DNA of 58,615 bases, the filler included, from Platydemus manokwari (taxonomy: Eukaryota), in the NCBI GenBank assembly GCA_037951405.1. It is 4 parts of 4 records of this genome, joined end to end, with 100 filler letters (N's around TTAATTAATTAA, not from the genome) between each part and the next. Parts side by side here need not be neighbours in the genome. Positions count along the whole stretch, not along the records: positions 48,495 to 58,615 come from JBBMOY011153771.1; 3 more parts are not named here. One strand, 5' to 3'. The translations under genes and the position numbers were made by a program. The number at the start of each line of letters is the position of its first letter. Within the stretch, counting starts at the first letter, position 1. Shown piece by piece: positions 1 to 58,615 of this stretch. Under the pieces are notes generated by a model. The model saw nothing but the letters and a program-made list of their open reading frames with translations, had not been told where the DNA came from and ran no database searches.

Positions 1-3000
1 AGAAAAATCTATTAATCTATTTAAATATTTTTATCAAGCTGACTAATGTGAATTATCAGTTGAAAAGAATAATAATTTTAATTGGTGTTGATTCATTCCA
101 TCAGTATTGACATTGCACGTAATATGAAATTTTTTCTCGAATTATATATCTTAATACTGTATTGGGTTACTTTTGTGTATTCTTGAACAATCAATCATCA
201 TTTAGATTGTCAATTCTAACATGACGGTATTAATTTTGTGATAAAACGTTTCAAATCTCTCAAGAAATGTAAATCCATCTGACTATAATTCACAATTCAT
301 TGTCATATTTTATTTTTCATGTATATATTTCGAAGGTTATTTAATATTATCAATGAAGTTTTAATCTTATGTGAATATTGTTTTTTTTATTTATTCAATT
401 TTTGTTTTAACCAAGGGCTATTTAATTAAGAAATTTAAAGAATTCAATAAGAGGAGATTGAGAGAAAGATTTGTTTAGTTAAGAGAATATTTTTAATAGA
501 AATAAAAGCTTACATAATCAAGTACTATCAAGTAAAATTTTGAATACAATAGAAAATGCTAAGAAATTTTTAGGTGCTTTATGATAACTTTAAATTATAT
601 ACTCTATTATTTTGAGATTTAAAAGGAGTTTTAAGAATTTAAAGGAGTGAGCTTTTACAACAATTCTTTTGATCTTCTATTAAAAAATTAAAATATTAAT
701 ATATTTTCTGAAAAATTTGACTTCACTAATAAGTAGCTTATACGTCAATAATTGTATTTTCAAATTTGAAATATAATGCGAGAGCTTACAATTGTCAATT
801 TTAGGTATCATTAGAAAATTCTTTGTTACGTTTTTTAGTGCACATAATTAAATTGTAATTGACAGGCCAAGTGGAACACCTCACATGGCTTATACTGATT
901 ATCACCCTTGTTATATATTGCTTTCTAAATTGATGTGTTAAATTCTTTTTATTTAAATGGATTCGTGGAATAGCAGCTATGTCATATTTATATGTTAAAT
1001 ATTTTAATTCATCAATTAGAAAAAAAATTTAATATAGATATATTTATAATAAACGAATCCTTTATATTCCCATAGTATTCGTGTAGTTTAAAAAATATAT
1101 TTTTAGAACAAGAGATTAAAATTTTTAGACTTCCAATATTTCGGCTAACGACTTCTTCAATTGCTTGTATATATAATTTTAGCAATCATAATCTACCAAG
1201 AAAAAGATGAAATTATATTTGTGTTTGCGTATCTAATATGGTAATCGCTTCTGAATACCGATATTTTAAGCTAATAGCTAGAGATACTCTTTCATTGATG
1301 AATTTTTTATAATTTAACATTTTGCTAATCGATTGTTTCACTTTTGTTTTAAATTTGATATTTAAAACAATAAGTTTTGCAACTCAATAATATTTAAAGA
1401 AATGTATGAAATATATGATATCAAATGATTCATTAAAATAGATAAGGAAAAGCCATAGCTAAAGATATCAGATTAAAGTCAAAGATTAAAGTTTACAAAA
1501 ACTCTGCGTTTTCCAATTAATTTTAGATGTCAAATCACATTAATAATATACGCAATTAAAAATAGTAGTTTCAAATTTATATCACCAATAAAAGAATCTA
1601 AAAATATATTAAAGAAAGATTTATATTTAAATGGAAATTTATTTACCATCATCTATTTTAGAAAGCAATTTTTCTGATATCTTTTCATTTCGCATTTCTT
1701 ATAAAATTTGAAAATGCTTCAAAGAAAATATTACATTCCTAGATTAAGGTGTATAATTTGCAAATTGATAACGGCTTCCAATTCATTATGGAAAATATGG
1801 TTGAATAAATAATGTAAAGGTCATGTCGACATTGTATTAGATTTGTAATTTATAAGAGCTGTATATCAGTACAGTTTTATTGTGAAAATCTTGTTGAAAT
1901 ATTTAATTATGAGATCATTAGACAATGTTTATTGGAAAATGAAACTAATTTTCTAAATTTATTGAAGTATTTTTGATTTAATATTACAATAAATCTGAAA
2001 ATATCCTCCAAATGATTTTAAAAATATGATAATTTAAAGAACTATCGGTTATGATGATTTATTTTTGAAATTATTTTAATAATTATGTTATTAATTCGGT
2101 TTTATATTCATTCAATAATTTGAAAATGATATTATAGCCAAAAATAAAAATTGAGCAAACATACGGATTCAAAATCAACACCGTTATTTGTCTTATTAAA
2201 AGCCTATCTCGACTATAAAACACACTCGTCATTTTGTGAAACCATATAGCTTGGAAACAAGAAATAGTTATAATGCTATTGTATTTATTAATATTTATGA
2301 TTAAGATAAAAGTAATATATGGATTCAATTTTATATAAAGAGCTATACACATCTATCGTCACGATTTATTCAAATATTTTATTAAATTTATGTAAATATC
2401 ATCTAAATGAATCAATCCTCCGTAACACAGTTTTAATAATTTAGCATGTTTATTTTATTGTTAAAATCAACGATTAAATAAAATTTATTATTATACACTG
2501 TCGGTGCTAATGGAATTAATATTAGAAAATAATATTATTTTTGCATTGAGCTTTTAGGTTACTGATTTCGGTTAATGATGAAGAAATTTCCTTGGTGGAA
2601 ATTCTCTTTACAAGCACTATGATACATGACATTGATTTAACATCAAAATTTCACATAGATCGCAACGAAACATATTTGATTTGGACTAATTATTGGACAT
2701 TAATAAACTTCATACGAATATATCCGTCTTAAGTATTCTGTGATATATTTATTGATGACGATTTAACCTATCATAGGGAAGTCTTAAAGTGATTATATTA
2801 ATCGTATAAATATGATCTTCATAAATATACTCTTTGTAATATTCTTTGAATTAATTTTTTGAAATATCGAAAAAATAGAACCTATTAAAATGAAAATATA
2901 ATTACTTCAGAAATATTAAATTGAAAAAAATACTGTGTTTTCACGGAAATATTGATTCATAAACTCTAACTGTATTAATTAAATAAACTTTTCAATATTA

Positions 3001-3039
3001 AAGTGGTATATTTATCATGATTTTTTTTAAAAATTTTAG

Positions 3040-9592
<6,553 letters not shown>

Positions 9593-12500
9593 GTAATTAT
9601 TTATTAAAATTAACATCAGATCATTCATCAACTTTCAAATAAAATCTTAACGTATATATTTAGATGTACATATTAATTTCATAACGTTAAACGCTTTTGA
9701 ATTTATTGATTCAATAAATTTAGTTTCCTATGTATTTATGTCGTGTAATTGTCTTGCATGTCAAAATTTAAAGTAAACAATATTCCAGAGGTAAAATATT
9801 TGTGATAATCACATCTGGAGTTGATTAGAAAGGATTATTCAATTAATAGCAATTCCCTACGCGCAATAGTTATTCTTTTTCACAAATAAAGTCAAGGAAA
9901 ATTATAGTGTCCCAGATATCAAAATTACCTTTTCGTTAAAAATCTCGGCGAGGAGAAATATTATTCTCGTTGATAATATTTATATTAAAAATGTTTTGAG
10001 TGTTGATCATTGTCCGTGGTTGTTAATTTCGGGGAGACATTCAAAATCCATATTTGTTTTTAGATCCAATTATAATATTCTTTAATCGTACTGTATTGTG
10101 AATAAAAAAAATCAATATTTAAAATATAACGAAAAAACGTTGAATCGTCAGTATATAAAAAATAGGAAATTGAAACAAATCCTTATATTCCCAGAGGAAA
10201 AAAATATTTGTGCCGACCCCATGTATTGTGTACATTATGAATACATATTGGAATTATATAATAATTAGTTAGAAAATATTTTTTACCTGGTCTATAAACA
10301 GAAAATCACTATATTACGAATAAAATATCAATGAAATTCTTAATTTTTTAAAATTTATTTAGTATTTTTTAAAATGTATTTTAGTTATTTATTTGTATGT
10401 TTATTATTGGATAGAAGTTTATTATTATTGCTGGTAATAATAATTAGCTTAGTTTAAATCATATATTCAAAAATTGCATTATTATTGTTTATATATATCT
10501 ACACATTCATTTCTCCATTTAAAATTAGTTTAGTTAGGATTGATTTAATATTTACAGAAGGATCTTGTTAATTAATATTATATAATTCTAACCGGTTTTG
10601 TTTATCGTTCTATTCAAGTTGTCATTGAAATTGAAATATAAGGAAAATTATTGCATCTCTTAATAATAATTGACTTAAATAATGATTTTCATTCCTTTTA
10701 TTCTCCATAAATTTGATGTAATAAAAAATTAGTTTTCCCATCAATTCTTTGATAGCATTTGGATTAATAAGTGATGCGCAATATTTTATTTTTGCTTGAT
10801 TAGATTTTTCTAAATATGTATGGAATTTGTCGATAAAATGACATTGCCCGTACTTGAATCATTTTAATAATTGATCTTCGGAATCTTACATGGAATGGGG
10901 ATTTTTCGTTAATTTTTCTTTAGAATTGCTATGCTGCAATTATTGCTAATATATTAAATTATTATAAATATTATATATGCATATAATAGGATCTTATTAT
11001 GACGTCTTTTCATTCCGTGGTATGCCTTATGTGTGTCTAATTTCATATTTAGTGAGCATAGTTTTTGATCATTGAGAATAATTAATGAAAAATCATTGGC
11101 TAAAATCACCAATATAATCATTGAGTTGAAAATTATATAAACATTATCTTCATATGATATTTAAGAATAATATACAATCCATTAAAGATATAATTTCTGA
11201 AATCCATTTATCAATTTATAGTAATTATATTTCATCAAAATTTCTTCCGTCAAGGAAATCTATCGGTAATATATTTTATCGGTTCTCAAAGAAAGTTTTT
11301 CTAATTTATAAAAATGGCATTAAAAAAATTTATTGATTGCTTTACCCATTGAAAGTCTAGACGTGATTAAAAAATTTATTTAAAATAATAAGTAAAAAGA
11401 TTTAAAGAAAAAATTTTCCATCTGTCTTTATATATGGTTATCGATATCAAATAATCGGGCTGTCACTAGTTGATATTGAAATGATTTATATGTTTGTACA
11501 AAATTTTCAAATAAACTTATTTTTTTCCCTATAATAATTTCCCTATAAACAATAGAGCATTTATTCATAACCAATCTTTCTATTCTTTTTTTCCAATAAT
11601 ATACATTAAGTGAAACGAAAAACAATAGAATCTAGAAACATATGAAAAATAATACAATAGTGTTGTTGTTTCCACAAAGATATTTTCACAATCTTTAACA
11701 TATTTATCTACTATATCTTCCACATTTTGTGAGAATTAAATATTTTTCCAGTTGACTATTATTGGAAAAGTGCCAACGAAGAACTTATCTAAGTTATCGT
11801 GCATTTATGGTTACAAGAAGCAAAATGACGTCACAATCAAAACGCCACAAAAGGATATGCATAGCAATGTAAAGTACTTAATATTTAAATGGTATCTTTT
11901 TCTATTTTAAAATACTGATAATATATCCAAGCGTGTTTCTCTTGAACATAAATGGCAATGATATATTTTATAGTTGTCTAGAAAAAATCTATTTCTTTTT
12001 GATCATTACATTTCTACATATGTTTACTCCAAACAACTAAAATTGGTTTTTAATTTTTCAATTCATACATTACTTTAAAATAAAAGAAACTAATATTTTT
12101 AATGGACAGATCCATATTTGTATTAAATATTTTCTTTAATTCTCACAAATATTCTTTACTCTACCTACACATCATCAAGGTGGATAGCTCTTATAGTAAT
12201 TATTAATTCAATTGTTACGTAAGCATTTTCACTTGATAATCAAATTGAGAATAAAAATACTTGAAAACTGTTGATATAACATTTGTAGTCTGTTGTGTGG
12301 AATGTCAAAATGGTGCCAAGATGATCAGCTCAATGTTGTGTTTTTGTTAATTTAGAACATAAATTCTTTGAAATTTTTTTAGTTCTAATTAATAAGTCAA
12401 ATAATAATTATAATATCAATATGAAAACAATTATATTTTGTAAAATACTTGCGACATTCTGTATTTTCCTTAAAACAGATTTTTATTAAGGTTGAAATAT

Positions 12501-12604
12501 TAAAAAAGAGATGGCGATGATGTCAATATAAGCGTATCTAACATTTTAGATGGTGAAGGACATTAAATCTTGCAATATATTTTTAATCAGTCAACTCATT
12601 GTTA

Positions 12605-12635
12605 GGGTGCGCCTTATAGTCCGGAAAATACGGTA
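12605..12635 (-). mobile_element. Solitary terminal inverted repeat of a Tc1/mariner (pogo/Tigger-type) non-autonomous element
   Basis: GGGTGCGCCTTATAGTCCGGAAAATACGG followed by TA. The reverse complement TA-CCGTATTTTCCGGACTATAAGGCGCAC is a typical pogo/Tigger-like terminus with a TA target. No partner end was seen. Confidence 0.5.
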
Positions 12636-12866
12636 TTGTTATTACAAGAATTATAAAAATGTTTGATTGTTTTTCGTTGTAAAAGATGGGAAATAAAATT
12701 TCAAAATCATCGAGAAGACATTGTTGAATTAAATAAAAATTAGATTTAGTTATAAATAAAGTGATCTATTTTAAGATACATTTGAAATATTGGATGTGCT
12801 TAATGTTGATATAATAATAGATGTATTTGAATACATTTTGAAACAAGTCGCATTACTGGAATGTCT

Positions 12867-12966
12867 NNNNNNNNNNNNNNNNNNNNNNNNNNNNNNNNNN
12901 NNNNNNNNNNTTAATTAATTAANNNNNNNNNNNNNNNNNNNNNNNNNNNNNNNNNNNNNNNNNNNN
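12867..12966. other. Artificial assembly linker (44N + TTAATTAATTAA + 44N)
   Basis: Exactly 100 nt. The 12-mer puts stop codons in all six frames, and identical structures occur at 31444 and 48395. Confidence 0.97.
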
Positions 12967-14184
12967 ACTGCGCTATCGAGGCCTGCTATTATCCATATTT
13001 CACCAATTTTATTATTTTTATTCCATACCCCCTCTTTACATTTTGCAAATAAATCGTACAAATTTCAACTATCTATCCTGGAAAATCTCTGTCTGTCAGG
13101 AAAAATCTAATAGTAGATTTAAACTCATCACAAAAATATAAATGAATAATCTGCTTTCATTCAAGGGAGAAAATATTTTTGATCAAGGCAATTATTTTGA
13201 CACAATCATTCTCCAAATGTTATTCAGAATTGTGATATCAATTGTAATTAAAGAAATTTCTCATGTAATATTTGAAAGAATCTTATAAATCTCAAAACAA
13301 TGATTGATAATAAGAGAAAAATTTATTTTTTTCAACATTTCGATTCCAGCTTGCAGAATGTTTAATTGAAAATTTGAAAATGAGTCAGTAATCAAACAGG
13401 TTTTCTATCATTTATCGATTGTGATACTGAACCAGTAAAAGATTAAAGACATGTAAACGCATCCAAAACATAATCTGATATCAAATGGTAATTCGCTTTC
13501 GATTTGTAAAATCTATTCCGTGATACCTTCAAAACACTAGCAAATTTATCGATAAAACTTTAATTTCAACAACGATATCGTTCTATTAATTGTATAAAAT
13601 GCGAACAATAAATATTCTTCAAATACATATGGTTTGAATTCCCCACTTTAATCAGATAAGTCTTTTTCAAAAATCCTGTCAATATTTGTAGCACATTGCA
13701 AATTATTCATCATTAACAAAACATAATCAATTTGTATCTGATTTCGTTTAATGTGTTTTGAAAATATAAAGGCTGTATCAATTGTGAAATGCTTGTAAAT
13801 AAACTCAATAGAATAATTCTGTTAAATATTGATCTTAATCAATATAAAAGTACCACAATGATTTCATTATAATTGTGCTATTTATTGATTTAATAAACAA
13901 TTGAAAAATAATCAATCATTAGTAATAATTATTATAAAGCAGTTCATTAAAATGGTGTGGGTTTTGTTTATCTCACTCTCTCAACCATCATTCTAAACTC
14001 ATATCAATAGCAACGTCCAATCAAAATGCAGTTCATCATCAGATCACCGCAAAACATTCTTTAGTTACACAAAATCACATCCAGGTAGCAGCAACAGTAA
14101 AACACCGAAAGTCCAGAATAAATAAATAAATTTATTCTCAAGAACATCCAGGAAATACAAAACAATTTTATAATAAAAGCGCGT

Positions 14185-17100
14185 CTATTGGTGTTGATCG
14201 ACAATATTTAGCTCATTTAATTGGCACAAACATTGTGAAGTTCCTGATTCTTCCTCGAAAACCTTCTTGATGTTGTCTAAATGGATCCTTTTCACGTTGA
14301 TGAAGTTCAAAGCATCATCCAAAGACATTTTCCAACTATTAACGACAGTTAGCAATACCGGATCAGTAGATCCATGCTCTTGAGATCTAATTGTTTCCAT
14401 CTTAAATCGAGAGATAAATTGTTCCAACTCATTAATCATTTCGAGCACTAAAATCGGTAATTTGGGTAAATTAGACGATTCCAAGAATGATTTGAATTGT
14501 TCATTCTTGGGATCGGGAACAGCTTCACCACATAAGTCGCCTTTCTTCTTTTTATTCCGTCGTTTCATGGCTAATTTAGGTCTACAAAGCCAAAATCCAA
14601 ATGAAGAAAATCTTTGGAATCAAATCAACTAATTTAAATATTATTGATTATGCAACTGGGTTAGGTCAAATAAGCTCCAACGGTGTTAATATCGTAACAA
14701 TTAGTCCAGGGAAATTAGCAATATTAAAAATGTTAATAAGCTGGATCTTCAGGTCTAATCAGACCTGCCATTATAATAATAATTTATAAACAACTTTATT
14801 TTATTCAAGCAAATTGTAAAAATATTTTTATCAAGCTTACATAAAACTGTTTAACAATTTCGACCAATCAAATTAAACCCGATAATTGACTATGTGTATA
14901 TCGTGCATGGGAAGAAAGAAGTGAAATAATTGGAATTGATTACTATTTAATCGATAGTAAATAGTGAATGGATTTTCATTTATTATGTGATCACAGAAAA
15001 CCAGTTCTGCTGCTTATATGAATGGCAAATATTATAATAATTACTCATCATATTCATCATTTTTTAATAATTATATCTTATTGTCCAACACTAATCAATT
15101 ATTATCTTTCAATGTTAATTCGCCATTGTTCAATGTTTATCCCCTTATTATCCTTAATAAATCAATAATTATCCTCTTATTGCCAATCACTAATCACTCT
15201 TTATCCCCTTATTATCCTTAATAAATCACTAATCAATAATTATAGATAATCAATATCGAAACCATTCATTACTATCACAACAATCCAAAAATACCTCAAT
15301 GGTTTCGTCATATTCTCCAATAATCCCAGTGTCAATGTCAACCATGATAACAGTTCACATATTACCGTCAGCTTGGTTATAATGTCATCTTTAATAACTA
15401 TCAGAAACAAGCATCCATGATCGATATTGATGGTCAAAACTTGATCAATAATAGATTTCAGTGGTGCCACAACTGTTGTGATCCAATCAATGGGCTGTGC
15501 TGAAAGAAGATAAAAAATTTAATATGATATGATAATCAATAATAATTCGATATCGGTTGTATGTTTCTAATACCTGGTTCAATACGTCTGACAAATATAT
15601 CATGAAATGATATCATGGAATCAATACATGAGAAAAATGTATTGATATATGTCCGAGTGAATGAGCTCTGAGGAGGTTCCGGACATCCAGTGATATTTTC
15701 CGTGAGATATTTATAGGAACCCGTCAAATCATCCATTTTTGTCCAGATATCATTCAGTTGTTGACGACAAGAAATCATTGTTTTATAATGATCACTGAGA
15801 TCGGTTTCAAATGATAAATTCGGATCAGATAACAATCGATCTATCTTAACAACGGTTTCCATGTTCAACTTGGATGCCGAATAAAATGTTCTAATCATCA
15901 ATGCTCGAACAGAACTCCACATAACCTGATCATAATCAATCAAATAACTCTCACAATATGACACTTAATCAGAGCTCACAATATTATCGAATGACAATTT
16001 CTGATGTTCATCTGTCCACATTCTGAAATTATTCAATCAATTATCGACATCCAATATGACATAAAGCAGCACCTTTCGAATTGGGTGAAATCTGGAGATG
16101 TTTTAAGGTCTCGAAAATCTTTCATGTTAGAATAATAGACCATCATATCCAGCTCTATGAATAGATATTCCCGTTGATAACAGTTCACAATTAAATCAAT
16201 CATATTAATCAGTTTTAGAACACATGGTGCAAATATAATGTTTTTGAAAATAATCACAAAAAATCGATATAGGAAATATATCAAATAATAATTATATAAT
16301 GTTCAATAATATTAAGATTATTATTAATTATAATAACCAATGATAATTATTATTATTATTAATTTCAATGTGAGTCAATTTATATTTAAATTAGCTTAAT
16401 TCTCCTGATAGACAACGCATTAACAATTTGAAAAATAATACCAATAAATCTTATTTGCAGTCGGCCAATCAAATTTTTTAGAACAAAAAATCAATAAATA
16501 AATAATCGTATTAATAATATCACAAAACAATATGTAGTTGGCATGGTAACGTGATAGCACAAACAATATCCTAATTGATATAAATAACAAACCACTCAAC
16601 CGACCAATCAGAACTCATCTTGATGTGACAGTAACTGCACAGGTTAAATTCAGGAAATGTAATACCAATAATGATAGAATTAAATCAATAATTACAAACA
16701 ATGATAATAAACGATAATAATTTGGAAAAATCAATAATTGAGATATTAATAATCATGCAGCTAATACAACTCACCTGGATCAGATGATTCCACTTCCTGG
16801 ACATTGATAGCACTGAAAGTCTCGAACAAATCATCACAACTGGAAAATGTAAAAATCAATAACCGATTAGCAATGTCAAAGATTACTTGTTGCATTTTAT
16901 AATCGTATTGACATAGAGAATCTCGATCTCGCTCAATCGGGTCATGACGCTTGCATCGATGTCACGATGGAATTCAATGATTTCCGGTATCCGGCTGTAG
17001 TTACCCAATCTAAATGATGAGAAAATCAAATCAATTATCGATCCAGATTCACATGATGTGTGGATCATCATCACTTACTTATAACACGTCACCAAGCTAT

Positions 17101-20100
17101 CCTCGATTTCGATCTTATTCTTCAATTTCCTGTCGACATTTCGTTTCAAGAATTGCACTCGTGCTTGGAACGAAGGCATAGAGAGCAGCGGTAAAATATA
17201 AAAATATCCCAAACTGTCCCACATCAACTGTTTGATCTCGAGTTCATTAAATTGATTAATCAACAGATCACCACACTTGAGAACACCGAATAAATGCGAT
17301 AATTGTAATCGTAAATTATAATTTGCTGATGATTGCTCCACAGATCGTTTCAAAATAATAATGGCATCGATTAGTGGAGCAAAATTCGTCTGATTCGAGG
17401 CTACCCACTGATCGTAATGGTGCGAAACGGCTAGTTTCGCAAAGTTATCACTCGGTTTTATTTCGCTAGATGAAAGATTCGTCGAAAATTGCAAACCGTG
17501 GTCATAAATTGTCATCAAAGTATCTATGTTAGCCTTGTCGTCACTGGCAACGGCCCGTTTGAGAAATTCAACACACACGTGTTTTTCGATATCTTTCGCC
17601 TAGAATCGATAAATCAAATAACAACAAGCTGCCTAAAAAAAGGGAACATTTTTGATATGATCAACCGATAGCGGCCCAGCATGTTGGGCGATTTTTGTGA
17701 CGATTTCACGTCGCTCGTCCGGCGAGAAATCGTTGAGTGCCATGAATGAATAAATATCATATAAACACGAAGGCTTATCACCGAATTCGATGAAATATTC
17801 GACGATTGGGTCGATTTTCGATCGGAATTCCAACGGTAAGTCGTCATGCTTGGTTGAATGCAATTTCAAACAGAAATGGATTCTCGCCACACTAATTGCC
17901 ATGGTGGTTTTTTTGACGGTCTTTAATTTTTCAATAACGGATTCGATTCTGATTTGGATGAATAACAAAAAAGAAAGGCAATCAATTAAAAATAAAATAT
18001 TTGTAATGAAAATATTACGAATGATCGTTTTGTTTTGCTAGATTCAAATGGACAACAACATCGATGTAATCACGCCACATACAAACGTCGTCAATGCTAG
18101 AAATGAAATAAATTTATCTCCATAAATATAATTAATTAACAATTATCCACAAATAATCGTTTGATTGCTCTTTATATGAGCATGACAACAGAGAAAAGGT
18201 ATGAGGGGGAAAATATGTATATATTATCAATGTTTACCCGATATTCACTGAAGCGAGAGAGGAGAAATAGAAATGAAAAATCAATACGATATTCCGCCAA
18301 TAGCCATAGGGAGAATAAAACAAATAATAAATGAAATATGTTAAAATTTATTGCTTGACAGAATTGAAATTTTTCACTTTTAATTTTTCAATTTTAATGA
18401 ATCAATTATAATTTTATTATTATTTAATTTTTATTTTAACGAAATGTTTTTCTTAACAAGTGTAGAAATGTTCTGAAATGGGCAAAAATATGAAAAATAA
18501 TAACTGAAAAATGTTTGAACCATGGGAAAATTTATTTAGAAAATCCCCCCAATGAAAAGCAGTCGACCGTGAAAAATGGAACAATCATAGCTATTAAATG
18601 TGGATAACGTTGTTTTCAAGGTAAAAGACAATTACTTGTTCTGTAAGCAATCCCAAAATAAATCACAAGTTTCCAATTTTCTATCCAATTTTAATAAAAT
18701 ATCTAATTTATGTCGATTAAAAAGATGTTTGTTTTGATTATTTTCAACAACATCTATCAAGGAGAACAATGTCAATATTTAATATCAGAAATAACGAATT
18801 TAAAACATGTTTAACACAAGCTTTTGAATTGTTTGTTTATGCTAAAAAATATTATTTGGAATAAATAATAGCAGAAACCCATCCATTTTCAATTTATGTT
18901 ACACACTTCAATGATAGCCAATCAGAATGGAATTTGTTGCAATGATAATCAGGTGGGTGACTTATTGGTTTTAAATATATCAGCTACAATTTTCTTCAAA
19001 ATGAAAACACAGTGTGGAGATTTAAAAAAATTGCTACTTGAATTTTCTTTTAAATTTTTTGATATAATTTCGTAATAAGTCTAAAATAATTTATTCACTG
19101 AGTTTTTCGAAAACTTGTGATAACCAGTTGCAAATATCGTTGCAATGAAAATACATTATTTTCATTTCATTAGCAACTTAAATCAATTCTTTTTCGAATT
19201 TTATTAAATTACCATGGTAATTGATATTTACGCCTGTCTGGTTTTGAATTTTCCCTGCCGTTAACCCTAAAAGCCTTATTTTCAATAAATTTACAAAAAA
19301 CAAGTCTCATGTGAATAAATAAATTAAGTTTATAAAACCAGTTTATTTCCGAATAATATCAAAGATCATTCTAACAATATTAAACGTCAGGTTTTTACTT
19401 ATCTAATTCAATTTTATGGAGTAAAATAACGCATTTCGTACTTTAACATGCGGAAAAAGTATTTGAAAATCTTTTCACGACTTTTAATCGATTACGAACT
19501 CTTCAAAGATTGATCGCGTTGAAAATCGGATTTTCAGAATAAATATAAAAACATTCAATCAGAAAGTCAAATAAATAATAAAAATAATCAATATTTTACT
19601 AATAATTTATGTAAAAACGAAATAATAAATTAATAAATATTAAAAATTTAATCAATTGATTGATAATTAAAACGTGCATCAAAAAATTAGTTTTAGAAAA
19701 GATAAAAAAATTGATAAATATTGAAAAAAATAAAAAATTAATTAAAAATAATTTATAAAATATAACAGAAAATTAATTTTTTGGGGGAAAATTAATTGAT
19801 AAATATCATTGAAACCACTAATTAAACAATAAAAACAATGAATTAATTAATAATTAATCAATTAACAATTGATGGACACTTGCATTCTTTTTTATTTGTT
19901 TCAAAAACTAAAATTAAATAATTAATTGAAAAGGAAAATTAATTAGTTCGGTAAATTATTTATTAAATCCCGAACCTAAATGTTATATAATGTAGTTACA
20001 GTAGAAGACATCTACAAAACATATGTCAGGATTTGTTGTTTAGTTATTCTATACTAGAAATGTTGCGCAATCAATAAACAATCTCTAGGAAAACGTGAAA

Positions 20101-21124
20101 TTTTCACTTTCGTTAGTCAACATATTAATCGAGACTATTTTACAAAATTTAGACTATTATTGAAAATAGAGACATAAAAATAAGCTTTCAACTTTATTTA
20201 CAGTATAAATAAATAATGTGAGATATTTCTTAAGTTAAATATGATTACAGATTATATTTATTTAATTTCATTTAACTATAAAGCTTGTGTTTAACATACA
20301 AATGAAATTTATAAATTACCTCTTAACACTGAACCATTTAACCATTCCAAACATTCCACCAATTTATTCGACTTTTCCAATGTATAAACTAGAAATTCAA
20401 CGATTTCCGGTGTTAAAATGGAATTCGAGTTGAGATATCTTGTTAATATAGCTTCGCCAAGCTTAATTAATCGCTGGTCGTTATTATAAACGCCATGTAA
20501 AACATTGGAAATAATCGGCCACAATACATATTCCAAATGATTGACGTTTATTTTTTTCAATTGTGTTGCAACTTTTTGCTGGGATAAAAAATCAAAATTT
20601 TTGGTATGACAATAGAACAAATTTGCGCAAATATCTTCACGATTTGGACATTTCTTATACGCTTCTTCATAAATGAGAATAATTTTGCCTTCTATAATAT
20701 TAAACAAAAACATATGCTACAAAACAAAGCGCTGTTTACTTTGATTACTCTCCTTATAAAAGTATGATAGAGAGTTAAGAGTATTTTCATCGGTTGGGGT
20801 TAATTTCGCAACTTCATCTATTAAATTATAGGCTTCTATTGACTTCCCTAACCTATATAGAGCCAACCCTTTAAGTACCTGACAACAAATACATACATTC
20901 TATAGGTTATTATTTAAATTAATACTTTGGCAGGTAATAGCTTAGGATTTTTCTTTAAAACTTTATCTGCTTCAAATATGGCTTTTTTAAAATTACCACC
21001 CTCCAACTGATCTGTGTAACGAAATAGAGAAATATGAATTAATTTATATTGCTGCATTACCGTATATTCCTTTTAATCGCCTTTCATTAACTTCTAACTG
21101 ACTGATAACTGCTTTAGAAGTCAT
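14185..21124 (-). CDS. NAA25: N-alpha-acetyltransferase 25, NatB auxiliary subunit (MDM20/psidin), 15 exons, ~981 aa
   Basis: Exons (5'->3'): 21124-21061, 21011-20926, 20878-20740, 20691-20320, 18753-18636, 18096-18019, 17948-17648, 17599-17079, 17009-16887, 16839-16775, 16154-16073, 16022-15980, 15925-15574, 15499-15295, 14581-14185. All GT-AG and in phase; total 2946 nt. Motifs match NAA25: NERRLKGIYDQLEGGNFKKAIFEADKVLKK..AKVLKGLAL (TPR), YFIEFGDKPSCLYDI, ELEIKQLMWDSLGY, CYKLGNYSRIPEIIEF, MKDFRDL, and the C-terminal basic stretch RPKLAMKRRNKKKK. Confidence 0.92.
15137..15228. repeat. Short local duplication in a NAA25 intron
   Basis: TTATCCCCTTATTATCCTTAATAAATCA occurs at 15137 and again at 15201. 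Confidence 0.7.
16441..16670 (+). promoter_or_regulatory. Candidate intronic regulatory module: RFX X-box plus clustered CCAAT boxes
   Basis: GTTGGCATGGTAAC at 16537-16550 (one mismatch to GTTRCCATGGYAAC). Same-orientation CCAAT at 16441, 16465, 16604 and 16665. Confidence 0.3.
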
Positions 21125-22384
21125 ATTTCGTATTCAAATAAATGGCTCGTGTACTGAATAAATAAACAAAGTCCCTTTTTCGCAGTTTAATTTATTTTAT
21201 ATTAATTTTATTTCAAAATATCTATCAAGATGAATTATACAATCTTTTCTAAGATTCTTGCCTTTTAATTCGTGAAGTTTTTACTTTAATAAATTTTAAA
21301 AATTTTGAATGTCCGTTAGTTAAATTATTTAGACGATTTCATAAAATTATATTAATTTGAATAAAAAATAATTTGTGAATAAAAAAAAATCAAATACTCA
21401 ATAACACTTTATTTATAATATTTACAGCACCTTATAATTCAACAACAATGCTAATATGGAACGTCTATATATATATATATTCAATTCTTAAAACTGTTTG
21501 AAGACAAATTCAATTTTATTTTGAAAATCATTTATAAAAATCTATTAAAAGAATTTGATTCTAATAGTCACTAAATCCTGATTATTGTCAAATTCTGAGT
21601 GTCAATATTTATGGTAATTTAGTGGTTCACATCGATATAACGCTCTGTTTAATAAGATTTAGTAATATATATTCTAGTGGGCATTGAAATAATTATTTTT
21701 CTCTCTTTAATTACACTACATATTTCCAATATGTATATTAAATTAATTATACTTATTATTTAGATGCCATCGATCTATTGTAAAAGAAAAATAATGTTAG
21801 TATCTGGATTAGAAGAGACAAGGTCAAATAAATTAAATTATATTTTTGAAAAAATGATAGAATTTTTGTACATCTTATGACAGAGTTTAATGACACTTAT
21901 TTACGTGATTATCATACTCGAATTGCGTCTGTATATGGTATTAACTCTATTAAATTCTATTCCATGTTGTCTTAATTATATTAGTAAAAGTATCGGTCGT
22001 TTTCATCAAAATTTATTATTTCAAAAAGTAACACGCGCTTTTTCTATTATTTAAACAAATCTCAGATCTATATAACTTCCCTCTCCCGTTGTTTTTGAGA
22101 TCTTTTTCAGCCTCTCAATTCTTCGATGTTTTGTCGGTGTCCGGAAATCAAGAAGCACTTAATGTGGTCTTAAAAATTTCAAAATTCTCTGAGGACTTTT
22201 ATAACGATCTCCGTTCTTATTTATCCTGTATGGCTCTTTCTTCATTAAAACTTCTTCTGCAACCGCGAAAATTCTAATACCTCTATTTAGTATCGAATTT
22301 CCTTAAGTTTAAGGCTACTTATTTTAGCTGGTTTGTTGTTTCTTTGATAATATGGTCGTAATGGCTTGGTTCATTTAGTGGTAA

Positions 22385-22675
22385 CCCATGCATATAAATT
22401 CGTCGTCCGAACAATATTTCAAAAGGAAAATGTCGAATTAATTTCTGATATGTTGCATTGATGATAAATTCTGTCCGATGTATTGATTTATCTCAAACCA
22501 GTTTCTCTGATGCCAGTATTGTTGCCACCATGTCTCGAACCGTCTTAATCATCATTTCGACTAAGCCATTTACCTGATGTTGATATGGGAAGGTAAATTC
22601 TTGCTTTATTTCAAAACATAACGCTAATTCCTTCCTTTCCTTCCTACCTCGATCAGTGAGCATTGATTTTGGAGC
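22385..22675 (-). mobile_element. Degenerate Ty3/Gypsy LTR-retrotransposon integrase fragment (relic probably spans ~22.1-23.9 kb)
   Basis: Minus frame reads APKSMLTDRG...QEFTFPYQHQVNGLVEMMIKTVRDMVATIL..*..EFIINATYQKLIRHFPFEILFGRR. This matches the rve core (P..I.TD.G; PYHPQ.NG.VER; N.T......SPFE..FGR) with an in-frame stop. Confidence 0.8.
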
Positions 22676-24338
22676 ACTATCTCATTCATTATTGTTATCG
22701 ATACGCCAGAATTCTATAACATTTCAATCTATATATCGTTGCACTCAATTTTACTACATTGTTTACCATCAACTTTCTGATATATTTGGGAGTACTTCCT
22801 CTTACCGTCTTACTCCTTTACTTCTAGTCGATATATGTCCTATTGACCCAACCCCACTAACAAGATAGGCACAGGAGCTTGATGCCAGTTTTTTTCTCCT
22901 CCATGGAGAGTGAGCTAAAACAATAATTTGCTCCACTTTCGCTTTGAAAATCGGCTTAATCTTCCTAGTCATGGATGTATAGTATTTTCCTTGAACTATT
23001 ATAACTAGGATTTCTGGCTAAATGACATTCTCTCAACGGATGCCCTTCTTTCCGCATATTTACCATTTATTCTGCAATGAACATTCAAAATTCTAGTGTC
23101 CAAGCGCACCACAGCAGAAGCAAGCTTCTAGTTTTAAATAATCCTCCACAATTTGTGTAAAATTTAAACCCAATATCCTTCATTGATCTTGTTGGTCTCG
23201 TACTGTTTGGAAATTCCATGTGATTAACTGGTGCGCGATGATACTCCTTTACACAAAAATCTTTTTCTTTCACAATTTAGATTGGCTTTTTGTAATAAGT
23301 CTCCTTTTAAAAGGTTTTTCTTAAGTTACTTTAAAATACAGATTAAGCAAATGTCTTCATGATGGCTTTTATTGGCTTCGTCGGAGTACTTCGGCACTTT
23401 TCATCTAGTCTTTGCCGCATTGCTGCAAAAATCCTGAATCTTGTCGTGAACTGTTTTAGCATGTGAGAAAGTTTCCCAAGACCATTTCTCAATCTCTTCA
23501 TTTCATATTGCTTCTTAAAAACTGCTGAATTCTTGCCACAGTTGTTTGGCATAATCTCTCACCAGCATGACAAATGTAACGTATAATTCCATTTGGTTAA
23601 ATGTGGCAAAATCTTTGGTTATCTAAAACCATTTTTCATCTTCTTGGATTGATGCATTGAAGTACAACGGCTTTGAAATCAATAACTCCTGAGTTTTTGG
23701 GATATATTCGCAATTTATTTGCCTTTCTTCTCTTTTAGCTCTAGTAAGAGCATTTATTTCATTTGCAGAATCTGATTTTACGTTGATCTTTGTTAGTCGA
23801 ATGAAGGGAAAATGTTAATATTTCATTTTTGTTCTTCTAAATAACGCTCATTTTAACGCAATCTTTAGGTCATTATGCATGTGTGGAAAGCAAATAACTA
23901 GCATTTTAATGTTTCTTTTCAAATATTGCCGTCTTTCGGTTAAACAAACTTTATCTTATATTGTATAGTTTCTTGGCAATTTTCTTCATTAATTCTAAAT
24001 GTGGTTCTCGTTTTTGCTACGGCTTCTCTCCCACTATAATTGATGTAGAATCCGCCAATTTTTCGATTTTTCTTTTTGTTGTAAAATGTTTGTAGCTTCA
24101 GAATAAGTTGGCTTCTGTGTCCCATTGAAACTTGAAGAGATACCTGTTTACTTTCGCTGATCGTGGCAAGAGACTGAATTTCGAACATTGCAATCTTAGG
24201 TTTGTCAAAAATGCTTTCGTAAGATCTATATTTTAGAAAAAAATATGTTTAATAATTGTTTCACAAGTCAAGCCTGAATGAAGAACTGATTCTACCCGTT
24301 TTTGAACACGAATCTCGAATGTGGCAAATTTGTCATTA

Positions 24339-24474
24339 TTATTTTATTGAACTCTTGCTAATTTAACAATTGAGTGTTCTTGAATTACTTTCTTCTACAA
24401 GATCCCAGCTTCCTCTGATAATAAAAGTCAGTTACTGATTTAATTGTTGATTTAGCAAGAGTTCAACAAAATAA
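24339..24474. repeat. Fold-back element / small MITE with ~33-bp inverted arms
   Basis: TTATTTTATTGAACTCTTGCTAATTTAACAATT versus AATTGTTGATTTAGCAAGAGTTCAACAAAATAA: 30/33 complementary, with a ~70-nt spacer. Confidence 0.7.
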
Positions 24475-25623
24475 CAATAATTTTTGTATTAAATGTATTA
24501 AAAAATTATAAAATATATCAAATACCATTTGGTCTTAGATAATTAAAAATATTAATGTGTGAATTCGACAATTTTTTGGAAAGTAAAATTTTAATACTGA
24601 ATCTGCTCAGCTACACCAGAATATAAAAGAAGGTAAATATAAAATTTATTACTTCAAGGTTCTTTTTATTATTTTATAATAATAATGTTTATTTTCCTGA
24701 ACTCATTTACCAAAAAATTAAATTAATATGGCAAATATATCGACAATGAATATTGAATTTTCAATAGTCAGTGATGGTTTAATTTCTGATGTTAGTAACA
24801 ACCTTTAGAATTGAAACTTGACTCTGGGTTGATAGGAATACCATAACAATACAATATGAAAGGAATATTGAGAACAAACCAAAACACATTTCCTTAAGCT
24901 GTTGTTCGAATGTTACGGTTATATTCTGACTTTACAATTGATAAGTTTAATCAAATAAAACGAAATAAAAAAATAAAATTTCTTTTCCAGAAATGATCAA
25001 TCAAATTATCTCAAAATCATAACGCTTGGTGATAATTCTGACTTAATTCTGTCAAAAAGACTTATTGAAAGTAGTATTTATAGCATCTTTGTGAGTGTTT
25101 TCTATATTTGGATTGTAGTTAATTGATTTCGTAGCTTGATTTCTCTCGTGTTTATACGCTTAAAAAATTACCGAGCAGGTTTTATATTTGATATATTATA
25201 TTTTATACATCCATATTTACTCATCATTGAACACAGGGAATTTTTTTTAACTTTATAATAATATTTTAAAATGGCAGCAAAACATCGATTGTTTAATCTA
25301 TCACAATTAAATAGTATAAAATATCTTAATCTTTCTCTTCGACATTTGGATTAAATCATAAATATCCTTATCAAAACATCAATCACATTTTAATGATTCT
25401 CGAGATCATGTTGTAATTGATCTTTCTCATTTTATTAGAATTTAAATAGATTTCAAAACATAGTTAAGAAACTCATATCCACAGAATAACTTGTTGCATT
25501 AAGTATTTGAATAATCCATATTAATGTCAATATCAACTAGAAATTGAGATAGAATAATTTTTCATTAACATTTACTTATCGATGAAACAAACAAATCAAA
25601 TATCATTCCAACAATCAGCACCA

Positions 25624-25629
25624 TATAAA
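25624..25629 (+). promoter_or_regulatory. Candidate TATA box of the DUF1330-like gene
   Basis: TATAAA 42 nt upstream of the ATG at 25666. Weak evidence in AT-rich DNA. Confidence 0.3.
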
Positions 25630-25665
25630 GTACTCGGAAAAGTTTAAAATTTTTCTAACCGATCA

Positions 25666-28394
25666 ATGGCAGATTATTACAATGGTTCCAGCGGTGAATG
25701 TTATCTGTTGATTCATTTCAAACAAGCAGATGCCTATTCATACAGGAATAGTATCATACGTCAAATATCTGTTCTTGAACGCAACTTTTGCGGTAGAGAA
25801 GTAGCATTTTGTCCGAAAATGCAATCAATTGAAACGACCATCGAAAACAAATTCGGAATCGGTATGATTCATTTTCCAGATTTTCAAATTGCAAAAGTTT
25901 GGGGATTTGTTTTTATTGTGGAGATGGTTTTGTAAAAATACTGATTTGTAGAATTGGTATGAATCAGCTCATGAAATCAGACAACCAGATTGGTTGAATA
26001 ATGTATCAATGATTCTTGTTCCGGCTAGAAATGATATCGATTTGAATATGCCAATCTTAGAATTTGCAGAATGGAATTATTTTAGAGATATCCATAAATT
26101 CCAGAATCAATATTTATCACAAGTATCTATAAATTAGTCAATTTTTGACGCGAATTATAAAGTTATATTTTCTCAATATAATTCTAAAAATATGCTCATA
26201 AAATTGAGATGACTTCATATTCGTGATGCTCTGTAGTTAGATGTTTGGGGATTTAAAATATAGATTTTTTAAAATATATTATATAGCACTGGTTTTCAAC
26301 CTTTTTGCTGGAGAGGAACCTCAGGGAAACATTCCTCGGACCAGAGGAACCCCTGTGCAATAATGAAGCGAGTTTAATTATGATGAATTTAGTATATTTA
26401 AACAATAACTAATAATAAAATAATACAAATAATAATGAAGTAACAATAATAATAAAATAGATTTTCGAAATTGAATTTAACATGTTGTTTATTTGTTCGT
26501 TGTTCTAATTTAGAAATTTAGAAAATGCGGAACCCCTGGAGTGTACTGGCGGAAGCCTAAGGTTATTTAAAACATCATTAAACTTATAATATATAGGCAT
26601 AGTTACTTTATTGAATAATTCAACAAAAGATTGAATTATCTTAAAATATAAGGATCCATTAATATCAGTTTACATCGACATTGCTAGTCCAAACCATAAA
26701 CAATAAGACCATGATCTTACCTGACCAGTATGATCATCAATCTTACTCCAATTTATTGCTTTAATATTTGTGTTACAACCTTATTTTGTTGTACTATATG
26801 TTTTGTTACCATCGCTGGGGATCCGGTTACATAGGAATTGAAAATATATCGATTTGTCATTAATTTATTTTAAATTTTAATATCAAATTTAATTCTGATA
26901 GCTTTTGAAATTATTTTATCTTAAAATAAGTTAATAAGTTATAAAAATTAAGATTTTTTAAGAATTAAAATGTCAATACCTTGAAAATTAATAATAATAG
27001 TGAATATTTATTTGCAAAAACACGAAACAAAGCAACTTGTAGGTCACATAAGTTATCCACGTTTTTTAAGCTGGAATCTTTTGTTGCCAAATGAAAATAA
27101 ACATGATTAGTTTTCATTGCAAACTTATTTTAAAATAATAACTTTTAAGAAATTATCCCTTGAATGAATTCAAATATAAGTTGTTGAAATTTTTATAATT
27201 AATTCTATTTTATCACAAGATTGAAGTCGGAGTTATTTAGTTAAAAATTTATGCACATGAGCCGGAGTTAGATTATCTAATTTTGACATATTTTTTTCTG
27301 CTTTCTAGCTATGGTTGTAAAATATAGTGTTTGAACATTGTTTTTGTTCTGTTTACTTGTACCAGTTATCTTAATAATTTTCGTTAGCTTTATTAACTGA
27401 TCTAGCGCTACTCTTTTTCAAAATTATTATTGTTATTATTAAATAATGAAAACGCCAAAGAGAAATGATTAGGCTGGAAAGTTAGGAAAAGCGAGACGAT
27501 GGTTAGGGCCCATAGTGATGGAGTCAAGTTGTAAAATCTACTTAACGAAGAAAAACAGTCGTCATATGACTAATACAAGATCCTATTCATTCAAAGCCAA
27601 ACTGTTTATGCAAGTGGCTAATTGGTATGAATTTAGTCAAAGGTAGCGCGAAAATTGAAAAAATTCTCAAATTAAAGATGAAAAACCTCTCCATTCAATC
27701 GGTTAAAACAACTTGAAATAATTGTTTTATCGATGGTAAACTTAGAAATGTTTGAGAATCAACATCAACCAAACCTTATTCTATAATATTTTACGGGATT
27801 TCTCACAATCTTTAAAATTATTTAACCTCAAAATACTTATTTTCAAAATTATTCATTATTTTTAAATAATTATTAAAAATATAACTTTATTGAATAATTC
27901 TTACGCAATCAAAATTTTTTTAAAGCGAATATTTTATAAAAATAGTTTACCAAATATTTTACTGTTATTTCTAAGTAGACTAATGAAACATATTAATTAA
28001 CTCATTAAATTAATGACATCTTGAAAATTTATGAGCACAAAATAGATAAGTAAATTAAAGTTATTAAGTACAACATTTGTTATCAACAGAAATTTATTCA
28101 GAGCACTTATTTATATCATTTAATGATAAATAGAGTATTGGGTTTCGTTATTAATTTCATTATTTATAGCTAAACCATGTTGATAAATCACAAAACAATG
28201 TTGTAGCGGCTCCAGAATACTCATTTTCCAAGTTGAGAGGAAATTGGTGTCCGAAATATTTAGTGATAACCCAATGGGCGTCAATCAATGCTCTGCAAAA
28301 CTACGCCGACGAAAAAGGTCCTCTGGTTTTAGAGATAATGAATTCAGTGGCTTCAGGAAACATTTGGGCGGGAGTAAATAATAAATCCAAATAA
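25666..28394 (+). CDS. Tandem DUF1330-like (dimeric alpha-beta barrel) protein, 3 exons (25666-25896, 25952-26122, 28170-28394), 208 aa
   Basis: Phase-0 GT-AG joins give an open 627-nt CDS. The first half has GREVAF..MQSIE..GIGMIHFPDFQIAKNWYES and the second has FRDIHKFQNQYL..KLRGNWCPKYLVITQWASINALQNY. Both resemble the DUF1330 pattern LEG.W.P..VVIIEFPS.E.A..WY.S. Confidence 0.75.
26287..26564 (+). mobile_element. hAT (Charlie-like) non-autonomous element in intron 2 of the DUF1330-like gene
   Basis: Starts CACTGGTTTTCAACCTTTTT (hAT-type CAGTGGTT..CAACC terminus), with GGAACCCCTG subterminal motifs near both ends and an AT-rich core. The 3' TIR is degraded. Confidence 0.6.
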
Positions 28395-28504
28395 ATGACA
28401 GTAATCGATTGACCGAAATGAAAATTTATTAATAACTTGTTATACGTTGATTTGTATTATTAATATTTATAATATTCATTAATATTTATGGCTATGGTAA
28501 AATT

Positions 28505-28697
28505 NNNNNNNNNNNNNNNNNNNNNNNNNNNNNNNNNNNNNNNNNNNNNNNNNNNNNNNNNNNNNNNNNNNNNNNNNNNNNNNNNNNNNNNNNNNNNNNN
28601 NNNNNNNNNNNNNNNNNNNNNNNNNNNNNNNNNNNNNNNNNNNNNNNNNNNNNNNNNNNNNNNNNNNNNNNNNNNNNNNNNNNNNNNNNNNNNNNNN
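28505..28697. other. Assembly gap (193 N)
   Basis: Run of N without the TTAATTAATTAA tag. Confidence 0.98.
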
Positions 28698-29336
28698 TTG
28701 TGAAAGATCCAAATTCTTTTTTCACAAAAACAAAATGTAATAAATTGTAAAATTTATTTTCTATTTTTTATTTTTTTTTTCAAATGATCTTACAAACAAA
28801 CTCATAAATATTCAAGTGCAAATTAATAAATCATAAGTTTTATGAGATTGTTAGTGAAAATGAAATGTCACAGAAAATCCTAATTACATGCCAATTTCCA
28901 TGACAACCAGCCATAATAGGAAAATTAATAAATCATTCAGATTGTTATCTAGCTGATCCAAATATTTCGATTTAAATGGCTCATAAAAGGTTCGTATGTA
29001 ATCAATAAAAATATTTTATTACACAATTTTATTACAGTTGATGCTGATTTTCATCTCTCATGGTTACCACAGCAATGTTTGAAAATTTCAAAAAAAATGG
29101 AAAAAAAGATCTAAAAAACTCTGAGATCCGATAATCAAATGCGCTACGTTTCACATTTAATCGATTCTATTAATTTTAGATGCCATCTGTGAACAGTAAT
29201 CACAACAATGATAATTAGCAATTAAATAGATCGCTTCAAAGTGTGACAGATTATTTGTTTTATTCATTATCATCATAATATTGTCAATATCATTTTACTA
29301 TAGATAAATGCAAATATAATATTATGTTATATAGTT

Positions 29337-29750
29337 ATGAGGTATAATTTTTCATCAAAACCCATCGTCAATTCAGCAGATTACGAGGCTGGACTTTATG
29401 TGATAACGGTGATTTTGTTTTTCTGTGCTGGATCGGCATTTCTTTTGATTTTCGGTAAAAAGAAACGGTACACCATCAAATTCAGTGAAGAAGAACAAAT
29501 CAAACTCTACATGGAACACAAACAAGTGATCGAAAAACAAGAAAAGGTCGACAAATTGTGGATGACTGATAGATATCTTCGACAGATTTTAATCGACAAA
29601 ACCAATACGAGAAAAGAACTGAATATCGATAACGATCAAACACCGAAATGGAATGCTGTTCAAGAATTGGTATCGAAATGTCCACATAATAATTTCTCAA
29701 TACCCACCGTATTTTATCCGAAAATGAAATACTCTCACTCATTTGGTTAA
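29337..29750 (+). CDS. Small single-pass membrane protein, KCNE/MinK-like, 137 aa
   Basis: Intact ORF in AT-rich DNA. Short N-terminus with an N-glycosylation sequon (NFS), one hydrophobic helix (GLYVITVILFFCAGSAFLLIF), a basic stop-transfer segment KKKR, then QIKLYMEHKQVIEKQEK. Confidence 0.7.
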   Translation: MRYNFSSKPIVNSADYEAGLYVITVILFFCAGSAFLLIFGKKKRYTIKFSEEEQIKLYMEHKQVIEKQEKVDKLWMTDRYLRQILIDKTNTRKELNIDNDQTPKWNAVQELVSKCPHNNFSIPTVFYPKMKYSHSFG

Positions 29751-31443
29751 TCATTTCATTAATGTTTGTCGTGTGTTGAAAATTTAGCATTTATCTGGAG
29801 TTTAATTAGGTGATTTAGCTACTTTTAATTCATTTTTATTTCCATAATAATATTGATTGGGTGATATAGTTTAAAAATTTCTACACTGTAAATCTCTAGA
29901 CGTTATTCAATTCCAATTCTGGATAAGGGTCTTTCCTGAATTTAAACAATCACTGCATTTGTTGAGAGGAAATTAAGAGACTTCATTGTTTTAGCGTGGC
30001 GTACAATTATTGCACTCAAATAGCAATGTTCTTTTAAAGAGATTTTCCAATCAATTTCTTATTTTTATTATTGAATATGAATTTATTGATTAATTATTCT
30101 TTTTTTTAAACTTATCTTTCGTTCGGCCTGTTGAGAGAAACTCATTAAATTATTCTTTGAATATTTTATATGACAAATCTCAGCCTATTATACATCATCC
30201 GTATTTATAAGTCGTTATTTTTTTTTATCTCCCATTAGTAGATGATAGGTTAACAAGATATTGAGAATTAAACTGTGCGACTTTATGCCGTTCAAAAAAA
30301 AATTTGAATTTTCGATGAATCCAGAGATGGCTTTTATAGATTTCTAACTGCAACCGGTCAAGATATTTACGAGATTTTTTTATTTCGATAATCTAAACTA
30401 AAATCATGATGAGACTGTTAAGAATTAATTTATCGACACTGGGTTAATGTATAACGGTAAGTTGTTTCAAGTTATAATAACTATACTCACAAGATTATGA
30501 ATATCTCATCGAAATTATAATGATTAATGATTGTAATGAGTAATGATTTACATTACTTACAGTCAGGAAAGTTTTTTTTAATTTTGAGCTTTGGTTGCAT
30601 TGGTGAAAAGTTTATAAACAAGTCAGACTCAGGCAAGGAAATTAGAATAATTATTTATATTATTTAACCAAATAATTCCGCAGAAAACAGAATATATTAA
30701 CAGGAACTACAATGAAAGAAACAGAAGGATGATGGTTTGATACATACTTGAAATAAGAGGCTAATTATAAAGTTTATTCAACAAACCTTTCTGTTGCTTT
30801 TGCTGCTTCTAGAATTATATTTATAAATATTAATAATAAGACAACTAGAATGGTGTGTCAAGTGCAACCAGAGAATTCATTGTATTCCTAAATATGAAAT
30901 AATGAGTTAATTTTTCAAGCCAACTAATTTTTTGATGACAAAAAGTACCACAAAAATTCTCACATAGGCTAAGGATTAATGATAAAGATTAATGATAAAT
31001 CAAGACACCAAATTGGAAGAACGTCAGCACTGACATTTTAATGATTAAACGAAGTCACAATATTTTTAAATTAAAATTAAATTTTTCAAAAGAAATCTCA
31101 CAAAAGGAATTGAGATTGAATTTCGAATTAAATAGTTTCGTAATAAGAACCGGATTAATTAATAATTTACAAACTAAAATCCGAGTTCCTATGGTTTAAA
31201 ATGAATATTTTGAGGTTCGAATGAATTTTTTAATGATCTGAAATTAATATTTTAAAATATTTCAAAGAAAAAATGTGACCATCAAAGATTTCAGTGAGGT
31301 TATTAATAATAAGATTGGAATCAACCCTGTGTTGGAAGTTATGGTTATCAATTACCCTACAATAAATAATATATTAGGCTGAGTCAAAAGTTATTCATGT
31401 TTTTTAGTTGTTTAAAGTTTTTGTTTTACCAAATCATTTAAAC

Positions 31444-31543
31444 NNNNNNNNNNNNNNNNNNNNNNNNNNNNNNNNNNNNNNNNNNNNTTAATTAATTAAN
31501 NNNNNNNNNNNNNNNNNNNNNNNNNNNNNNNNNNNNNNNNNNN
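31444..31543. other. Artificial assembly linker (44N + TTAATTAATTAA + 44N)
   Basis: Same 100-nt structure as at 12867. Confidence 0.97.
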
Positions 31544-32595
31544 TAGATTTTCAAACCAAATTTAATTTTCACTTAAACTGTATATATGTATATATTCAAG
31601 GTTAAAAAACAAAAAATAAAATAATAAACAATTTATGAATAGATTATGAGAAGTTCAGCAAACAATTTAATTGAAGTTCTAAATTACAAATCAACTTCTT
31701 AATTTCAGAATTTAATCAGTAAATTACTTTTGTAAATAATTAAGTGACACATATCAATTAGTTTATCAAAGAAACTGAAAATAATCTGTAATAGCAGGAA
31801 TATCGAATTAATTTTGCCATTTATTAACTTTATCGTGATTTCTTCTTAAAATCTTTTTTAAAACTCTTCAGGGATTAATGTTTACTCTTGAAGTCGTAAT
31901 CCATAGCTTCAAAATAAAAAAATGAAACAAGAATTTCTAACAATTAGAAGTGACTACTTACGAAATTCATATTCATTTTGTTATATTTTTATTTTAAAAA
32001 GTATTGATAATTAATTTTTGAAATTTATTACAAAAAATAAAAATAAATATAATATGGTTTTCGGTTAAAAAGCAAAATAGTTATTTAATGTATTATTTAC
32101 TTTTGTAATTCAATATAAGATTAGTTAAAGTAAAACGGAGGAATTTATCCAAATAATCATACAATAATTAATTAAAAACATCAATTGACAAAATTCAAAA
32201 TATAATGAAGCTGTAGATATGTATATAAAGCCATAAAATGTATTTAAAATATTTTTAATCATTATTATATTTTATTGAAATATTTAAAAATTTCAAATTA
32301 ACTGATTTGTACTTAATGAGGGAGTTGTTATCATGAAAATCTCCTACATTTATACTTTTACAAGATTTGTCGTTTAAAATTTGAAAGCGCTAATTTTAAA
32401 ATAAATACTATTTTAATGTATCTAACTTTGAAATCATTGGTTATTAAGGAAGACATTTTTTTGTATATAATACAATCATTATTTTTAATAGTCGGTGAAT
32501 CTAAAGTTATAAACTGTCTTTATTTTATGCCTATCACTAAATCTTTGTGTAGTTTAATTAGAATTATAATAAAACCACTGTAATTTGTTAATAGG

Positions 32596-35500
32596 ATGAA
32601 TGAAAATTTAGATGTTCATCTTTTGAAAAGGTATTGGGATACATCATTTTTAATTTCGGAAATAAGGAAATTATCGAAAGAAATTGATGATTGCTATATA
32701 CCGAGCATCCAAACACATCATTTAATTGATGATATTCAGAAATATAAATCAGCAAAAGCCATCGATCGCTATCAGGTAAGCCATTTTATAATACCGTATT
32801 TTGAAATTTAAATTTTTAATTTTTCTTTGTAATTCATATTTTAAGTTTTATTGAAATTTTATTTTTATTATGGATTTCTGATGTAAATATTTTTTATTAT
32901 TTATTAAGAATTTCAGTGAACCAGAATTGAAATATAATGACGTTGATTGCAATTTACAATTCGGTAAAGTTGCTGCGTATCAATGTTTTAGTGAAATTGT
33001 TGAATGGCAACGAAATGCTGTACGGATTTCGGAAAATGATTGTGGATTGTATGACGAAGTGATGGGTGAAAAACGTCAACGGAAAAAACAGAAAGTCAAG
33101 AAACAGAAACCGTCCGAAGATTCCCGATGGTTGGATCCATCAAATCATTATGAAGTGGAAGAAGAAATTAGAAGGCAACGAGAAAAATTTTACGAAGATA
33201 AAGGATGGATGGTGAAAGAAAAGCAGTCACATAAAAAATATCGAAAGATATGGAAAATGATGATCAAGAAAGAATTGGGAAAGGCAGCTAGACAGAGAAC
33301 TGCTTTACGAAAGGAAAAGAATATCATTTTGCGAAAGGCAGCTCGAGATTGCAGTAGATATTGTCGACAACGAGCGCTTGCGTCTCAAAAATGTGCCAAA
33401 GATGCCCTTAGTAATTATTTATTATTAATTATATTTTTAATTAATATAACGATCGTTTGATCAAGTATTGTAAATCTAAATATTTCAAATTAAAATTTGT
33501 CGGGGATTGAACAAAAAATAGAGGTTTCATACATATTTAAATTTAGCGGTATTGGATAGGACCCCCCCCTAATATAACACTGAACAGTTTGATCATCGGT
33601 ACCCACATCAATTTTGAATATTGACCAACCTGCCGGGTTTCAATTCGTCAGCTTGCCTTTCCATTGATCTTGTTCGGAAAAAATTTCTCTTCGAATTGTT
33701 GATCTCCACATATTTTTCTAGAAATACGACAGTCGCTTGAAATATTGAAGGATTTATTAAGTAGGAATTCACCATGGCAACACTGCTTTAGATAATGGAT
33801 AAAATAAAATTCTTAACATTTTAAACATTCTTTTATAAAGCACTTGTACAACTCTACCGCGATTGTTTATTGGCATAAGATAAATTTTTATTTATATTTC
33901 GAGTTATTTGGTTTTCAATTCAAGTTCGTACAATATTGATATTATTTAATGCTTGAAATCCTATATATTTCAAAAAAAATATTATTAATAATTTTGGATT
34001 TCTATTCTACAAAAGTGTTATGTCACCACATTATATAGAAATGAGCTTTGACATCATTTGTATAACATTTATCGGATCAACTGAAGAATCTCAACCCCAA
34101 AATCAATAAAAAATAAACCAAATATTAAATCAAGTCAAATATTAACCAAATGTATTTATTGAGGATATTGCAAAGCAATGTGTTGGCATAGATTTGCAAA
34201 TCGATTTACACCAAATCGTTTTCTGCACATAAATACTGATACGTATGAGTGTCAAAGTTCACATCGACAATCACGCATATTATTTATTTGAGCCCAGTGC
34301 TTGTTCCAGTGAGACTCAACATGTTGTTTATGAACTCCGTTTATTGGTTAACGAAGTTCACAGAATGATTAATTGTTCTGTGAATAAATCAAAGACCTTG
34401 TAAATTCCTGTATGATCTCCATTAGTCGGTGTGTATGATAGACCAGGATCGTACAACTGCTTGAATAATGGGTAAAAGTGTGTCCTCATTTCTTTTATCC
34501 ACAATTTCCGTATAACTCGTTACAGGTCTTATACTGCTATCAACTATACCCAAAGCCAACAATAGATTTATTGAATTTGTGCTAATGAAGAATCTCCCTC
34601 TAAACTTGATCCCATTTATCAATGAAATATATTTGCTTTGTGTTAAGTATTTTCTTATTTTAGAATTCTATTTATTATTGAAATATTAAAATTTTGATCG
34701 AGAGATTAACATTAAAATGTAAAAAATAATAATTATAAACAATAATAACCAAGCACATTTTCATAAAAAAATAGAGAATAAGAAGTGTAATAGTAGCGAA
34801 TTGATAACAAGAGAATATTCATTAGTTTCAAGTTAAAATTTGTTGGTTTTCATTTGATATTTCAAATGCAAAATGTACATTCTTGAAATCTTTAGAGATT
34901 AGCTTCAGATATGGGTTATAATAAGTCTTGATCAAGTCAATTTCCTAATCAAACAAAAATATTCTTAAATAAAATAATAATCCACAAAAATAGTACAACA
35001 TTAATAACATTTTCTAATTTTTGATTATATTCAATCTATTATCAAAATTACAAGCTATATTTATTATTGTCAAAGGTTTTGTTACTTGTGTTTATCCGTT
35101 TATTTTATAACCGACAGTGATCACTATGACCGTAGAAGAACATGAATCAATCTTACAAGTTCTTTGATCTAGTGGAAAAGTTGCGTAATAAATATTAATA
35201 ATATATCATTTCTTCTAGACAGAGGTAGACGTCTAGCAAGAGAAATATCAATGTGTTGGAGACAGCTTGAGAAAGAAGAGAAAACATCGCGTAAGAAGGC
35301 CGATAAAATCCTTACTGAACAGAAGCGTAAAAATCTGGAAATGTTGGATGCTAAACGACAACAAAGGAAATTGAATTATTTGATAACGCAAACAGAACTC
35401 TATACTCACTTTATGTCTCGAAAAATGAGTAAAGAAGATTCCGATGATGTTGATGAAAAGGCTTGGTCAATTCTGGGCAAAATTGAAGAGGATAATGATG

Positions 35501-38500
35501 ATAAAAATGATCCCATGTTCGATGTTGACAAAGCTATGGCTAATGTAAAGGAGGCGGTTAATAAGCAAACGCAACAAGTAAGAATTTCTATAAACGAATT
35601 ATTACGAATAGAAATATGAAATAATCATTATTTTAACCATTAATTTAATTATTTTTTAAATTTTTTAAAAACTGAATAATTGATTAATTATTCATTGAGA
35701 TGATTTACACAATTTCCTCTCTTGGATAAATGTCAAAAATTCCAATAAAATAATCAATATGAAATACATAAATCTCTTTGAAGAATTAAAGGTTTGACAG
35801 TTTATAAAATATAATTAAATTAAACGTCAAAGTTATATATTATCAAATTTGTTTATCATTTCTAATTACATTAATAGGCCCTGAAGAATAATTTTTATGA
35901 ATCAAAACAGATTTATATTTATTTTTTAAATCATTTATAATTGCCATGGAAACATATTCTGTAGTTGTTATATTTATTTTAACACATTGACGGACAGTAG
36001 GAACAAATGAAGTTCGAAATTTAACACTATATGTGTGTACTTAAGCTGCAAGTCGTGTAATAGGTGGAAAATAAAAGTCAACGGAAAGAATTGTTTCCAA
36101 AACATGGCACTAGTCTTCTATTTGTACGTCGGTAAATGCACATTTGTGCCGCTAGAGCCGCATTGTCCAAAAAAGACCGTTTCGTTTTAGACAGCTATTG
36201 CCGTCTTGCCACATAGTGAACTTCGCTTTGACGGTTATAGACGCAGGTGTCCGTCAACGTGTTAAAATATTATTTATAAATCAATTAATGGAAATACTTT
36301 TGATTTGATAAAATTATTTTGCTGGAAAAAGCAAATAATTATTGAGTTTCAGAAATTCCTCAAATGATTAATATTTCAAGTTATGCAACAGTTATAATCA
36401 TTACGTAAATGAAAGTTGTGATTTAGTTCTATTAGCAATCTATTTGCATAAACTAGATTAAACATTTCATATTTTTCTATTTATTGATTTCTGAAAACAC
36501 TTCAAAATATAAAATGAAATTTTATATTAATATGAGATTAATTTACAAAATGATAAACAACATTTACGATCATTGCGCTAAATAAATAAACATTGATTTG
36601 AAACATGAGACTATCGATTTATTGATAACTATTTTATAGTCATACCTCTTAAAATTATAAGAATGCAAAGGTGGGCTTGAAAATGAAATAGTTTTTTATA
36701 GTTTTGTATAAGATGATCACTAAAAATATTTGAATGTAATTGAATTTGCAATAACAAGCACTTATAATGAATACATGTTTTATGCTATAAGAAATATTGT
36801 TAATTTATTCTCTTCAAAAAAGAACAGCCTTATACTATTTTTACTAAATATTATTCTTATTAATGCTATGCAATTTTATTACAATTATTTTTGTATTTTT
36901 TTCTCCTTTTAATCGAGGAATAAAATTTTATGAAACTCGCTTTACACTAAGAACTTTTTTGTCGCAGTGATAAGTAATGTCATCACACCTCAAGTAATAA
37001 AAGAAAATTGTTTTAAACTTATTGATTTTTTATTTCCTCAAACAATTTTGTGATATTTAAAATATATAAATCCAAAATTTTTAATGTTCAAATAATTATT
37101 TTACAGTGTGATACGCAATGCGTTCAACATAATACGGTTAATTTCAATGACGAAAGATGTAAACATTCTCATTTTTGTAATCTTTCAGGCATACCGAAAA
37201 TGCCGTCATACTTAGTTAACAAATTAACAGTGCCAAAATTTATTTTTAAATTTATTTTCTTCCTTCAGTGGATTTATGAGTATTGTTGGTATTGTCGAAT
37301 TTGAGAAAATTAATAATTATTTGTTTTCCTAACTGAGTATGTCCAATCTTTATGAAACTTATTTTAATTGTTTTCATTATATGGATATACGATATTAAAA
37401 GTTTCGTCAACAATGCTTAGACTATTTAAAATGAGCAATAAATCAAATTTTCCATTTTGATGAATTAAAAAAAACATTAGTGAAATTAATTTCCATAAAT
37501 GTTTAGATTTAAGTCTTCGATAGTTTGAAACTATCAATAAAAGTTGTGTAGTAATTCAATTCATACTAATACTTAAATAATTTATATTTCAATAAAATTT
37601 TGATATTTGAAACAAGAATTTGTTATATTGCAATCCCTTTTGATATGCAAAAACGTATTTTAACATGTCGTGTCGGTTTGGTTTTTATTTTTATGTATTT
37701 GTTTTGTAAAATTAGTTGTATCTTATTAAAAATTAGTAGATAAATAAAATATGATATATAAGGATATTGCAATTCACGTATATAATTAACTAACATCATT
37801 TAATAGTTTTTTTTATCGGAAAAGAATAATTGTAACCATAACAATAAAATGAGTCATGTACCGATCGAGAACTGATGAGTAAATAATGACACTTAGCCAC
37901 ATGCAAATTAGTCAGAGATGATTAAATCGTGTATTCAAATAAGGTATTTCGAAACTTAAATGGTTCCTAGTATAAACTATCTAATACAAAAAACCTGTAT
38001 TAATACATCGTACGTTTTGAGAATGCAAAGCTTTGATAAACTTAATATCATAATTAGCAACATATGAACTTTACCAACAATATTTAATGGATTTTATTTA
38101 CATTCTGAATTTAAATACCGACAATCATTTCTACGAACAGCACTGTATTCTTGTCAAATACTTGAACAGTATATTTTTAAATTTACTTTGAAATTTTCAA
38201 TTTTGATCATTTCAATAATTTAATTTCGATAAAATTTATGATGGATAAATTTTATTTTGATGTTTTTCTATTTCTGAAAAATTATTCATTTTTTAATCTA
38301 TCAAATATATTACAGATTAATTAATCTTTATTTTCTTTTATATTTAAATGTAAATTAAAAATTTTATTTAGATTGAAAAAAGTTAATCAAATATTATCTT
38401 TAAATTTAATATTTTCTAATCAATTCCATTTTCATCAATAGGAAAATATCTACTTTAAATGAATTTGATAGGCTCGATTAAAATTTTAATATAGCTGTAT

Positions 38501-41500
38501 TATGGATAGTGCTAATCGATAGAAATATAAATAAATATTCGTATCTCAAAAGCGTCTTAAAACTTTTAGAGTTTTTAATGTTTCAGATTCAATCTTTTGT
38601 CTCGGGGAAAGATATTATTACCGAAGGTACATCAAGTAGCGATACTACACCGAGTCTTTTCCAGGGAGAACTTAAATCTTACCAGAAAAAAGGTGTAGAG
38701 TGGCTGTTGTACTTGTTTGAGCAAGGCATTAATGGAATACTTGCCGATGAAATGGGACTCGGAAAAACTATTCAGACAATTGCATTCTTAGCAACACTTG
38801 CTGAAAAATATGATTTATGGGGACCCTTTTTGATTGTAGCACCAGCTAGTACTGTTCATAATTGGACTCAAGAGTTCCATAGGTTTTTGCCAGCATTTCG
38901 TGTGGTACCATATTGGGGAAGCGTTGGCGAACGAAAGATTTTACGTCGGTTTTGGAATAGTGGTTCCAACGCAAAACAACAATCCGATGGTGATTGCAAT
39001 AATAGTATTCTATTGTCAGACAGCAGTTTTCATGTTGTTGTATCCAGCTACCAAGTTGTATTACAAGATGCAAAGATGGTGGGAAGAGTACGTTGGCAGT
39101 ATTTAGTGCTAGATGAAGCACATGCAATTAAAAATACATCTAGGTAGATATTATTTAAAATAATGATAATAATTATCATATTTAATAATAAAACTAATTT
39201 AATAATTTATCATTGTATTCAAAGATAATACATTATATGGAGTAAGATGAAGATGTGTTGTAAAAATTATTTCTCACATGTTCTCGAATTTTCGTCCATT
39301 TTTCTATTTTAATACCAATGATATAAAACAGAAGTTTTACATTGTTTTAGAACTCATTGCTATAATTATTTCTACGCAAATAACTCTGTCAGATAATGAA
39401 TTTCTTGGGTCAATATTTTTTGCTAGTAACTCCAAAACTAACAAACCAATCAGCTTGTGCTGATGTGTGCATTTTTGTTTAAACTGTGCGCTGCCAGGAG
39501 CTAATTTATGTGAATAAAATGAAGTTATTTTATGATTTACAAAATTAATTTGATTTGAAGAAAGATTATTTGATCACAATACGGTAAATTTATAATGCTT
39601 AAAATATTATTATTTATTAAACTTGTGGTACTTTAAAACTATTTCTCTTTATTAAACTCGGTTGGTTAGAGAATTGATTTGCAATCAAAGTTGTAACATA
39701 TCTTGTAATTTCTTGTTTACAGTATATAAATGTTCATCGAGAAAATTCAATTTGTTTAAAGTTATGTTTTATGATTTACCAATATCTCTATACAAATTTA
39801 GTACTTATCATTTGTAATTTATTTCTTTCGATATCATAATTCACTTACATTCCCAACAATTTAGCCAACGATGGAATACATTGTTGAGTTTCGAATGTCG
39901 GAATCGGTTACTTCTCACTGGAACTCCGATTCAGAACACAATGCAAGAGGTAAATGAAAAATATCTGAAATGATCATTATGAGATTTGTAATAGTTATGG
40001 GCATTACTGCATTTCATCATGCCAACATTATTTGATTCACATGAAGAATTCAATGATTGGTTTAGTCGCGATATTGAATCTCAAGCAAGTGCTGCAGCAC
40101 AAGGCGCTGCTACAAGCAAACAGACCGCTAATCTAACAACAACAAAATTAAACGCAACTCAACTAAGTCGTTTGCATTTGATTCTTCAACCGTTTATGTT
40201 ACGAAGAGTAAAAACGGAAGTGGAACATGAATTACCGGATAAAGTAATGATTAGGTGACATATTTGTTTATTTATTTAAATGATGTTAGATAGAGAAAAT
40301 GCTCCAATGTCGCCTTAGTAGTCGCCAGGCTGCATTTTATCATCGATTAAAACGACGTATTCGCATTGATGATCTTAATATAGATTTACTATCCAGACAA
40401 CAAAAAAGCCTTTTGAATCTTGTGATGCAATTGCGGAAGGTGTGTAACCATCCGGATCTTGTAGAACCAAGAATCGAACAGTTCTCTGTTAGTACCCGCT
40501 TCATCGAGCCTTACTTGAGATGGCCGAGACTTTTCACTCAATTAGGTGATCTATACAAACCTAGATCATCGATAATCAATTTATTTATGTTTTGCATTCC
40601 TTATTTAACACATAAATGCATTACTGATCACCTTAATTCATCTTATTCATTTTTGCCAATATTCAATATGCAGCTTGGAGATTTTTATCATTATATGATG
40701 GGAAAGAATACTCAACCCCTTATTGATGATAGATGTAAACAAATGGAATCTTTAGCATGGCAAATATGTTATCAAGACGAAACGCATAAACATTTGTCCA
40801 AATCGTCATTTTACACAAATGTCACATATTATGTGCTTCAATTATTACGACAACATTGTGGAATCGAGTTATTATTTCCTTCAGATTGTTATTCTATCTT
40901 GGATTGGACTATAACAGGTAGCACTAGTATTGAGGTTTTAAGTTCCATGCCTACATCATTTGGTGTCATTTCGACCATGATGATCGTCAAGCCCACTATA
41001 GCTGCACCGGTTCAATTGGGTGTTTCAGCTCCTCAGCCACCAAATCATAGATTTTCTATGCAATATCTATCACTATTTCGATCACCAACCACTGTGGAAC
41101 CTGTTAGCAATGAGACGAGAATTGCTGATTCCGCTAAATTGTCGGCTTTGGACAAATTGCTTACTCAATTAAAACGTGAAGGTCATCGCGTTCTTATTTA
41201 TTCCCAGATGACACGCATGATCGATATTATTGAAGATTTAATGCGTTTGCGCGGCCATACGTTCATAAGACTAGATGGTAGTTCTCGACTTTGTGATAGA
41301 CGTGATATGGTTGCTGAATTCCAGTCTGGACAGGACTTATTTGCCTTTTTACTATCTACTAGAGCGGGTGGACTTGGGATTAATTTAACTGCAGCTGATA
41401 CGGTTATATTTTTTGATTCTGATTGGAATCCGACAGTGGATCAACAAGCCATGGATCGAGCTCATCGTTTAGGACAGAATAAACAAGTTACTGTTTATCG

Positions 41501-41879
41501 ATTAGTCTGTCGAGATACAGTAGAAGAGAAAATACTTTTTAGAGCTGAAGAGAAACGTCAAATGCATCGAATGGTCATTGCTGGGGCCGATTTGACTATA
41601 GATCAAATGCGTCCACGAGATGTTGCCTCGTTACTTCTTGAAGATGATGAAATGAATATTCGACTGGAACAACGTCGGAAACAAGCTGCTGGAAATCGAG
41701 GCGTACCTCGTAATCTTCAAGGAAGTGAAGTTGACACCAACTATGTACAAGTTGCTCAACATGAACAATTATCTAATAGTCCAGATGAAAAAAGTGGCGT
41801 GGTTACGTTTTCTGAATCAGCTTTACAAAAGAAAAGGCGAATAGCATGGGCCGGAGTGGTGAGTTCATTCCATCAATGA
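32596..41879 (+). CDS. INO80: Chromatin-remodelling ATPase INO80, 7 exons, ~1173 aa
   Basis: Exons 32596-32775, 32909-33410, 35219-35577, 38587-39143, 39865-39949, 39995-40243, 40290-41879, GT-AG and in phase. DBINO/HSA motif [26 protein letters not shown]; SNF2 motifs [51 protein letters not shown]; long split-ATPase insertion; [22 protein letters not shown] and [11 protein letters not shown]. The true 5' end is less certain. Confidence 0.95.
34082..34610 (-). mobile_element. Merlin/ISXO2-like (IS1595/IS1016-related) DDE transposase relic in INO80 intron 2
   Basis: Minus frame reads [66 protein letters not shown], the ISXO2-like core (TLLPII..V.PGS.IHTD.W.AY..L....H.TVNHS.NFV) with stops. 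Alignable to 51481-51773. Confidence 0.85.
35983..36261. mobile_element. piggyBac-type MITE (279 bp) in INO80 intron 3
   Basis: TTAA|CACATTGACGGACA ... TGTCCGTCAACGTG|TTAA: 14-bp TIRs (13/14 match) and a TTAA target-site duplication. The interior is more GC-rich and non-coding. Confidence 0.85.
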
Positions 41880-41902
41880 AATATAATATCATGATTGTGT
41901 TT

Positions 41903-42361
41903 TCAGACGAAAGGAGGTGGCAGACCAAAGAAACTTAAATTGTTGGAACCAACAATTAATAATGGTGGTGTACAAATCAAAAGGACTCCTTCAACATCAT
42001 CCCACATTAATTCTTTGTCAGAAGTGATACCAGAGAAAAAGAAATAATTTATGTTTTGTAAATAAAAATTTCCTTTCGAAATAATTAATATTTTTATCAT
42101 TTGAAGATTTAAAATGATTTCACTGTTTATATCTGTATTAGTGGTTGCCAACACTTCACGATCTTTGTTATTGATCATCTTCAAACATATCAGGATTAAC
42201 GGCATTCTTAAATCCTTTTTCAATATTTTGATTTCTAAATTCACCTTATTTTCATATTCTTGAGGTATCTTATTGATCATTATTTTATAACTCTTGTGCG
42301 ACGTAGAATACTGAATGAACGATATTTTACTTGATTCTTCATCAGTTGTGATTGTATCCAT
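41903..42361 (-). CDS. Unidentified 152-aa ORF convergent with INO80; possibly the last exon of a gene or a pseudogene
   Basis: Long for this AT-rich DNA. Possible upstream exon at ~42585-42649 (MELECEIVGVRNILINTTEVLK, GT donor) followed by an acceptor near 42535, but no clean spliced model could be completed. Confidence 0.4.
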   Translation of the reverse strand: MDTITTDEESSKISFIQYSTSHKSYKIMINKIPQEYENKVNLEIKILKKDLRMPLILICLKMINNKDREVLATTNTDINSEIILNLQMIKILIISKGNFYLQNINYFFFSGITSDKELMWDDVEGVLLICTPPLLIVGSNNLSFFGLPPPFV

Positions 42362-44385
42362 TAATCCAAAGTTTATAATTCAACACAAGCATATATTTTT
42401 TGTTATGGGTAACCTCATTGCGTCTTCTTCCGCCTAATAATGTTATCGATATTAGAATTTGTTTCCGAAACTCCTTATAGATATCTGTATATCTATTTTT
42501 GTGCATTTCGGATATTCGTCAACCAAATACAATCTAATATATTCTACTAATTTATAAGTAATTTTAGTGGGTTGTCTTAGTTACTTCAACACCTCTGTAG
42601 TATTTATGAGTATGTTCCTTACTCCTACAATCTCACATTCCAATTCCATTTTCTAGATTCCATCTTAATGGATTACGTCATCTTTTATTTTCGCAACCTT
42701 TTATATTTGATATTTATGTCTTCCAAATCTAGATGAAGTGCTTCTAACTCTTTAAAATTAAATTTAGTGTTTAAATTGTTTATGATGTGAATAGTTTTAT
42801 TATTTATTTATTTGGTGATTTTGGGAGGCTTCAGTAAAATAACTTAACTGAAAATTTCACTGAACCATCTAAAAGTGTTATTCAATATTGCTTAGTTGTT
42901 GCAACAAAGGATATTTGTCCCGCTGCAGCTAAATTTTAATAATGATAAAATTATACAATTTAAATCACAATCGAAATTATATCGATTGCGATGAAGCTCT
43001 GATATGATTTTATCTATGGTGGTCAATAAGTATGAAAAGTTAACTGAAAATTAACCAAATGACTTGGTAAACGACTTGGAATCGATTGAAAAATGTTTTT
43101 AATAAATATAACTTCATGGTCCTCTAATATTAAAGACTGTGCAGTTACTTGTGAACTCGTTTGACTGCCTTGTGAAAGTACCTATTGAAGGAAGTTTCCT
43201 CGGTGCTAAAAATAGGATACGATCATGTATTATAAATAGATGATCGAAGCATGCGGGTTAATTAAATTTTGATATTTTATTGTGAATGAAACAATTAACT
43301 GATAATAATAATAGTAATAATAATTGGCCCTTAAATTTCAAAACACAAAAATAATATATCATTACTTAAAGTTTTTGTTTCATTGGTAGATCTTCTGTAA
43401 GGTCTTATTTAAGGGTTTATTCTTCTTGAGGTTTTGTTGTGGTGGAAAGCAGTGATTTTCATTCTGTTAGTTGTAATATTATTCTATAAAAAATGAAAAA
43501 AAAATAATATCTATATTTAGATAATATTGTATTTATCTACAAGATACGCTGTATTTTTCTCTATGATTATATTCTTTCTATTTTTATTTTAAATAATATT
43601 AAAAAAATCAAATTTCAAGCTGTATATGAAGTTAATATTGATATAATTGTCCAGGGTATCAAAATGTTATTGTTCTTCTCTCTAGTTGGCTGCAGGGCCA
43701 GGACCGAAACATTGACACATTTATTTAAAATTCTCTGATTGACAATATCTATATCATTTCAATAGATTAACAAGGTTTTCTGTCGTAATATCGAATAGTT
43801 ATTGACATTGTCGACAATTTTTACTGACCTACTTCTCTTTGGGTTATAGTTTGATGAGAATTTAGATTGCTTATTTTAGGTTTTTGAATTATTTTTGGTG
43901 AATGAATGGCAAAAGCAGGGAAGCTTGATCAGTGTTTTTACTAATATTTATATAAGAATTTTATTTGTCAATTTGACTCCAGAATTACTTCTATTATTTG
44001 TACATTTTAAATATATTTGAAGTAACATTTAAAATGAATTACTTATCAGTTGATTTTTAATTAATTAAAATTAATTTTGTCTATTGTTAAAAGTCAATGC
44101 AAATTCGTGCGTGATTAAATCATCATAACTAATTTTAAACGAATTTATCAGTTGGGAATTCAAATGTTAAGCACAACTAAAGAACTTTATTGGTTTATTT
44201 GAGTTTCTTCAAAAAGCCAAAATTCTCACGAGTATTGTATTTATCTAATTTCTAAACCATAACATTATTTTTGGGTATGATTCTAACGGTTTAATATTAA
44301 TATTATATAAAAATATAAAATCTTTAAGTAATTATTGCAAAATTTTAAATTGATTTATAATTTAATAATCGTCAAATTTTAACTA

Positions 44386-45132
44386 ATGGATGAATTATGT
44401 AAAACCAAATCATACAGAAATATCTTAGATATTATTCAAAGTCTAAATGATAAGATAACTACTAATGATCAGATATCGGACAATGGTTCCAAACCATTTA
44501 TGACACCAATCAAAAATAAAATGTCAAAGGATTCATTAATACTGAAAAAACATACTCATTTTAGCAGCTTTGAAATCTCAATATTATCAAAATTGTTTTA
44601 CACTCTGAAAAGTGAAAATAAAAGTTCTCTATTATTAGATTCAGATTTCAAGCAATTTTTACAAATTACTCTCGACATCACCGACAGTTTGGCTTTAAAT
44701 GGGATTATTCATTCTGCTAAACAAAATTCTCTTAGGAAAGGGGTTAAACTTCATGAATTCATAATTACATTGAATATTCTATTGAGAGGAACTATTGAAG
44801 AGAAAAGTTATTTATCATTTCAAATATTAGACTATGATCATGATGGATATATTCGAAAGAATCAAGAAATTATTAATTTAATCAGAAATACTATAAATAA
44901 ATATATAGCAGCAACAAATGTGGAACTAGATCCCGGCGAACCGGAAAGAGATATAAATGAATATATTTGGAAAAAATTTGATAGCTCTTCTTCTCTGACG
45001 ATTGACTATCAATGTTTCAGAGAAGCTATTTTAAAAGAACCTTTACTATTAGAATCCATGAACAAATTTTTGCCATCAGATTTGCGATCGGCAGCTTTAC
45101 AAACATTGCTCTTTTCTAAATCAAAATTATAA
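44386..45132 (+). CDS. Calaxin/EFCAB1-like EF-hand protein (NCS-related), intronless, 248 aa
   Basis: THFSSFEISILSKLFY, FKQFLQITLDITD, EFIITLNILLRGTIEEK..SFQILDYDHDGYI, ELDPGEPERDINEYIWKKFD and FREAILKEPLLLES..FLP follow the calaxin pattern. AATAAA at 45314. Confidence 0.85.
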   Translation: MDELCKTKSYRNILDIIQSLNDKITTNDQISDNGSKPFMTPIKNKMSKDSLILKKHTHFSSFEISILSKLFYTLKSENKSSLLLDSDFKQFLQITLDITDSLALNGIIHSAKQNSLRKGVKLHEFIITLNILLRGTIEEKSYLSFQILDYDHDGYIRKNQEIINLIRNTINKYIAATNVELDPGEPERDINEYIWKKFDSSSSLTIDYQCFREAILKEPLLLESMNKFLPSDLRSAALQTLLFSKSKL

Positions 45133-48100
45133 AATCATTCTCGAATAATTTTAAGATGTGTATTTTGTGAAATACCTTCTCACCGAATTGATTCATTTTA
45201 AGATCTTATTTTGATATTTCTACTGGCACAAGATATTGTGTATCAACCAATGCATAAGCCAATATGGCTTAAGATTTAGTTTTCTTTAGTTTTGTAATGT
45301 AAATTTTTCATTAAATAAACGTTAGAAATTGCAATTGTCTTTAAACTATGTTTAGAAAATTAATTCATATGGACTATATAAATATTAAAATAATCAAGGT
45401 GTTCAATTTTAGTTCTACTTTTCAAAATATTATAGAAAATCTTATTTACAATCTGTCAATATAATTATAAATGTTTATCGTTTCGTTTTATATTTTTTTA
45501 TCTGATTAGTTTCTTGACCTTAATATTATTTAAATTAAAATTAATATTGAAAACATATTATAATTCAACCGCGAAACTAATTAAATTGCAGTCTCCTATT
45601 CATACAGTTTCCAACATACAACATGACTCTGAAATGTGAAATAAGTCAAAAATAATTAGAAATGGATGACTAATTATGACATTTTCAACAAAATGTTACC
45701 TATATTAGGATATTATATTACAGTACAATTTTGAACTTCTGGATAAGTCATAATAACATAATATCTATTGCACCAAATGTAATTATTGGTAAAAATTAAT
45801 TATTTTATTAAAAATTTTTAAAATCAAAAGAACAGATAATCAGATTAAATGTATAAATTTGTGGTTCTGATCTATGGTTTAAATTTTTGATCCTTCAATA
45901 TGAGAATTTCATAAATTAATCTTCAAAAAGAAGTATTTTTATTATTTTACTTTTAGTATTTTACTTTATAATAAATCATAAACGATTTTTAATAAATTAA
46001 GTTGATTAAGTTTTTTATTTCTAATGTTAATTTTTTTTATTTGAATTTTCAATTGCAATCATTGATCGTATGAATCAAGTGTTCATAAAATCATGTCGTT
46101 TAATAACGTTTTTGAAATTACTATAATTTGATATTTGCGTTTATATCACAATCAAATATAGAAATTGTCGATATTATGTAACTTTGATCCTGGATGAAAC
46201 TTAATGACCTAATGGCTTCATTTTCGTGTATGAAGTTAAAAGAAGTAATTCCATTTAATTTTTAAATTTGTATTGTAGGATCAAATTCAGTACAATTGTA
46301 AATATAAGAGTGCACTGGATTAGGAATTCATTTTACACACATTTAAATGTAACGATTATTTTATGAGTGAACTTAACTAAGGAAAACCACTTTAAGAAAA
46401 AAATTGTCGAGTTAAATTCTCTAGAATCTGTTTATATAATGAAATAAAAATATGTTAATATTCTTATGATAATAATGTTTAATATATTGCAATATAAAAC
46501 ACAATAGATAATAGATAACTAGAATTATAATACACATTTATTTATCTAAATGGCAACGATAATACAGTAGATTTTAATTAACATTTTTGCAGACACCTAT
46601 TAGTAAACAGATTTTATTATCATCTGTGTCGCCTAAAATCTCTGTATGGGGAAATGATGTTAATTAGATAGTCAAGTTAATTAAAAATTAATCAAAATAC
46701 CGTTTACACGACGTTAAGTGAAAGTGAAATCGATAACAAATATATTTTCTTGAATTAATGTTTTCAGAATAACTGAAATAATTCTTAAAATAATTGATAA
46801 ATAGATAACTTCAAGTAAAATTGAAATAATCTTCAAGCTAATATTACAACAAGAGGAGTTAAGTAGTTAAGCTAATTTGTGGACATTATAATGGTCCAAG
46901 CTTTGGTGTTTAATATTTTAGTTTCTTTGCTTTGGCCATTTTTTGTGACTTGACCTTATGCGAAGTTCTTTGTTTGTGTTTTATTCATCTTGGTTATGTC
47001 TTAAATCTCCATGGCAACGTGAATTAATAATCCTAAAAAATCGAAAATTTCTTTTTAGATTATATATATCTGAAAGTCACAAGTTGGTTCCACAGTTGGG
47101 CACAGTTGTTGCGTTCGGGCCTAGTAGTTTATTATAGTAGTCTATTATACTTTCGAATGATTTTGGATATATTGACACTATTGTCTTTATCAGTCTCAGT
47201 GAGTATCTGGTTATAGCCTGAGATTCAATTTTCCCCTGTTAAAGTTAATTTTTCACCTCTCACTTCAGTATCGTGTGATAATGATATATAGTGGCAGCAG
47301 TGGTTCTATAACTTATTATCAGTATTAATATCAAGCCTAACTCTAATACCCCGTATTAAAAAACAATGAATATTAGTTATTAGCAATTTTAGTTTATAGT
47401 AATCGATCAAATTAAACATTTATTATAAGAAAATTATCGATACAACACCAATATAAAAAGTTACAAAATGATTTTAAAATACATTACACACCAAATCCCC
47501 TGATGGGAACCTTATTAATTTCTTGTGACAAGTGGCTGTTAATAGACCCGTACTTTTGGAGTAAACCAGTTATCTCAGAAATTTGAGACAGAGCTCGACA
47601 ATATGAGTTCAACGATGGCATTAGTTGTTTATAATTATCGCTTACTTAGTCTTATAGACTTGTTGGCAAATGATCGGAAAATCGAAAAACGTATACAAAT
47701 CAACGCGATCTTCTCTAAGTAACAATTAGATATTAGAGTCAAAGCTTGTGGTTTATTACAATAGGGCACTTTCAATTGATCTTTTTCCTATTTATATTAT
47801 TGATCGTCGTGGGCGTTAATCTCTTTGATTAATCATTTCTCCAACGAATTTATTTAATTCGCTTGATATTTCTATTGTGGCATTGTTATTATTAATTCTG
47901 GAATTATTTTCATTATTTGGAAAAATATTGTTATTTTTAGATGTATTGAATATATTGTCAAATTTATATGTTGTTTTAATTCTGGTTTAATTATTATTTT
48001 GGAAAGATTTATTATTATCCAATTAATTTAAACTGTTCATTTTTCATTGTCATTGGGATAAAACATAAAATTATAAAATTGCAAGGTATTGTTATATTGA

Positions 48101-48394
48101 TTAATGTTATTTTTTTGAAACCCCAACATATATTCTGTACTTATTTATCCTCGTAACTAATAATAGTAATGCTAACCTCAAGAAACTCTGGGAAACCATT
48201 TTGCAAGACCCAATACACGGAGACTCTTACGTAAACATAAACAACAAACCAGTCATAAACAATATTACCAAAACATTATATTATCAAAGTTACTTGGGTA
48301 ACAAACTAACATCATATCTGTTAAAGATTGATGGGTGTTAATATAATAGAGATAAAATCAGATTACAAATGCACAATTTGTAAAAAGATATTGA

Positions 48395-48494
48395 NNNNNN
48401 NNNNNNNNNNNNNNNNNNNNNNNNNNNNNNNNNNNNNNTTAATTAATTAANNNNNNNNNNNNNNNNNNNNNNNNNNNNNNNNNNNNNNNNNNNN
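48395..48494. other. Artificial assembly linker (44N + TTAATTAATTAA + 44N)
   Basis: Same 100-nt structure as at 12867. Confidence 0.97.
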
Positions 48495-51446
48495 TACTAC
48501 TGTCAAATATTTATCAGTAATATCAATACTTATAAAATTATATAAATCAATAAATGAATTAGATTTTTTTTAATTTATTCCAAATGTTATTTTAAAATTA
48601 TTATGGATTTACTACTCACAAAAAATAGTTCAGTTTTATAAAATCATCAAAAACAAAATAACTCAGCACAACCAGTGCGATGTAAAACAAACACACTAGG
48701 CAATCATATGATAAGCTATACAACTCTTTATTTGTACCATACTATCCAATACGACAAGATTCCAGATTATAATAAATTTTACAATATTGCCCAACACATC
48801 ATTACACAACAGTTCATGTTGATGGGATATCCGTGTTAGGTTGTGAGATATCATAATGAATTATATAAATCGATTAAGTAAAATCATACCACATCTAATA
48901 TCTGGACAAGACTCAGATTCATATAAAGCAACACAGTTGAAGTGTAACTCTTTACCGGTCTCACCGATGGATCGTAACCACGCCTTCTCATCAAATCATC
49001 ATATAATCGTCTGGCATCTTTGGTTCCTGTCAGAACAGAAAAAGATTCATGTCAAACAAAATTCCCAACAACGCAATAAATCCAAAAAAACCTCCACTGA
49101 ACGCTATGAAACCGAACAGTAAAATTCCGCAAATCGCGATTTGCATTTTCTCCAATTTCTGACGACAGAAAATTGTTTTTATCTGCTGGCGGTAAAAAAA
49201 AAGTTTAAAAAAAATTTCCTTATTCAAAAATAACAGAAAGAATTATTCTACAAACCCGTCCTGAACAGAAATATTTCTCAGCAAATTCTGTTTTCTTCTT
49301 AAAGTGTCTGTGTGTCTGTAAATCTATTAGTGATTGAAAATAACTCTTTCCACTATTGATTTTCGGTATTTGTGGAATGATTTCTAATATTAATTTCAGA
49401 TTTCGGTTTTTTTTCCATGGGATTATTTTACCTTGGAAAATTATTAATCCATTGTAAAAAGTTGAACGTGTTTTTCAACTGAAATTTCTCCTTCTATAAA
49501 TCGTAAATAAATAAATAAATAAATAATTTTAATGTGAGGAATAATTCTGTTGATAAATGGATTTTCACAAAAAATTGTCAGTTTTTATTGATAAAATACA
49601 TTTAATTTAAAAAATAATAATTTTAAAATATATTTAACAAATTACTTATAAATAATAAGTAAATCAAATTAGTAAAAATAAATGTACATTATTCTTAAAT
49701 CATATCTTATCTTAAATTATATTTCTAATAAACATTAATGGCTTATAAAAATATATTCGTAACCATCGCGTGATAAGCGATCCAAAAATATTCTAATTTT
49801 ATATTTGTTAAAAAATCGATATTTGAAAATAACAATGTCATATTCAAATTCTACTGGTTTAACGCTGCAAATTTCAAGAAAAGAATAAAATATAATCTTA
49901 TTAAAGAGAATGAAATATTCTAAAATATCAATTAAATAAATATAAAATATAATACCGATATTAATCAGTAGATAAAATTCATTAAAAATTTCTCAAGTTG
50001 TTATTATCATTGTATAATTAACCCATCCCAACAAAGACTAATAAAAAGCTATTCAATAAACAATTATTAGTAATAATAATAATAATTATTTCCAAGGTTT
50101 AAATCTTAAGATTGCTAAAATGCACATGCACACGTATATATAAATATATATATAATTAAAATTGAAGTCTTTACAGTTACATGAAATATTTAAGGTAACG
50201 AAAATACTATCAATCGTTTAAGTCAATCTTAAATATTAATTCCCTAAAGACGCTAGTAGCACGTACATCATTAGGAAGCCAGTGCATGTTGAAAAAAATC
50301 AATAACAAAACACGACTCGTCTCTGTCGCATTTCAGATATTTATAAATGAAGCTCGGTCCTTAGTTTGCTATCAAAAGCGGCATTAATCATCTACTAAAG
50401 ATTATATTGGGAAGAAATAAAAATCAATAACCAGAGAATCAAATGATTACGTTACCTACATCTCAATATATACACCCATTCCTCCCAATATATTACATCT
50501 GCAGAGTATATCCACAACAAGTTTAATACCAACTTACTTAGCTAGATGTTTATCATGATAAAATTCATATGATATCAAAAACTAAAGTCTTTGTCACATC
50601 AATAGTACCTGCACTAGCTTGACTGCTTATAGTAAAGCTTAGGAAACCTAGTGTATTCACAAGAAAAATTTAATTTTAAGGAAATACTGACATATCTTCC
50701 GCAGTGATTGCAGGAAAAGAAAACCAATAACTGTTCTAATCACAAACATTCAATGCGGAACAGGTGTTTAATACTGCACTAATTTTATTAAAACTCCAAA
50801 ACCGAAGAACTTTTTACAGTAACTTTTATTGTAATAAATTTTTGCTATGACTTCACTTCAAATGTTTGATAGGGTTCTCAACTCAAATAAAAATTGTTAA
50901 GAAATTAACTATTGAAACAACTTGCCTTATAATTGTTATTCCTGTAAGAATTGAGATACCACAAGAACTACCGAATTCGGCATTGAATTAACTTATCTTC
51001 GACGGAAATACGAGATTCACAATACATCTAATTATATCAGATGCTATAATCCTCTGTATACATTAAGTGTAACACGATCATTAATTCATGTTCAGCGGTG
51101 GTTAATTAACTAAGCTAATACATAAAAAATTCTCAACCTACATTATTAACATAAGACACACCAAGCACCGACGTATCGTAATATACGACAAAATGAAGAT
51201 GGCAATATTCTTGGATTACCACAGGTACATTTGTTATCTTTTATAATAAATATAGAATCGAATGGATTCGATTAATGTCAAACATAGATCACGAAGTGAT
51301 ACCAGTGGTTAAAAGCAAAATAATTTAAATTATCTGAGGACTTTAAATTAATAAAGCTAATAACTGTACATGTTATATTTAAGTAGGACATGCTCGAAAG
51401 TCCACCATTTATTTATGTTAACCATATAATGAAAGTTTGAATCGAT

Positions 51447-52013
51447 TGAAGAATCCCCTCCCTAACATCAGTCTATTGAGGAATCTCCACCCCAAAATGT
51501 CAAATATTAATCAAATTTATTTATTGAGGATATTGCAAAGCAATTTGTTGCCATAGATTTGCAAACCACTTACACCAAATCGGTCTCTCCACATAAATTT
51601 TTATATGTGTGAATGTATAAATTCTCTTCGACACTCACACAAATTCTTTATTTGAGTTTTGTGCTTGTTCCAGTAAGACTCATCCTGTTGTGTATGAACT
51701 CCATTTACAAAATTAACGTAGTTCACAGAATGATTAACTGTTCTCTGAGTAAACTCGAGTCCTTGCAATTTTCAAATTTATCAGGGCAAACATGGGTGCA
51801 TGCGATTTATCTCTGAACAGAAAACATTAGAGAAAAATTGGCTTCCAGATGGTTGAACATTCCAGAAAAAACACTGGTGAATTATTACAACTTTTTTCGT
51901 GATGTGTGTACGAATTATTTCAGATCCAATCCCATTTCAATTGAAGATTGCCTTCCTCAGCATAAATCGAATGAAGAATCTCCCTCTGGACTTGTTCGAG
52001 GGAAGATTCTTCA
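51447..52013. mobile_element. Second Merlin/ISXO2-like relic, internally rearranged
   Basis: Minus strand ~51520-51770 encodes the C-terminus (TVNHSVNYVNFVNGVHTQQDESYWNKHK..FMWRDRFG). Plus strand ~51795-51945 encodes an N-terminal-type piece (ASRWLNIPEKTLVNYYNFFRDVCTNYFRSNPISI). Shares nucleotide similarity with 34086-34408. Confidence 0.8.
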
Positions 52014-53289
52014 GTTTATCCGAAAGTTCTTATGCCTTGTTAAAGTTATGAATAATTTTGTATTTTGAGGGCGTTGTGTCACAATCAATAAACCCCTCTT
52101 TTACGACTACGAGCATCCAATATTATTTTTCATCCAATATTATTATTCAATACAGGTGACGCCGATTTAAAACCTTTGTGTGAGAACAAAGAACAATGTA
52201 CAGAAAAAACATACATCATAATGATTGATGTGATAGTCGAAACTATTATAATCCTATAACCCATATGTTTTCTATTACAGTAATAAAGGTGCTATTACAA
52301 TCTATATTTACTTTATCACACAAATGAAAACTTAAGAAAAATAAATTTTCTTTATCCTTATAAAAATTTTTGTATGATATGTAAAAATTAGTTGGCTTTT
52401 TATTTATTTTCTTTTTTTATATTTCGTGATGCGTCGTATGCTCATATCTCACATTATTTACAGATGGCAGGCATTCAATGTTCATTTTACTTACTGATAA
52501 ACCAATTGAGGGCGTGAACTTTCTAAAATTCAACTCATTAAACATAACACAAAGTAGAGAATTTTATTCTGCTTTTATTATATGGCTGAATTCTTATGTA
52601 GCTTGATCGAGTGTTCTTATCAATACTCTTAGTGTTGAATAACAATGAACAATAAATAACTGATTCTAATATAAAGTGTATTAATCAATACACAACTACA
52701 AAGTCTTTACCTAAACCTGGCTTTCAACTGGCAGTTATCCTCTTCACATTGATTTTTATACTCGCGATCTATGTGTATTTTTGGCTCATGTTGTATTATA
52801 TTTTGAATTGTTGTTTGTTTTTCTGTGTTCTTATTGGGTTTTTAAGTTTTTACATGAGTGGGATTGGTCAACCCCTATATGTGTGTTTTGTGTAGTTATA
52901 CCATTTTTTCCAATTGTAATTCACCATCTAACGTCTCTGTAATTGGTTGATTGCTAAGCCTGTATGGCATTGTAGGCACGCAAATGTTCAAAGTGCCAAA
53001 ACAAGGGTTCCAAGGTGTAATTTAATTTTTATTTTTGCAGGATTTCATCTCACTCAACATTATGGTCGTTTACCATTATTACTTCAATCAGATATATTTC
53101 TAATATTATTGTGTTTTTCATCAAGTTGTCTAATATATTTATTAGCTTTTATTAGCTCCGTAGAACCGGACGATATCTTTCATATTTTATTATTTATTGA
53201 AAAGAATTTTTTAATAAAATTGATTTTACCTTGACTACATGGAGAATTTTTTCAAAATTGTTTATGGCACGAAACCCATTTTCTGCGTG

Positions 53290-53821
53290 ACAAAAACAGA
53301 TGAAATCTTTACGGTAACCATGGAAATAACCCTTAAATGGTTAATAGATACAGATTAAATAAAAGCTCGTGCTAATAGCCAATCAGATTCCCTTTAATAT
53401 CAACCTGTATTCGATTGGCACATACCAATAAATGCCAACAAATATCGATATTTGCCAATGGCACGAAATATGCAAGTAAAATCGTTAACATATCCATGTA
53501 TAAACAAATTCAACAAATGATAAACGAATCTCCGAGACATCAACCTAATGCACACAATAAATCTATAAAAGAGGTTGGATTCCCATGATCATCTGCCAGT
53601 ATTTTTGGTCGGTAACTTTCATTCTGATCTTTGAGTTTGGTGCGATTTTTCCTATAGTCAGTCATTTTTATTGTCTTCTATTCTGTATTTGACTTTCGGG
53701 TTCTGATCCCGTCTTGAGTATTAATTCACTAATATGTTGTAATACGATTTTAACTGAACCTATTAACAAGCCAAATTTGTGATTCTTGTAGTTTATATTA
53801 TAGATTTCAGATTTTATTGTT
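53290..53821 (+). repeat. LTR-like / promoter-bearing repeat, copy A
   Basis: Collinear with copy B: GAAATAACCCT, ATACAGAT, AGCCAATCAGATTC, TATAAAAGAGGTTG (53564), CTGCCAGTATT..TTGGTC.GTAACTT, TTTGACTTT. Boundaries are approximate. Confidence 0.75.
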
Positions 53822-54311
53822 ATTTAATACATAATATTTTTAATTTATTAATTTTTAAAAATAAATTTTTTATTCTAATAATAATATTTAATTTTAATTT
53901 TATATTAGAAAAATCATTTAATTTATTTTAAAATGTTCTTAAACAGTAAATTTATAGTTTTAATTTTCTAATTACATTTTATTGTTTTAATTTTAATTAA
54001 AAATTAATTAAAAAAATTCGATTTAAATTTAATTTTAAAAAACTACTCTTAAAAAATTAATAAAATTCTTAAAGTTTTTAACAAAAGACGGAACCAAGCT
54101 ATTATATTGTGCCGCCCCTCATATCCAGTCATTTGAGTCCCATAATCATGATAAGGAATCGATTGCTGATTTCAAATATATACCAAAATATTAAAATACT
54201 CAACTATTTTTTATTAAAAGTTTTAATTTTAAAACCAGCTTTTTAAAAGAAAAATATTTTTTTAAATATAATTATTTGTTTTAATAAGATTAAATAAACC
54301 ATCAATTAATA

Positions 54312-55709
54312 ATGGATGAAATAATTCAATGTGGTATTTGTTACGAGGACATCAGCATGGAAATGAATAATTTCATCGAATTTCAATGTCATCACGGTTT
54401 TTGTAGAGAATGCGTTGATACTTTATTGAATGTAATCGTCATTGATAATAATACCGATTATCATACTTCGACCTGTCCTTTAGATAGGACACCAATAACC
54501 CGAATTTACGATGGAAATCAAACGATACCCTGTCTACTTTATAAATTAGATTGCTTCACAAGAAAATACCCAGTGGCTCTACTGAAATTCGAAAATTATT
54601 CGTATGAAGTCATAAAAAGTCTTGTTTATGTTTTCTATCGTTTTCAATGCTTGGCGAATATAGATGTAAAAACATGTGAACACTGTAAAACGTTGAAAGA
54701 TAGAGAAATTAAAGACCTTAGAATAACAGAGCAGTGGTTTGAAGTTCCGGAAATGTTTCGTAACGACAAGCACATAAAAGCAATCTTAAAAATTATTTCC
54801 AAATCCGAAATGTACCTCAACAGAGAAATGCCACTGAAATATGCCAGAATTTTAAACATCAATTTAAACGAAGTGTTCTGTCAATTTTCAGAAAATTTAT
54901 CCCATTATATTGATTTTATTTCTAATGATTCTTTCAGCACATCATTAAACAAGTCGATGTTAGACGATTATTTGGAAGACAATTGTAAATATTTGAAGGG
55001 GTTAACGATTGCATATGTTAGTCAAAATCAAGCCATTTATCAATTATTAAAACCTGAATCCAAAGAAATCGATATTGATCAATGCCTTATATGTTATTCA
55101 CCTATTAATAGTGAAGCGATATTTGGTAAATTCATTGGGTGTCAACACAAAATATGCATTAGCTGCATCGATTCATACGTGATCATGCATGGCAGTTGTC
55201 CTTATGACGAAGGTGATATTTCAGAATTAACAATATCCCATAAATACGAATCAATCTCTTCATATTTTTATGATAACTTTAGGGAAACAATAACTAATTT
55301 ATTTAACCGCTTTATAGGAGAGTATATCATAATTATAAACAATTTATTAAATAAGGAGAACAATAGTTCAAGGCTGGAATTAGAAGTGGAAATAGTTAAT
55401 CTTACTTATCTTCACTTCTTTTCCTTCAATCGAAAAATTAAAATGTTGCAAATGGGTTTTAATGATTTGAAAGAAGATAAAAACCTGAATTACTTGATCA
55501 AAACGACAACTGGTATTGGTTTATGCTTGAGCACTTTTTGCGAAAATTTTAATCCGTCTGTAAACGAAGCCAAAAATTACACGTATGAAAATCAAAAGGA
55601 CGCCGTGTTAAGTCGAGAAGAAGGAGTAGATGAAGATTATTTTACAAAAGTAGATGATGCAATGAAAACTTTGGAAAACACAATGGCGAGTAAATTTGGC
55701 ACTCTGTAG
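54312..55709 (+). CDS. Intronless protein with two RING-HC (C3HC3D variant) fingers, putative E3 ubiquitin ligase, 465 aa
   Basis: RING1 CGIC..CHHGFCREC..CPLD (aa 7-58); RING2 CLIC..CQHKICISC..CPYD (from aa 258). AATAAA at 55730. Confidence 0.85.
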   Translation: MDEIIQCGICYEDISMEMNNFIEFQCHHGFCRECVDTLLNVIVIDNNTDYHTSTCPLDRTPITRIYDGNQTIPCLLYKLDCFTRKYPVALLKFENYSYEVIKSLVYVFYRFQCLANIDVKTCEHCKTLKDREIKDLRITEQWFEVPEMFRNDKHIKAILKIISKSEMYLNREMPLKYARILNINLNEVFCQFSENLSHYIDFISNDSFSTSLNKSMLDDYLEDNCKYLKGLTIAYVSQNQAIYQLLKPESKEIDIDQCLICYSPINSEAIFGKFIGCQHKICISCIDSYVIMHGSCPYDEGDISELTISHKYESISSYFYDNFRETITNLFNRFIGEYIIIINNLLNKENNSSRLELEVEIVNLTYLHFFSFNRKIKMLQMGFNDLKEDKNLNYLIKTTTGIGLCLSTFCENFNPSVNEAKNYTYENQKDAVLSREEGVDEDYFTKVDDAMKTLENTMASKFGTL

Positions 55710-56124
55710 ATATTATAAGATCTTTACCGAATAAATTTCAATTGTTTCTATTTTTATTTTCTTATCATTTTATCTTTTTTAATGGGAAATTATTTGAGAA
55801 TTCTATGTTTTTAGTATCGATTGACTTTTAGAAAATGAAACCCAATGATTGTATTTACAGACATGGCATTTGCAAATATAAATATAGCCGTATTTCATCT
55901 TTTAAATCTTTATGTATAATCATCAAAAAAGTTGATATATTCAAGAAAGTTGACACAAGACATTAAGAAATATATGCCATAGTTCCGGTATGCAACCCCC
56001 TGATAAAAAAAAGCATGCCTTTGAGAGAAATTACCAAATGAGTTCGAATAAGCCAATAATTTAATGCTGTATTTGAAGAATCTTTTTGATATTTAACATG
56101 TTTATTATTTGTGTTGGGTAAATC

Positions 56125-56627
56125 ACAAATAAATCAAAAGGCATTACAGGAACCAATGAAATAACCCTAAACGAGTCGGCACATACAGATCCGATAATCC
56201 CATGCGTCGTCAGCTAATCAGATTCGTTCTAATATTAATCCATATTTAGAAGTTAGAATCGATAGGCATATACCTACAAATGGTTGTCAAATTTCAAATA
56301 TCTGCCACCAGCATAAGAGATAATTAGAAGCAGACCGATCTACGAACGAATTCAGTAAATTGAAAACGAAGATCCGTGACATAAAGCAGACACGCTCAAT
56401 CGGCTTATAAAAGAGGTTGAGCTCCATGAATAACTGCCAGTATTGTTTGGTCAGTAACTTGTGTGTTGATCTTAACTTTGGGGGATTTCCAGCAACAAGT
56501 CTATTCAGTTGTTTCTATTCTCCTTTGACTTTTGGATACTGTTCTCACCTTGTGTGATATCATTGATTGTGAAAGAAATTTAACCGTAGTTATTGTGCAG
56601 TTAATATAATTTTCAGGTTTAATTGTT
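56125..56627 (+). repeat. LTR-like / promoter-bearing repeat, copy B
   Basis: Same orientation and motif order as copy A: GAAATAACCCT, ATACAGAT, AGCTAATCAGATTC, TATAAAAGAGGTTG (56406), CTGCCAGTATT..TTGGTC.GTAACTT. Boundaries are approximate. Confidence 0.75.
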
Positions 56628-57490
56628 GATTATCACCTCCATAGTTCCAAGGATTCCGAAATCATTGTATGCTCAAACTAAAAGACCGGAAAGACATTTT
56701 GTGGTATAGTGTGACTTCATGGATACAATTTCGATGAGGACCTTTCATAATAGGATTGAGAAATTACGATGAGAACTGCATTATCGATAATGCAATACTA
56801 TATTTGATTCTGCGTTTTGTATCTCTGTTCATTGCTAGCCTTTTTTTAAGTAAAGCAGATGAGATACAATTTGTTACACAGGAGCACTTAGACTGTTCTG
56901 CATAAACGAGAATTAAAAGTGATTTTTAATACTCGACCTACCAGTCTCAGATTTTATCTCTGAAGAGTTTGGTAAAGATCTCTCCACAATATCTACACTT
57001 TTAGGAGGGCCATTATTCCTTACCAAGCGGCTGTCACTTGATTTGTTTTGCAAATTTTATTTTATATGCCTAGCCATTGACAGTGAAAATTTTTATACGA
57101 TTTCGGGAGACATAAAACAATCTTTTTCTCATCCATATTTACATCAAAAATGTTTATAATTCTAAATTTTTCCAAAATCTTCCAATCCATTTAATCCGTG
57201 CTTTGTTATTTCCTAAATCAATCAATATGCTTAATAGTTATGTAAAATATGGATAGCTCTAGAGTATATTATCATTTGATTATTGAAAACTAGCTGTTAT
57301 TAGCTGTATCATTTGTGAAAATCATTTCATTCGATTGAAACCTATTGAATATATACAGCATAAATTATCAACTTTATACAAATCGCTTAGAGATGAATTT
57401 CTTCGAATTCGTCCAATAAAAATAACAAAAATAGTTAGAAGCACACAATCATAGATATCTACATTGGTCATGCAGCCAACAGAACTTTGA

Positions 57491-57595
57491 ATTATATATT
57501 ACTATTATATATTATCATATTATTATATATTATCATTATCATTATATATTATCATTATCATTATATATTATCATTATCATTATATTTTATCATTA
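57491..57595. repeat. Minisatellite, 19-bp unit ATTATATATTATCATTATC (three exact copies plus degenerate flanking copies)
   Basis: Exact units start at 57522, 57541 and 57560. Confidence 0.85.
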
Positions 57596-58615
57596 ATTTT
57601 TCACTCTTTAAAATAGGTATTTAACTTTATATATAAATAATGAAACCCCCTTCATTTTGATTTTTAATTTATAAAAATTTGCTAAATATATCAAAATTTG
57701 GAAAATATTCGTATATCAGGATTTTATCATTCTGAATATTGCTGGGTCTCAGACCCCACCACTGAGATTAAGATGAAAAATCACAAGACAATTTTAAAAA
57801 TTACCTAAAAATAGAACAAACGATGAAAATCGAATTTAAAAAGTATAAAAAATAGAACAACAAAATAATAATATCTAAAAATAGAAATAAAAAAGGTGAA
57901 AATAGTTAACAAAAAAGACAAAAAAGAAAAAATAGCACGATAAAAGGCAATATTGATAAGAACGAGAAAATATCAAGATACACAAAAAAATATAATACAA
58001 ATTAAAGACAGGACATTTTAATGTCCACTGAACCTACACTGATTGTAGAATGATATTTTCGATTCCTCATTTACGTTTGAGTTATTCATAATTGCTATCT
58101 TCCTAATCGTGTTTTAAATTATAAATAACAATCAATAATTGAGAAGAAACAAAGTTGACAGAAAAATTATTTCCCCCCCTAAATAGTTACTTAAAATTTT
58201 TATCTACATGTAATCTTTAAATTTAATTTTCACATTTTATTATATTTCTACTTTATCCACACCTTTAATTAATTTTAATTGGTTGAACTCAGCCCAATCG
58301 TTTTATTAAATAAAATTTAAAAATCTATCAGAGATTGGTTCAATATGTTCAATCATCAGTAAGCTATTCACTAAAAAGAGCTTTTAATTTTACTATTGGA
58401 GTTAGATTAGATAAATAAACCCGTTAATTATCACAAAATTTTCCAAACTTTCCCTATCAGTCTTATATCAAATAATTTAACAAATCATTTTAAAATATGC
58501 CTTAACAATACGTCTTAGTTCAAAATAACCTTGAAAATAACTTAAAATACAATCTGGGTTTCGCATATTTTCCAAAAGAATAATAACAATACTTTTAAAT
58601 ACATTAATGTTATGG

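Follow-up and report, generated by a model that had tools for sequence, protein, structure and literature searches.

Two diverged copies of an abundant repeat flank a tandem-RING gene in Platydemus manokwari, and the upstream copy may serve as its promoter

In the flatworm Platydemus manokwari, an uninterrupted open reading frame (ORF) for a 465-aa protein with two RING domains stands between two same-strand copies, A and B, of an abundant repeat (Table 1; positions count along the window, which is the whole 58,615-nt stretch of DNA that was analyzed). It is proposed, with a probability of about 0.4, that A and B are diverged copies that were inserted separately, likely as solo terminal repeats, around an older RING gene and that A likely serves this gene as promoter and first exon. 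When all models are summed, the chance that copy A is a promoter for the RING gene comes to a little over one half.

Table 1. Features around the RING gene, in order of position
Feature	Position	Strand	Support
Block C, abundant repeat that points away from A	~52608-53080, ends approximate	-	depth 8,166-10,910
Repeat copy A	~53260-53833, ends approximate; nhmmer-aligned core 53302-53828	+	depth 924-1,439
CCAAT boxes of A, both intact	53379 and 53455 (53379..53459)	+	sequence
TATA box (53564) and initiator-like GCCAGT of A, predicted start at the A at 53598	53564..53600	+	sequence; function inferred
Putative leader exon of 14 nt (53598-53611), then putative intron of 199 nt (GTAACT at 53612 to TTTCAG ending at 53810)	53598..53810	+	sequence only
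5' spacer, 15% GC	53834..54311	+	depth 123 in covering bin
Uninterrupted 465-aa ORF: RING, helical linker, RING, helical bundle	54312..55709	+	two RING matches; depth 16-28
RING 1, C3HC3D: C7 C10 C26 H28 C31 C34 C55 D58	54330..54485	+	alignment
RING 2, C3HC3D: C258 C261 C277 H279 C282 C285 C296 D299	55083..55208	+	alignment
AATAAA, 21 nt past the stop codon, then U-rich tract	55730..55735	+	sequence
Repeat copy B	~56099-56634, ends approximate	+	depth 5,064-6,190; CCAAT boxes changed
Motifs of copy B	TATA 56406; initiator A 56439; donor-like 56454; acceptor-like 56616	+	sequence

A and B are collinear homologs on the same strand. A local alignment of 53213-53839 with 56047-56646 has 404 identical columns out of 564 and a score of 273; as controls, 100 shuffles gave no score above 90 and 70 real segments of the window none above 181. 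Global alignment of the cores yields 354 identities in 519 columns (68%) and a K2P distance of 0.42, a result as high as which was seen in none of 300 dinucleotide shuffles, and nhmmer matches A to B with an E of 3.3e-36. Thus, the two collinear same-strand repeats about 2.84 kb apart that an earlier, sequence-only reading of this DNA had described are indeed present, with a spacing of 2842, and their identity is now measured. The homology stops about 20 nt past a TTTCAG (53810 in A, 56616 in B). TGTTTAT is aligned at 53260 and 56099 and CA is found at 53833 and 56634, as candidate ends; such dinucleotides are common.

The abundance of the repeat was gauged by placing contigs from a single public run on 48600-58615 at 80% likeness and summing their depth; this sum does not measure copy number, and where a contig fits both A and B it may count at only one of them, so the A:B ratio is soft. 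With a depth of about 15 on unique DNA, both copies stand at 60-400 times the depth of single-copy contigs, the ORF is near the single-copy level, and the spacer bins between A and B lie at 27-123. Since the excess falls on A and B and not on the ORF, it argues for an abundant repeat family rather than a local duplication of a promoter. High copy number is one half of what the sequence-only reading had said would count against its linkage of repeat and gene, and this half was found. In the 40 rows of differences listed (517 further rows exist), the majority letter of the contigs at A sites is the letter of B in 6 of the 7 alignable rows, from 10 A rows, and at B sites it is the letter of A in 9 of 11. 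These majority letters suggest that A and B are aged members of one family, the bulk of which lies between them. In addition, certain contigs fuse A-like with B-like segments; A lies within long unbranched contigs, and none among those listed spans most of B. The repeat is likely transposon-derived.

Both copies present the same order of promoter-like motifs: the CCAAT places, TATA, initiator, GTAACT 14-15 nt past the initiator A, T-rich DNA, and TTTCAG. As reported previously from the sequence, an identical 14-nt TATA block, TATAAAAGAGGTTG, occurs at 53564 and 56406, with GCCAGT 30-31 nt further on. The initiator A of copy A is 34 nt from the first T of TATA, and a TATA-to-A spacing of 33-34 nt is at the upper end of the usual range. 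A CCAAT-like box had been ascribed to each copy; this is correct for A, which has two, and not for B, which reads CTAAT (56214) and CCACC (56305) at the aligned places and so has neither box intact. Most contigs aligned to the stretch retain CCAAT at both places where B has lost it. The donor-like and acceptor-like sites fall at aligned places in A and B, and from these motifs a leader exon and a 5'-UTR intron, 199 nt long in A and 163 nt in B, are predicted inside the repeat. Within A and within B, neither AATAAA nor ATTAAA is found 3' of the initiator. The promoter-like blocks had also been thought better conserved than the rest. The block is identical at 47 of 56 positions, against a mean of 66%, and the best 56-column window equals this value in 8.8% of permutations (P 0.088); the identical 14-nt run has a chance P of 0.38. 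The apparent excess of conservation in this block thus lies within what chance would give, and the earlier claim is trimmed accordingly.

At a cutoff of E <=1, Rfam gives no match for the repeats; they have no hammerhead core motif, and their folding (z of -0.36 and +0.35) is nothing unusual. The hammerhead ribozyme is absent in Naiad and Chlamys as well. Flatworm SL-RNAs follow the rule that the leader ends in AUG; an SL-RNA reading of the leader was dropped, as it has no Rfam match and the end of the leader is not AUG.

The 465-aa RING protein is, as noted earlier, the product of the only substantial ORF between the copies, and the AATAAA that had been assigned to this ORF at 55730 is present. 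In front of the ORF, the 5' spacer contains a promoter-like stretch, with TATTATATT at about 54100, a GC box, and CCAGT at about 54125, as well as upstream ATGs at 53933 and 54148. Beyond the AATAAA of the gene there are 370 nt of unique DNA with no trace of poly(A). Given the 15% GC of the spacer, the gene's own polyadenylation signal, these 370 unique bases, and the lack of an A-tail, the interval between the copies resembles genomic DNA more than a copied mRNA. At 80% identity, the contigs of the run contain no close copy of the ORF, and neither a second RING remnant nor an ORF was detected 3' of B within the window. When an unselected ORF was simulated (2000 runs), the frame was still open in 0.35% of cases at 10% divergence and in none at 15-20%. 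Together with the open frame, this suggests that the ORF is under selection, provided that the gene has been resident for as long as the repeats have been diverging.

The encoded protein belongs to an old family that has no name. A full HMMER protein scan yielded 39 clusters at E <=0.001, the best full-length relative being 35% identical to the 465-aa protein; a word-seeded protein search found no relatives. In an alignment of 33 clusters plus the query, from which six short fragments were excluded, pairwise identity over the 34 rows has a median of 19% and a maximum of 57%. The C3HC3D pattern of RING 1 is intact in 27 of the 28 aligned members that cover it and that of RING 2 in 32 of 34, if D, H, or C is accepted at ligand 8. 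RING 1 and RING 2 share homology (hhalign, 97.6%); between the helical parts none was detected. MATH, IBR, and transposon domains have no match in any of the 34 members. Each of the 29 clusters examined by record is an ENA or Logan entry without a name, and 28 are singletons; neither relatives nor motif matches were found in viral contigs. For 17 of 23 apparently full-length relatives the contig is <700 nt longer than the ORF, which fits mRNA contigs and repeat-bounded genomic contigs equally. A quick tree (29 rows of at least 400 aa) has long branches and places the 465-aa protein only loosely. The atlas neighbors of one relative, P0001, are viral and unrecorded RING clusters (at most 0.90, with at most 147 of 256 shared features), and these are a lead only. 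The single metagenome match to the motifs, L001, was set aside as chance; it lies inside a prokaryotic sugar-biosynthesis operon and has no blastn similarity to the window.

An alignment-based structure model of the protein (pLDDT 73, pTM 0.73; a single-sequence fold, at pLDDT 31, was unusable) predicts about 200 aa of helical structure as the linker between the RINGs and a helical C-terminus. Searched with Foldseek, the model recovers RING domains only, with no E <0.001, and in VIA it recovers generic helical bundles (best Z 10.1, rmsd 3.4, 118 aligned); there is no whole-protein match in either. On the basis of its domains, the protein is a putative E3 ubiquitin ligase that carries two C3HC3D RINGs on one chain. 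TRAF6 and Roquin-1 are among its PDB matches, and these C3HC3D ligases (PMC3166285) likewise have Asp at zinc ligand 8, with the Cys-Pro-x-Asp end that is seen here in both RINGs. In contrast to Roquin and TRAF6, the two RINGs here are about 200 aa apart with helices between them, and there is no MATH or IBR. A TRAF identity was rejected given that no MATH match exists in the 34 members and that the C-terminus is modeled as helical, and an RBR identity was rejected given the lack of an IBR match, the long predicted-helix linker, and the homology of the RINGs to each other. A planarian TRAF/MATH expansion is treated in PMC6109357 and PMC7586133, and a supplementary RING list of PMC8807557, with 393 transcripts of which 17 lack a human homologue, may include members of the present family. 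In titles and the beginnings of abstracts, no description of the repeat or of the protein family was found.

A third repeat lies upstream of A on the minus strand. The depth that marks this block C extends over 52608-53275, and its minus-strand motifs are TATAAAA at 52760, an initiator-like CCAGT 31 nt on (A at 52729), and a GT donor-like site at 52710. The 12-mer at its initiator is the same as that of B (0.004 expected by chance), and A, B, and C hold the only three occurrences of CTGCCAGT in the window. Beyond this TATA-initiator core, no alignment of the whole of C with either copy could be made: its score against A was equaled in 53 of 300 shuffles and that against B in 4 of 300, and nhmmer finds no match of C to either copy. 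The preferred reading of block C is that it represents a distinct or only distantly related repeat family, placed head-to-head with A. The sequence-only reading had overlooked this minus-strand core. Merlin fragments, together with block C, show that the patch gathers repeats; the window is AT-rich (22-38% GC per 2 kb) and carries NatB/MDM20, INO80, and an EF-hand gene. The top match of an INO80 exon is a bird protein (55% identity), but 24 of the 25 rows that follow are named flatworm proteins at 57-67%, which points to a flatworm host; the base composition suggests a free-living triclad.

If copy A is indeed used, NF-Y would bind its two CCAAT boxes, transcription would begin near 53598, the 14-nt leader exon would be joined by splicing to 53811 or a later acceptor, and the RING message would terminate at the gene's own AATAAA (55730), leaving B as a bystander with a damaged promoter. 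That A has been retained as a promoter is likely because both CCAAT boxes are kept only in A and because A lies in the sense orientation 480 bp upstream. Separate insertion of the two copies is favored by the genomic-looking interval between them and by a protein family that is far older than the split between A and B. Furthermore, the 35% identity of the nearest relative, the 19% median identity, and an ORF still open next to a K2P of 0.42 suggest that the gene is older than the repeat pair and independent of it. Against co-option are the long TATA-to-A spacing, the nonsignificant conservation of the promoter block, the proximal promoter-like stretch at 54100-54130, and the two upstream ATGs, which would have to be spliced out or bypassed. 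In addition, B retains TATA, initiator, donor, and acceptor without a gene; consequently, the same motifs in A need no host selection.

The main argument against separate insertions comes from the geometry. With a genome of 0.5-1 Gb and 25,000 genes assumed, the number of genes flanked at both ends by a same-sense copy no more than 500 bp away is expected, under uniform insertion, to be 0.004-0.014 genome-wide at 1,500 copies and 0.04-0.6 at 5,000-10,000 copies. Such bracketing is rare under uniform insertion, and a single event is thereby favored. A rival model is that A, the RING gene, and B came as one unit, either with the repeats serving as cis ends through which a retroelement mobilized the DNA between them in trans (Penelope pLTR-like or LTR capture) or by recombination between two copies of the family, and that the gene is selected and read from A. 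In this model, the family-majority letters between A and B would fit two coeval ends, and the short contigs of the relatives would fit repeat-bounded ones, though mRNA contigs equally. Furthermore, the succession of inverted C, direct A, gene, and direct B with no internal element sequence matches the Adineta NRPS layout (PMC3846280), and the predicted start site and 5'-UTR intron within the repeat recall the Penelope and Chlamys pLTRs (PMC8557442). However, C has no homology to A and only a marginal one to B by the shuffles above, again with no nhmmer match, so that the geometry of a Penelope-like unit with two direct copies and one inverted copy is matched while the homology of C over its length is not. 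There is also no target site duplication (TSD) above chance and no hammerhead, the ORF lacks close copies at 80% identity, and the difference between A, in long unbranched contigs, and B, most of which none of those listed covers, is a weak hint of unequal age. Movement as one unit is regarded as somewhat less likely than separate insertion.

The marks of a provirus or LTR unit were also sought. When all TG/CA pairs up to 50 bp from the candidate ends were tried, no TSD of 4-6 bp was found for the pair or for either copy alone, an absence that age could produce. For a primer binding site (PBS), 53781-54100 contains no TGG; for a polypurine tract (PPT), no purine tract adjoins B, the sole purine run of at least 9 being at 56005, about 90 nt 5' of B. 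This agrees with the previous failure to find a PBS, PPT, or TSD. No gag or pol Pfam match was obtained in 24 short frames from 47546-57498, most of which were picked from 78 listed. A 9-mer at 52436 and 56667, a candidate TSD for the unit, lies about 200 bp outside C, and 63% of control window pairs likewise share a 9-mer. A and B are not the near-identical direct terminal repeats of such a unit (68%, K2P 0.42) and are compatible only with a very old pair. A literal LTR-bounded retrocopy is disfavored, there being no TSD, PBS, or PPT, spacers near single-copy depth, and a family far older than the A/B split. More generally, the locus is filed neither as an LTR-bounded retrocopy nor as a Penelope unit, whose defining features were tested and not found.

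There remain two further readings. In one, the repeats A, B, and C inserted neutrally into a patch where repeats are frequent, and the RING gene has its own promoter at about 54100-54130, where TATA-like, GC-box, and CCAGT motifs stand in near single-copy DNA. The retention of motifs in A is statistically indistinct from the rest, and B keeps the core motifs without a gene, both of which suit this reading. However, both CCAAT boxes are kept in A despite its divergence (by rough estimate, a chance of about 0.1 at 20% per site), A is in the sense orientation 480 bp upstream, and the ATG at 54148 comes just behind the proximal start; the neutral reading is judged to be quite unlikely. In the other, which is highly improbable, A and B are promoter/5'-UTR modules that belong either to a tandem array whose second gene has disappeared or to a host gene family of very large size. 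The homology of A and B does stop right after the acceptor-like site, as it would in a module of promoter, leader exon, and intron, but the repeat is abundant where the ORF is near single-copy, and no RING remnant lies 3' of B within the window. Thus, among the three origins that the sequence-only reading had offered, the tandem promoter duplication is disfavored by the 60-400x depth of A and B, which the ORF does not share, and by the absence of a second RING remnant from the window. The LTR unit with a captured retrogene is disfavored as a literal replacement of gag-pol (no TSD, PBS, PPT, or poly(A) trace), although the segment may have moved as one unit. Independent dispersed copies of an abundant family are the best fit, their LTR class being only a candidate.

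If A drives the gene, this locus would be a concrete flatworm case of a transposon-derived promoter and first exon; TATA promoters in flatworms are put at about 5% (PMC10558129). If the repeat also frames paralogs, gene mobilization in the style of Penelope would extend beyond rotifers, and a mechanism for the expansion of flatworm ubiquitin ligases would be at hand. A still broader proposal, that the repeat is a portable cassette of promoter, leader exon, and intron that frames, moves, and activates host genes in trans and that it drove the tandem-C3HC3D RING expansion, is improbable. The undescribed RING family itself, which comprises at least 39 clusters without a name and has a conserved pair of C3HC3D RINGs but neither a MATH nor an IBR domain, is the more durable novelty and of interest in its own right.

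Solo LTRs have been co-opted as promoter and first exon in other genomes, for example, the rodent MaLR/MT elements. Like these, the present locus has a host ORF that is preceded by an abundant repeat containing TATA, initiator, and splice donor; in contrast to them, the repeat here adds an acceptor-like site near its 3' end, and both transcription and LTR class are presumed. With LTR-mediated retrocopies (Tan et al. 2016; PMC5131818), it shares an intronless coding sequence between same-sense copies that resemble terminal repeats, but here there is no element-internal remnant in the spacers and no TSD, PBS, or PPT, unique DNA follows the polyadenylation signal of the gene, and the gene family is much older than the repeats. 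Burro giant LTR retrotransposons (PMC6431247) offer a precedent for planarian retroelements with ubiquitin- and apoptosis-related domains; however, Burro elements exceed 30 kb and carry their cargo within or next to a polyprotein of about 5,000 aa, and nothing alike is present here. The NRPS gene framed by Penelope pLTRs in Adineta vaga (PMC3846280) is likewise a host gene between direct repeats with an inverted 5' block and with TATA and initiator in the repeat. In Adineta the inverted block is a further copy of that pLTR, the repeats measure about 200 bp, and there is an 8-bp TSD, whereas here C is unalignable to A, the repeats measure about 550 bp with an identity of 68%, and neither TSD nor ribozyme was found. 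The module likely works like a solo LTR or pLTR promoter; it would be an instance of co-option of a familiar type and not an intact provirus.

Block C, a minus-strand repeat with a TATA-initiator core, is set head-to-head with A, the upstream of the two repeat copies (A and B) that flank the RING gene, and points at an ion-channel exon 3.5 kb away. Its summed contig depth, which is not a copy number, peaks at about 22,000 at single sites. The ion-channel exon marks a nicotinic-receptor-like gene, which is missed by the list of 100-aa ORFs; a signal peptide may be encoded near 49030-49150.

Features of the window around and beyond the RING gene
Feature	Position	Strand	Evidence
Ligand-gated ion channel binding domain exon	48887-49051	-	PF02931, E 2e-4
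Block C, second abundant promoter-like repeat	52608-53080	-	contig depth
Intronless EF-hand protein gene, 248 aa	44386-45132	+
Decayed Merlin/IS1595-like transposase region, two copies	51499-51950 and 34134-34406		PF12762, E 0.006
Short frame just beyond B	56916-57056	-
N runs, called assembly gaps	12867-12968, 28481-28723, 31444-31545, 48395-48496

The contigs that carry the five best-scoring RING relatives (P0001-P0005) each measure 2,994-3,697 bp, similar in length to the A-to-B span of 3.4 kb; those of most other relatives are shorter. The EF-hand gene is a second intronless gene near the RING gene, and no repeat bracket was seen around it. Its product, presumably calaxin/EFCAB1-like, had only one relative in the search (57% identical).

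The top repeat families of the window's repeat listing are due to the N runs, three of which carry a short TTAATTAA palindrome mid-run. The two Merlin/IS1595-like copies are 79-94% alike, piecewise, and the pieces at 51.5-52 kb seem to occur on both strands, as if they had been rearranged. The frame beyond B, which had no match in the Pfam scan, resembles the C-terminus of hAT/ZNF862-like transposases.
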